Assembly: GCA_003971905.1 (NCBI GenBank)
Contig: RSEE01000005.1
Coordinates: forward strand, 806,001-870,000
Direction of reading: 5' to 3'
From: Moniliella sp. 'wahieum'
Lineage: Eukaryota
DNA: 64,000 nucleotides
In this document: one piece after another, positions 1 through 64,000 of the stretch
Numbering within the stretch: the stretch's first letter is position 1
How the letters are laid out: each line of letters starts with the position of its first letter
The notes under the pieces: generated by a model
Told to the model about the DNA's origin: nothing
Databases searched by the model: none
The model's input: the letters and a program-made list of their open reading frames with translations, nothing else
Position numbers and translations under genes: made by a program

Positions 1-1826
1 CCAGGGCGCCATCGTGCCAATCGCCCTCCGTCTTTCCCTTTCCCGCTTCACCGACGATCGCCTGAGCAGCGACGGCGGCGCGCTGTTGCCGATCAATCTC
101 GGCCTGCACATCGTCGCGAGAGGACATGCCCTTGGGGAGCCAGGAGCGCGATGTCCACGCGCGGCAGTTGGGGTCGCAATACATAGCGTTGACCTGCTCC
201 AGGTTCAAGTCCTTTGTCTCATACACAAAGAAGTAGGCAATCACCGCATTGGCCAGGTTGCAACCGGCAAAGATGTACCCGTATGCGAACCCAATGTCGG
301 CGGTGATGGGAGTAGTGAACAAGGCCAAGAGGAAGTTCCAGATCCAGTTGGAAAGAGTAGCGAGCGAGGCTTGGCGGGCCCGTGTACGCGAGTCAAATAC
401 TTCGCCGGTAAAGAGCCAAATGCCGGGAGCCCAGGTACTTGCGTATCCCAAGATAAAGAAGCAGCCCGAGCAAATCATCAGTTTGCCGATACCCGAACTG
501 AGATGCGGGTCGCCAAGTTTCTTAATGCCGGTCTGCGGATTCGCCTTGTTTCCTGCCACACCCGCAGTGGCAAATACGATGAGCCAAGCGCTGCACCACA
601 CTCCGCCCCAGATGAGTGGCAAGCGTCGCCCCACCGCTTCCAGCATCCACAACCCAAACAATGTGCAAACAAAATTGACCGCGCCAAAGATAATTTGGGT
701 GACAAAGGGGTCGGTTACGCCAACGGGAACCATGATCTGGGTTCCATAGTAAAAGAAGTAGTTGGCGCCTGTCAGCTGCTGCCCCATCTGCAAAACCATG
801 CCCAGTAAAGTACGGTAAAGCGTCTTGTTCTCACCCGGAACGTCTCGGCCCAGGTAACCTTGTTGTCGCGCTCTTCTTGGGCCATAGTGAGGATCTCGTA
901 AACTCTGCCTCGACATACGGGTCCTTGTCGGCTGCCGTTTTGCCACGTACGATGGCGACCGATTCGCGCGCCTCGTCGTATCTCCCATGAAGTGCAAGCC
1001 AACGAGGTGACTCGGGGCAAAACTGAATAGTGACCGCAAGGAAAGCACCAAAAACATGCCCAGACCAACGGGGACGCGCCACTGGGTTGCATGAGAAGTA
1101 TGCCGAGGGACAGTGCCCGGGGTGGTGCCATAAATGTCTTTCCAGTTGCAGCTGCCAGCACAGCGTGAGGCAATCGCAAAGCAATACGCAATCAGAATCC
1201 CGGCCGTGATAGCCCATTGGTAGGTAGCCACCAGCGTGCCGCGCAGCTGGCGCGGAAGACACTCGGCCTGGTACACAGGCACGCACAGGACAGAGCGCCA
1301 ATGGCCAAACCAGTGATCAGACGCCCCACGGCAAATTGAGCCCAGGCCCAAAACGTGCAGAGTTGGATGATGATACCAATAAAGAAGACCACCACCTCGT
1401 ACTGCATCGCACGACGACGGCCAAAGTAGTCAGCCAAGTAAGCACCAATCAGGGCACCAAACATCGTTCCGATCGACATGAAGGAAACAATTAGACCGTC
1501 GAGCCAGGGGTTTGAGGCCTTGCACTGGATGGCACCCTCACAGACATCAGAGGCGAGGTTGCTGGGGTCCTTCTGGTGTTCAGTGACAGTGCCAAACCGG
1601 TAGAGAAAGTCTTTTGTGTTCGAGATGCCCGAGATCTGAATGAATGAAGCGGGGGGGGTCAGCTCTACAGCTTGTACGCACAGGCAGGAATAAGAAGAAA
1701 AAAAGGGGGCACATATACCTGACCAGTGTCATAGCCAAACAGAAAGCCTCCCATACTGCTGATGAGGCCGACAACCGATCGCGGTGTAGTCAACAGTGGT
1801 GTTGCGCACAGTAATGTGCGTGGCAT
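1..1826 (-). CDS. MFS sugar porter (hexose transporter-like); runs to about the left edge, frameshifted
   Basis: ATG at 1826. SSMGGFLFGYDTGQ, then a GT-AG intron 1718-1636, then ISG. Further motifs: SIGTMFGALIGAYLADYFGRRRAM, QFAVGRLITGLAIGALS, CPESPRWL, and the reverse-strand reading QMGQQLTGANYFFYYG. The long + strand ORF 14-808 is its antisense shadow. Confidence 0.93.
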
Positions 1827-3607
1827 GGTAGTGGCGGGGGGTGGTTAAGAGGCGGGGATAGTTGCGAAGAAATCCAAAAAAGCACAGCGTATGTGGAACT
1901 GATGTGTGGTGGGAACGTGGACAAGAGGGTAACGTGCTTTTTTCTGTGTGTGAGGAGAGGGGAATATATATATATACAAAAAGCCCGGCGCCGGAGGTGG
2001 CTGTCCTTCGGCTTGTGGCCCCTTCGGGCTTACAGTGGAGCGGGGAATCCAAGTTGGGTGAGGCCGATGATCAGGGATAACACACTGTGTTACTAGGGAA
2101 GAGGTGTCACATGTCAACCTTCAAGCGTCAAAAGCATATGTTAAAAGACGAGGAAAGAGAAACATCACCTTGGAACATGCGAGGCCCCAGCTGCCCCCCT
2201 ATACAGCTACACTGCCCGTGTCTTGCTGTCCTGCAGTCCGTTGGGGCGCAGCGCTCACTGGGACCACCTAGCACACGCATCGAAGACTGACAGTATTATG
2301 TAGGAGGGACAGAGCGCCATTGTCAGAGCATGTGGTCGCTTTGCCGTGTCGCCCACACGCCACAGAGAGGCGCAACGGGTGCGAAAAAGACGCGGGGACA
2401 TGATGCATGATGTGCCCCACGCAGAGTCTAAGATAGCTTCGTGCGAGGCGGGTGCCGCCGCGCGTAGGGATAGAGACGAGTCATGCATAATACTAAGTAC
2501 TAGTATGTTGGTCAGCAGTAGGTACAAGGGTTGCCCCCAGTACGCCGTCCATCAGGCGTCAGGCCTCAGGAAGCCCCACGCCAACAGGAACTGCAATCTG
2601 CCTGTGTGCTTTGGCCCCTCTCCCCGTGCTATATAGGATTAGAGTGCGGTCGGTTGGGGCCATCCTGCCGACACTCCGGAACCCCATAAGGCGTCCTCAA
2701 TTATATAGCCTTTTGCGGTCCGAGAGGTCTCTTGATGACTCGCCAATTCAAGAACGCAGCCTTGCCCTACTGTCTGTTGACTTCGGCGTCCTTACCGCCG
2801 TGACTTCCGACACAAGTGGAAACACCCACAGGGAACATAGGAGAGGAGCTGCTACTATCGCGTATGTGCCCCCCCCCCCCCATCCCTCTCTCGATCGCGG
2901 GTGTCATCATCAGGCCACGCCAGTAGAGCCTCACATGTCTCCCGACTCAAAAATAAGTCTACTGGCGCCCCGCTAGTACTTCGCCGTAATGCTTCAGTAT
3001 ATGATGAGTGCACTTGCCCCCAGCCTGCATCCGCGGGTTTCTCTCTCAATCGCCCCTGCGTGTACCAAGTACATCCGTGTGTGTTTTGCCACCGCTGCTG
3101 TTGACCCCCGCCACCTACTAACTAGCCACAACCATACTGCCCCATGCTGTACTCTCGGTTCATCCGAGACACGCGGGGCCCCGCAGCACTCCGCCCCGCA
3201 GCGCTTCGCCCCAAGCGAGAGGCTTGGGTTTTGAAGAAGAGAAAATGGCGAACTGGGCCACCTCTCGCCTCTGATCGATGCTCTCAGATCGAAGGGTCCC
3301 ACCGGGGCGACCGCCGCGGCGCGTGTTATCGGGATAATTTTGATAACTTCTTGGCTGCAATGGCGTTGTATTGCGCGCAGAGCGCACGGATTTCTGTGGC
3401 GACATCATCTTGACTCGTGTGCTGTGGTATAATGCATACATGTCATTCTCCGTATACCCATCCCCCCGCTCTCGCTTCTAATCAGGTCAATCTGGAGCAC
3501 AGACAATGCTTGTCGTGTGTACTCCGACAGCCTACCAAAACCACACACACGAGGGGGAAGGAAGGGTGATATGCACCCATATGAAGGCACTATAAAAATA
3601 CACCTCT

Positions 3608-3920
3608 CTATGCATCCATATCATTGACAAAGCTTAAGGATGGGGAATAGGGAAACGCCACGCCTAAACCGACCTGTTCATCTTGCGTATGCTGCTTGGT
3701 AGCGTCAAGCCCGCTTAAAGAGCCAAGGGAATCGCCAGGAGGTCAGGACCCTGCGGTGCCCGCCGTCCGTTCCCATATACCCGAGGTAGCGCGTGTGGAC
3801 ACGGAGGGCGTGTAGACATCCGAGCGAGGAACCATTTCCATTGTGAGTCAGTACTCAGTAGTCAAATCCTTCCAACAGTGCGCAAGCATCTTGCCCGCTG
3901 TCTTGGTGCCGTAGTATCCG
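3608..3920 (-). mobile_element. 3'-end fragment of RLE-type non-LTR retrotransposon family (copy A)
   Basis: The reverse complement aligns by eye with 11650-11940 and 62335-62620 (caagacagcgggcaag...aatggaaatggttcctcgctcggatg...tgtcaatgatatggatgc). Confidence 0.8.
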
Positions 3921-4399
3921 ATAGGCTTTTCACTATAGTCACTATAGGCATGGGCAAAACACCACAGGGTACATATATATGACCGCTTTTATGTATGTGC
4001 CAGTGTCGCTATATCTTAAACCCACGCACATGCAGAGATGCGTGTATGCTCTGTTCAGTTTCATATAGGTGGGCTGATTAGAGCCCCCCCGCGGTAAAAA
4101 AGCTAATCAAGGTACGGCAGTCGATGCCGAGACGCACCAACAACCTTGTTTTAAAAAACGAAGAGCTTAAGGCCTCTAGCGTGTCATGTATCATAGCTCT
4201 TAAAACCTGTTGGCAGTACTACCGAGCGTACGAGAGAGTCATAGCCCCATAGCCACTAATCACTATATTTGCGACGTTCCGCTAAACCAGCGCGGAGCTC
4301 CGCTCAGCGCGTCAACGTATTCAACGCACTCGTTAACTTTGTATATAGTACACAGATGAGGGGGGGTAACGGTAATGTAATACTCTCACGCACACTCTT

Positions 4400-4570
4400 T
4401 GAACTCAGTACTCGGGGTACTCAACTGAAATACTTGTACGCACCTAGGTGCTCAGGCCCTCAGGCCTGAGACCCCTCTCAGGCACCCTCAGATCTCACAG
4501 GAACACCCAGGTACTCTCAGGTACTCTCCTCGGATACTCTCAGGTACTCAGGTCCTCAGGTACTCAGTAG
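4400..4570. repeat. Degenerate TCA/palindrome micro-array (ctcaggtact-type units)
   Basis: Repeated ctcaggtact, tcaggcctga and tcagatctca units. Confidence 0.7.
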
Positions 4571-6149
4571 AGTGTCCTTAGCCGTAGTGCATAGGGTAGT
4601 AGCGCATATGAAAGGGCCTAAACAGTATTACCGAAGCACACAGTGCCGCACACTGGGACTGTCTGTTGTTAGCGCCATCTGCTCGGGTGGGTCGGCACGT
4701 TGGTACCGCTTGCATATGTAGATGGGACCGGAGCGCCGTCCTCAGCCCGATGTCAGGCCTCAGGCCACGGGGGCTGTCGTCACCGGGAGCGGAAGGGTCA
4801 AGATCTAATAAGCCAGGACCTAAAAGCTTGTAATAGGGCGCAGCGCACACCGCGGCAATGATATTAAATTACGTCGGGCTCCACAAAAAAACTCTCATAC
4901 TATGCCAATTCAGGTCAGTTTTTGCCTTCGGTTGTGGGCACAATGAGATGTTTTGCAAGCCTGCAACTATAGTGAATTCCAAGGTTCAACCAATCAATCC
5001 TTTCATCGCGCACCGGCAGCTCACCGCAAATGACGACCATCAACCAACCTCTCCCACCCCACCCAACAATCAACTTCCACATCGGTGCGCAGTGTGCCCA
5101 CATCGTGTCCGAAATATACGACTATTGTGGGGGTGGGCAGCCAATCGCACCACACAAATGTCAGTTAGTCTCAACCCCAGGAAGAGAAGGTAGCATCGTA
5201 TTGTGGGACACGGAGAGAGCGGATGTTGAGAGCTCTGAGATGACGGCAAAAAAGTAGGCAGAGCGCGGGCGCGCAGTAATAAAAAAAGGGAGTCGGGAGA
5301 ATCATGCGCTTCTTGCCCCAGAAGAGTACATTTATTGAGAAGCGCTTGTTGTTTGGCCAAGGTGAGAGTGCCGTACGGGTGAGAGTGACGCGGACGGCCA
5401 AGTTCATATTCATACTAGAGATTTGTTGAGAGCAATGGCACATCTCTCCTGTTCCGCTTCCAATGCGTTAATACCACTTGCTACTGTTGATCAAAGCAGT
5501 CTCCTGTGTACTTCGACTCGCCGCGTTGCTGTGCTTTGTTTGGAGCCGTTGTTGTCACTGGCGCCCAGAGACGCCGGTGGGGGCCATACTCCTCCATTGG
5601 CCGCGTCGAACACTGTCTTTTTAGGGCACAAAAGTTCACCACAGTAGGTGCGACTTCTGGTGTTCACGATTGATTCATATAGTTTTGTGAGTCCCTCGCC
5701 TCGTGAGGCAGAGAGGAAAGAGTGGGGTAACGTACCTCGCTTCCCTTGACTTTTTTCGAATGTGACTTTTCCTTCCCACATTCACCCGCAAAGGCTGCTA
5801 TCACATGTTCCTCCGGTACCGGTCTGCTCGCCATTCAATAGATCTCTGTCCTCATTCTCACCCGGCTTGGCACATCCTGTCATACTGTCGTAGATCATGA
5901 TGCCCTCTACTATTTATAGTGCATACTTAATTGGCCTTGGTCATCCAGCCTTCTTCCTTGTATTCAATCAAGGAATAGAACCTGGTTGCTGGGTGGCGTC
6001 CATCCGGCGGTCGGCCGGCCACCCGACTTGAGCCGCTATATTGTACGTATGAGTCAAAAGCACTTCTCGCAACGTCGGTCACGCTCACCTACATGACCGG
6101 CTACCCCACAGCAAGCCATTGATTGAAGCGGTGGAGTGGGTAATACGGT

Positions 6150-7230
6150 ATCATTCTACCGAAGCCTCCCTCCCCCCCCGCCTCCGCGGTGGGTGATAAA
6201 CATGCCCCGGTTCAGTGGCCAGCATAGAGGCGGACTTAAGTGCTTGTGAATCGCGGTCCAAGATTTGGCCCATTGCAGAAATCTCGATCCTTGCCTCGGC
6301 CGAGGAGCCATAAAACGTGGGCGCGGGCGAGTGGTCGGATACGTACTTTCGGTAAGGTATACGACCTGTCGTTTGTAATATGGTAGCGTGCTCCGCCTGA
6401 TAGTGTACCACTACCGATGAGCACGTCCAGCGCTGTCTTCGGGTGATTTCCCCCATCGCGGTGTTCTCATGTACCTCCTTCGGTATGGGGCCTGCTGAGT
6501 TCCGAGAGTAGCGCAGCGTGTGGTCCACCTCCATCCCTGATCCTCAGATTGCTCCAGGTCCCATAACGCGGTAGTCAGGCACATTTTTGTCTTCCTCCAA
6601 TGCCTCGTACCATCCTTCTCCTCCACAATCAGCTTGTGTGGATGTGGGTGTTAGGGATGAAGCGAACGAGCTGGAAAATGGGCTCCCGCACTGCTTCATG
6701 CAACACACCAAACTTGGACTGGGTGCGGGTGCAAGCCATGAGATGTGTCAAGCACTGCACATACTGACCGTGGAGCGGCACAGCGTGGGAGCTGGAGACC
6801 AATCTCAACCTGCTTGTCGGCAGGCTGGAGGCACGGGCGGTGATGGAATGAGGAGAGCCAAAAGTGTGAGTGAGCGGGTGCTGTGCTCGACACATTGCGA
6901 CCATCGGCATCTCGTCAAGCTCTTTCTGGAGAAGATTTTGTCAGCTCTTCCTCCCATCTCTCCGGCAGCGCGGGTGTTGTTGCTTCGTAAATGCGGTCGC
7001 CGTCGGTGTGCTGCTTCCGATCGCGCAACATAAAGGGCTGCCGCATCCTCCCATGCGGAGAGGCACGCTCAAGAGATGCGAAAAGATCGTCCTTTGTACC
7101 TTTTGGGGGTCTCCACATTGCCCTTGTTGATCCGTCCGAACTCCTTGCAGAGAAGGCATTAATCTCGGCCTGCGCATGAATCTCATCCCGTACAGCAGCG
7201 TCGCCTCCACCTCCTTTGTCCACCTTCACT
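6150..7230 (-). mobile_element. Degenerate C-terminal ORF of an RLE-type (CRE/Cnl1/MoTeR-like) non-LTR retrotransposon
   Basis: Across broken frames: FWLSS...LQPADKQVEIGLQL, then C...HLMAC...LHEAVREPI (Zn-knuckle plus RHD-like motif), then PDYRVMGPGA..GSGMEVDHT (PD...D nuclease motif), then RKY. Clearly homologous to 11274-11810. Confidence 0.7.
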
Positions 7231-7319
7231 CTCCTCGCTTCTCTCCCTGCTCTGGCACGCGCGTTTGGCTACGCCCTCGGCCCGCTTCGCCAAGAGGACC
7301 ATCATGGACGGGGATCAAA

Positions 7320-8019
7320 CCGGTAGTTAGAACGGTCTACCGCCCGACGGTGACCGCGCGGGACCGATGGAACTGGTCTGTGGTGGCGGCGGTTTCTGAT
7401 CAATGGTGGTCAATTGCCTAGTGGCCAAAAGGCGTCATTACGGACGGAACGGTGTGGCTGCGGTGGTGTGGTTAGCGGTCAAGGGTGGGCAATGGAACGG
7501 TGACTATATGATGGCGACAACGGAACGGTGGCGACAATCGTTCGTGCAGTGGCTGCGGTGGCTGTTGCGGTGGCTCACAAGGATGCGCAGCTACGCAGGA
7601 ACACCCAGGCGGGGCAGGGATAAAGAGGTGGCGGCCAGTTGTCCACCCCGGTCTCTCCCTTTACGTGATCCTCTGTGGGTATCTCGCGCGAGCCATGCTT
7701 CCCTGCTATACTGACTATGGAACGGTGTGAACTATTCATATGATGGAACGTTAACCTATGTTGCATGCCGGAGTGAAGGTCTCTCTGGACGATGGAACAG
7801 TGAACAGCGTTGACGAGATGGCAATGGTGCCTGGCATGATGGAACGTGGGAGACTGGCACAGGCGGGAAAGGGGTCAATGGAACGGTGGACCACGGAGGG
7901 AAATGGTGTATGGAACTTGAATAAGCCGGGAACGATGGCCGTGGACCGTCGTCATCAGCACAAGGGCAGGCCGGGCCGAAGCCCCAGCAGACCGGGGGGT
8001 AGGCCCGGTGGCCCCCGAG
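7320..8019 (+). mobile_element. Helitron-family non-autonomous element, longer diverged relative; 5' end undefined
   Basis: Internal tggaacggtgg repeats. The 3' end (gaagccccagcagaccggggggtaggcccggtggcccccgag|t) is homologous to the twin-hairpin 3' end of the 10929 element. Confidence 0.6.
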
Positions 8020-10019
8020 TATATAGATGCAGTCCCCCACAACCCGACCAATGTCTATTTGTGCACATAACTGCAATTGCAAAAGCCATCTGAACCAGGG
8101 GGACTTGGCATGTGTCAGGGACAGGGTAGCGTCTTACATCTGAGTCTCAGATCTAACACGTGAAATTGAAATGTCGCTGGACGCAAGGAAAAAACCAGGG
8201 GAGACGTCAGCCGCCGTCGCGTGCCCCCAGTACAGTCGGCACGGGGGCACACTATGCTTTCTGTCCCCCCGCTTGCACCTATCCATGTTCCCATCTCCCT
8301 CGCACCCTCGGGCTATCTCTATAGCATCTGGGGGTCGCAACCCATGCAGAGTTTGTGCCATGCAGGCCGTTAAGACGGCCCCCAGTTGGTTCCAGTGGCT
8401 GTAGGCCAGGATCCAGCTAGAGGGTAGGTATATCTTTTTGCGAAGGAGATATATTAGGAAGATGCCTTAGCTGTGTGCACGCTGTCACACGAGCCGAGAA
8501 GGCCCCAGAGGTCGCATCGATCAGGCCCTGACCAACCTCATCGACCACGGACGGCCTCACAGGACTCATGATGCATGATGCATGACCCCATCCCTCCATC
8601 GCCGAGACTTCGCACCAACATCTTCTAGCACCTGTGCCATCCACTGTGCTGTGTGATATAACAGAGAGAGGCGTCGTGCCCACTGCGGTGCCGTGGGGGC
8701 GCCCTGTCTTCCCCAATACGCCGGTATACTTGTTTTTTACCTCCATACTACATTCTGCGGCGGCCGTCGGTGGTGACCCGGCGACGCTTGAAGACGCAGT
8801 TCCGGCATTTCCTCAACTATATTCAAATTGAGGGTAAATTCTTTCATCTTATTTGGGGGGGGGGGGCAGTTTGGTGCCGACACCAACAACCCTGAATTCA
8901 ATCTCGAACAGATAGATGAGTTTGGAAGCGTAATATCTCGGCATGCATTTCCCCGGCCTTTCGCGGCCAGTATATACAGTTTAGGACCTAGGGGCTTGGG
9001 GCCAAAGTCTCAATTTGGGGCTTGGCTTGGCAGTCGTTGACAGGCACACTAACCTTTGCACTCTCGGCATACGTGGAAAAAATGCGGACACTCGTTTACC
9101 CACGTGACGCAAAATATCGGGTAACCGTCGGTAAAAAGAGAGCTTTTGTCTTCTGTGTCGTCGATCACTTTTAATGATTCTGTTGTGCTATACTTGTTGC
9201 AGCCGGAAGAGGGTGCTGCTGGGCTTCTCCATTAGGAAACAGCGCCCAAGATGGCATTGTTGGCATGGGTGCCTGATCCCTGAGCCGAGCCCTGAGCCGA
9301 TTGAGCATACGAGCATGCAGTGTGGCTGAACCTCCTTGAGTGTGATGATGGTTTGGCTATATACTGCAGCTACTGCCCTCTCTACTGAACCACGGAAAAA
9401 AGAAATGAGGGGGGGTGGAGAAGTAGTTTAACATCTAAAACAAGCACAGATTCCATGCCGTAGCATGCCGCTTCTGCCGGCCGGATGGTAAAGGTGTACC
9501 TGTGTACACATATTTGGGGTGGCCGGTGGAGCCGAGAAGCAGGCCGAAGCCCCGAATCGCAGATCTTGGCCCTGAATCTATTGCGTCTCTCTCCCCTTGT
9601 GCCGTCCACACAAATCCCCCATTATTTTCACGGAGGGTGCAGTGCCTGAGAACCCCCCCCCCCCCCCCCCCTTCGCCTCGTCAACAAAGAAGGGTGGGAC
9701 CTGAGGCTCAGGCCTGAGGCCCCTGAGGTCTGCGAGGAGCTGGCTGACTCACTGAAACACTGTTCTCAACCCTCAGTCCTCTAGTGCTTTCATACGGCCA
9801 AGCAAAGTCTCCTACGGAAAGCCATTCGCATGTTGGACACTTCTTGTGTTGTATTGGGGGAAGCAAACATCCTTCCCCATTGGGCAACCTTGGGCAACCC
9901 ATTTACGGCAACTAGACGGAAGAAATATAACCCGTAATATCGGGTCGTCCAGAGCCTTTCCCCCCCACATACCACTACTCTCCGTCTCTTCAAGACTTCT
10001 TTTTTCTTCTTCTTCACCA

Positions 10020-10582
10020 ATGCAGTTTTCCACTATCTTTGCCGTTGTCGCCGCTACCGCCGCCGTTGCGTCGGCCGCTGTCATCCCCAAGATGGAGGCC
10101 GAGGCTCCTGCCAAGCGCGGATACCAGGACTACCTTAATGGTATGCTCACCTGGTACGCCGGTGAGTCGCTGGACGCCCCCGCCTGCGGCGGCCCCACCC
10201 CTAATGACTGGGACTTGGTCGTTGCCGTTGCCGCCGACTCGCCGTACCCGTGCGGATCTACGGTTCACCTTCACGCGTGCGTATTAATGCGTCCTTTCTA
10301 CTTCTGCCTTTGATGACCCTTCCCTGTGTCTCGCACGCCACATAATGCTGACCCACGTATTGCCATACAGTAACGGAAAGATGGTTCCCGCCAAGGTCGT
10401 TGACCAGTGCGCCAGCTGCGCTCCTCACGTTCGTATTTCATCCCTCCCTTTACCTCTCCGGGCTCAAGTGCTGACCTTCCCCTTTTTTGCAGCACATTGA
10501 CGCTACCAAGGCCGTATTCTCTGCCCTGGCTCCTCTCGACCAGGGTGAGATCCATGGTGTGCACATTGTCTCCTTCAACTAA
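10020..10582 (+). CDS. Small secreted RlpA-like double-psi beta-barrel (loosenin/expansin-like) protein, 3 exons
   Basis: Signal peptide MQFSTIFAVVAATAAVASA, KR site, G.LTWY...PACG...LVVAV...CG, KVVDQCASC, HIDATKAVFSALAPLDQGEI. Introns at about 10276-10370 and 10429-10492. TAA at 10580-10582. Confidence 0.88.
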
Positions 10583-10928
10583 GCAGTGGCCAGCAGTGCA
10601 TGCTTCTGACCCTTTGATGGGTCATTTCTCACTTCCTTTCTTCTTCAACTCCGGGCATTGAAGCCACAATGGCCTGCTGTGACAGTTTAGACACCTGAAG
10701 CGCCTTTTCCGTGGTTTCAAATGGTTGTCCCTCCTTGTCATTTTGGTATTTTGTGATGGCATTGCTTCGCGCTGTCTCTTCGCCTTCTGTATACTACCGG
10801 CCATCTGGTGGTGGTCTAGGTGATCTCAAAAGCATATCTAATGTGCGCTCCTATATGTGCAGACGTATGCAATCCTACCTTGGCATGCCTTATAGAGCGG
10901 GGGCATATATTTGTCTAGGTAATATACA

Positions 10929-11953
10929 CTAGAAGACCACCGGGCCTACGGCCCGGTCAGCTGGGGCTTCGCCCCAGCTTGGTGCTTGGTGCTTGCTTGC
11001 CACCTTAGCCACCGTTCCCCGTCGCCACCGTCGCCATCGGTCCACCGTTCCACGCTGGAGGAATTTCATCACCCATGTGCATCCGCCTGGCTGCGGCTGA
11101 CTGGAACGTGCCGGGTGGCATGCTGACGCTAGAATTTACGTAAAGGGAAAAACGACTGCCGCAAAATTATGAAGTAGAGATTGTTGCTGGTGGCTGGGAC
11201 GGGTGGCTGCGCCACCCGGTGGCTGGCGTGAGGCTTATGTAAAAAGTGCACAGGCGTTTCCCATCGCTATATTGTTTGGTGCGTTGCATGACGCAGTGCG
11301 GGAGCCCATTCTCCAGCTCCTACGCTCCATCCCCGACACCCATGTCCGCAACGAACCTATGGTGGAGGACGAGGATGGGAGAAGACAGAGGACGCAGCGC
11401 ACCGACTACCGCGTGATGGGGCCCGGAGCACTCGGCGGATCAGGAATGGAGGTGGACCACACGCTGCGCGACACGGGATCACTGGCGCAGAGCGCGTTCC
11501 GGAGGGTGGTGCATGAGAGCACCGCAACCCCCTTGGAACGCCGGGAGAAGGAGCTGCTTCGGATGCTTGAACAAGCAGAATGCGACAAGAACGCCAAGTA
11601 CCAGGGACGCACTCAAGAGCCGTTTTTCCCCCTGGTTTTGACGACGAGGATACTACGGCACCAAGACAGCGGGCAAGTTGTTCGCGCATTGGAAGGAGTT
11701 GGCTACTAAGTCTCAGTGGAAATGGTTCCTCGCTCGGATGTCAACCACGTTCCTCCGTGTCCACACGCGCTTCCTAGGGTACGGGACCGGATGGCGTGAG
11801 CCGGAGGGTCCTGATATCCTGGCGATCCCCCTGGTCCCTTGACCCTGGTGGCGCCCCCAAGTAACCCCCGCAAGATGAACGATTAGGTTTAGACGTAGCG
11901 TTCCCCCTGTCCCAGCCTTAAGCTCTGTCAATGAAATGGACGTGCTCTAGGGA
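10929..11953 (-). mobile_element. Non-autonomous Helitron (copy 1) interrupted by a retroelement fragment
   Basis: On the minus strand: A|TCcctagag at the 5' end, and GC hairpins (ctggggcgaagccccag; ccgggccgtaggcccgg) shortly before CTAG|T at the 3' end. Termini match the uninterrupted copy at 56970-57206. Confidence 0.8.
11274..11944 (+). mobile_element. RLE-type non-LTR retrotransposon 3' fragment (endonuclease domain plus 3' UTR; copy B), nested in the Helitron
   Basis: LHDAVREPI...RNEP...RTDYRV...EVDHT...DKNAKY...FFPLVLTT, then after a frameshift WKELATKSQWKWFLARMSTTFLRVH. This is the typical motif order of a restriction-like endonuclease. Confidence 0.8.
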
Positions 11954-13510
11954 TGTAGAGCCTGTCCATTCTCCAGTTTCACAGACGATAATAGCGAAAG
12001 TGACATCAGTCCAAGTATACATCTACGACGGTTCTTCTGGTCTCTCCTCTTCCGTCATATAGGCCCTCTTGATCCGATGTCTATTTCTTCTCAATGTGTC
12101 GTAAAAGCAGCAAATCTGTCTGTGCCGCTAATATGACGACTGTGCCATCCGCTTAACTCTGTCCCATCATTCTCGATTGGAAACATGCTCGCACCGTCAC
12201 CGAGTTGCACGCCATCTGCCTCCGTATTAGCTCGGTGCAATTAGAGGGGAAAGAAGAGAACGAAAAAAGAAACCATGATTCTCCCTATACAGAGCGAAGT
12301 TGGACACTAGTGGGGACGTTCAATCCTTTGATGGCTGGGGTGGCGTTGATCGCGTACCAGGTTGGTTTACTGCGCTACTCGACCTCGGGTGCTTCGCTGC
12401 TAGTCACCACCACTGACACACCTTCTTGCAAGGAGGTGGATGAGTGTTGATAGGAGATCCCTCCGCTTCCGGAACAGAGGAACTTGCTTCTTGAGTTCAT
12501 CCGTCTTGGGACCAATGTGAGAGGAGGCCGGCTTGCAGCCAGCTAATCTGCTTCTGCGCTATGTTTGCCGTCCTCCTGTTGGGGCATACCTTTATCTTCG
12601 ATGCGCGCTATACATAAAGTACTTTCATTGGGATGCCTAACGTATGGTACTTTGCATGCAATCCCTGCTTACTCTTTCGTCGTGTTATGCCGAGGCTTCG
12701 ATCCCAATTGCACAATCAACTGGTAGCACGGATCGCTAATGGGTTATGATCTTCGTTCTTCTTTCTTCTTCATCACTCCTGTTAAAAGTGACGAGAAGAG
12801 GGTACAGTAGATCTCTAAGTGTGCTTTGCGAGAGCCGTCCTTGCGTGCTTTCTTACCACAAAAATGCCAGATATGCTGCCTAGATTTTTGGCGCGCAGGC
12901 TGACTTGCCACACACCCAGAGTTTTGCGTCACATGATGTACCACTACTAATGAGCCTGGTGACCCAGCGACTTCCTAAGTGCAGTTATGCAATGGCCGAG
13001 AGAAGACAGGAGCTGGGTTGAACCCAGACTGAGGATCAGAGAGAAGAGAAGAAGAGAAGAAAGGAGAGCGGCACTAGGCCAGGGGATAGGGATACTGGTG
13101 TGGTGCCCGGATGAGTAAGATGGTCAGGAGTGCCGCGGAGGTGGCTGGCCCATAGGACCCTGGTCAACAACTACTGCCATGGTGTCTCGCTAAAGCTGGA
13201 GACGCTGACGATCCGTCGCCTGATCTGGTTGACATCTCCGGATCGGAGGTTGTGTAGCAGGGTGTATCGAGGTGAGCGCGGAGGAAACGTTTTGAACTTC
13301 AAGGCAACAAACACCGTGTTGATATTGTACCAGCTTTCTGTATCGGACCGCAGACGGAGATATTCTGTGTTGGGTGCAGCGAACGGGTTGGTGGCGTCAT
13401 CGGGGTTGGTGTCAGGGATTTTGTCTATGAGGATGGTAGAAGAGGGAGGCTAGGTATACAATTCCTGTTCGTTTTGTGTACTTTCGGAGCTGGAGGAAGC
13501 GACGCTATCA

Positions 13511-13603
13511 CTCTCCTTAGCTCAGTTGGAAGAGCGTCAGATTGTAACTGGTTGCCTGCGGATATCCGCTCTGAATGTCCTGGGTTCGACTCCCAGAGGG
13601 AGA
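13511..13603 (+). tRNA. tRNA-Tyr(GTA) with a ~20-nt intron
   Basis: CTCTCCT acceptor strand, TAGCTCAGTTGGAAGAGC D-arm, TCAGA/TCTGA anticodon stem, GTA at 13544-13546, intron about 13548-13568, CTGGG-TTCGACT-CCCAG T-arm, downstream T-run. The 3' acceptor strand is one G short, probably a homopolymer error. Confidence 0.9.
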
Positions 13604-14272
13604 TTCATTTTGCTGCCCGCTCCTTGGTGTGTGCGTGCAGCTGACCATATTTTATGCGTCTTGAGCTGCTGTGTTCCGCCTACTCGTGCTGCTTGATATA
13701 ACTAAGCTTGAACGAAGCAGAGAGTGACGCTGCCCAGCTGTACTGCCGACAGAGCCCAAGTTGAAGTCAGCCTGACAAAAAGGCGGGGGGTGACGGAGGG
13801 AGGTGGGGCGAAGGTGGGCAATCATTTAACCATTGGGGTCAAGCGGGTATTGTGGTGAGCGCGAGGCCGGTGAGCCTGGTGAGCCGTGGGGCTGGCACTT
13901 GCTGTGCCTTGGATTTGTGGCCACCGTGGCGGCCGTCAGCGTCATCGGATGATGATTAACATCGGTCACCGATGACGGCCATCACACGTCGGAGGATGCA
14001 CAGGCCAAGCAGGAGGCCTGAGGGTTAGCCTGAAGCCTTGGAAGCCGGAGGACACCACAGCGCACCTGTGCGTTGACCAGCGAGTGTGGGCGCTAGGTTG
14101 ATGACGATTATGTAACGCAAACAAGACTGCCCTCCTGCCTGCAGTGTGCCAGCTGGCAGGGCGGGGTGGGTGTCGGCAGGGGGCCGCAGTCGGGAAGGGC
14201 CGGGCGTTCAGCTGGTCAGGCTGCTTGGTTGGAAGCCGCCTTGCTCCTCTTCCTCGACCCGTCTGTATCGCC

Positions 14273-14723
14273 ATGTCTGCCCGTCTGCTCGTCCGTGCTG
14301 CCGCGCCCGCCGTCCGGGGGTCGCGCACCTTCGCCACCTCGGCGCCCCGCGACATTGTCCAGGACCTGTACCTGAGCAACCTTAAGAGCTTCAAGCCGGC
14401 ACCCAAGGTCAGTCTTCCTCCCCGTCATCTTTTCTTGCTGGCTCGGCCTTCCCTTTGCCTCACCATCATGTGCTGACCTCTGCTCTCCTTTAGGCCGCTG
14501 ACGCTCATGTGGGCATTGTTCGCGAGTTCAGCGCGCCCAAGGCCCCAACGGCGCCGGAGCTGCCGTCGTCTTCGGCCCTCGCGAGCGAGCTGGACGCCTA
14601 CGCCGCCGCTGAGCCCGACCACGCTGAACCCCCCAAGACTGAGGGCCCACCGATGCTGGTCTGTCCATCTCGGAGTACCTCAAGGAGGCTGCCAAGCCCA
14701 TTGAGTTCCACGCTGAGCATTAA
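14273..14723 (+). CDS. ATP14: Mitochondrial ATP synthase subunit h
   Basis: Presequence MSARLLVRAAAPAVRGSRTFATSA, DIVQDLYLSNLKSFKPAP, intron 14408-14493, AADAHVGIVREFSAPKAP...ELDAY. Confidence 0.88.
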
Positions 14724-15949
14724 GCCTCTGCTCGGGCCTAGGGACACGCCTGCTTTCAAATAAAAGCCTTGATGCACATGCCCTGCCAACGACTGCTCTC
14801 GGGATAGGTGCGGAAGAAGGGTGACCTTGCCCAGGCCAAATGACAGACCCCAACCGTCTCATCATGTCTTTTCGTCTACTAAGATGCGCAGATGATCTAG
14901 TGGCTCATGGTCAATCAGCGATATGGCGGAGGAAATATGTGAGGGAGGGAACAGCTACGTTTTCCTTGCGGTTGGATAGACAGAGAGGGGCCTGAAAGTT
15001 ACTGTGTGGGAATGCTAAGGAGGAAACGATCCAGATTACAATTAGATGGGAACGGCCAAGCACATCAAGTACGAGGCTATTATGGGAGGGAGTGTTTGTC
15101 CCGACGGTCTTTACGGCTGGTGGGAATAGAGTCGTCCAACCTGGCAGATGCTTGCGCTTTCGTGCGACCGGGCCGGGGCACGACTTACCCCGCCTTCGTC
15201 GGGTCTTTTGCACTCCAGCTCTTTCGGGGCGCTTCGCATGGGATCAACGATCAACCTCTTGTCCCGATGCCCCCGTGGTTGAGGCGGAGGACACGACTGA
15301 GTTTGTGGGGGTGCACTAAGGACCTCGCTTAGTGTTTTCTATGGTCTACAGCTAAGTGTTCGGTGTCGTTATCGTTGTTAGCATTATGTGTCTAGAAAAG
15401 ATTATAGGGAGGCTCAGAAAGGAAAACCGGGCCACTGATTACTTCAGTAGACGTGAGATCTCGATCATGGCAGACCCCGGTCCTGCACGCATTACCGTGT
15501 CCCGGCATCATGCGGGTGGACCAAGATATTCTAACAGCCTGTGAACGACTGATGGGTACAGGGTTGACGCTCGCGACACTCACCATGCATGTATACCCTG
15601 TGGACAAGAACATGCTACTAGGGGGATTGTCGGGAACGAACATATGGACACAATCTGCAAAATCTGTATGATAAACGGAGGGCGCAGACGTCATTTTGAT
15701 GTGCATGAGATTGATCTGTTTTACATGTTGTACAAGAAAGTGTTCAAGGGGGGGGGGGGTGAGAAAGGCATGAAAAGGGTGCGGGAGCATGCAGGGAAAG
15801 GTGGAAGGTAGGCAGGTATGCGGCAACATGGAGTGCAGCTCCCTTGTCAACGGCCGAATGCAAATGAAAAAGATCGAGAGTGTCGATCGGAAATAATGCG
15901 TCCAGGGCAGGGACTGTCTTTTGAAATTGGGTGTTAGCATCCGGGAGAT

Positions 15950-16672
15950 CAAGCCTTGGGCGCCGCTGGAACTCTGCAAGCACAGGCTTGATCAGCCGGA
16001 AAGCATCGTAGATCTCGTCACGATGCTTAGCGCCGGTAAGGACAATCTTGCCCGAGACGAAAACGAGAAGAACAACCTTGGGCTTCACCATACGGTAGAT
16101 AAGACCAGGAAGAGCTCAGGCTCGTACGAAGTGAAAGGGCCGTGCGAATAGGCCAGCCCCTCAAGGCGAATGGGGAAGCCAACATCACACGAGCCCACAA
16201 TGTTCTGAATCTTGAATTCGGTAAACTTGGCTTCAAACCCCAGCTTCTGAACAATGCGCGCATACTTGCGACTGGCCAAACGGCTGTCGTCCTCAGACTT
16301 GGCACCTGTTACCACATCTTGCCCGAGGCAAAGAGCAAAGCAGTGGTCCGAGGCTCTCGAATACGCATAATAACCGCAGCAAACCGCTTGGGGTTGTACT
16401 CGGCGTTGCGGGCACGGGGGCAATCGTCTTGAGGTCCAAGCGCACTTCGAGGTTCACCGTCGCAACAATGTTTCTGCACAGCAAGAACCAGTTGAGCTGG
16501 GGTGCCCAGGAGAGAATAGGACGAACTTACTGTAGCGTAGGCATCACCTCGTGCTGGGCTACGGCCGGCGTCGCGGGAGTAGCAGGAATGGCCGGGGAGA
16601 GGGGACGAGCTGCTTTGCTGGGGCAGAGACGGGGGCCGACGGAGCGGCCCCAGGCAGGGCAAGGCTAGCCAT
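15950..16672 (-). CDS. TBP: TATA-box-binding protein
   Basis: PTLQ, intron, [79 protein letters not shown]. Stop position is uncertain because of frameshifts. Confidence 0.97.
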
Positions 16673-16874
16673 GTTGGGCTGCGGGGAGACCGATGAGGGC
16701 AGTGGGAAGACCGCTGGCGGCGAATAAGCGATGCGCGGGGAGGCTGGCGTGCACAACAGGACAGGTGTGGCGGGGGTCGCGTGGGGAGCGCAGACGAACC
16801 TGGGCGCTGAAATTTCAAAACCCACGGGAGGGAGGGCGAGCGAAAAGCGGGGGCGACCGCATCTGCCCGCCGGC

Positions 16875-16882
16875 CTTTTATA
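16875..16882 (-). promoter_or_regulatory. Candidate TATA box of the TBP gene
   Basis: TATAAAAG on the minus strand about 200 bp upstream of the ATG, in GC-rich context. Confidence 0.5.
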
Positions 16883-18968
16883 CGTTTGGCTACATCACCG
16901 ATGATATGCCATTCTGGTCGGTGATGGCGCGCGACACTGACAAATTTTTAGGGCAGCCACAGCGCCAGTGTCTGGAGTCGCGGGGGAATCTGCGGGCCCG
17001 CACGGCGCCTGTGTCGCTGCGTCTCGGCTGGCTGCTTTCAGACCAAGGGAGCCCGCCGCCTCTACCGCATCTTGTGGCACACGGCAGTGTGGCGCGTGGG
17101 ACGCGCAGCGGGGGCGAGGATTGGGCAAGGCCAGGGAGAGAACGCGTCACCCACACTGTCCCCATGCTGCTTCCGACTTCCGGGCGATCTGCACGCGACG
17201 CGTCGCGCGTCCCCGCGTCAGATGCTGCTGCCCCTTGCTATCGCGTGGGTAAGGCCGTTAGCGCGCGTGAGATGACGCGCTGACGTCTAGCGGGACCATC
17301 TCCCCGCACGCCCCAGTGAATTCCCTCGCTCTCCGTCCCCACCTTCCCTCATACCCAAAGAATGCATTTGGCCCACCATCACGGCGCTATTTTGGCTCAC
17401 AGCGATCTCAAGCTGATGCATCACCGTAGCAACACCAAGTCCGTGTATGCGTGTCACTTTAGTTCCTCTCCTTTCCAGACGCCAGGTGGAGATACTGAGC
17501 CAGCGCAGTCGCTTGGCTCTCAAGCCGCTCATGTTCGGCCCCCACCTTGTCATCTGACATTTCATCCAACTCCCCTGCATCTCCCCTGCATCTCCCCTGC
17601 GTCACCACCATCCTCTGCTCTTACTCACCCTGCCTTACGTATATATCCGCATCAACCATGAAATGGTATGGCCCTGCGTGGAAGCCACTCTCCGACACGT
17701 TTGCCAGTTGCGAAAAGGTGCAGGACGAGGAAGATGGGCAGCAGGAGCGGGAGAAAGTCATCGAGCGGCGAGGAGATACAGGGAGGAGGAGCGGGAGGAG
17801 AAGGGGAACTTGTTGCTCGTTCCATTGGCATGGCCCTTGTCATCAAAGAAGAAAATGTCCCGTGTGATGTTCATGTGGGGAAAGCGACCCCATGACTGAC
17901 AGTCTTGAGTAGAGGGACAGATCAAGTACCTTGGTCAAACCCTTCGTGAGGGGCTAGCGGGTGTCCTCGGCTGCTTGGAGCGAGGCCTGGTCCATAGGCC
18001 TGGTCCATCGCTCTCCCATTCAAGGTCGTGTGCCGCTCGAATGAACGAGTGGGACCGGTAACCGTTTGGGAGGCTGCCCTTGCTGGCCCACGGATTGGTC
18101 AACTGGTCCATATGCGCCTTGCCATCATCCCCTAGCCAACGGCCTAAGAGATTCGCCCCTTTCACCCCTCGCTCTAGGAGTCACGGCCGCATGGTGCGAC
18201 GCGATGGATGCCGCCGCCTTCTGTGGGCCAATGGGGGCAGAGTGTCAGAACAAAAAAGTCCATCGACTTTCGCTGCCATCGGCTGAATGAAGAGGCCTTT
18301 GTCCGACTGGAGGGACTCGAGCGTAGAGCAAGAGAGGACAAGTATGCGGAAGGTGGCAAAAGATATGAGGGCATTTTCTTTACGAAACGGATCAGAAGCA
18401 TAGGGTGTGGACGGTGGGGCCGGGCAGTTGACTGTCATTCGATAGAGTGGACACATGGGCATGTGCAGTGCTCCACACACACTCGATGTTGCGCTTCAAC
18501 TGAGCTTCTCAGTTGGATGACGCTTCATGCAACACAGATAGAGGGAAATCAATTCGCTCTGCTATACCGCAATGGAGCCGATAGTATCCTCCCATGGCAG
18601 GTGTCAGATTTTGGGAACGCGGGAAATTTGGGAAGATGAATTCAAAGAATTCGGGTATTCGAGGAAGACTTGTTGGCTTCAACCTTGAAGCTTGAAGCTT
18701 GATAACAGACTCGGAGCAGTCGAACTGGCGGCAAGCTACGGGTTGCGGCGGAGAATAGCACCGAGAGCCAAGGCGAAGGAAACAAGGGTCGACGAAATCC
18801 AGCGGCCGTCTACGAAAAGCGCCTGCCCGAAGTACAATAGGTTTGAGTGTGGGCGCTGTTCCGCCCTGAGAGTCGGTGCAACTGATGGGAACAGATTCCG
18901 CTCATTTTTTCCGGGATAGCGCTGTCCCAACTGTGAGCTACCCTCGAACATCAACCCACCACCTAAGC

Positions 18969-19910
18969 ATGCCCCCGCCACGGCAGCTCAAAGGGCAGCT
19001 TCTCGCGCGAAAAAGCCGTATGAACGCCCATCTCACATCCATACACCCAAGAACGGGGGGAAAACTGTTCCTAGGGAAGGGACATTACCCCGTCTAGCGC
19101 ACGGCGCCCTATTGGCTGACCGAGTTCCAGTCGACCAAGCCTCCAAGGCGTTTGGGGCTTTACGCTCCTTCTACCTTTCATCGTCGGGGAGCGATAAAGG
19201 TATTACGGAGGAGACAATTCTCGATGGGGACGTGGGAGACAAGACGTTGGTGGTGTTTTTGCAAGTCGGATTAAAGCCGTTGAAAGGTAAAACTAGGGCC
19301 CGTTCCATCCCTGTGCCTCACGCCTTGACCAAGGAGAGCATCTGTCTCCTGACTCCCGACCCGCAGAGATGGTGGAAAGATGCGCTGGTTGAGCGCAAGG
19401 TGCGGGGGGTCGGGTGGTGGGCGTGACCAACTTGGGGGGCAAGTTCAAAACCGGAGACGCGCGTCGCAAGCTGCAGGAGGATCACGACCGTTTCCTTTGT
19501 GACGATCGCCTCCTCCCGCTGCTCCCCAAACTCCTGGGTCCCAAGTGGTGGTCGGGGCGCAAACGGCCACAAGGCGTAGACCTACGAGATCCTGAACTGG
19601 TCAAAACACATTTGGAAGAAGCGTGTGCTTGCACCCCTCTTTCCCTCCCTCTGGCGGCGGTTCCGCCTCCATCCGTCTCGGCCATCTCCGTTCCCACTCG
19701 ACGGCCGACTTGGTGGATAACCTTACGGCTGTCCTTGTAAAACTGGAAGAGGTGGTCCCTGGAGGATGGGAGAATGTCCTCTCTCTGGATGCTAAGCTGG
19801 CCATGTCGGCTGCCCTGCCGCTGTGGCGTGTCGGTGAGATCCAGCCGGCGAATTCAGGACTGACGTCGGGTTCCGACCAGATCAAAGGGAGCAAGAAGGT
19901 GTCGCGGTAA
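18969..19910 (+). CDS. Ribosomal protein L1 domain-containing ribosome biogenesis protein (Cic1/Utp30/RSL1D1-like)
   Basis: SIPVPHAL..SICLLTPDPQR, GKFK..DARRKL..DHDRFLCDDRLLPLLPKLLG, SIRLGH, VPGGWENV...SAALPLW. Start and end are approximate. Confidence 0.85.
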
Positions 19911-20651
19911 TGGATGAAAGCAATCACGGCCTGGACGACAAATAGCAACTAGTCCAGCATCCTTCCCGCCTTCCCCAACCAAGATGCTTGCGTTCACCAA
20001 AACCCCACTAGGTAGGGAACGATCATTCATTGACAACCCTGTACAAGACATGGCGCACAAAACCTGCCCAAGCGCGTATGGCTGGCAAAGGGCGCCGTCG
20101 TAACCTATACCCATTTTCATACACACTACGGAGTCGGACTGACGGCATTGCCTGCGACAAGAGCCGCCGACAAAGGACGAAGCTGCCCAGTTTGAACGCG
20201 TGCACACTTACGCAGTCCCTCCGACGACGCCCTCCCCTCTACTCGCGCTTCCGCCAGCAAGCCTTTGCCTGGCTTTTCGACCGCGCTAGTAGCTATAGTG
20301 GGAATAGCGCGCAAGGATAATGCCTGATTGCATTATGCCGTCTACGGGGTATAACCACCCAACATGGAATTGTGATGGTTACGCCACACTTCATGGGTTT
20401 CATCCTAGGCAGGGGAACAGAGGTAGGCGGCATTTCTCAGTAACAAGGTGGGACTGAGGAGTAACACTCTAAGAAGAGGTTGTGTTTCGGACATACCTGA
20501 GCGCCATATTGTCTTCCGCATACTATACAGATGGCCAACCCCGCGTCGTCGATATGGGGCGGCGGCGGTGGATCGACCTTTGAGGGCGCATTCAGATCCA
20601 ACAATTTTTGCCCATTTTGGCTTGGTACCACCACCATCCATTTACCTTTTG

Positions 20652-21212
20652 ATGTCCTACACCTCTTCCAGGGCCGCGTGTTGCCGGCAGGTATGTTCCC
20701 CGTCGCTGGCACTTGGCGTACAGAGTGGGGATCTAACCCGTCTCCCCCAGCCCACTTACGTCTTCTCCCCCACGGAGGCAGATGGCTGCCTACTCTGTCC
20801 GCTGACGCGCCTGTTTCGGCGTGCCGTCGCCGCCCCTGCTTCCGTTGATGGGGGCGACACCCAGGCTTCCCCTGCCCATCTTTCTGGGACCACAACATCT
20901 GCTGCAGTCGCTGCCCCTACGACTGGCTCCGACCTAGGGACCGCTCCAGGGGAATGCATGACCTGCAGGGTGACGGGCGGCGTGGCGTTGACGGTCATTG
21001 GCGGGACGGCGTTGCACGAGAGCTACCTGCTGGGCACATTGACACGCAACATGCCGCGGGCGGCCCGTGTGGGGCGCAACCCTCTCGCTGGGAGGTGCGG
21101 CGTTGCTGACAGCAGGCCTGGCGCGCCTGACCGGAGTCTGGTCATGGGCGCCCGCACCGGCCCCGACGGCCCAGCGGGGGACACTGGCTTGATCGAGGGA
21201 GGGCAAGGGTAG
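20652..21212 (+). CDS. Small DUF4536/DMAC1-like membrane protein
   Basis: ECMTCRVTGGVALTVIGGTAL: a CxxCR motif followed by a hydrophobic helix. Boundaries uncertain. Confidence 0.55.
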   Translation: MSYTSSRAACCRQVCSPSLALGVQSGDLTRLPQPTYVFSPTEADGCLLCPLTRLFRRAVAAPASVDGGDTQASPAHLSGTTTSAAVAAPTTGSDLGTAPGECMTCRVTGGVALTVIGGTALHESYLLGTLTRNMPRAARVGRNPLAGRCGVADSRPGAPDRSLVMGARTGPDGPAGDTGLIEGGQG

Positions 21213-21829
21213 TGGGGACCATGTTGTACGTGGGCGGGACATCTGCATTGCTGTGTTGGCCATGTGTGCACTCAACGCCAGGAGGAATGAGGACTGATTG
21301 CCGTCGAGGCTGTTCGTAGGCCACGCGGCTGATGGAGCACCTGACGCTCATGCTTCCAGCAGCTCCTGAGGCCTGAGGACAGATCGCAAGCTAGCACCCT
21401 CCATTCCGCCCCCGTTCCGCCCTCGCTAGGCGGGAACGCATGGTGCCACACACTGCTGACCAGCTCACGACTTGAGCTACTCAAGCTTCAAGCTCCATCG
21501 CGCGGCGTTGGGCCGGCTGTGTTGCCGCGCTGTCCAACCCCCTGGGCGCGGTGGCGAGGATGCTGGCTGTGGGCTACCACCTCCGTCGCTCGCCTTGGAT
21601 TGTGGCTGCTTGCTGCGCCGTGGGTCCCCCAAGCGACGGTCAGATGCTCGCCGTCAATGTACGCGCCCAGCAGGCAGACTGGGGCAGCCAGACCCAGCCC
21701 CACATTGGCGGAGCTACCAGACGGAGCTAGACGTGTGCCCCCGACGTAGCCTGGGCCATCCAGACACCTGCTTTGCACATAAGGACACGGTGTGGATAGG
21801 AAACACGATACAGGATTCGATTGATTACG

Positions 21830-24760
21830 ATAAATAAGCACAAGCAGACAAGTTCATCGACCTTCGATCAAAGTAAACAGCACGGGCATCGACCCCCCTC
21901 CCTTTTCCCAGCTGGGTGTTTGCGAACGTCTTTAAAGTGGCGCATTGGCGATCCTGTCGATCAGCGCATGCCACTGCTGCGTCCGCTCCCACGCTCACCT
22001 CGGGCACGGCGGCATCGGCCAGTCCAGCAGACCTTCCATGGGCCAATCGGGCACCGACTCGTTCCAGATCCCACTGTTGATCACCAAGCCCGGCTCATCG
22101 GGCAACAGCCGCGTCTCCGCCATGGGCACTGCGGGGCTGGGTGAGGGAACGTATCGACCGGGTCACCCGAAGCGAAGCCCAACAGAAGCGGCGGCCTGAG
22201 CCCAGATCGATAGCAAGTCTTCCGACTCGGACGAAGGATCGGCACTGGTGTTGGCGCTCTCGGCCCGCTCCGTTGGCCCGTTGGGCGCGGTCCTCCCCTC
22301 CGACGGAACAAGCTGGACCACCTTCTTCTCTGCCTCGCTGCGCAGCTGCGCAATGCGCGCCAGAAACAAACTCAGCACCTGCACCTCGTGCTCGCGCATA
22401 TCGACCGGAACCCGGTCGGAACGGTAGAGCTGCGGTGGCTGTCGCCTTCCCCTCGGCGCTGGCTGGAAGAGCAGCGAGGAGAGTACGCCCATGCAACTGG
22501 CGCACATACTGGGTCAGGTGCTGGTACAGCGCGCGGTACACATTCAGCTCTCCGCTGTCCTCGGAAGCAGGCGCAGCAAACTCCACCTCAGCACTCTGCG
22601 ATGCCTCGAGCAGCAACGCGACTGCCGCGGTGAGGTGGGTGTAAAAGGCAGCATAAGGACTGAGGTGAATCGTATACGCCAGCGGCGTCTTTCCATTGAA
22701 CACGCGGCGCAGCGCAATCAAAAGTGAGAGCGGTTCGCAATGTCTGCCAAGGCCCCTGGGCACACGTCTCGCGTGCTTCGCGCTTGAAGCGACTTGCTTC
22801 CGCGCGATGTGCCGCGCAATAAGAGGGAACGGTAGAGTGCCAGACGGAAAAAGTTGATTTCGTTCTGGATCAGGAAGCGTTGGACGGGAAGGTAAGGCAG
22901 GGATTGTCGAGCGGGTGTGATACAGCAGTTCCTTGGTTTCATACGGCTTAGGCGTCACTTGAAAGTAAGCCGGCAGCGCTTGGCGGAAGGCCAAGACGCG
23001 TTGGTCCAACTCGAGGATCTTGCGAGCAAACTCATGCGACCCGAGTTTGGGCACAACCGTGTGGTGCAAGGTGACGAGATCCTGCAGCAGGTCGCTAAGC
23101 TGAGCACGGGTTTTGGAGTAGGCAAGGCAAGTAGGCCAACCAGTTTCAGGGGGGAGTGGCAAGTCGTTCCATCGCTCTGGCGTAGTGGGAGGGCGGGTTT
23201 CGGGCCACTCCTCTGCACGCCACATCCTCAGGAGGCAGGGTATCACATGTAGCATCGACAATCGCCGAAGGCCGTCCCACTGCAAAGCTTAACATCTTGT
23301 CTAGCCAGCGCGTGATGGCCCACACCACCCTGCGCATCTGCGTCGTCTCTGCATTCAAGCCAAGCCGTGTTCCATCACGGTGCAGGCCGACGGCCAGGGC
23401 GCTGCGTACCGCACGTGAACACATGGAATGCGCTGCATCCATCCTTCGGTCCAGGTAGAGGAAACGGCAACACTGCAACAATGCCATCACACGCGGGAGC
23501 TCCTCCAGCCTACCGCATCGGAGAGGAGAAGGACGCGCATCGCCCCATACAACAACCTCCGGCCAGCAAGTAGACGTACATGTTCATGACCCTGGGGTGT
23601 AATGTGGTCCCGAAGAGAAGCAGGGAGGCAGGCCAGTAGCTCGTCAAGCTGGGCCGCGGACATGGGGGCACTCAGCACCGCCATGCTGCATGTGGCAAAA
23701 GCAAGGCCAGGTCATTGAGTCTGGCTAAACTGGGACCAGCTTGTGCCCAGAGTATCTCCCAACGTTCCATGACGTACTTGCGCGGCAGCGGCGAGCGAAA
23801 CCAATTGACCGAAGTAAAGTAAAACTGGGCAAGGTGGCGCGTCATGGCTTCGGACGGAAGCGAGGCCCAGACTTGGGCAACCTCTTCGGAGGAGACACGT
23901 ACGACATGAGGTCGTCCAGCTCTTCGCCCTGTAGGCGTGCACCCAGCACCTGCTGAACCACCGGCATCTTTCTCTCCGTCTCCCTCTCAGATTTAACGCT
24001 TGGGGAGGATCGATAGTGTCAAGGAGGCGGTGGAGCGGCACAGCCATCGCCCCTGAAGAAAAGTACAGGCCTGTTCTGGTATCCATGTTCTGCTGGGCAT
24101 CAGTCGGGGGGGGCGACGAGCGAGACCTGTGGTCCCGCTGCCGGACAGAGACTGAAGCAACTCATCCGTCTTCTCTTGCTTGGAATGCAACTTCTCCACC
24201 GTCTCGGCGATCTGGGGGAGATACTCACAAAGCCGTTCCAAGCGGCCCACCGCGCGAGCATATCATTCGCGTCATCCCCGGGCTGGAAGGAGCGGCAGCG
24301 TTCAGGCACACGCCGGGTCTTGCAGTGGTTGCATGGAATCTCTCGGTTGCACTTTGCTTGCGGCGATGACACTCGGTGCCTGGTCTAGGTCAGCGTGCTG
24401 TACTCGCAGGGGAGGGGGGGAGGGGCGTACAGCTGTAGCATTATCTTGCGGGTGCGGCCATTATCACTGTTTCCAGATATCGAGAGGTGCGGACGCTTCT
24501 TCTGAGGCTGCGGCGAGGGGGGGAGCTGGGCCCCGAAGCGGGTGCCGATGTGGGATCGGATGCGGGGCCCGAGGCGGGACCCGAGGCGGGAGCCGAGGGT
24601 GGAATGGAGGCAGAGAGCAAGGGCATGGAGCTAGGCCCGGTGGGAGGCGGGGGCAGCGTGGCACTGGAGGGACGGTTTGCGAGCGGGGCAAGGACCAGGG
24701 AGGGGTTCTGCTGAGAGGGAAAGGCCCGATGGACGCCGCGGGGAGAGGCGGGGCAAGCCC
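21830..24760 (-). CDS. Zn(II)2Cys6 transcription factor with fungal-specific TF domain
   Basis: TECHRRK.KCNREIPCNHCKTRRVPERC near 24300-24380; AVRSALAVGLHRDG...QMRRVVWAITRWLDKMLSFAVGRPSAI..CDTLPP. Many frameshifts; ends approximate. Confidence 0.9.
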
Positions 24761-25373
24761 AGCCGTAGAGTGAGGAGTGGGGGCGATAGGGGACGGAGGG
24801 TGTCCAGTGGCGGGGGATGTTGACGAGGTGTGTGGGGGACGGAGGGGCGGGAGGCACAGGTTCGGAAAGAGGCGGGGCGGAGGGATGGAGGCGCGTGGGG
24901 AGTAGGAGGAGCTGACCGCCAGCGGAGGCGGCGGCGGCGGCGGGCGCCCGTGGCCGGTGGCAGGCAGGGAGGAGGAGGAGGACGCGGCGGGGCCGGCGGA
25001 GCGAGTGGCGGGTGCGCGGGCGGGGCACCCAGAGATGCGGCGGCAGGGGAGGGGCCATGGCGCGCACACCGCGTGGATGGAGGCGGTGTCGGGCAACGCA
25101 GCGGCAGACGCCGAGGTTAGCAGCGACGCCGACGCAGCCTGCCGCCGGCACGTGACCTGCGCTGCCGGGCACAGAAGGCCGAGCACGTCACGTGATGGGG
25201 CTTCGCCCCGTCTGCGCCGTTGCTGCCCGTCCAGCCAGCTCCGGCCTGCGCGGCTTTGCCCGCTGCTCCCGGCCCGGATCGGACGCAGCCCAGGCCCAGC
25301 CGCCCCCCCCCATCCCCCGCGCGACCCCCCCTTGGTCACCACCACCACCACCACACCACCACCCTCTGTGCCC

Positions 25374-26596
<1,223 letters not shown>

Positions 26597-27189
26597 TTCT
26601 CCTCTCTCCCGTCCCTTGCCCCCTGCCCTGCCCCTTCCTACCCCCCCTGCTGTCACGCATGTCAATCCGTCTTCCTCCCATTCCATAAAGGCCATGACAG
26701 ACACAGAAGGACGAAAAGCAGTCCGGCAAGTTCCCCGTGCTGTCTGGAGTGTTTGTGGTGTGTAATTGCGCGTATCCATGGGGCAGCGCCTCCATGATTG
26801 TTCAATGAACCGCCCCAGAAAGGAGGCGCTGCCTACGTGTCCACCCCAAATTGTGACAGGAGATCCATGGGAAAGCCAAAATAATACTCCTGTGAGGACG
26901 CGGAAGTGCGAGGCAGTGAAAGTGGATGGGCAGGGCGCGGCTGAGCCAATCTGCGGCTGTTGCGGAGAGCTACTGCGCAGTGCCAGGGAAAAAAGGCCAT
27001 CGGGGACGGCATCTAATAATCAGACTGGGGGGCAGCTGGAGCCATCGTAAGTGCCGCAGAGGGATGGGAGCTGATCGGCCCACTCCTCTGGCCAGGCTCT
27101 TCAGGATGGGTAGGAGGGTGGGTACGGAGCGCAAGAGGGATGCAATAATGCGGCCTAATGCGATTCCTCGAGCCTGTGTCGGCTAATAT

Positions 27190-27740
27190 GCAGCGGGGTT
27201 AGCGATTGCAAAGCCTGGTGGCTGCATCTCTATTGACACCTCTCTCATCAGCTTCACCACCAGCCAGCAGCTCTAAGACTTGGAGTTATCCCCCTCTCCA
27301 TTTGTAAGGTCTAATAAGGGCGGGTAACTGCTACCCCCCGGCGAACATCCACCAAAAAGCGACGGCGAGACCAAGCAGATCATCAAGAGGAACTACATGC
27401 GCTACAATTTTTTGCTTTATGGGCAAAGGTCCGGCATGCGGGGTACCTTGGCAGCTGCGCAGCGCTGCTCAGACTTGAGCTTCGAGTCCATTACTGCCCA
27501 TCATGTTCCTATTGTACTGACGGCGCAGTTGTCCGTTGAAGTTATAGTTACCCACGGGAGAGGGGTTGTCGCCGGAATGATAAAGGTTCGACTCTCCTTC
27601 TCACCCGTTGTGCATTGTGGTATGCCCGCATCTGTTGTCTCTGATGGGATGACCGGCTACTAGCCAACTCCTGCCCTGGGCCATTTCATTGCGCGGCGGA
27701 CACATATCTCTTGCGAGAGTTCTACTCCTCCATCATTGAT
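27190..27740 (+). mobile_element. Highly degenerate Ty3/Gypsy integrase remnant
   Basis: LAIAKPGGCISID resembles PxPxxPWxxISMD. VVHCGMPASVVSDG-DRL resembles HGxPxSIVSDRDxRF. The motifs are in the right order but broken. Confidence 0.45.
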
Positions 27741-28289
27741 TTTTCAACTTCCAGGCCCACCCACACTCCACACCGTCCTTGTGAGGAACACATCGCCCCC
27801 CACGGTCACTTTTGGCCCTATGGACTGGGGGATTACGATTAGAGGGTATGTTGCGGCTGCCCCGCTATCATTTTTGGCTCTGAGCTAACCGTTAACGCAG
27901 AATGCATTACGCGGTCAAGCTGGGTGTAATATGGAGCACGGAGTGCACCCCGCGATGCATCGCATGTGAAAAGAAATATGGCGCCAACATGGAAACGGCC
28001 CATCACACATCCATGTATTGGCGTTCATCTCGCGCTCATCAAGCACTCAGTTCTCCTGCCACATTCCTCTCCGTCTCGACATGTGTGTTCGTGCCCTCTG
28101 TTGTTGAATCATGTCATTCCCGTTTGCTCTCGGGATAATACTTGCACAGGTATCTTCTTTTTTCGATTGTTTGACGCTTTTTGAACTCTAGCACAACCCT
28201 CCAAGAGTAACTACTTACTGCCCACACGCGTCCTACTCCTGCCACCCGTCCTTGTTATCGTCTACTAGTTACCTGTCGGGAACAAAAGA

Positions 28290-30290
28290 GGAGCTGTGAT
28301 GCATGATGCATGGCGCGCTGATGCACTGATGCTGCTGATGTGACGTACGGGTTTGACGTTCGACGAACTTGAAGCTTGAAGTTCTTGAATCTTGAAGAGA
28401 CTCCTTTTTCCCGATGATTGATGAGGTCGATGAGGTCGATAAGGCCTAAGGCATAAGGCCTAAGAAGTTTCTCATATCGAATTAATCATTCAATTGGAGA
28501 TGGCGTTTACAGGGATGTGGAGGACTGGTGGAAGCCTCGGACAATAAAATCAACGTCAGGCCGGTGACATGTCGTAAGGTGAAGCGATGAAGCGGTGAAG
28601 CTTGAAGAATTCAAGTCAAGGACGAGAGCCAAGACGCAGGCGCCTGCCTTCTGCCTCATTTGTTCTATTGATCTCAGACCTCGATCTCACTAGGTCACTA
28701 GTCACTAGTCACTAGCACTAGCACTAGCACCAGTCACCGCACCAGTGACATGTGACGTGTGACGGTCATAGATCATCGATCACCAATCATCGATCACTCG
28801 ATCACTAGCTTCACTCGAGTGTCCTACAGGAAGTTTTGCCACACATCATGCGCATTATACATCATGCATCCCAGCCCCGTGTCTTCAAGCTTCACGCGTC
28901 ACGCGTCACGTTCAGAAACCTCGGGGCTGCAAGGGGCCGCAACAGCGCTGTATCAGTGCATCATGCATCAGAGCATCAGCGCTCAGCGCGCTCATCGATC
29001 ATCATCATCATCATGCATCATACATCATGTCCCAGATATCAGGTGGCAGAGCTGCAGCAAACTTCTGCTTGCTTCTGCCCGCGCGTTCGACCAGCTAATG
29101 AAACAGAGCGTAGCGTACTTGAGTACCTCGGAACACGGAATTATCTCGATTTTCTCGATTATCTTGAGTACCTAGTACCAAGGAATGATGCATGCTGCAT
29201 GATGCATGATGATCGATTAATCGATTAATCATTAATCAATTAATCATCGATCATCGATCATCGCCCCCTTAGCCTTATCGATTACCGATATCGATTAATG
29301 TCGATCAGGACCTGTGCCTCCGCGCTAGTGAATGCAAGTGACTAGTGACTAGTGACTAGTGATGGATCCCGACATCGCTGACTAGTGACTATTCAGTTGA
29401 ATATTGACTACAAGGTACTGGTGATAGCACTGGGGTAGCTCCTAGTTAGATTAGTGTCCCTGTGACTGCACGCGAGCCTTCTTGTTGCCCGACGGGGGTT
29501 TGCAGCGTTTTGCATCCATCTGGGAAACAGATTCTGAAATGCAGCCAATCCTCATCTCAGGACCTCAGATCCCTCAGACTGGCTCGGTCCATTATGCATT
29601 CGATTAACGTTTAACGTTTAAAATTTAACGTACTTAACGTTCAACTAAGTACATGCAGGTACCCGCTGCAGAGCTGCAATACCGAAACCACCCTATATAA
29701 AAGTGACACCTGTCACATGCCAGCTGAAGCGCTCACGAGCTGGACCCTACTGGCCCTGACCAGCACGCCCCCAAGGAGGACGCGTCTAGCGTGACGCGTT
29801 CTGAATTTGGGATGTTGTTTACCAGGAGGCACGCGTCGTCCCATGGATTTCCGGTAAGGCCGGTAACCGGTAACCCTTAACCGGTACCTGGTACCCAGTT
29901 CTAGTCAACGTTCAATGGTCCACGTTCCACAGGCTATGCGTCTTCCATGCTCAACTATTTATTAGCCTGTTCGCGTCACTGCATGTCACATGTTACTAGC
30001 CACAAGTCACTAGTCGCTATAGTCACGATAGTCACTTTGTTCCCTTTGTAACGTTTTCAACGTCCAAAAATGTCCAACACCATTAATCGTGTTCACGTGT
30101 TCAACGTTCCCGTTGTTTGCCTAGTTACTTGTTAAACGTTAAACGTTACTTCGTGAAGAGCGTGAAGCTTGAAGCTTGAAGCTTGAAGCTTGCAGGGCTT
30201 CAATAAGCGCGTGCCCTCAAAAGCTTCAATGTATTCAGTGAATGGGGTCTCAATAGTCCCTTTTTTGACTATAGTCACCGTGTAGTCAAC
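28290..30290. repeat. Dense field of 7-bp TNA plus 4-bp-palindrome micro-arrays
   Basis: Examples: (TCActag)n at 28695, (TGActag)n at 29339-29362, (TCAtcga)n at 29244, (TGAagct)n at 30163-30190, (TAAacgt)n at 30133. Confidence 0.9.
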
Positions 30291-30976
30291 TGAACCGATC
30301 GACAGTGGGTGCTAGGCGCTAGCCCTCAATTCAACAGGGTGTTGCAGGTAGGATACATGATCAATGATTCCCCCGGAGAGTGGAGGTCGGAGATGCAAAT
30401 AGGAAGACACAAACGCACTTATATATGGACCGAGCGAGGCGGTCAGTGCCTCAGCGATAAAACCTTGTCGGGTGGCATGCCAGTCTGATGTGCCGGAGAA
30501 GAACAAGAATAGAATAGGTACGACCGGAGGCTCAAAATTAGACAGACTGGAACCTTTGATGGGCATGAGCGCGCGGGTACAGGTGAGTGATTGCCACCCG
30601 GAGGATAGGTACGTTGAGTCGGGGATAGCAAAGTAAATGGAGGGAGGGGAGGAGGGGGACTACAAATTATAGGCCCGATGGGCAGATAGATGGGGGCTGC
30701 TCAGCAGCAAGGAATGGACGGCAGAACGACGACAATAAGGAATCGTTCTGTGAGCAGGAAATGCCGGAGGAAGGCGAAAACTGGGGAAAGAAAGAGGCGC
30801 AGAATGCAAGGGATGAATACTGAGGGCATAATGGGAGAAACGAGGGGGAGGTGAGAGTGTGGGGGGCTCCCTTTTTGGTAGTAGCAATGCGACGGACGCC
30901 AGCGAAGGTGGGAAATGTAGCGGTGGGTCCGAGGTGTGGATGGCAAGTCGCGGAGGGGGACGTTCAGCGTGGGAGC

Positions 30977-32409
30977 TTAAACCATTTGGTCCATGCGTGA
31001 GGTAAGTGAAAGGGGAAATGCTAGAGCTGGTGCTTTGCCGCGGGGGAGCCACTCGTGGTCCATGGCCACGGAAGAAGGAGTGAGAACAAAGCTGCAGCCG
31101 CCATGAGAGGTGGAGGCAGAGGAGGAAGCCCGGGACCGTGGAGCTCTCAGGCTAACGGAGCTGGCCGAGCTGTCGACCGAACCGCGACCCTGCGAGGGGG
31201 ATAGCCGCGATAAGTTTGGGGGCCAGTACACTGATGGGCTGGGATGCGCATGTGCAACCGGCGTATAGTCCAGTTGCTCCAGTGCCGGCATCAGGCTGGG
31301 GCCATGGGCCTGCACAAAAGACTGGCTTGGAGGCTGGCTCTGGATGCAGGTCGAGAGAGAGAACCGGTTGAAGGGTGCATGACATCCAGGTGAGAGGATG
31401 GGGGCGGGGCAGGCTAACGAACTGAGGATGGCCGAATGCGACCCGGCGGGCGAAGAGGCGAAGAGGAGGAGCGGGAGGAGCGAGTGACGAGCGGTGCTAC
31501 CCAACTCGCCTTGGTTGGCGACGGCTCAGGTGTCAACGCTTTGGACCCTGATTCCGGGCGAGGTGGCACGAAGTAGGCAGGGTGAGGTCGGAGTTGGGGC
31601 AGTGGGGCGGGGGGGATGTAAAGGGCCTGGTCGAAGTAGCCCTGCTCCAACAGCTTGGCAAAACATAGCAGTTGTTCCGCTGGCACATTGACTCGATACC
31701 CCAGAAAACTAAACAGCTCTTGCTCCATAGTGTTGATGTCTTTCAAACTGAAAACACCTTGTCCGACAATGGCCCACGACTTGTTCGAGTAGGTATCGTC
31801 ACACAATGCCTTGCTCGACAACATTAACGCCGAGATGAAAAGCCTGTGCCCGCTGGAACCCCGGGAGGAAGGAAAACGTTGTTTGAGCCGCTTGAGGAGA
31901 TAAAGAGCTTGGTGCACGACCAGCGTTGGCAGACGGGTACGGTGCAGAGCATATGCGATAAACTCCACCAATCGAGGCGTTTCCTTACAGGGGGTGATAC
32001 TTGATCGCGACCGGACTGTTGACTCTTGAAATGGGCCAACGGGCGGGCAGGAGAAAAGGGCGGTGATGACCACCTCACACATCTCGGACAGAGCACGGAA
32101 TCCATACAAGTTGCTGATGTCCCTTCTTGGAGCGGCAAGCGTGACAGGGGGAGGGGGGGTGGAAGGGGCGCCTGGGCCAAGGTGTGGGCCGAAACAAATG
32201 GGCACCGTACACTCCTCAGGCTCCGAATCGGTTTCGCTCTTGGGTTGCGAATGGGGCGACATGAGCGGGGCTTGGAGGTGGGGGGATGTGAGGTGGGGCG
32301 AGGACTGGTGGGAAAGGCAGGGAGGCGAGACAGGATGCAGCCCTTGGCCGTGATGCTTGGGCGGGGGGATGGCTGGGCCGTTGGTTTGGACATGGGGACA
32401 GGGGGGCAT
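30977..32409 (-). CDS. Pho85-type (Pcl/Clg1-like) cyclin with Pro/Ser-rich tails
   Basis: TPRLVEFIAYALHRTRLP...ALYLLKRLKQRFP...SGHRLFISALMLSSKALCDDTYSNKSW...INTMEQELFSFLGYRVNV. The 3' end is uncertain. Confidence 0.9.
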
Positions 32410-32909
32410 AGTTGCGAAGAGGACAGGGGGATAAGAGCTGCGGGGGGTGGTGGGGTAAGGTAGGAGTACTGTGAAGCAAGCCGGTACAACTGTCCCGGAA
32501 GAGAGGCCAAGCACAGCTAGCTAATAACAAGCAAAAACGCTAGTACCTGGTAGCCTGGGTTGTCCGTTTGGGCCGTGGTGTGGGGAGCGTTGGCAAGCGT
32601 TCCAACAAGGCTGACTTGTCCGGTTGAGCTTGAGCTTGAGCTTGCGCGTGCGCTTATAAGCGTTTCTGCTGCGGCAGTAGCAAGGTGCGCCAGCGGCTGA
32701 GGCGTCGGGCACAGTAGCTGGATGGGGGAGGGCGGGGTGCGGTTGGTGCAGATGGGGATGAAGGAAGCGGGGGACAGAAGGAAGCCAGGAAGAAGAAGGA
32801 TGAGCCGGTGGTGGCGGTGGACGGGTGGATATATGCCACGGTGCTTGGCCCTGGCGGCTGGCTTTCGCCCGCTTTGGCGGGTCGGCGGTGGGGCGGGTGG
32901 CGACAGACT

Positions 32910-35535
32910 GGTGACCCCGGTGACCGGTGACCGGTGAGCCGACTGGTCCACTGCGCCTAGCGGCTGAAATCAGGCATCTGAGATCACCAATCACCGATCT
33001 CGATCACTGAGATGGAGATCTGACATGCTGAGACTGACGACCCTGTCCCGCCAGGTATCCAATATCTAACCGCCCATCCAAGAGAATGGCTTTCATTCCA
33101 GTGGGGCGCAGCGGGCCGCATGCCTCTAGGAGAAGCATCTTTTCTGGTTTCGTGTCGCTCTAGGGCCTAGGTTTGCCACCCGCCTCTGCTCCCCTCTGGG
33201 ATCTAGCGCCTAGCCCCAACCGTCCGCGTCACGTCACAGTGCCAGTGACCGGTCACCCCGTCACGGTGACCGATGATCGATGTCGTTGAGCGTGGGAAGT
33301 GGGACATGTAACATGTAATCGGTGACCCTCTGAGAGTCTGACGGGGTCCTGACTCAGTCTGAGTCCCTCAGGCATGAAGCTTGAAGCTTGAAGTGCCTCT
33401 GAGGCCACCGCTCCAGGCCTGAGCGCGCCTGAGCCTGACAGTCTGATGCGTGCGCCTGAGGGCCTGAGGCCGCCTGATCTGATCGATCTGAAGCTTGAAG
33501 CAAACTTAGTTGGCAAAGCTTGAAGCTCCTGAACGGGACTAGGAACTACCCGTCACGCGTCAAGGTCCCCCTCAGATCAGACCTCCAGCTCAGGCTCAGA
33601 TAACTTGGTCACATCCCCAGTATCCTTCCCTTTTTCCTACCCATGCTCGATGCCAAGGGAGTACCGATAATGGCAGAGGTGGCCACAAAAGCACGGCTGA
33701 CTGCCCAGCTGCCCACCACAGAATAGAATTGTGTTGCCTACCTACCAGCTACGTTAACGTACGTTAACCCGTTCTACGCAGTAGTACATACTGATCCGTT
33801 TACTCCTGCCGACTTTTGTCGAATATCAACGGTTCAACCGATGGAGGATCTGCCAGCACCGAACTACACCCGATTTTGAAGCCTCGAGCTTGAAGCTTGA
33901 AAAGCCAGTTAAACGTAACCCTTAACGTGACACGCTGAACGTTAAACGTTAATTAATGAGGCCTAAGGCCTATTAAGGCGTAGGCCTAAGCTGATGTGGA
34001 TGTTAAAAAACGTTAATGCTTAGAAGGCCACACCGTTCCACCACCGTTCCGTCTTCATCGCCACCTTCATTAGCCCCCATCCCACCGTCGCCACCGTAGC
34101 CACCGTTGCCCCGTGCACCACTGTTAGGATTGGATTTAGCTTAAGGTTTATCCATCATCACCGTGGAGCGTCCTGGCAGCGCCGGCGGCGCCGCTGTGCA
34201 CGTGCTATTGCAAACGACCTCCCTGTCTTATAGATGGCGAACACATTGTTTGGGCCCTGGAAAGAATTGACCACTGAGTCTCAATATTCTCAATGGAGAC
34301 GGTTCAACTTGAACGTTCACCGGTCACCGTTCAGATGTCTGCCACGTTCATTCGTATCCACGCGCGCTATACTCTCAGATCTCAGGTATGAAAATGGATG
34401 GCGGGTGTCAGAGGGTCCTGTTCGATGATATACTGGTCCTGGGTTCCTAAACGGATTTGGCGCCAACAAGCGACACGGGATGAACAAGACGCAGTGTTTC
34501 TTTGTCCAAGCCTTACATGGACGCAGTGTTTCTTTGTCCAAGCCTTACAGTTACAACTCAAGAGCCTAAGCTCTACTGTCAATGATATGGCTGCGCCTGG
34601 CAGGAACCCTCTGAAAACAAAGCAATTCTATGAAATACACCGATTTGCTTAGCGCTTAATGCTGACATGTTGGTAGGCAGAGGTTTTATTACGGCCCGTT
34701 GAGACCAACTTCGCTCCGCTTTTTAGCTTCATCGCCACCACAATGCCCACCGCCGTCGCCCTGAAACACGTATGTGGCGATGCAGCGCTAAGCTGAGGTC
34801 TGAGGCTGGCTCAACGTAGGTTCATGCATGCATGATCAGTGCTAGTCCACTACGTGCCCCATGGGTTTCGTACGAGTCTCTTGCCCAGGCGGTCACTGAA
34901 TATCAGCCACGGCCTGCCACGGCGCGTCCTGGCTCACCGTGACGCGTGACGCATAATGGATATGCAACCGGTGATTGGTAAACGGGAGCCGGGGTACCCT
35001 GTACCCAGAAACCAGAAACCTTTGACGAATAGGAGAAGCGGAACTTACCCCCAAACCCCCGCCAGCCATCCCGCCCCGCTGTTCTTTGTTGGACGTTGGA
35101 CCTATTAGCTGTCCCGCTTAGCGCTTAGCCTGACAGCGACGCGCGCCCTGTGTCTTTGTTCAACGTTCAACGTGTTCAACTGACGTGTCGATCTGTTTGA
35201 GGAGATGGGGTCGGTCAGCGCTCAGCCCTGAGCGCTGACTCAGCCCTCCAACCGGGCACACGTCGTTTTGACGTGTTGAAGCTGCGGATGCCGAACATTG
35301 GGCACATATTCAGCTCGCAGACGGTTGTTTTCCCAGACGGTTGTCTAGCGGTGGACACATTGGTCGGCCGGGGGACTGTCGAATACATTGTATCTGAAAC
35401 ACGCTCTCCGTCTTCACGTGCATCACGTGTGACGGTGACAAGTCACATGTCACTGTCACGGTGGACGCGTAACGCGTAACGCGTGATGCCCAGAGGAGGT
35501 GGGTTACTACTAGTTACTGGTTACTAGTTACTCCG
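32910..35535. repeat. Second dense field of TNA/palindrome micro-arrays, upstream of the cyclin
   Basis: (TGAccgg)n at 32921-32937, (TGAagct)n near 33375 and 33890, taaggcctaa near 33965, (TAAcgcg)n near 35465, ttactagtta near 35521. Confidence 0.85.
34230..34592 (+). mobile_element. RLE retrotransposon 3' fragment (copy C) carrying palindromic insertions
   Basis: LFGPWKELTTESQ aligns with LFAHWKELATKSQ of copy B. It ends in ctgtcaatgatatgg like the other copies. Confidence 0.72.
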
Positions 35536-38013
35536 GTTTCTCGTCCCGGCACTGCCCCGACCCCACCGTCACTCCCTGCTTGGTGTGCCAGTGTGCCGTG
35601 CACGCAAACTCTCCGTTTGGTGGCAACGGGATGCTTCAGGTGTTGTCTGGCGCTGTTCGCTACAGGGTTATATGCTTCCAGCTGCTCTGCCTGCTATACC
35701 TTGCTATCCACCGCTGATGCATCACATGCATCACATCCCACATTCTACTTGGCACGGTGCCAAGAGCGTGTAACGTGTGTTTACCACAGAAGCCTCTGTC
35801 GGCCTATACCAGCCGGCGCTTCCTGTACCTCGTTCAACATTCACATGTTCACAGTTCCATACGAGAAGATAGACTTCAAGGCCGTAATGTGTTCGTCTCT
35901 CGCGAGTATGAAAACTTTGGCTTCTTTTTCTTGAGAGCTCATTCCATTGCAAAAGGGCCTACTAACACCTCTCGGCTCTGTCGAAGGAGGACCTTCATTT
36001 GCCCCCCCGCGTAAGGCTGAGAGGTGGCGCATGGCCACTAAGCGGGACGTCTACCGTCGCACACAGTCCGGACGTGCCTGGTCCTGCAATTTTGCCAAAA
36101 TCTTACCTGATGAGCGTGCTGAGCGCGGCATCCCTTCTCTCGTAATATATCGCTAGTGTTTAACGAGCCTTGTCTCGTGCCTGGCTCGCAGCGACATCAT
36201 CAGCCCTACTGGCCGTGGCATTTTATGATCAAGGGTCCTGGTTGGTAGTCTCTCTTGAGGCCAAGGTGTTGGTTCTGATGTTTTCTCACTTCGCTTTCCA
36301 TTTTGTTCTTTTGCGGGCAGACCCCGTGACGCCTGGCATGTAGATGTCCCTGTAAGCGTAACTGGCTGGCCAAGAGACCACCCTAATCACCATCATTAGT
36401 GCGATGGTGTCACCATCAAGAGGCATTATCAAAGCTCCAAGTCTCATTGTAAAAGCCCCCACCTGATGAGGAAATGTGAGGATCGAGCGTGCATCCCAAA
36501 GGGAACATATATAAAGTGTAAAAGGGATTTGAGCGACTCCCTTCGTTCGTCGTTCGCTTCGGCAGGTGGGTAGACAACTCAAGCCCCACTTACGCACACT
36601 GCATGGTCTTCCTTCTCTCTCCTTCCTGCCACGGATGACATCGATGGACAAATGGATGCTACCTCACCAGCAAGCATGTCATTTGCCATTTTTGAAAAAT
36701 ATCCGCACTGGCTGAGATGGTTCTCGCTCGATGATCATGGTTGGTCGCTCCAGCAGGTTCTCAGAGCTAGGCTCATCATTTTCACGCCCCATTTCACGGC
36801 AACTGATGATTCCAAGGCGACTGGAGGGAAAGACTGTAGTCAGTGAATGCGGATTATGGTTCAAGACGTACTGCCGACGAAGGCAACTATAATGGACCGA
36901 AAACCCAATGTGAGTGTTTCTGTCACGGTCTCTCTTATTAGTAAACGTTTGTTGAGGGAGCGAGAGCCTCCCTGGTTGGTGGGCTGTTCTGCCGCTGTCC
37001 TCACTATAGGCATCTCCGTGAGGGTCTCTGCCACGCCCTGCCATCATCGCCACCAACTTAGGGAACGTCACAAAATAATGTCTCCCCGTGATATTACAGT
37101 GGTCTCACGGCCACATGATGCACACACTTTCAATCCCCTGTGGGACGACGTCTCGTGGCCTTGATTGCTTATTGAACGGTGCGTTTTCCCGCGTTGCGGT
37201 CGTGTGGGTGTTCGAGAAAGAGTCATCATCGTCATCAGCGACCTATACACTCTTCCGCGGGATCCGGCCGGCAGGGATGACAGCGACGGGCGCCTGTTTT
37301 TCAACAAGATCCATGGTGGCTGGCTGGGCAATGGAAGACGAGTTGCTAGCGCAACGGCTTTGAACATGTGGCGCCAGGGGCAGCGGTTCAAACATTCAAC
37401 TTCCATACAGGGCACATGGCACAGCGCGTTTGCACGTTCAACGTTCAACTTGAACGTTCAATATTCAAGCTCAGCCGCGGCTTGGCACGGCAGGCACTGC
37501 TCGGCAGAGGGATGGAGTTGTGGCAGTTGTGGCCCCGGGGCCGAGGGAAGCCAGCGAAGCATACGCACTGGCGCCCTGCACAGACGCACCGCGTGCTGAG
37601 TACCTGGGCTGGCGCCCCGCGCAATCCAAACACCCGACACTGCCCCCGGGCGGCGGAGCACACTCCAAGCAGCGCTGGCTGGTTCCTTGCAGCCGCGCGC
37701 TGGAGCGCTGCATGATGCATGACTGCATGACACTGGCCACAGGCGGCGGCATAACTTGGCGACGTGTGACATGTGGCTGCCAGGACCAGTGACAGCGGCC
37801 GATGAGGTGAGCTCACCAGTGATCCCCTGCGCGGAGGCCGATCGGGCATAAAAACTTTTAGTGCTCCGCCGGAGCAAGCGCAGCCGACGCAGCACAGACA
37901 CACCACGACACCCCAGGACAACCCGAGTGCTTGCTTCTCGGCCACCGCCACCGCCACCGCCGCCGCCGCCGCCACCCCCCCTCGCTGCCTCCGCCACATT
38001 CTGCCCGGGCAGC

Positions 38014-39900
38014 ATGCCTGCCGACGTACGCAACAACCAGGATGGCGAACCGGTGCCGTCCGCTCACATGGGTGGGTACTCCAGCCTCACGGGCGTTGGC
38101 GAAAGCACACAATGGCTATCCGTGATCTGACCTTCTACCCCCCTCCGCTTCGCCGCAGACAACCTGACGCCGAGCAGTCGCTCAAGCTGCGCCAGTTCTA
38201 CACCAAGCTCCACCGTCCTATCTCGCCAACACCTCGACGTCTCCGACGCTCTAAGCGTCGCGGCGGCCCTGTGCTGTGCCCAAAACAGAGCGAACCCCTG
38301 CTAAGGCCACCAAGCCTTCCCGCACCACACTCCCGCGGACGACGGCGCTAAAGACGATGCCAAGCTCCACGCCGAGCAACGCCAGATGGATGTATTCCTC
38401 CGCACATATGGCGGCGACTACCTCCGCACTGCATTTTACGATTTTGTTCAGGTATGTCCCCCTCCGCTTTGCGCATCCCTTGTCCTCAGGCCAGCAACCG
38501 ACGCGTGGCGCTCTTTTTCTCTCTTCACAGGCCGACTATCGATGCTTCGGCCCTGCGCTTTCTGCGCGCACGCAAGTGGGATGTAGATCGGGCCATCGCC
38601 ATGCTGTGTGCTGCATCGGCTTCCGCCTGGACAATGATCTGATGGGTTTGCTGGCCCAAGGCGAGAATGGGTTGAAGGATGTGCCCGGTTTCTCAACCAG
38701 ATGCGCCGTGGCATCTCCTATGTCCGCGGCAATACCGACTCGCCAGGCGAACACCACTTTACTTTATCATGTGCGCGGCATTATGCCAACGCGCAATCGT
38801 CCGAAACGCTCGAGCGTTTCGTCCTATTGGCCATGGAAGCCAACCCGACTGCTATGTAGTCCCCCGATGGAAAAGGCTGTCGTTGTCTTCTCTCTGGAAG
38901 GCTTTGGCATCAGAAACAGTGCGTCCCTTTCTCCTTGCTTCGTCTTCGTGGCCTGCCCCACTGACTAGGATGTGTGCCCGTCTTGCAGTGGATTGGACTG
39001 TGTTACCTTCCTTGGCAAGGCCTCGAGGCATATTATCCCGATCGTTGCATTGTATCTATGTCCATGGTCTCCTTGGATCTTCCGTGGCATTGGCAAGTCC
39101 TCTCTCCTATGCTCGACCCCGTCGGCGGGAGAAGATTAAGTTCACCAGCAAGGCACAGGATCGAGAGGCGCACATTCCTTCCTACAAGCTCCGAGTTGCT
39201 ATGGGTGGCACCATGGACTGGGAGTGGGACTACACCGAACCTGATCCTCGCGAGAACGAGTTACTTGAGCGCACAGACATTGCTGATCGTATCCGAGCCG
39301 AGCGTGACGAGCTCTGGGCCCAATTTGAACAGGTTACGTTCGATTGGTGTCAAGCCGCGTCGGACGAGGCGGTTCCCGAGCTGACGTTCCGCCGACTCGT
39401 GCTCTCCAAAACAGATCCGTCTCAAGCAACTCCAGCTGAACCCTTACGTTCGCGCCATCAACGTCTACCAGCGTCAAGGCATCCTGAATGAAGCCAACTC
39501 CCATACATGGAAGTACCCTCAAGCCAATGCACCCGCTATTAGCCAGACCGTGGGCAGTCGCCATGACATCCCAGCGTTGTTCCAATGGCTCGTGGACAAC
39601 AAGCAAGAGTCTTCCTGACTCGTATGGAACACGTTTGGGCTTGCGGCCTTGCCCGCCCACCCGAATTGAGCCAGCTGGTGCACAAAATGGCGGACCCATC
39701 CCATCCCTGCCTTGGCTCACTAACATCCCTCCTGCAACACCCCCCGCCCTCGCCCCCACCGCCACCACCACTACCACATCGACTATCGCCCCCTCCCCCG
39801 CCAGGGGCTCTGTATCGCTGGCTCACGCTTCGTCCACCTCTACCGCCTGCGCGCCATCACAACCTCCTTATAAGGAGACGTTCTTGCCAAAAGAGGACGC
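38014..39900 (+). CDS. CRAL-TRIO lipid-transfer protein (Csr1/Sec14 family)
   Basis: DASALRFLRARKWDVDRAIAML, PPMEKAVVVFSLEGFGIRN, LEAYYP, KIKFT, MGGTMDWEWDYTEP. Several introns and frameshifts; end approximate. Confidence 0.88.
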
Positions 39901-40251
39901 CGCCGTTGCAACGATTGCATCGGCAGCTGCTGTGGCGGTCGATTTCAACTGTGAACGGACTTCTCATAACTGCCTCTCGCTCTTCGTCGGACCTGTCAAG
40001 TGTATCAGGGAACGAAGGGTATGCGACGCCGCCTGAGTATGGGTATTGGGGAGGTGGGACATGTAAAGAGACTGGCGGAAGCAATGCCTGGCAACGCAAT
40101 GATTCCTTCTTGGGCACCGATCGGTCAGTGTCCCGTCCGAGGTTGATGAGAGCTTAGCCGATTCAATTTTGGCTCACAGTGCCGCTTACGGGGAGGAGGA
40201 GGGGAGGAGGGTATCGAGTCGAGTGGGGAGGAGTCGATCGGTACGGACGCC

Positions 40252-42500
40252 ATGTCAGACGACTCAGATCCGCCTACGACGTCTGTGCGACCGGATTACA
40301 TCCCACCAGCCACTCAAGGCATCGCAAGTGCAGCTGACTGACGAGCAATGCCGTGAAGACCTCAAGCTGATCCATACTGCCTTGAACCTTTTCCTTGACT
40401 CCCGCATTGCTTGAGGCCGAGGAGTTGTGTTTGGCCAATGCCGGTACTCGCTTGTACTGCGCAGCGGGGATGGGACTGATCAACTTTTTCAAGTCCTTTC
40501 TGACGTTTGAGTTGGCCGACATCCAAACGGCCATCCATTGTTGCCAAGCACACCCGTTCTGTTGCCTCGCTCTTGCGCAAAAAGCAAGGTCCGGTGGGCA
40601 AGTGGATTCATAGCAAGGGGGCTTTTACCGATCCATGACTCTCGTTCAACTCCACGCTGAGCTCAACTTTGTCGAGAACACGTTGAGGTCTGCCTGCTGC
40701 GCATGGCCAAGGCACGTGGAGGCAGCCGGTGGTGAAGCACGCGCTTGCCTCCGTGCAGCCTATGTCATTCTACAAGATCTGATGAACCTGATTGAAACCA
40801 CCGACGCGCGCGCCGAGCACGAAGCCATCACAGGCAAGAAACGTTATCGAAACTCCCCGTGCTGGACCAGCACTTTCGTAGCGGCGTGTACTTTTCCTAT
40901 CCGCCTGCGTCCTCGTCCTTCCTTCCTCCCAGGCCGCGCCACAAGGTGTTGGAAGGGCTGGGCTACATTGGGACCGGCAGTTTGCTTCAGGTGCTGCAGC
41001 GTGCGGCGGTTGGTCAAAGACAAGCCGTATCCAGCCCTGTCGGCCCAAGAGGAAGGGGTGCGCCGACCGCTGTGGTGATATCGCGCTGATCTGCTACCAC
41101 ATTGTCTCCCAACGTTTGTGCCAGTGTTGATCGACATTGAGTTTGCGGACAAGGTTTGCAATGGAACTTGCGTCATTTCCGCACGGCATCTTCTTTCTTT
41201 ACTTTCAAGTCGGCTGTTTTGCTGCTCAAGCGCTGCCTGAAAAGGCAATCGAGTACTATCGCACCTCGATCGAGGCGCGGGAGCTTTAAACAGTTGGACC
41301 ACATCTCCTTTATCGATCTGCTCTCACGTACCTTTCGACGTGCGACTTTGCACGCGCATACGAGTGCTTTGACGTACTGTCGCGCGAGAGCAACTGGAGC
41401 CGAGCCATCTACCAGTATGCCCGTGCCGTCTGCCTCGTCGAGAGCGGTCTGGACGGCCAGCAGTCCAGCGCAACGATATGCAGACCGTCGCTGGGCTGAA
41501 CGCAAGGTGGCTGGGGCCACCATCCCGTTGGAACAGTTTGTGACAAACGAGCCATGGCGTTTGTGGCGCAGGGCCGTTTGCCGCTGGGGATCGAGTTTAG
41601 TTATCTTTGGCACTGCATGTCCCAAACGCCCATCTTTCTCCTCCTCGATACCACCCTTACCCGCATCGATACGTTCATCGACGATCTTGAGCGCTACTCT
41701 GACGTGTCGACGTATGGGACGGGAGAGAGCGAGTATTGGGCAGCTTACTGTGTTTCCTTCTTTCTGCGTGGCGTAGCATTGCGGTACGTTGCCTTCCCTG
41801 ATGAGTGTACCGTCGTCCGAGCCCCTCCGGAGGAACTGATGGAGCGGCCGAGCGAGGTGGCGCAAGATGCGTTGCTCAGTTTCCACAAGGTCCTTCAGCA
41901 GGGCCACCACCTCGACCGGAACAACAACTGGGTCGTCTACTTTGCCCACTACGAACTTGGTCGACTGCTGGAATGCATGGGACACCGCGACGCGGCCCGA
42001 TGCGAGCTGGAACTGGTCCTGTCGGGTCGTCCGCTGCCCCAGCTGGGCCAAGCGTACGTCCAAGAGGGCCCGATGGCGTCGCCACCCCGCAAGCCCAAGC
42101 CCAGCGCCGGCCATGCTCACTACCTGCTGAAACACATGTGCCTCCTTCGTACCCGAGCGGCGATGGACATCATGATGCGTACCCGTCAAGCGCACGCCAC
42201 ATCCTCAAGCCAACCGCTAACGCAAAGGGCGCTGTTGCGCCCGCCACGGATTGTGAGGCCGGCCGAGGGGTCGGAAGCTTCGGTATCGGTGGATCAGACC
42301 TCGGTTTCGGGCAAGTCGTCTTTCTTTGCTGCCGCCGGGCCCGGGGCGACCTTATCCCAAGTGTTGGCCACCTCGTCTGGCCGCCTACCCACCCCAACGA
42401 CGGATTCCGTGTCGGAGCTCGGCTCCTCTCTCTTTCCCAGCTCGCCCAACTCGTCAGTACGGACTTTGCCTCGCGTCGGAATACGGTGCGGCCCGTGTAG
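40252..42500 (+). CDS. Iml2/TTC39 family TPR-like protein
   Basis: ALNLFLDSRI.EAEELC, FLTFELADIQTAI, MTLVQLHAEL, LDQHFRSGVY, RKVAGATIPLEQFV, YFAHYELGRLL. Confidence 0.85.
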
Positions 42501-43241
42501 TACGCCAGTCTTTGTCATCTTGGTACCGTTTTCCTACTTTGTGCGGTGCCCCCCCTCCCCCACTGCCTTTCCCTGGCATTTTGACCCTCGTAAAACCCTC
42601 TCCCGTTTCTTCCTGCCGCTCGCCCTCAATCGCTTGGGTTCGGATTTGTTGTTTCATGTTATCGCTCTCTCCACCTTTTCTGGGCCACTTGGTTCCCCCT
42701 CCCCCGTCGTTTGGTGCCACAACAGCCATCACCTACCTCTTTCCATACCCCTCCAACCGGTTTCTTCCTTCGTAGTGTCAAACACATCGCCTCCTATCTA
42801 TGTAGAGAGAAAAGGGAGCGCGCCAGTCGCTAGGATCGTCACAGCATATCAATCATCGCACACCAGCTTCAACCACACCGCAATGCCAAGTAGGAAACAG
42901 ACGAAACCAATTAGAGGGACAACGGCACAAGCCAAGTCGATCGAAGGGAGCGGCAGCTTACAGCCAGCTTGCACGGGGTCATCGGCGAACAACACCGCGT
43001 TCCCAGTTCCCACGTCGACAGCAAGAGCGGTCACGGAAACAAAAAATGTGCCTAGAATGCATCCCGTGTGGGGTCCAAGTAGGAATGAAAAGGTTTGTGT
43101 TGACCGGGAGAGGGCGCACTGGGCCCGACGGGGGTCCAGCAGCGGCGTAGGGGTTCTGTGTAGACCGCGCCAGAAAAGAGTTGGGTGCCCTGGGAAGCGG
43201 AGTGCACCCCGGCCGTTCTCCACGCCTGCGTGTGCTGTGGG

Positions 43242-45926
43242 CTAATAACAACGCACCAGTCGTCGAAGTGGCCTTCTGGGGAGGCAGGTGCGCTTGCCCC
43301 GGAGATAGGGATGTGGCAGTCTGGAACGGGTAGGATCCCATGCTGCCCGAATGCGGAGCGGGCGTAGAGGAGGCCGAGGGCGAGCCAAAGGGGTACCGGG
43401 GCTGAGTCCGCGACGGAAGGGGTTTGTGTCTCGTTTTCCGGGCTGAGACGTGACAGATCCGCCATAACTGTGAGCGCCTGTCCTGGCGGCAGTGGGGGCG
43501 TGAGGGTCTCTTCGGGATGTAGTGGGGATGATGGGAAGGAGTGAAAAGGAGGTACAGGCGATTGGTGCCCCAATGAGGCGGAGAACGGTGTTTGGTCGAC
43601 GCTCAACCGAAAATAGGAAGGAATGTCCTCGCTTCGCCTGACAGGAGGCGGCGATGGGGTAGATGTGCTCCCCCTGTGGCGGGGCTGTGTTGGTTTCCGT
43701 GCTTGACAAAGGTGCGTCGTTCGCGGGACTCATACTCTGCCTCATACGATTAGAATCGATGGGCACGTCGTTGGTGGCGAGCGAAGGTCCCAAAGCAGAA
43801 GCCGACGTTGGCGCAGTCCCGGTCGCGGATTCCGTTGAGCGCGCATCGCCCCAAAGGGAGAGTGACGCGAATGGGTCAATCATTTGTTCTTTAACCACTT
43901 CAGGGGGGGGACGCTTCGTCTCTTGCAATTGGACTAGTGTGGGTACTAACGGTGGGGCGGGGTCCTTTCCCTTAAACGCACCCTTGGCAGGTGGCACTAA
44001 AGGGACTGCGCCAGGAGGAACATCGCCGTCTGGAGTGACGGTGGAGGTGATCCCAGTCATATTTGACGCCGCGCCAGACGGGTGCACCCGTATCACTGGT
44101 GGCGCCAGCACGGTAGGGAGTAAGGCCTCGGGTTCCCCTGATGTAGAGGGCTCCGTAAACGGAAGTGTGGCGCGTGTTGCTTCCTCTGTCGTTTTGAAAG
44201 ACGAGGGACCGCTACAACGCTAGGCTGACCACCCGCGACATCGGGAGGCCGTTGGGTTTCCGCTTCATGAGTGGGGGGTGTAAGTACTGTACCCACCTCG
44301 CTGGCACCTTTTGGGGGCGAGAGCGAGATCGCAGGTACGGCTGGGGCATCAGGAGAGGCATCACGAGGGGGAGTAGACCGATTTGCTACAGGAGTTGGCG
44401 TAGGCATAACGGGAGAAGAATGAGCGGGTACGGTGCGATCGGCGGTGACAGCATCTGTTTGGACGAGACCATGTACTGGGTCGGCGTCATCAGCGAGCCC
44501 TGCCGGAAGGGGCGAAGTGGCCTGCTTCGTCAGATCAATCCGAGAAGGTGGAGGCCCGAACGGGCTAGGCGCATTTAACTCTAGAGGTGCATCGACAAGC
44601 TTACTGGCAGGAGCACAGGACCCTTGAAGTGGCTCTGTGGCTTGAAGCGAGTTGTTGGCTTCGGGGGCTTCGGGGGCTTCGGGGGCTTCGGAGGTTTGAG
44701 AGAGTGGGACGGCTTCTTGGATCGGGTTGGGCCCAGATTCGGACACGGACCTGGTTGGATTTGAGTTGAGCATCGAAGAGGGCGCCGCCTCCGGGGTCAG
44801 GGGCAGGGGAGGGGCACGAGGGACGCTCGTCTGTTCAGTAACCGGCCTGGTGGCAAAGTCTTCTGTGGTGCTGGAGATCAATTGACTAAGCGGGACATCC
44901 TCCTGTTCATCCACGGAAGGCAGGATGGGCGCGTGCCCAGCCCCGTCTTGGGTCAAACTCCGGTTCTGGGTAGATGAGTTGCCACGCTCATGTGGGCTCT
45001 GCTTTGAGGCCTGTTCCTGTGCCCTCCTTTTTCTTCTTGCTCATGCTCCACCAAGGACTGGCGAATCGCTTCCATGAGCATTGCTTGTTCCAACTGACCG
45101 TTTGCCAGCACCGCACCTTGCGCCTCTGACCTGCCTCGACCACGAGAAGAGGTGGCAGGCAGTACGATCGCCCCGCCCGTCTCGGAGCCTGGAAGAGAGG
45201 CACCGACGCGAGAGGAGCTTACGCCAACGGGCACAAGGCGTCCCCCGACATTGCGCATGATAATTCGTCTGTTGGCCGTGCGAGCTTGAGCGGCCTTGGC
45301 TGCATCGAGTAGCGCTTCCCATGCCGGTCGGATCTCGTCAACAGTAACTACATGAGGATTTGCCGTGTCGACGCCACGCTGCGAGGCATCGGTTTGGGCG
45401 TCATCTGCCTCAGGTGATGCAGAGGGAGGCGCATCGATGGGGACTTGTTCAAGCAGCGCGCGAGGAGCGTTGTAGACAATACCAAAATCGGTCGTCATAC
45501 AAAATGGGCAAGTTGCTGGTGGGCTCTCGGGGGGGTTGGAGAGGAGCGGGTCTGGACGACGGGATTGCACAAAGCATTCGGTGCAGATGGGCTGTCCGCA
45601 GCAGCGCGTGTGATTGAGTGGAGACGGGTAGACCAGAAAGCAGATGGGGCACTCGGTCGGTTTCACCCGGCCACCAAAGCAGCCCTGCAGCTCCTCTTCG
45701 TCGTCAACGCCGCGATAAAAGGGAGCAAGGCGGCGGGAGCAGATGAGGGTCTTGACGATGTCGTGTGCGTAGTCCTGTGCTGTGCTGGCGTATACACCCG
45801 TCGGCACCAAGGATCCCGAATCGAAGCTGGCTGGCCAGGCGGGCGAGAGCGACGGCGGTGATGGGCGGTGTGGTGGGAAAACGATCCAGGAGCGTCGCTG
45901 GTCTCGCGGCCGTTGGCCTGGCCCAT
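43242..45926 (-). CDS. SIP5: Sip5-like RING protein with long low-complexity C-terminus
   Basis: MG start; DSGSLVPTGVY...DY..DIVKTLI..RRLAPFYRG...ECPICFLVYP..LNHTRCCGQPICTECFVQ...PATCPFC; UIM-like LEQAMLMEAIRQSL. Confidence 0.88.
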
Positions 45927-47053
45927 GGCGGGTGGTGGGGAAAAGGAGGAGGCGGTGGAGGTGGGATGCGATTGATGGGCAACAGGGAGCCAAGCGGGGT
46001 GGCGTGCTGCTGCGACACTGGCGCTGTGCGGGCAGGGACGCCACCTTTACGTGCTGCTCGGGCTGAGTGGCTCAGCGTTTTTTGCTCAGCGCTGAGGCTG
46101 AGCAGAATGGGCGACAGCCTGCGATAGCCGAAGATGCTTTTGAATCCATCGCACGCCTGACGCTTTTTGTAGCCGAGGATGTATCATGCCGATGAGACTC
46201 TCGAACGCACCGATCATCTATCTGATCAAACGTCTTCAAGCTGTTCGGTCACTGCACCTACTTTCGTGAGTCGAATGCACAGAGAGATAGACGGGAGCAG
46301 AGATGTGGATATTGGATGTGCTTCTGTAGCGTCCACTGCACTCTCCCATTGGCCTCCTCCAGGCTCCATGAGATGTAGGCTGGACACATCCACATCCGCC
46401 CATCATATCTGGACGAGCCACCTTCGGCTATATCCAGCGCCGCACTGGCCATCTGTGCATCACCGCCACTATCTGTCTGTGTGCATAAATAGCAGCCGAG
46501 ACTCAGCGCTCACCGTGAGCAGCAGTGATTTTGCTTTCAATTGGTGCAACCTTAGGCCTTACCCCGACCAACGTGGGCTCCCCCCCACCTCACGCCACTC
46601 CCGGTTCGCAGCCTTGCGCATCTGTCCGGCTCAACACTCATGCCTGTTCATGGTTTCGTTGGATCCGGGGAAGAGGCTGGGGGCTGTCCAAGAGCATTTC
46701 ACAGAAGACGGGGATATATGCGCTAGCGAGTGGATTGCAATGGAATCTGGCGGTCGTCGGATGAACGGTGATCATCGATCAGCAGGGGGAGTAGCTGCTG
46801 TAGGGTTGGTGTCGGGCATTGCATCTGTGTAGAATGCGGGAACCCAAGCACCCGCAATGAGGCCAATGAGGGGAGGGTGTACCCACTGCCGGTTTCCGCC
46901 GTGGAGCAACAGTGGCTGTGATGGCTTAGGGGGCCTCGAGGTGGCCATGCTGCCTACTTTAAACCTCTTCAAGATTCAGCCTCTGCCCCTCTGCCCAGCC
47001 CGCCACCCGCTCCCGTTACCACCGTGCCAGCCCCCCCCCCCACGGCGCACACG

Positions 47054-47702
47054 ATGCCGATGGGTCGGCCGTTCCAAGCGCGCGCACGCCGAGGTAGAGG
47101 TACAGGACGAAGGCATGGACCTCGGCGACGCACCCACGCCCAAACGCTTTCATGCCCCCCCCTCTGTTCCCCCACCCCCATCCACTCGCCCACCATCCCG
47201 CCTCTTCCGTCGAGCCTGGATCTCCTCCCTAGTGTTCCTCGTCTTGCTCAATCCAGCCCAAGCAGGCCGGCCTCTGACCCCTTTGCCCGCCCCGCCCTCA
47301 GCCTTGGCCTCACCACGCCCTCCCCTTCCCGCCCCCCCTCCCTCGCTCTGCCTGAGTTAGGATTGCAATTCGGCTCCGGCTGCCCCTTCCCTCCTTCAGA
47401 TCAAGAGGTGCAGCGTTGTCCACCACGAGGAATGGAGGAGGCAATGATGGAGCTGGAGCGAAGTGTGCCTCCGGCTCCTGCTTCGTCCCCTGTCTTGGGT
47501 GCCAATCTGCCTCCCATCCCTCCCCTTCTCTCTCTCCATCCTCATCCTCATCCTCGGGGCACGCCCAAAGTTACACTGGGCTTCGTTTCGGGCTGCCCAT
47601 TGTGCCTTGCCCACAGTATGTATCGTGCATTCCTACGACCAAGAGTTGCAGCTAACCTGGCCCTCAGAGCCGGAACACCTTATGCATGTGACCTACGAGT
47701 AA
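47054..47702 (+). CDS. Conserved-looking fungal hypothetical protein with C-terminal CxxC...HxxH motif
   Basis: KRAHAEVE...TPKRFH near the N-terminus. KVTLGFVSGCPLCLAH, then an intron (gtatgt...ctaac...cag), then EPEHLMHVTYE and stop. Confidence 0.6.
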
Positions 47703-48758
47703 ATGAGGGGCGGTCCCGCACCGGTTACCCCAGTTTCATCTTGGGCTCGTTTCTTCTTCTTCTGTCTCGCCTTCTGTCTTTCTACACGTTTGTATCTACC
47801 ACCATCGACCAACGCCATTTGCTTACCAGGAATCGTGTCGATCGTGAACTCGTCAGCAGTAAGTGGATGGATACAGATGATTATAGAGAAAAGTTGAGCG
47901 CGGCACAGTCACCGACCATGGGGTGGGGTGGCAAGGAAGGAAAAGACCAGGCCCTCCCTCTCTTCCCTCCTGGGTGCATCCAGTTCATCTGCCGAAAGAA
48001 TGAGAGAGCTGCAGTGGGTGGTAGAACCGTACAGACCAGATGTTCTCGGCTGCCCAGGCTGTGTGGTAGGCAGAGCCCAACAAGGAGTAGCTCCCCCTGA
48101 GCAATTCGCGCCTTCCATGCCGAGTACTAAGCACGCACACCCAGCAGTATTCGTCAAGTTCAACGTTGAACGCGCGCTACGTTCGTTCCCCGTTTGACCC
48201 CGCCGGGCGCTGACTCTTGAGCATGCTGAGTCGGACTGAATGGAATGGCGCACATCGCCTGCGTCGAAAGAGTATGCATGTCAACTACAGCACATCGCGT
48301 ATGCGCACAGTGACAGGGGGAAATGGCGCTCCATGGAAAGGGTGCGAGGGGAGGTGGTGGAGCACTGGGACGCTGCTGCTGTTGGGACACGAATGGAGGA
48401 GGGGTGGGTGGGGGGCCAGGGGACTCGACCAATGCATCACGTGAAGTCGGGAAGCTTGGATCCACCGATTCCGCCCGTGTCTTGTAAACGCCGCATGCGG
48501 AATTAAGCCCGGGTATGCGAAGTGCATCAGGCCCCAGGGCTGGGCGCAGACTGGCGCTGTGCCTAGCGCGGTGCCGCCAGGGCCACCCGCTAAGTTTGGC
48601 TCTTGTCTCAGTCCCAGGCGGCGGTATTGGGAGGGAAGGTGAGCCCGATGGCTCTGGCGCTCTGGCGCTCAGGCATGTCCCGGCTCAGTCCGAGCACGAG
48701 GTGGTAAACCCAACTTCTTCCTCCCGGCCCCACCACCTCCTCCGCCCCTCTGCCTGCC

Positions 48759-49707
48759 ATGGTTAGCATCCTCTCTGTGCGTGCTCTGCTTTCGGCTCCG
48801 CGCCTCGCCCGCTCCCTCCACGCTACGGCTGCGCCCCAGGCCATCACGAAGATGACCATGCCCGCCATGAGCCCGACCATGACGGAAGGCGGGCTGGCTG
48901 AGTGGAAGGTCAAGGAGGGCCAGGCGTTTGCGCAGGGCGATGTGCTGCTGGACATCGAGACGGACAAGGCGACGATGGACGTTGAGGCCCCTGACGACGG
49001 TGTTCTGGCCAAGATCTTGGTTCCCAATGGAACCAAGGACGTACCTGTCGGTCAGCTCATTGCACTCCTCGCCGAGGAAGGCGATGATTTGACCAAGATT
49101 GAGATCCCCAAAGACGAGGAAGCGCCTGCCCCCGCACCCTCCTCCGCCCCGGTTTCTGCCCCGGCCTCTCCTCCGTCTTCGCAACCGCCCGCAGCGAAGG
49201 GGGCGCAAGCGCACCCTCCCCCGCCAGATCGGCCTTACCTCCCCTCCGTCGCCCGCCTCTTGGTTGAAAGGAACATCTCGGACCCGTCCCAGATCAAGGG
49301 CACCGGCATCCATGGCATCCTGACCAAGGGGGATGTCCTGGCCTTTTTGGGTGAGGCGTCATCGCCGACGGGGACCTACAAGCCCCCCCAGGGCGGCGTG
49401 GCTACGCTTTACGGCCCTCCTCCTTCGGATGCGAAAACGACTGCGCCGACCAAAGCGGCTGCACCTAAGCCTGCTGAGCCTGTACGTCATCCCCTCTCCT
49501 ATTCTCTTGCTAAGAACTCTGGAGGTACTAATCCGATGCGCATCCACTCAGTTGTCCGGTTCTGCACTGCGCACGCTCATTATTGGGGGGCTGGTCGACG
49601 TGACTCACAAGCAAGCTGCGCCACCCAAGCCCGAGCCGGTCTCGCCGGCTCCCAAGCCGCTGCCACCCAAGCCCACGTTCGAAGATGTGCTGGCTGGCTA
49701 CCTGTGA
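48759..49707 (+). CDS. PDX1: Pyruvate dehydrogenase protein X (E3-binding protein), mitochondrial
   Basis: Presequence; lipoyl domain MPAMSPTMTEG...IETDKATMDVEA; peripheral subunit-binding domain PSVARLL...IKGTGIHGILTKGDVL; no catalytic domain. Intron at about 49482-49550. Confidence 0.9.
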
Positions 49708-49864
49708 ACGATAGGTCACGACGCACTATGCAACACTACAGAAATGCACGTTTATCCTGAACCGATACCATCGATTATGCCCTACTGGACTTGTACCTGC
49801 CTGGGGTGAAATCAATGTAACGATCACCTTGGAGCTTGACCTTGCATAATCTGGGGATCAGAAT

Positions 49865-50842
49865 TTAGTCGGATTCCAATATGATCTCTGAAAACAGCTT
49901 AGGGTCCACATTCGAACCCGAGAGGACGAGAACGGTGGCCTTGCCTTCCTGGTGGGGCACTCGCCCAGCCAAAAGCGCCGCCAGCGGTACCACGCCCCCC
50001 GGCTCGACGACCAATTTGAGGGTGTGAAACGCGTAGCGCACCGCACTCCGCACCTCTTGCTCCGATACGACCAAACCTGCTTTAAAGCTTGTGCAGGATA
50101 GGAAACGTCAGCTCCCCCGGCCGCGGTGCTAGGAGCGCATCGCACAGTCCTGTCGTAGTCGAAGGCGGGTTGACTTGAATGCTGCCCGAGGCCAGGGAAC
50201 GCGCAGTATCGTTGTAGCCTTCGGGTTCAGCAGAAAACAGGACCGCGTCCGGGACCTGATCCTTGATGGCTGTCCCAATGCCAGAGAGCAGTCCTCCGCC
50301 ACTACAGGGTACAACACCGCTGCCGATCTGAGCGGCTTGGTGGGCCGCTTGCCGCACCACCTCGGCGCCCACTGTGCCCTGACCAGCCATGACAAAAGGA
50401 TCGTCAAAGGAAGGTACCAGCACGCCCCCCTCTTGGTCTACAAGAGCCTGAGCGATCGCTTCGCGCGACTCGGTCAGCCGATCGTACAGCACCACGTTGG
50501 CACCATAGCTGCGCGTGCGGGCCACCTTGACCCCCGGGCGTCGGAGCGCATGACAATGGTCGCGTGCAATCCGAGTTGCTCAGCGGCAGCCGCCACACCC
50601 TGGGCATGGTTGCCCGACGAAAACGCAACCACCTTGCCGCCCTCGAGGCGGGACAGACGATTGTAAGCGCCGCGAAACTTGAAGGAGCCCGTGACTTGGG
50701 CGCCTTCAAACTTGAGCAACACCCGGTGCCCCACCCGCGCCGTCAGCGCCGGCGACTCCCACAATGGCGTCTCGACCGCGTGCCCGCGTAGGCGCTCTGC
50801 CGCCTCGTACACGTCGGCTGCACTGATAGCAAGTGGGGTCAT
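49865..50842 (-). CDS. PLP-dependent threonine/serine dehydratase (serine racemase-like, fold type II), apparently intronless
   Basis: QVTGSFKFRGAYN (PLP lysine), FSSGNHAQGVA, AGQGT, SGGGLLSG, KLVVEPGG, LSGSNVD. No regulatory ACT domain. Confidence 0.93.
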
Positions 50843-52267
50843 GAGCAGTGGGAGAAGCCGATCACAGGCGAATGAGGCTGGGCGACGGCTCCGTGCTCCG
50901 CTCCGTCGTGATTAATGATTGCGCTTGCTGCTAGCCAGAGGGATTGCAAGGGCGGAATGACTCGTGTAAATGATTGATGAAATGGCGTCGAGTTCCGCAA
51001 ACCGGGTGGAGGGTGGTGTGACCACGTGACGCAACTGCATAGAACGGAGAGTCAGTGCACCTACCAAAGCAACGGCCTTGCTTGCTCCCTCTTCACAACC
51101 ACCCGTCTCCTTTGGCTTTCATCCTCGTTATGGCACGGATCACACCATGTCCATGGACAGAACTTAGTTCCAGTATTATGGGGATGACTAGTTGGAACGG
51201 CAAGAGGGGCAGATTGTTATTGCCATATAAGGCGGCGGTGGTTGAAGGAGAAGCACAGCAAACGCGACTGCCTCTCACGAGGTTGGCCATCCATGCTCGA
51301 ATCGACTCTTATCGCTCCATATCTCCGCTCAGCGCTTCAGCACTCTATGTTCTGGTTGTGTCTCGGCGGTAGCCCAGCACACGGCGGTCGCTCTAGCCTC
51401 TCCAAGCCAAGCCGTAGTGACATGCACATCGTGTCATGTGGCGGGCACCCCTTCAGAGTGGGGCTTTGGGGGTGGACGAGGTAGTCCTTGACGGGGGGAC
51501 GTGTGGATGCGCAGGCATTGTTATTTTGTTGGAGTGTCCCGGCCGGATAACCAAAAAAGGTGGCCGAAGAGAGGCATTGGTGCGGTGCGTATCCGCCAAA
51601 AAGGGGGCGCGACTGGAAGTGCCAACGGGCGCTTCCCGAGGAGATTGACACGACTGAGCGTAGCGTACTTGCCCCTGGCGGTGGTGGGAGCAGAGGGCGG
51701 ATGGACAGGGAGTGGGGTTACCAGTTACGAGGGGGAGCATCGATGGCGCCACACGTTTTGAAACGATCAACGCTGCTGGTGCGGCCGAGAGGCGGTGGGG
51801 CATATGGCATGTGACATGTGTGACATGTGATGTGGGTGCGTGATGGAGAAGGTGGGACGGGGCAGTGAGCAGGGACCTGTGAGCTGTGAGCGCGTGAACT
51901 GCACTAGGTACTAGGCACTGGGTACTGGCATCGCCAGACAGACAGGCAGCAGGGGGCAGCAGGCGCGGCGGGGGCTGGGTGTGGCTGGTGTGGCCTGGTG
52001 CAGCTGGAGCCGATGCCGGTGCATGAAAGGGCAGTGAGGCGATGATCACACACCACTTGGCGTGTGACGTGTGGCAGTGACATGCGGCATGGCCGCCCGG
52101 CTCCTGTGCCGGTGTCGGCGTGTCAAATTCCTTACCCCCCGCGCGTGCCACCCAAGTCCGACGAGGGCGGCAAAGCGCAGCCACAACGGGGCAGCCCCCC
52201 AGGCACACTGCCCAGGTGCGCCGCCCGGCCGCAAGGCAGGGCACGTATAGACGGCATGCGGTGATGC

Positions 52268-54508
52268 ATGGATGATGCCCCTGGTCGGCTGGACGCATCC
52301 CAACGTCCCGCTGCCCCCGTGCCGGCCGTGGCTCAGCCTCCAGCCCATGCGACTCAGGATTCAGGGCTGGGCCTGGCCAGCCTGGCCTCTGCCTCCTCCT
52401 TATACTGCCCCCCATTCGCACCACCGCGCAGACATCCACCACCACCCCCATCGCCAACGCATGCCTCCTCCGCCCCGCTTTGTCCCCCACGACACCTCCG
52501 CCGCTGCCCCCCGCGGCAACCTGCCGCCCCCACGACAGCCCGGCGCCCCGCGCAGCTGCCGTATCCAACAGCAGCCGCGACTTCCCCCCCAGTCCTTCTT
52601 TGTACAGCGCCCGCACAGCCGGTACCGAAGCGTCTCTTTCTACGCCCACCGCCTCTGTCGCTGCTGGCAACGCAGCCGCGTGGGACACGCGACCTGAGCC
52701 TGATGACTACCTCCACGACCCTCATAGCAAGGATTCGGGCGGCGGCATGGACTTGCGTGGCTTCTTTAACGTGTTTTTGTCCTCCTCATCGTCGTCGGCC
52801 TGTTGATGCTCTTTGCCGGCTACCCCCTGCTGGACCACTACCTCAGCCACCCTTCCAACCGCATGCAGCTCAACGCGTCTGGTCAGATTGGCTCCCTCCC
52901 TGTACGCCAGCTCATCGATCCTGATACGCCCTCTTCTGCCAACAGCTGGACGAGCCAGTCGGGAAGTAAGTACTCTCTCGTCTTTTCCGACGAATTCAAC
53001 CAACCCGGCCGCACCTTCTTTCCGGGTGACGACCCTTTTTGGGAGGCGGTCGACATTTACTATGGCGCTACCGTCGACTATGAGTGGTACGCCCCCGACG
53101 CGATCAACACCACCGATGATGGCGTCCTGCAGATCACCATGACCGAAAAGGAAACCCACAACCTCAACTTTCAATCAGGGATGCTCCAGAGCTGGAACAA
53201 ACTTTGCTTCCAAGGTGGCTACCTCGAGATGTCCGTCAAACTGCCAGGCACCCAAGAAACCCGTGGCTTTTGGCCCGGTCTTTGGACGATGGGCAACCTG
53301 GGTCGGCCAGGCTACCTGGGCTCCACCGATGGAATGTGGCCGTGAGTTTGCTTTTCTTTTTTCCCCTTCGTTCATCCATCCGTGCATGGGACGTGTTTTT
53401 ATTGAGCCAAAATAATGGCGGGCTAACGCACTGTCTCCTGATGCCAGCTATTCCTACGCCCCTGCGACTGGGGTACCTTGCCCAACCAGACCAATCCCGT
53501 AGGGGATGGCCCAGCCAAGGTCCTCCACGCAAATGGACCCTACTCTAAGCAGTACAAAGGCCTCCTCTCCTACCTCCCTGGCCAACGAACTTCGGCGTGC
53601 ACTTGTCCGGGTGAAGACCACCCCGGGCCAGACGTGACGGTCGGACGCTCTGCTCCCGAGATTGATATTGTTGAGGCGCAAAATTCCAACAAGGTGGGCA
53701 AGGCGAGTCAAAGTTTGCAGGTATGTTTTACCCTTCTCTTTTGGTGGGGCATGCGTCCTCATGTTGGAACTGATTGGGAGATGCTGGCGGCGACGCTCTG
53801 ATGATGAAGAGACGGGTTACTAACCAACTGATGGTGATGGACCACAACAGGTTGCCCCGTACGACACGGATTACTGGTGGCACAATGCGAGTGCCAAGTT
53901 TTGGGGCGACACCGAGCCCAATTCGTATACAGGCTCGGTGTACCAGGAAGCTGTGTCAGGCGTTTCTACCATCCCTTCCACGGCGTACATAGATGCCGAA
54001 GGCTCCCAATTTACCACCTTTGGTATCGAAGTCATTCCCGACTTTTCTCTCAACGGGCAGGGAAGCATCACCTGGTACATGGCCGACAAACCTACGTGGC
54101 AAGCCCCCTCGGCTGTCGTACCCGCCGATCACACCGTTAACATTTCTCAGCGGATCATCCCGGTGGAACCAATGTCGATCGTGATGAACCTTGGTACGCC
54201 CCTCTTACCTCCCCTTTTCTTCAGGGGAAAAGCAACTGTTGCTAACACAGAAAAAATACAGGCATCTCTGCAGGCTTCCAGGCGGTCCACTTTAACGAGA
54301 TCACGTTCCCCGCCAAGATGCAAATCGACTATGTTCGCCTGTATCAGCCGGCCGGCCAGAAACCAGTCTGTTGAGCTGCGACCCAGCGGACCATCCGACG
54401 GCCAAGTACATCCAAGACCACATCGATGTCTACATGAACCCCAACCACTCTGTCTACCCGAGGGAGCAATATGGCTGGCCCAAAAATCGCTTGATGGAGA
54501 CGTGTTGA
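52268..54508 (+). CDS. KRE6: KRE6/SKN1-like GH16 beta-1,6-glucan synthesis-associated protein
   Basis: EPDDYLHDP, LIDPDTP, LVFSDEFN..GRTFFPGDDPFWEAVD, SGMLQSWNKLCFQGG, WPGLWTMGNLGRPGY, GRSAPEIDIVEA, YQEAVSG, IPVEPMSIVMNLG. Three introns. Confidence 0.95.
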
Positions 54509-54922
54509 CGATGATAATGTCCTTTTTCTTTTCTCTGTTGGTTTTGGTCGTAACGCGCACGTGTTGCCAAGGCTGCTGTTTTGCCTCTCTTTTTTCTATC
54601 CATTGCCCTTCTGTTTTGCTGTCACTGCTGCTCTTTTTTGTGTTCGTGCTGCCCCTCCCCCCCCCCCCCTCCCTTGCGATGTGCTCCCTCTGTCACCACC
54701 CTCACACTCGTTCCCGCTGTACGCGCTGTATGATTGATTGGCTCGTCCCAAATCTCTTCTCGAACCACTTACTATAAAGCAGCGTAATTTGTGCAGTTGG
54801 GGTACATTCTCTCTTACTAGCATCTGATAAGTTAGCACCCTGCTGAGTCTTCCGAGGCTGATGGGTCCGAAGCACCACGGGCGTCTGCAGGCCGGTAGGC
54901 TGGGGGGGGGGGGGGGTACGGG

Positions 54923-55782
54923 CTAGGGCTTGTCGGATACCGTCCTCTCCTCGGGAGCAAGGTACTTGATCACCTTGGCCGGCACGCCGACGGCCACTGC
55001 AAACGAAGGAATGTCGGACGTGACCACGCTGCCTGCGCCGATCGTCACATTGTCCCCAATCGTCACGCCCGGCATGACGGTCGAGTTGCCGCCGAGCCAG
55101 CAATCGCGCCCGATGGTGATAGGCAACGCACGTTCCGCTCCGCTAGCCCGCTCCACGGCGCTGATGGAGTGGGTGGCGGTGTAGAGGTGCACATTGGGTC
55201 CCAGGAGGGTGCCCGTACCAATCCGGATCTCGGCCACATCCACCAGGTGAGCGTTCCAGTTGGCATAAAACGTGCCTTCGAGCTTGATGTTGCGGCCATA
55301 GTCAACGTACATAGGCGGCTCAAACTCTACCCCTTCGACTTGGGCAAGGGGAACGTTGAGCAGCTGGGCCAGCAGCGCCTTGCGCTCCCCCCCATCACCG
55401 CTTGTCCGTCCTCGTGAGTCACCCCGCCCTGGCTACCGCCCACGCCGGCAGGCATCTGCCCGGGCGCCAGGTCCGGCACCGCCTCCACCGCATTGGGCAC
55501 CGAGTGGTTGTACTTGTAATACAGGTGGCGCGCGATCAGCCGGTTGCGCACCATTTCGGGATCGTTGGCAAAGTACGTGAGCCCCGCCTTGGACTGGAAG
55601 AACGCAGACGGGGGGGGGAGGTCAGGTTAGTATAACCAGCCGGTTGTCTGGCCATCCGGAACGTAGACGCACCCGCTCGGTTTGGCTCATCTGGGCCAGC
55701 TGCTCGGGGTGTAGCTGGCCTCGATCTCGGCGAAGCGGTCGGCGGTCGACTTGCGCGTCGTCGTGGTTGGTGCAGCGGCCAT
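54923..55782 (-). CDS. Maltose/galactoside O-acetyltransferase (left-handed beta-helix)
   Basis: EPPMYVDYGRNI...FYANWN..LVDVAEIRIG...GPNVHLYTATH...PITIGRDCWLGG...PGVTIGDNVTIGAGSVVTSDIP..VAVGVPAKVI. Confidence 0.93.
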
Positions 55783-56435
55783 AGCGAGAGGTGCGACGGA
55801 GAGGTGAGAGGGGGAGGAAGGTAAGATGGATGGCGGACGTCGGCGTAGCAACGGGATGATAAGCTCGCCTTTTAAATACGCGGGCCCCTGTGCGCGAATT
55901 GAGTACACGTACATCCGCTCCAACTCATCATCACTGGCCTCGGGGGCAGCCGGGCAGGGCGGGGCTATGCATTTCTTGGCAGTGCGCCGACGCTTGGCCG
56001 CGGGCAAGTACGAGGTGGAGCCTGCTGGCTTCGATATGCGAGGCTGCCGACGTGGCCTGGCCACGTGGCACGCCTCTCGGTCCAACTTCGGGCGACACTC
56101 CCTCTTCCTCCCACATCGCATCACATGCATCACCCTATTACCCGGCCACACCCGGTGCTACTCCGACACGTGACGTCGCGCATCACCGTCGTCACGTGAT
56201 GTAGCGACCCCCTCCATCTTGGCCAGCTCGTCAACCTCCACCAGCCCCCCGTGTCCGCTAACCAGTTGCCACCAGCACACGTTACCCTTCACGTGTCTGG
56301 GAGGGGGAGAGGGACGGTTGGTAGCGATACTGGGAAGCAATGCCACACCTGTCAGCAGCACAATACCCAAACGCTTACCCGAGATGTGCACTCGTCGCTA
56401 GAGATATAGCAAACCACAGAGCAGCAACGTCATTA

Positions 56436-56733
56436 TAGTTTGGCTGATCTTGCTCCCGCTTCCAACTTCCTCGTCCCGAGCGTCTCGCTCTTTCCCTGTT
56501 TCTTCCACTTCGCACCATGTCCTTTGTTCTTGCTTCTTCCCCACGAACGATAATGTCACAGTCGAGGCTAATGCGAGGGAGACCAGAATCGAGACTAGGT
56601 CAAAAGGGATGTAGCAATCGTTCGTGGGGAAGAAGCAAGAGCAGAAGACATTATGGTGCGAACAAACAGAGAAAGAGCGAGACGCTCGGGACGAAGAGAT
56701 ATTTTGGAAATGGGAGCGAGATCAACCAAACTG
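56436..56733. mobile_element. MITE-like foldback element (~115-bp inverted arms, ~65-bp spacer)
   Basis: Arm 56436-56551 is the reverse complement of 56617-56733, with a perfect core tcttgcttcttccccacgaacgat. The ends ta|tagt...actg|tg resemble decayed TA|CAGT...ACTG|TA. Confidence 0.75.
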
Positions 56734-56969
56734 TGACATATGATACTGATGCTGGTGAAGTAAGAGAGTAACACACAGGAGTTGCCTGGTGGGTCAACGA
56801 TGGATTGGCAAAGGATGTTGTACAACAACGAAAGGCGAAGAGAAGAATAAGCGAATTGTGGGCGAAGAAGGCGAAGTAGGCGAAGGAAATAACGAAAAAA
56901 AAAAAGACGAAATGACCCGCTAGTAGGGAGAAAGGAACATGGTGGATCAAGCTGATCAATTAAGGGTCA

Positions 56970-57206
56970 CGAGGAGGACCACCGGGCCTACGGCCCAGTC
57001 GGCTGGGGCTTCGCCCCAGCTTGGTGCTGCGTCGCCACCTTAGCCACCGTAGCCACCGTTCCACCGGCCACCGTTCCACGCTGGAAAGACGAAATAATAT
57101 CACCGATTGTTGCTGGTGGCTGGGACGGGTGGCTGCGCCACCCGGTGGCTGACGTGAGGCTTATGTAAAAAGTGCACAGGCGTTTCCCAGCTATATTCTC
57201 TAGGGA
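56970..57206 (-). mobile_element. Non-autonomous Helitron (copy 2, uninterrupted, ~237 bp)
   Basis: A|TCcctagagaatatag 5' end, twin GC hairpins, and a CTCG|T 3' end. Near-identical blocks to 10929-11273. Confidence 0.78.
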
Positions 57207-58614
57207 TATACAGACAGGATCTATAAAGGATGGACAACACAACGAAGGGGGAAGGAATCGGGATCAGCGGCGCTCAGATAGGAACACACACTAAGTAGCA
57301 GGGAAAGGTTCCCAAACTCAACCAGGAACAGGAACTGCCAAAAATGATGTGGATGATGTATGATGAGCTTCTGCAACACGCATGATCCTGCCCCGCCTAT
57401 ATTACAGGCTCTCCATTGGAAAATTGGGAGTAGCACGACTCCTATAGGAGCCTGGTAGCCTCGGCTAGAATTCACAGTGAGTGCATATGGTTCGACGGAC
57501 TGAACCCACTCAACATCTGAAACCCCCCAACTGCCGCGATGAAGCCGGTGATGACAACACTTTTTTGACCACATCCGTGATCGATGATCTATGACGTGTG
57601 ACCACATGTGGCCAGGCTGCTTCGCCCCAATCCAAGGTTCCAAGCCCTTGAGAGCCTATCTTAGAGAGACATAAGGCCTAAGGCCCCTAAGGCCGCCCCC
57701 AATGTGGGGAAACGCGTATGAACGAAGGGGGGTCTATATACTACCAGTGGCACAGATATATAGGGTCAACAGCGGTTACCGGTTAGCAAGTCGGGCCGGT
57801 AAAACTAACCATGGTGTCTTCCTCGTGAACCGGTGTTGAGAGCCTTTCTGTTGAGAAACAGAGGTATACCATAACCACATCCGCGTGCGCTCAGTCGTAC
57901 GTACACATAAAATATAGCTGCGTCTATTCTGTACTATCTGGGCGACGCGTCACCGAACCCTCACCACACTCTTCCCCACAATTCAATTTCCATATAAGTG
58001 CCCCCTCATCCTCCAGCCGCTTCTATTGTACGTGCCAGTAACATTCTCCCTTAATATAGTCGTATTACTATGCGCCCCACTCGTCATCGATTTTGGCTGC
58101 TGTGTGCCTTCGGCTCCGGCCTGGAGACTAATAAGCGCTCAGCTCAGGTCACCCGGTCACAGGAGGGCGGGGCAACCGCGGGCTGAGCGGCTGAGCTACG
58201 CTGGGGGCCCAACATCCACAACCATAGAGACAACAATAATTCGCCAACCTTTCTCTTCCCCAATCAGCTGACTCCTCAATTGAATTGTGGCTTGCTTGGC
58301 CAGCAAGACGGCCACAGCTAGCTACACTAACAATGGATTAATGACGGCGAGAGGCTTGAAGCTTGAAGCTTGACGATTGTGAGGGAGTGACAACGCGGGG
58401 TAAAGCTAGAAAGACTGTGGTATAGCCGGCCAACAAGTCGGGTTTAAAGTGGACTGTCGCATTCCCCCCCCTACCCCCTTCTCCCCACGCATGTGCCTAC
58501 ATACGCACTCACACATGCTCTGCGACAACTGCAAAAGTCTCTGGGACAACAGCAAATTGCCACCGTTGCCCCTGGACGCTTTTGCAGGGCAGCCTGGCGT
58601 GCGTGGGTTCCTAG

Positions 58615-58623
58615 TATATAAAG
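58615..58623 (+). promoter_or_regulatory. TATA box of the ADH gene
   Basis: TATATAAAG about 100 bp upstream of the ATG at 58715. Confidence 0.6.
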
Positions 58624-58714
58624 ACACAGACACTTGTGATACGGCACAGTTGCTCTTCCCCAGCACCTCTCCCTTCACACTCCACTCATCCCAACACACC
58701 GCCTCCGTACAACC

Positions 58715-59920
58715 ATGTCTTTTCACGACCCCGTGAGCACGACTTGACGGTTCCCACCACTGCCACCCGCGCCATCTTCGACACTGTCGGGGGCCCGATC
58801 AAGTTTGAGAAATACGACCCCTCGGCCATTCCGCTCAAGGAGGGGGAGTGTCTCGTGCGCATCCTGTACAGTGGCGTGTGTCATTCGTACGTCTCTTCCC
58901 CCGTTTTTATTCTGTCATTTCTATGTTTTCCCCCGGGATGAGGCATAAAACACCTCAAAGTGTTCCGTCTGCTGAGATCATAAACATAGCGACTTGCATG
59001 CCAAGAAGGGCGACTGGCCTTTCCCTACGCGCCTGCAGACGACGGGCGAGCCGCTAGTGGGCGGGCACGAAGGGACCGGCGTGGTTGTCAAGTTGACTCC
59101 ATCGGCGGAAGGGTGGGTCAATAAGGGCGATCGAGTGGGCATCAAGTGGATTGCGTCGGCGTGCCTTGATTGCGACTATTGTCGCGAAAGTTTCGAGACG
59201 AACTGCCCCAAGCAAGAAAATTCGGGGTACACGGTTGACGGTACCTTTCAGCAGTATGTGGTTGCTCCGGCCAAATATGTTACTCCCATCCCTGCCGATG
59301 TGAGCATGATCGAAGCGGCCCCGATTCTCTGTGCCGGTGTCACGGTCTTCCGCGCATTGAAAGAAGCCCATCTGCAGGCTGGTAGATGGGTCGTGATCCC
59401 CGGTGCAGGCGGTGGACTGGGCCACCTGGCCGTCCAGTATGCCGTCGTGTCTGGCTACCGCGTCATTGCCATCGACACGGGTGCAGAGAAAGAGGCGCTT
59501 GTCAAACGCTTGGGCGCCGAAGTCTGGATCGATTTCCTGCAATGCCAGGATATGGTCGGCACCATCAAGGAGGCCACGGGCGGCATGGGCGCGCACGCGG
59601 CCGTCGTGGCTGCTGGGGCGGAGCGAGCGTATAACCAGGCGTTGGAGTACCTCCGCCCGCGCGGAACGTTGGTTGTCATGGGGCTCCCTCCGGGCACGTT
59701 CATCAAGGCGGATGTGTTCTGGACGGTGGTGACATCCAAACGGATTATTGGATCGGCGGTGGGCAATCGACAGGACGCTATCGATGCTCTACGCCTGGTG
59801 GAGCGCGGCAGGGTGAGGGTTCAGTACGAGCTCAAGGGCTTATCGGAGCTAAACGAGGTGTATGAGGCCATGGATTCTGGGAAGTTAGTGGGGCGGATTG
59901 TGATTGATGTGGACAAGTAG
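58715..59920 (+). CDS. ADH: Zn-dependent alcohol dehydrogenase (yeast ADH1-like MDR family)
   Basis: YSGVCHS, intron, DLHA; VGGHEG; GDRVGIKW; CLDCDYC...C; APILCAGVTV; PGAGGGLGHLAVQYA. Confidence 0.96.
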
Positions 59921-60299
59921 CTCCGGGGAGAAAGGAGAGGTGGGTGTATGTGAACGATTGATTTTTCTTCTTTTTTGTCGTGTTATATCCATAGATCTGA
60001 TCCACTCCATAATACTTTTTGCTCTTCATCAGTACGTCCCTAATAGTATGCATTGCATCCATGCAGTATTCACTTATCCCAAGCGCCGAGAAAAGGTTAT
60101 CTCATGCAGGCTGTTGTGTGCCAATGCCGCTGGACTCGGCTCAGCTTTCACTTGGCAAGAGAGCAGCACTGTGATGCAGTGATGAGATCTGGAGTCCGCG
60201 GATGGTCCTCGAGGATGATGCAATCGCACTGATGGCGGTTGTGGACTAAGCCAGCCAGCAAAGCTTATAGACTAGGAACATCAAACAGCGAGCCGCCAT

Positions 60300-61082
60300 C
60301 AGGGGCTAAGCTGCGGAAAAAGGAAAACAAGAGAGAAAATAATGGAACTCCTAATAGGCCTGAGGAGGATCTGAGGGGACTTTAGCCAACGCACGAGCCA
60401 CCCGGTGGCTCAACACATTGCTCTCTTACTAAATCTTATACTCCTGCCCACGACTGCATCCTTTTCACGGCGAGTAAAGTTTTCACGCCAACAGTGTCAA
60501 TATGTGGCTTGTGTCAATGACACTGCCGTGTCATATGAATATGTGAATCACTTGTTCTCTCAGATCTCACGATCTCACCACCAATACAGGAACACACCAG
60601 CGGAGAACTGGAGTTCCATCCAGAAGGTATTATATTAGTGGTGCGAGACAGCCGCCATGGCATAGAAACTTCAAGCTTCATGCGGGTGCGCCTCCACAGC
60701 TCATATGTCTCTCTTGGCACACGCATGGGGGAATGTCGGGATGATAGAATGAAGGTCCATTCATCACACTCACTCAAAAGCGTCGGCACAACAGTTATAT
60801 ATATTAGAGTTTTGCTTTTCAACCAAACGCCTTTTTTTCCAGTCTCACACATGCTATGCCCTGTTTGCCCGGGCCGGGGACCCTTGAATCAATAATCACA
60901 TCAATTATCGCCTGTGTGCAACATTCCCGGTTCCAAAAGAAACTATATTGAGCCACCGGGGGTAGCTAGTGCTTTGGCCAACGTTCCTTCAGTTCTTCCA
61001 CAGGCCTCAGGGAGGCCTCAGGCCTATAGGAGCTCAGTCCTGGGTTTTCTCTCTCCTGTTTTCCTTGTTCGCAGCTTGGCCC
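60300..61082. repeat. Diverged ~130-bp inverted repeat pair (60300-60427 and 60935-61082)
   Basis: ttgagccaccggg...aggcctat.aggag...ttttctctc..tgttttcctt...cgcagctt.gccc is present in opposite orientations. Confidence 0.7.
60600..60830 (-). mobile_element. Possible RTE-like LINE ORF2 remnant
   Basis: LKSKTLIYITVVPTLLSECDEWT resembles the post-RT motif KxxxYxxxVxPxLLYGxExW, followed by KLEVF. Heavily decayed. Confidence 0.35.
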
Positions 61083-61194
61083 GCGCCACTCGATCATTGC
61101 ATTGTCCGCTGGTGTTGTCACGGGCGGGCGCCGCCAGGGGGCCCGCCCTGGGTTCTTTTTGGGTACAATCCCTTAGGCGACGGTAGGTCGACTC

Positions 61195-63365
61195 ACGGTA
61201 GTTTCGGGCTTAGGCTGGTTGGTGTGTCCGAGCGGAGCTAGGACGAGGAGAGGCCTTTGGTGGGGCGGCTGCACGTGTGGCAAGGCTGCGTCTGCACCGG
61301 CTTGGGCCGTAGTACGTGTCTGAAGCCCTCCGGGACTTAGGGACGGGAGGAGGCAGCGGCGGACAAACACTGCCTTAACTGGGACTGGGAATCGCCGCGA
61401 CCGAAGGAGGGCTCGCGCGATTGGACTGACGAAGGGCTGGAGGACGAGGTCGGAGGAGATGTCGGACGCTAACAAAGGAGCTGCCTGTACTGGGTCAATT
61501 GGCTGGAAACGGGCAGGAGTCGGACAGGATAGGCGGGAAGGGACGAAGGTGGAGACGAGAGATGACGAGAGATGACGAGAATGGAAGGTGGGGGAAAAGA
61601 TCCCCATCAACCAGGGGTACAGGCAGGATCAAAAGGGAAACGGATACAAGAGGGGGTGTAGAAAGGAAGACATGTCAAAAGCGGGGTTGGTCGCCACAGG
61701 CGCGACCGAGAAAGGAAATGGAAACGGGGACGGGACGGCAGATGCCGCCACGGCACTGGAAGCTCGGTGGCCCTATTTAGGCCGGCCGACTTGGACTTGG
61801 GCGGGGGGCGACTATTGTCGCGCGGAGCATGGCCCTTCGGCCACGATACTTAATTTAGCCAACCATCATCACATTTGATTGGCCTGCGGTGCACGCTCTA
61901 CTTGGCATGTGCGGAGCAGGCGGGCCTTAGCTTGGGTCGGACCATCTCGTGTCCGCCGCAGCCCGTGACAGGTGTCTACCTCCGGGGATGTTGTTGTAAA
62001 ACGTGAGGGATGATAATTTTGGCCTAGAAGTACAGAGAGTACTAGGCTGCTATACTGGAGAACACACACCAGCACAGATAATTATAAGACCACACAATCT
62101 GTTCTGTTGTGTTGGGTTAGGCCATATTGCGAGACAGGGGGCGAGAGCCCCATTTCCTTTTCCCACCTCTCGCCCTCGCCATTGGAGTGTAGTATCCTGT
62201 CTCTGACCCATGACCGCGCTGCTGCGCCTTCTCGTTAACCGCGTGACCGCGTGGAACCTCGTTCAGGTTCGACTATGATCGGTGGACATCCCAAAACGGG
62301 TACTTCCTTCCTTGATGAGCATACAACAGTATAAAAAGGACAGCGGGCAAGATGCTTACGCACTGGAAGGATTTGACTACTGAATCTCAATGGAAATGGT
62401 TCCTCACTCGGATGTTTACCACGTTCATCCGTGTCCACACGCGCTACCTCGGGTATGGGAATGGATGGCGGGCACCAGAGGGTCATGGTATCCTATAGCG
62501 ATTCCCCTGCGGTTCCTTAACAGGGGTGGCGCTACCAAGCAACACGCAAGATGAACGGGTCGGTTTAGGAGTAGCGTTTTCCCGCCCCAGCCTTAAGGTC
62601 TGTCAATGATATGTGGATGCAGAATAAAAGCACAGACACACAACAAGATCGATGTCCAGGGTACCCTGATCTTCTATTACCATATGGCAGGACCCACCAA
62701 AAAGTGTGCAACCCTACTGCTCCCCGACCTGCACGTGACGGGGGGGCTGGCTGCGCCAACTATCGGGCATATGACAGAGTCGCGTCGACGCGTCCCTCCA
62801 CTCCCTTAAAATGCCCCCTACCCGTGCTCACTGGGGGTGCCCCCATTGCCGCACCAACGACCACACTCGCGCACAGTGTTCCTTCAATCCACGCCGAGAG
62901 TTGTGCCGCCCTGCCGTCGCCATGGCCACAAGGCTGCCGACTGCGGTAGTTTCGGGTTTGGGCTATTTGATGGATCCGAGCCGAGGAGAAGCCGGCGTGA
63001 AGCCGAGGCGGCCGCACGCGCGGAAAGGCTGTGTATGCGCCGGCTTGGGGGTAGTAACGTGTCTGAAGCCTCCGGAGCTTAGGGACGGGTAGATGCTGTG
63101 GAGGACAAAGACTGCCAGGGCTGAAGCTGGGCGGGGGCGGCTGTGGACGTAGCTGTGAAAGGAACCCACGCGATACGCTGAGGAAGGCTCGCGTGACTGG
63201 GCGGATGGAAAGCTGGAGGACGAGGTTGGATGATGAAGATGAGGCAGCTAAGTGGAGACGAGAGGTTGCCTGCATTACTCAATCAGTTGGCCGGAAACCG
63301 TCAGGAGTTGGACATGAAAGGTGGGAAAGGACGAGAATGGAAGGTGGGATAAAGGATCCCCACTG
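61195..63365 (+). repeat. Diverged ~400-bp direct repeat pair (61195-61610 and 62943-63365)
   Basis: Shared blocks in the same order: cggtagtttcggg, cgtgtctgaagcc...cttagggacggg, gctggaggacgaggt, gacgagaatggaaggtggg..aa.gatcccca. Confidence 0.75.
62335..62645 (+). mobile_element. RLE retrotransposon 3' fragment (copy D)
   Basis: gacagcgggcaagatgct...aatggaaatggttcctcactcggatg...ccttaaggtctgtcaatgatatg, then aataaaa and a CA-rich stretch. Confidence 0.78.
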
Positions 63366-64000
63366 ATCGAGGATGCTGACTGTTGGCTGACCCTGTTTTG
63401 GTAACCCCCTCCTGTCTAAGCCCCACCGGACTGGCATATAGATGTTGACAGAGCGAAGCAGAGACGAAGCTGCTAGAATGGTTCAGCTGCAAAGCAGTCT
63501 TCAGACAAGGCGTGAAGGTAATGTGGTGGGCCATAAGTCTTCAGGTGTGACGGGCGAGCGCTGGCTGGCGGGCCAGCGGAGCTTACACCCCAGGGGCGGG
63601 CCCCCTGGCGGCGCCCGCCCATGACACAATGGACCGTCCGGGGTTCCCAAGGCAGGTCCTTAAGGTTCGTCGTTATCTAGGGCTGGACCCGTTCAAGCCT
63701 GCGCAAGTCGTATGCCGTTTTTCACCGTTTCCGTTTTTCCCCCTGTCGGGCAGACGTGCCCTCCCGTTTTTCACCCCAGTCCTTGAGCGCATCCTCCGTT
63801 TTCTGTCCGAGATGCCAAGGCGTTCTTTCCGTTTCCCGTTTCCCACTCTGTTGCGACGATGCCCTGGTTGGCCTTTCCCAATCGTTGCACCCCGATGGTT
63901 GCCCCGGCTTCCGATGGTTCTGTTGCTTGGCCAGCTTCTTGCCCTCGTCGCCGCTTCAAATTCGAATGGCTTTGAAACTTTATTCTCGGTTCGTTTATTT

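Follow-up and report, generated by a model that had tools for sequence, protein, structure and literature searches.

The window analysed here is the whole stretch of DNA, 64 kb in length. It is fungal nuclear DNA with a G+C content of ~57%, and its genes are broken up into short exons. Pfam matches are to a sugar transporter, TBP (in three pieces), ribosomal protein L1, a fungal-specific transcription factor domain, a cyclin, SKN1/KRE6 (also in three pieces) and a zinc alcohol dehydrogenase. The host is a basidiomycete. The top named relatives of the zinc alcohol dehydrogenase exon are Ustilaginomycotina basidiomycetes, i.e. Violaceomyces (62%) and Kalmanozyma, Moesziomyces and Tilletiaria (~60%), and this single protein suggests a rough placement of the host near the Ustilaginomycotina.

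The window also contains many short arrays, 10–31 bp in length, in which TNA triplets alternate with 4-bp palindromes at a period of 7 bp. The rule that was counted is T.A-[4-bp palindrome]-T.A, where the dot, like N, stands for any base. Two regions are rich in these arrays and are termed fields here; neither is assigned to a strand. The first, at positions 28290–30290, has 31 arrays. The second, at 32917–35800, lies upstream of the minus-strand cyclin gene; it has 19 arrays in its part from 33000 to 35800, and an array of three TGACCGG units at 32917–32937 belongs to it as well. A small cluster at 37434–37722 consists of TCAACGT in two copies, the mixed form TGA-ACGT-TCA-ATAT-TCA, and TGATGCA in two copies. 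Outside the fields there is an array of TGAAGCT in 2.9 copies at 58354–58373, and other exact arrays are scattered at 2399, 4753, 8567, 18684, 21365, 21481 and 57672.

Longer repeats are present in addition. Two similar unannotated segments at 6.5 kb and 11.4 kb form an inverted pair with ~85% identity across ~250 bp. This long inverted repeat was considered as the terminal inverted repeats (TIRs) of a transposon, and that assignment was rejected in favour of a pair of similar segments. An inverted repeat of 33 nt, at 61116 and 63594, was also rejected as a set of transposon ends, as there is no duplication at its termini.

Enrichment of the TNA rule

The T.A-[4-bp palindrome]-T.A pattern is found 104 times in the 64-kb window. 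Simulations with Markov models of order 1–3 give 6.8–7.9 occurrences, and the mean over 200 sequences with dinucleotides shuffled inside blocks of 500 bp is 8.6 (SD 3.1, maximum 19). The first field alone has 40 matches, where the block-wise shuffles have 0.62. The initial annotation of this DNA, in which the pattern was first noticed, had centred it on that field, but 64 of the 104 matches are elsewhere in the window: 25 are in the region 33000–35800 (0.42 in the block-wise shuffles) and 39 are outside both fields, against ~7.6 by subtraction.

The pattern is specific to one anchor. Palindromic spacers are found in 104 of the 256 T.A...T.A pairs (41%); for each of the other 15 anchors the proportion is 1–8% (253/5139 pooled), and the ratio of observed to simulated palindromic-spacer counts for these anchors is 0.15 to 1.6. 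The initial annotation had proposed genome-wide comparisons with shuffled sequence and with other anchor triplets, and within the window the excess is evident in both. It had also termed the palindromic spacers obligate, which is too strong, as the remaining 152 of the 256 pairs constitute a non-palindromic background.

Almost every palindrome is used. All 14 palindromic tetramers that were listed initially are present as reported, and AATT (16808 and 29619) brings the number of spacers in use to 15 of the 16 possible; TATA is absent. The length of the palindrome is also restricted. Between T.A anchors there are 104 palindromes of 4 bp where 7.0 are expected, nine of 6 bp (1.6 expected) and 37 of 2 bp (27.9 expected). 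The 4-bp palindromes are thus the dominant class, those of 6 bp are a minor class and those of 2 bp are close to background. The base N is identical in the two TNA triplets of 83 of the 104 matches, as expected of a direct duplication.

The fixed period of 7 bp, another of the original claims, stands. At periods 6, 7 and 8 there are 38, 46 and 18 exact arrays, respectively, with two copies or more. Those with period 7 have up to 4.3 copies, and 34 of the 46 are made of T.A plus 4-bp palindrome units; none has an A.T, C.G or G.C anchor, and the other 12 are unrelated. In the field at 28290–30290, base identity at a lag of 7 is 0.37, compared with ~0.25 at adjacent lags.

The arrays are depleted in coding sequence. 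When matches are chained, 84 arrays result, and only one of these is in an open reading frame segment supported by Pfam, where 13.6 would be expected under uniformity. The analysis thus confirms that the pattern in the window is real and strong.

A set of 26 fungal SKN1 loci taken from metagenomes served as a control. These comprise ~234 kb and are at most 66% identical to the SKN1 exon of the window, too distant for individual arrays to be aligned, so that they provide a negative control. They show no effect: palindromic spacers are found with T.A in 42 of 653 pairs (6.4%) and with the other anchors in 838 of 14343 (5.8%). The pattern is therefore neither a general property of fungi nor a by-product of the counting, and in relation to these 26 loci it is lineage-limited. 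A full-text search of the literature found no description of a heptamer rule that combines TNA with a 4-bp palindrome.

The palindromes and their flanks

The two bases immediately outside each of the 84 arrays were compared with one half of the palindrome. This revealed a second rule, newly found in the present analysis, which adds to the earlier observation: the palindrome half is a copy of the outer flank dinucleotide in 68 of the 84 arrays. Split by side, 29 arrays match on the left alone, 27 on the right alone and 12 on both, and 16 have no match; the chance level is 1/16 per side. Among 249 control arrays, each with one of the other 15 anchors, 70 have a match (right 34, left 28, both 8) and 179 have none. 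The 16 arrays that match on neither side correspond roughly to chance expectation plus some decayed events.

In symbols, the transformation is abTNAcd to abTNAcd-d′c′-TNAcd, where d′c′ is the inverted copy of the flank cd, or the mirror image abTNA-b′a′-abTNAcd. Each event thus comprises five bases that are directly copied and two that are present as an inverted copy. An array at 28885–28908 has both types, and reads ct-TCA-AGCT-TCA-CGCG-TCA-CGCG-TCA-cg, with the flanks in lower case. The left flank ct accounts for the left palindrome (AG+CT), and the right flank cg for the two right palindromes (CG+CG); a single left-type event and a pair of right-type events on an original ctTCAcg would be expected to yield this array. 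The longest exact array in the window, TGAAGCT in 4.3 copies at 30163–30192, is right-type (flank ag). The TGACTAG array at 29337–29362 (3.7 copies) is left-type, and is the inverted counterpart of three copies of TCACTAG at 28694–28715.

Many events are minimal structures of 12 nt, in which a 5-nt direct repeat encloses the 2-nt inverted copy, and are not tandem duplications of 14 nt. An example of the left type is found at 2105–2116 (tg-TCA-CA-TG-TCA). Here a TGTCA repeat encloses CA, the inverted copy of the flank tg, and there is no 7-bp tandem duplication. A scan that made no assumption about the anchor, for any 5-mer followed by 2 nt and the same 5-mer with the spacer being an inverted copy, finds 67 and 72 cases compared with 4.4 and 4.8 expected. 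In 46 and 49 of these, respectively, T.A falls in the register that the rule predicts, and the rest are mostly other registers of the same arrays. A survey over different lengths of direct repeat and inverted spacer has its peak at period 7, with 118–128 observed and 8–9 expected.

The structures also carry information on the original target. Counted from the list of arrays, six of the 27 right-only cases have an ancestral base b equal to c′, as many as chance alone would give. The ancestral target is thus not palindromic above chance, and it is the event itself that makes the palindrome. The triplet has a different status. T directly precedes the first N in 46 of 49 cores, and in 49 of 62 the last N is followed by A. 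When cores of the form Necd-d′c′e′-Necd are sorted by the base e, 49 have A and the remaining three bases account for 2, 1 and 1, so that only e = A yields the pattern. TNA is therefore a part of the target. Of 43 reconstructed targets, 35 have C or G as N, and there is no strong preference outside the triplet.

In right-type events cd comes directly after the left TNA. The duplicated segment therefore extends two bases past TNA, and if the enzyme acts symmetrically the duplication would be 7 bp. This agrees with the suggestion in the initial annotation of an odd-length target centred on TNA. The further suggestion, that every event regenerates a palindromic target, also agrees with the structures, as the product carries a palindromic 7-mer that is open to repeated attack.

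Several other geometries were tried and rejected. A 3-bp duplication of TNA with added P nucleotides would yield spacers derived from T and A. A symmetric 5-bp duplication would yield only spacers of the form xx′xx′, and CGCG, GCGC, ATAT and TATA together make up 16 of the 104. Copying by fold-back through TNA predicts that the two N bases are complementary, which is found in only 10 of 104. The spacers also cannot be bases left behind from transposon ends, as in a footprint of the Tc1/mariner type, because there are 15 different palindromes and these track the local flanks and are not constant. Canonical hAT elements have a target with an 8-bp duplication and a preference for nTnnnnAn. This type of target would give A.T anchors at period 7; these are not enriched, with one observed and 6.6 expected, and the canonical hAT target was rejected.

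Mechanisms that may form the arrays

The proposed explanation is that the arrays are repair scars from a 7-base staggered cut symmetric about TNA, with flanks that were sealed as hairpins, and that the agent is most likely a cut-and-paste transposon that makes a 7-bp target-site duplication (TSD). We give this explanation about an even chance of being correct. Insertion would duplicate abTNAcd, and at excision both flanks would become covalently closed hairpins. A host nuclease would then nick each hairpin two bases from its tip to leave 4-base self-complementary 3′ overhangs, cdd′c′ and b′a′ab. End joining would retain one overhang and drop the other. The product would be abTNA-cdd′c′-TNAcd or abTNA-b′a′ab-TNAcd, with a net gain of 7 bp. 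As the 7-mer around each TNA would now be palindromic, later rounds would add identical units, and arrays would grow by repeated cycles.

Parts of this scheme have parallels elsewhere. An inverted copy of two flanking bases with no loop resembles the P nucleotides that come from a sealed hairpin nicked two bases off its tip. Artemis:DNA-PKcs is reported to place its main hairpin nick 2 nt 3′ of the tip, with the 4-nt overhang as the dominant product (PMC2175297); the dominance of 4-bp palindromes in the window parallels this +2 nick. Hairpins on the flanking DNA are documented for hAT, Transib, RAG1 and the MULE Muta1 (PMC5499845). TSDs of 7 bp are reported in fungal DNA transposons, namely Kyakuja in Agaricomycotina and hAT7 in Pucciniales (PMC12730594). 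The nearly equal numbers of left-type and right-type arrays fit a symmetric joining step in which one overhang is kept.

A hairpinning transposase had been suggested from the start. The hairpin part of that suggestion gains support from the origin of the palindromes, given the flank copy in 68 of 84 arrays and in 70 of 249 controls; the transposase part does not gain, as no transposase or element is found in the window. Pfam searches of 118 of the 179 window open reading frames of at least 110 amino acids detected no transposase domain at E ≤ 1e-5, nor was one detected in 24 that were scanned again at E ≤ 0.1. There is also no credible element in the window with TIRs and a 7-bp TSD; five weak candidates are self-matches of arrays or low-complexity sequence. 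With no filled site in the window, the mobile agent is hypothetical.

Two other observations count against the transposon. The density of events that it implies, 40 in 2 kb, is very high for excision scars, and the nine cases with a 6-bp palindrome need a longer duplication, as a strict 7-bp duplication cannot produce them. It should be pointed out also that an asymmetric 5-bp duplication (TNAcd) together with two P nucleotides fits, since it yields an identical sequence.

The same chemistry may operate with no mobile element. A host nuclease or domesticated transposase-like nuclease, or an abortive transposase, would cut open intergenic DNA at TNA with a 7-nt stagger and hairpin-sealed ends, and the scars would form by repair alone. 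This would account for all the sequence features behind the transposon explanation, and it fits both the finding of no transposon in 64 kb and the extreme local density. There is also a precedent, as domesticated hAT and Mutator-like transposases make hairpin-capped breaks in yeast mating-type switching. Nevertheless, we consider it unlikely. A cut with no inserted element would just re-anneal or be re-ligated, and the direct duplication of 5–7 nt is explained most simply by the fill-in of a staggered integration; in addition, no candidate gene for such a nuclease is seen in the window.

Replication slippage promoted by hairpins is less probable still, and we regard it as improbable for the origin of the arrays. 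A heptamer that is almost its own complement, with a single N-N mismatch in each unit, would form hairpins and expand preferentially in the manner of CNG triplets. All T.A plus palindrome arrays are quasi-palindromic by construction, they reach 4.3 copies, and period 7 outnumbers periods 6 and 8. Slippage may in fact alter the length of arrays once these are present. However, it requires a prior repeat, yet many of the structures are of the minimal 5+2+5 form. It also predicts all four symmetric anchors, but T.A is the anchor in all 34 symmetric exact arrays and C.G, G.C and A.T are found in none, and the copying of the flank by the palindrome half is left unexplained. A microsatellite that slips with no such constraint was rejected outright, since a single rule governs 34 of the 46 exact period-7 arrays and since the minimal events occur. 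The original contention of an enzyme-defined process as opposed to ordinary slippage is supported on three grounds: the rule with one anchor, the minimal events and the flank-derived palindromes.

Two further possibilities may be treated briefly. Selected cis-regulatory arrays, with TGA and TCA as half-sites of a dimeric transcription factor (e.g. of the bZIP type) at a fixed promoter spacing, would be in keeping with N being mostly C or G and with fields that flank the cyclin gene in non-coding DNA, but they are very improbable, because there are 15 different palindromic spacers that come from local flanks, no single motif is conserved across the arrays, and we know of no factor that requires any palindrome between its half-sites. 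A sequencing or assembly artefact is equally hard to credit, as the arrays are short and an artefact would not respect coding sequence as these arrays do; to our knowledge no basecalling or assembly error makes 7-bp insertions that are anchored on TNA and carry an inverted dinucleotide from the flank.

If hairpin-sealed staggered breaks at TNA are indeed the source, the window holds a dense natural record of the chemistry of one enzyme that can be read from scars alone. The scars would record the target triplet, the 7-nt stagger, the sealing of hairpins, the nick at +2 and which overhang is kept on joining. Cycles of excision and repair could then seed microsatellites and extend them, and in the 2-kb intergenic region at 28290–30290 such cycles may account for ~14% of the DNA (by the model, ~280 of 2001 bp are inserted). 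There would be practical consequences also. Duplications of the form nnTNAnn are a direct handle for finding the responsible element, and the rule is a ready marker for polymorphism of ±7 bp between strains.

A broader proposal is offered tentatively, as we hold it at somewhat less than an even chance. A TNA-targeting transposase or nuclease that forms hairpins, lineage-specific and previously undescribed, may insert exactly 7 bp per event under one fixed rule and inscribe its own geometry in the genome. It would thereby make intergenic DNA and heptamer microsatellites de novo, together with ever better palindromic targets for itself. The same TNA-targeting process might be behind the short ‘footprint’ repeats of smut fungi; for related smut fungi, repeats termed ‘TE footprints’ would then provide a testable link.

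Relation to known systems

Hairpin-forming microsatellites such as the CNG triplets have a unit that is self-complementary except for a central N, and this is true of the window heptamers as well. The window differs in the strict T.A anchor, in palindromes that are derived from the flanks and in minimal events that arise de novo.

PIF/Harbinger elements have a TWA duplication and a palindromic extended target. A triplet resembling T-N-A is thus at the centre of the target, as in the window. Their TSD is given as 3 bp (PMC12730594). A duplication of 3 bp cannot set the flank cd between two TNAs, and N is C or G in the window (35 of 43 targets) and not A or T. Membership in this group was rejected, as the duplicated segment must take in 2 nt past TNA.

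The 7-bp TSDs of Kyakuja, of the KDZ superfamily, and of hAT7 are from fungi of the same phylum as the host (PMC12730594). The geometry in the window fits a symmetric 7-bp duplication as in these elements, and the asymmetric 5-bp alternative gives the same sequence. Kyakuja and hAT7 are reported from Agaricomycotina and Pucciniales (PMC12730594), whereas the closest named relatives of the window, judged from one protein, are in the Ustilaginomycotina. Kyakuja has a KDZ transposase and CA..TG termini; no KDZ or hAT domain is present in the 118 window open reading frames. The supplement to that study gives consensus sequences and no TSD sequences for Kyakuja or hAT7 (PMC12730594).

Short repeats scattered between the genes of a related fungal group have been read as transposon footprints (PMC4081816). 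The T.A-[4-bp palindrome]-T.A core measures 10 bp, like the ‘10-bp repeats’ of U. maydis; this likeness is one of description and not of sequence, and the two may or may not be identical.

The closest likeness in structure is to the footprints of transposons that make flank hairpins (hAT, Transib and MULE) and to V(D)J coding joints, which have in common with the window a junction that holds a short inverted copy of the flanking bases (PMC2175297, PMC5499845). In these footprints and among V(D)J P nucleotides, palindromes of 4 nt are dominant, which matches a hairpin nick at +2 (PMC2175297). Transposon footprints of this kind also retain two copies of the target duplication, and the window likewise has the 5-nt repeat TNAcd or abTNA. 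Two differences set the window apart. The duplication here, of 7 bp (or 5 bp), is centred on TNA, and is not one of 8 bp with nTnnnnAn or of 8–10 bp. Moreover, in arrays known from their sequence alone, one rule recurs 104 times in 64 kb and is iterated in tandem.

The T.A rule, a 10-bp palindrome and other periods in field 1

The T.A rule describes heptamer units of a TNA triplet and a 4-bp palindrome, with each palindrome lying between two TNAs. A perfect 10-bp palindrome, TGAACGTTCA, is present twice, at 34310–34319 and 37451–37460, and both copies are preceded by tcaact. It is one of 10 hits to the rule in which the middle bases (N) of the two TNAs are complementary, as would be expected if inverted copying had continued across the TNA.

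Field 1 (28290–30290), which is dense in T.A-palindrome arrays, also contains arrays that depart from the 7-bp period, at 28420–28444, 29140–29164, 28696–28730 and 29212–29245. Their periods are 9 (units GATGAGGTC and ATTATCTCG), 6 (unit CACTAG) and 8 (unit ATCGATTA). These may be imprecise products of the process proposed for the T.A arrays, i.e. cutting at TNA with hairpin sealing of the flanks, whereby units were lost or two palindromes retained.

Repeats outside the rule

Arrays of a 9-mer (GCCACCGT[A/C], CCACCGTAG) are found at three separate sites, 10999–11051, 34082–34114 and 57030–57079, and represent a second family of dispersed short repeats, outside the T.A-palindrome rule. Within field 2 (32917–35800), a 32-bp exact tandem duplication of 1.9 copies (34488–34549) has no relation to the rule. 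Homopolymer runs consist of C19 (9653–9671), an impure C22 (54652–54673) and G15 (54902–54916).

Inverted repeats and segments

A G+C-rich 33-nt inverted repeat has arms at 61116–61148 and 63594–63626 that are 97% complementary, start with TGTCA and end with TGACA. The arms enclose ~2.4 kb of open reading frames with no Pfam hits, and no target duplication was found at the ends of the repeat.

Segments 6508–6713 and 11274–11472 are inverted relative to each other and share ~85% identity over ~250 bp. The open reading frames that contain them (6154–6543, minus strand; 11173–11706, plus strand) both lack a Pfam family. The two segments resemble a pair of inverted genes that have diverged, not the ends of a transposon.

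Follow-up and report, generated by a model that had tools for sequence, protein, structure and literature searches.

Cut-and-paste elements of the hAT superfamily duplicate 8 bp of target DNA with the pattern nTnnnnAn. In the coding joints of V(D)J recombination, hairpins formed by RAG are opened by Artemis to give P nucleotides, the opening lying ~2 nt from the tip and leaving a 4-nt self-complementary overhang. The footprints of Ac/Ds in fungi, in the parts of a published account that deal with them, comprise deletions and palindromes of P nucleotides that arise through hairpins, and 28 footprint types were recorded among 128 excisions in Candida albicans (PMC5873905). The same passages place the centre of hAT footprint palindromes on the complement of the element-adjacent base (PMC5873905). 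In excerpts of a second account, two families of Basidiomycota, hAT7 from Pucciniales and Kyakuja from Agaricomycotina, are described as having 7-bp target-site duplications (PMC12730594).

The window analysed here, a single 64-kb stretch taken as a whole, from the DNA of a smut-related fungus, contains short insertions that mostly follow a rule of their own: a 7-bp duplication centred on T-N-A, with a 2-nt joint whose bases are reverse-complementary to the 2 nt beside it. Like the footprints of Ac/Ds in plants, budding yeast and C. albicans, these scars retain a duplicated target in which one flank is shortened and the other templates P nucleotides, a structure explained for Ac/Ds, in the passages concerned, by off-centre opening of flank hairpins and end joining, sometimes with microhomology (PMC5873905). 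The hAT superfamily, however, duplicates 8 bp, whereas the duplication here spans 7 bp and has its T at position 3 and its A at position 5 (nnTnAnn). Its palindromes, as described there, are odd-centred and the footprints of Ac/Ds heterogeneous, whereas the main class here is an even-centred 4-bp palindrome and two mirror-image products dominate (PMC5873905). A footprint of the hAT superfamily was therefore rejected on the 7-bp nnTnAnn duplication and the even-centred palindromes, and the window shows no sign of a hAT transposase. hAT7 and Kyakuja resemble the element proposed below in being basidiomycete, cut-and-paste and associated with a 7-bp duplication, although the passages that describe them report neither a TNA-centred target nor footprints (PMC12730594). 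That paper does not treat Ustilaginomycotina (0 occurrences of the stem 'ustilag'), and no homologue of either family was found in the window. The element-poor smut genome of U. maydis carries small intergenic repeats, read in the passage on them as relics of past transposons; they are likened to the arrays here by description only, not by sequence, and their unit is 10 bp rather than 7. The overhang of V(D)J joining would, by analogy, match the size of the palindromic spacer here, but that process involves no target-site duplication and is confined to vertebrate lymphocytes.

The insertions can be polarised because they fall in a dispersed repeat, the 3' end of an ORF, of which the window holds four copies.

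3611..3919, minus strand: copy A, lacking all three insertions of copy C (alignment and tblastn)
11275..11940, plus strand: copy B, the longest, covering residues 87-278 of the related protein P0001 and lacking any insertions
34237..34590, plus strand: copy C, the decayed 3' end of a P0001-like ORF plus ~170 nt downstream, with terminus TGTCAATGATATGG (MAFFT, tblastn)
62337..62621, plus strand: copy D, lacking any insertions, its frame open across all sites

P0001 was the sole database relative of the repeat ORF (E 1e-28, among 1.84 billion representative proteins), and word searches at near and longer lengths added no further protein relatives. Its tblastn match to copy C spans 34237-34419. 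Copy B is 81% and 69% identical to it in two frames, and copies C and D are ~71% identical to each other. Matches begin at P0001 residue 87 in B, 216 in A, 221 in D and 223 in C, as in 5'-truncated copies, and all copies share a 3' end near TGTCAATGA(T/A)ATGG, which fits a non-LTR retroelement. The preliminary description called the repeat a retroelement outright, and that label is unproven: the scanned ORFs of the window (139 of at least 120 aa, and 76 shorter ones from 6.4-11.5, 33.5-34.2 and 60.9-62.2 kb) contain no reverse transcriptase domain, and the only lead to an identity is a weak protein-atlas match to zf-RVT (0.90). Pfam has no family for the repeat copies or P0001. A protein-based scan and a degenerate DNA-pattern scan of metagenomes returned nothing for the repeat, and a search of a sequence index gave no look-alike of copy D.

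Alignment of the four copies with MAFFT gives blocks of 9, 20 and 10 nt specific to C and absent from A, B and D, and a 7-nt block specific to A.

34279..34294, plus strand: 9-nt insertion class; heptamer TCTCAAT, filler AT, heptamer TCTCAAT; left-flank type, net +9 nt relative to A, B and D
34307..34326, plus strand: 20-nt insertion in one of several equivalent placements, GT TCA AC / T TGA AC / GT TCA CC / GG TCA CC
34369..34378, plus strand: 10-nt insertion as placed by BLAST; a left-type 7-nt unit, TC TCA GA TC TCA at 34373-34384, plus 3 nt outside the rule
3846..3852, plus strand: 7-nt insertion specific to copy A, at TCA; AG TCA GTAC TCA GT on the plus strand, a 7-nt gap relative to B and D; listed among the links at 3848 as class 'Rs'
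37444..37460, plus strand: second exact occurrence of the 17-mer around the flipped 6-nt unit, which recurs at 34304 and 37445; the heptamer array here is unrelated and its flanks differ; 0 expected in shuffles

The direction of change follows from the reading frame. P0001, B and D show no interruption at any of the four insertion sites (tblastn), so the scar-free state is ancestral at all four; aligned with P0001, copy C has gaps precisely at its three sites and copy A is split into two frames at its own, where the 7-nt insertion introduces a stop and a frameshift. With no break in P0001, B or D, and with the frame of copy C thrown off by its 20- and 10-nt blocks, we regard it as settled, on the evidence of these alignments, that the extra units were, as had been proposed, inserted in C rather than lost elsewhere. 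The argument is built on open frames and not on codon positions, at which B and D differ by 7, 7 and 13 (positions 1, 2 and 3), a spread too slight to demonstrate constraint. Indels of 3-31 nt between the window's other repeat pairs, two of them 7 nt long and in a CCACCGT-type repeat, depart from the rule; the before/after evidence in the window is therefore that of the P0001-like family alone.

The strings on which the preliminary description was based are present as quoted, over 37 nt at 34301-34337, at 34373-34384 (tc-TCA-gatc-TCA) and at 34281-34292 (TCA-atat-tc-TCA), and the last two lie in the 10- and 9-nt blocks missing from the other copies. Copy C is, as claimed, 20 nt longer at 34301-34337, in agreement with the MAFFT alignment. 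The shorter 17-nt form, reported for B (11724-11740) and D (62398-62414), occurs in A as well (3817-3833, minus strand), so that three copies and not two lack the units; these are its only occurrences in the window, against 0.04 expected. The derivation of both spacers from their flanks is also correct, ACGT being the reverse complement of GT followed by GT, and CCGG being CC followed by its reverse complement. The prospect that the family consensus already held the units, named at the outset as what would overturn the idea, fails on P0001, B and D.

The earlier account is borne out in part. Units lying at TNA, 7 or 9 nt long and templated by the flanking dinucleotide, account for 30 of the 39 C-specific nt. 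The remainder is a unit whose centre is flipped (TGA) and whose length is 6 nt rather than 7, together with 3 nt in the 10-nt block. The 20-nt block consists of one left-type and one right-type 7-nt unit plus the flipped 6-nt unit: a script that starts from the single form shorter by 20 nt at 34296-34342, and applies one left and one right event at its one TCA, rebuilds the observed sequence exactly for 14 of the 20 nt and leaves over the 6-nt unit only (TTGAAC or a rotation). The rule link of the 10-nt block is the row at 34375 (class 'Ls'). In all, copy C carries five or six stacked events. A revision is needed to the mechanism. An opened hairpin rejoined through T-n-A microhomology had been suggested; the joint at 34279-34294 holds two full heptamers and a 2-nt filler reverse-complementary to the final 2 nt of the heptamer. 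Because two full copies of TCTCAAT flank a mirror filler, and 10 of the 12 such fillers in the window are flank-templated, the 9-nt class points to a TNA-centred 7-bp duplication with 2 P-type nt, and not to a break sealed by T-N-A microhomology alone. Microhomology may still be the reason for the 7-bp register of the joint and for the occasional flip of its centre.

The rule is not peculiar to the repeat. TNA-N4-TNA with a palindromic spacer occurs 83 times in the window, as against about 2.1-2.35 in 200 order-3 Markov simulations (maximum 7), so the pattern is far beyond chance. Taking a link as flank-templated when one half of the spacer is reverse-complementary to the outer dinucleotide next to it, 72 of the 83 same-centre links qualify (26 left, 23 right, 23 both, 11 neither), where ~12% would be expected by chance; the left form is found 49 times against 0.11 simulated and the right form 46 times against 0.16. 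Among the 14 triplet classes tabulated, each with at least one link, strong enrichment is limited to TNA, the next class being TNG (12 against 4.2). Heptamers separated by 2 nt number 12 against 0.14 simulated, the case in copy C being one of them, and exact tandem heptamers centred on TNA number 27 against about 0.1-0.2. The links are clustered, 67 of 104 lying within 28-36 kb, and the 2-kb bins of C, A, B and D contain 14, 5, 0 and 0 links, so that insertions per copy track the local link density.

Simpler geometries were discarded. A 3-bp TNA duplication with P nucleotides drawn from TNA predicts adjacent TNA-TN'A, and direct TNA-TNA is not enriched (65 against 51.7, a count of the direct form only and not of flipped adjacent triplets). 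Nor is there enrichment of the 5-nt lattice that a hairpin looped at TNA would produce (4 against 2.0). The spacer changes with the flank, which excludes leftover end bases of a transposon.

The reading towards which we lean is that the units in C and A were left as scars by a hairpin-forming cut-and-paste transposon, with a TNA-centred 7-bp target duplication, that inserted and excised repeatedly. On insertion, such an element would duplicate 7 bp centred on T-N-A (xy-TNA-cd), and its excision would leave both flanks as DNA hairpins. Opening of a hairpin ~2 nt from the tip by a host nuclease would then give a 4-nt self-complementary overhang. If end joining kept one overhang and trimmed the other flank by 2 nt, the net gain would be 7 nt, as xy-TNA-y'x'xy-TNA-cd or xy-TNA-cdd'c'-TNA-cd; with the other flank untrimmed it would be 9 nt. 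Each scar would itself be a new and more palindromic TNA heptamer that could be hit again, and hence arrays would grow. A longer mirror-image tail could also anneal in register with the other flank's copy, since TNA pairs with itself except at the middle base, which would hold the 7-bp register and sometimes flip that base.

Several observations bear on this model. An empty excision site should retain two target copies of fixed length, as do the 12 spaced and 27 tandem heptamer pairs, and the junction nucleotides should be the reverse complement of the flank, as they are in the 72 links and the 10 fillers. Left and right types are about equally frequent (26 and 23), as expected for a symmetric two-ended break, and the clustering fits local re-insertion of a cut-and-paste element. 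The insertions' polarity also speaks for the model, and published precedents are the hairpin-derived footprints of Ac/Ds in fungi (PMC5873905) and the 7-bp duplications of hAT7 and Kyakuja (PMC12730594). A search of the 64-kb window for an element with inverted ends and a TNA-centred 7-bp duplication found none, the 5 hits among 1540 candidate pairs all being artefacts of array against array, and the ORFs scanned for reverse transcriptase contain no transposase domain. About 100 links in 64 kb would require a very active element, and the absence of a visible one from the window counts against the model. So do products far more uniform than experimental Ac/Ds footprints, palindromes that are even-centred, unlike those of hAT footprints, and the 6-nt flipped unit (identical at 37444) and 3 nt of the 10-nt block that lie outside the simple rule.

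An alternative without mobility invokes 7-nt staggered breaks at TNA, made by a nuclease or repair pathway, with fill-in giving the duplication and a short mirror filler being added. A domesticated transposase, or some other enzyme that forms hairpins, could be at work in open intergenic chromatin. Such an agent would suit a window where no transposon or transposase is seen, products of extreme uniformity, and scars that cluster in two large gene-poor stretches. Against it, we know of no described enzyme that combines 7-nt staggered cutting at TNA with mirror filler. Moreover, a fixed-length duplication with flank palindromes is the textbook signature of insertion and excision, as the relevant passages on Ac/Ds describe it (PMC5873905), and we consider the non-mobile agent rather unlikely.

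Replication slippage that duplicates heptamers, followed by template switching in the resulting quasi-palindrome to make the joint a perfect 4-bp palindrome, is a less probable account again. It draws on the 27 exact tandem duplications, on the 13 period-7 arrays among the 21 rows returned by Tandem Repeats Finder for 33.0-37.6 kb, and on copy C itself, where neighbouring units differ by one base when read as a period-7 array. However, slippage gives no reason for a TNA centre, the one triplet class strongly enriched among those tabulated. Exact heptamer duplications that lack a palindrome, the intermediate it would need, are rare (4 of 27), most arrays contain just two TNA triplets (69 of 84), and the 9-nt class with its flank-mirrored filler is not a product of slippage.

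The arrays are intergenic, as selected protein-binding or regulatory sites might be, their regularity then reflecting function and not a mutational process; we think this very improbable, as units arise within a dead, frame-broken repeat copy and no motif beyond TNA is common to them, the spacer being dictated by whatever bases flank the site. That the family's ancestor already had the units and A, B and D lost them can be given next to no credence: any state confined to one copy is formally ambiguous when there are only four copies and no root, but this reading, already contradicted by the one open frame that P0001, B and D keep across all sites and by the frame shifts of the 20- and 10-nt blocks, would require three precise, independent losses, and unique sequence contains ~100 units of this kind.

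Searches of the literature yielded no description of a TNA-centred 7-bp footprint grammar. A wider proposal, which we put forward tentatively, is that insertions in the non-coding DNA of this lineage of fungi come mainly from a hairpin-forming agent, very active and so far undescribed, that targets 7 bp centred on TNA and would write self-propagating arrays of palindromic heptamers. Either a family of transposons or a transposase that has been domesticated could fill this role. Should no element exist, the pattern would lead instead to an unknown DNA-cutting activity.

The locus is a clean before/after record, with three copies and one related protein lacking the units and a single copy bearing stacked events. 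It turns the TNA-palindrome-TNA lattices from a statistical pattern into polarised mutational events with a known substrate and product. If the scars were made by a transposon, a single family would have reshaped intergenic DNA and seeded heptamer repeats while leaving almost no copies of itself. The scars would then provide a signature for finding the element, as well as a record of how hairpins are opened and joined in this fungus, apparently ~2 nt from the tip and with one overhang kept. If the wider proposal is true, the writing of heptamer arrays would represent a new route, governed by a rule, to the birth of short tandem repeats.

Comparison of the window with itself yields four copies (A-D) of a repeat of ~300 bp; pairwise identity among A, B and D is 78-81%, and C is ~71% identical to D. 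The copies encode a shared peptide. When a profile built from the B and D peptides was run against 1.84 billion representative proteins, the one genuine relative to emerge was P0001, a protein of 279 aa (E 1e-28); a second match (E 4e-4) is a low-complexity repeat protein.

Repeat copies (self-comparison) and P0001-like pieces, with the P0001 residues matched (tblastn of P0001 against the window for the copies and the first fragment)
3611-3919, minus strand, copy A, residues 216-277, split over two frames
11648-11940, plus strand, copy B, residues 87-278
about 34237-34590, plus strand, copy C, residues 223-270
62339-62621, plus strand, copy D, residues 221-273
6430-6931, minus strand, decayed P0001-like fragment, residues 9-182
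11275-11649, plus strand, decayed P0001-like ORF piece 5' of copy B, residues 87-215

These extents identify the family as a dispersed ORF of which the 3' end is repeated; the copies share one 3' end but differ in their 5' truncation points, a pattern typical of non-LTR retroelements. The preliminary description had called the repeat a retroelement, and the truncation pattern agrees with this, but Pfam searches of P0001, the copies and the scanned window ORFs found no reverse transcriptase (RT) domain, and the sole RT-related hint is a protein-atlas neighbour carrying zf-RVT (score 0.90). The identity is thus plausible but unproven.

The two decayed P0001-like pieces differ by indels of 4 and 8 nt, outside the insertion rule described below. 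A second dispersed repeat (10932-11273 and 56974-57197) carries CCACCGT-type repeats of 7-9 nt, and over a 95-bp piece its two copies match at 96.8% identity. Just upstream of copy C lies a similar stretch (34020-34130), so both repeats may belong to a single larger element. Copy D is bracketed by two direct repeats (61196-61553 and 62944-63341) that are ~66% identical. In its 3' part, copy C holds a 32-bp tandem duplication (34488-34549; 1.9 copies, 100% matches), absent from A, B and D, which is an ordinary duplication and no product of the rule.

The window is ordinary fungal nuclear DNA with genes for a sugar transporter, TBP, a cyclin, KRE6/SKN1, an alcohol dehydrogenase and other housekeeping functions (Pfam). 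Neither RT nor transposase was detected by Pfam in 139 window ORFs of at least 120 aa or in 76 shorter ORFs from 6.4-11.5, 33.5-34.2 and 60.9-62.2 kb. The best named relatives of a KRE6 fragment, at 64-66% identity, are from Tilletiaria, Testicularia, Ustilago and Pseudozyma, a similarity that places the source organism within or close to the Ustilaginomycotina.

Alignment of the four copies (four-way for the blocks in C) isolates the following extra blocks.

34279-34294, 9-nt block, C only
34307-34326, 20-nt block, C only
34369-34378, 10-nt block, C only
3846-3852 (plus-strand coordinates), 7-nt block, A only

All coordinates and strings in the preliminary description proved correct on re-reading of the window; the 17-nt short form that it ascribed to B and D is indeed carried by both, but also by A (three matches in the window against 0.04 expected). 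P0001, B and D each keep an uninterrupted single frame across all four insertion sites, the gaps in the alignment of C with P0001 fall exactly on the three sites of C, and copy A changes frame at its own 7-nt insertion (tblastn). The 20-nt and 10-nt blocks are frameshifting in C. As a coding ancestor could not hold frame-breaking blocks, the blocks are insertions acquired by C once it was dead, and this polarity is our main new result. It disposes of the objection foreseen in the preliminary description, a family consensus that held the units from the start; ancestral units lost from A, B and D are contradicted by the same open frames. The count of differences between B and D by codon position (7, 7 and 13 at positions 1, 2 and 3) is too weak to strengthen the polarity.

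The construction of the blocks is best followed by writing the original site as xy-TNA-cd, where TNA is T-any base-A and primes denote complements. A left event converts xy-TNA to xy-TNA-y'x'-xy-TNA, and a right event converts TNA-cd to TNA-cd-d'c'-TNA-cd. The units at the 20-nt block are GT TCA AC, T TGA AC, GT TCA CC and GG TCA CC; when a script tried every 20-nt deletion within 34296-34342, a single shorter form with one left and one right event, both at one TCA, regenerated the region, with only a unit of 6 nt (TTGAAC or one of its rotations) left over. The 10-nt block holds one left event, TC TCA GA TC TCA (34373-34384), with 3 further nt outside the rule, and the block in A is a right-type event at TCA. 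In the 9-nt block the heptamer TCTCAAT is followed by AT, the reverse complement of its last two bases, and by TCTCAAT again. Of the 39 nt specific to C, the rule accounts for 30 (two units of 7 in the 20-nt block, one of 7 in the 10-nt block and all 9 of the 9-nt block). At two of the three sites the TNA itself arose by a substitution found in C alone (TCC to TCA, TCG to TCA) and was hit afterwards. Since the 9-nt class retains two complete heptamers, the primary event is a 7-bp duplication centred on TNA; we regard both this duplication and the flank templating as shown.

The same forms recur across the window, where expected counts came from order-3 Markov simulations; a link denotes TNA-palindrome-TNA, and a flipped centre (TN'A) carries the complementary middle base.

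Observed and simulated counts in the window
TNA-N4-same TNA: 155 observed, 33 simulated
TNA-N4-same TNA with palindromic spacer: 83 observed, 2.1-2.4 simulated (max 7)
left flank-templated form: 49 observed, 0.11 simulated
right flank-templated form: 46 observed, 0.16 simulated
heptamer + 2 nt + same heptamer: 12 observed, 0.14 simulated
exact heptamer duplication: 27 observed, 0.11 simulated
flipped centre, TNA-pal4-TN'A: 11 observed, 2.6 simulated
odd 6-nt form, same centre: 19 observed, about 8 simulated
odd 6-nt form, flipped centre: 20 observed, about 7-8 simulated

Of the 14 triplet classes tabulated, each having one link or more, TNA alone is strongly enriched; TNG follows with 12 against 4.2. 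In 72 of the 83 same-centre links, against ~12% expected by chance, a spacer half mirrors the outer dinucleotide next to it (on the left alone in 26, on the right alone in 23, on both sides in 23; the other 11 mirror neither), and the filler mirrors an adjoining flank dinucleotide in 10 of 12 heptamer+2+heptamer cases. Exact heptamer duplications seldom have non-palindromic outer dinucleotides (4 of 27). Odd-centred forms (TNA-s1 s2 s1'-TNA or TN'A), ~2.5-fold enriched, make a minor class beside the 7-nt lattice. The interval 28001-36000 holds 67 of 104 links, 36 of them in 28-30 kb, where G+C drops to 0.49. The 2-kb bins of C, A, B and D contain 14, 5, 0 and 0 links, so that hits per copy follow local link density. 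Tandem Repeats Finder reported 13 period-7 arrays among 21 rows, at 33.0-37.6 kb.

Hairpins, a joining route and an agent are what we infer from these products. A 7-bp duplication centred on TNA has the appearance of a target-site duplication, and a flank hairpin opened 2 nt from its tip would give the 2-nt mirror filler. Keeping one 4-nt self-complementary overhang while the other flank is trimmed by 2 nt would give the two dominant products exactly, and would explain why left and right products are equally common. Because xy-TNA reads TN'A-y'x' on the opposite strand, a mirror tail of greater length would bear a TNA-like triplet able to pair, middle base excepted, with the copy on the other flank; such pairing, the microhomology of the preliminary description, would hold the 7-bp register and sometimes flip the centre. 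The flipped 6-nt unit of copy C lies outside the products of the simple rule. An exact second occurrence of the 17-mer containing it, at 37444-37460, lies in an unrelated array that has other flanks; the unit is therefore probably another stereotyped product rather than noise, and we suggest that a hairpin tip offset by one base would yield it. The surrounding heptamer array (37434-37468) reads GT TCA AC GT TCA AC T TGA AC GT TCA AT AT TCA.

The Ac/Ds footprints published for plants, yeast and Candida albicans combine the ingredients of this proposed mechanism: a duplication that is retained, short deletions, P nucleotides, the resolution of hairpins, and microhomology (PMC5873905). In hAT footprints, however, palindromes centre on the complement of the base next to the element, whereas those in the window are even-centred, and the products in the window are far more uniform than experimental hAT footprints (PMC5873905). 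In Basidiomycota, 7-bp duplications are made by the families hAT7 (rusts) and Kyakuja (mushrooms) (PMC12730594), and for small 10-bp repeats of Ustilago maydis an origin as transposon footprints has been suggested (PMC4081816). The window yielded neither a transposase domain in the ORFs scanned nor any element that combines inverted ends with a 7-bp duplication centred on TNA. Hairpin-mediated excision by a transposon is nevertheless the best available reading and, on balance, somewhat more likely than not.

A nuclease or repair process acting without a mobile element would fit both the absence of any element from the window and the uniformity of the products, but we know of no described precedent for such behaviour and hold it to be doubtful. 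Slippage followed by quasi-palindrome correction seems quite improbable, as it leaves unexplained the TNA requirement, the 9-nt class and the rarity of uncorrected intermediates (the 4 of 27). Selection of the arrays as binding sites is unlikely, given units inside a dead repeat and spacers dictated by arbitrary flanks.

Literature searches turned up no account of a footprint grammar in which palindromes are built on 7-bp units centred on TNA. For the copy C locus, insertion polarity and flank templating are now established.
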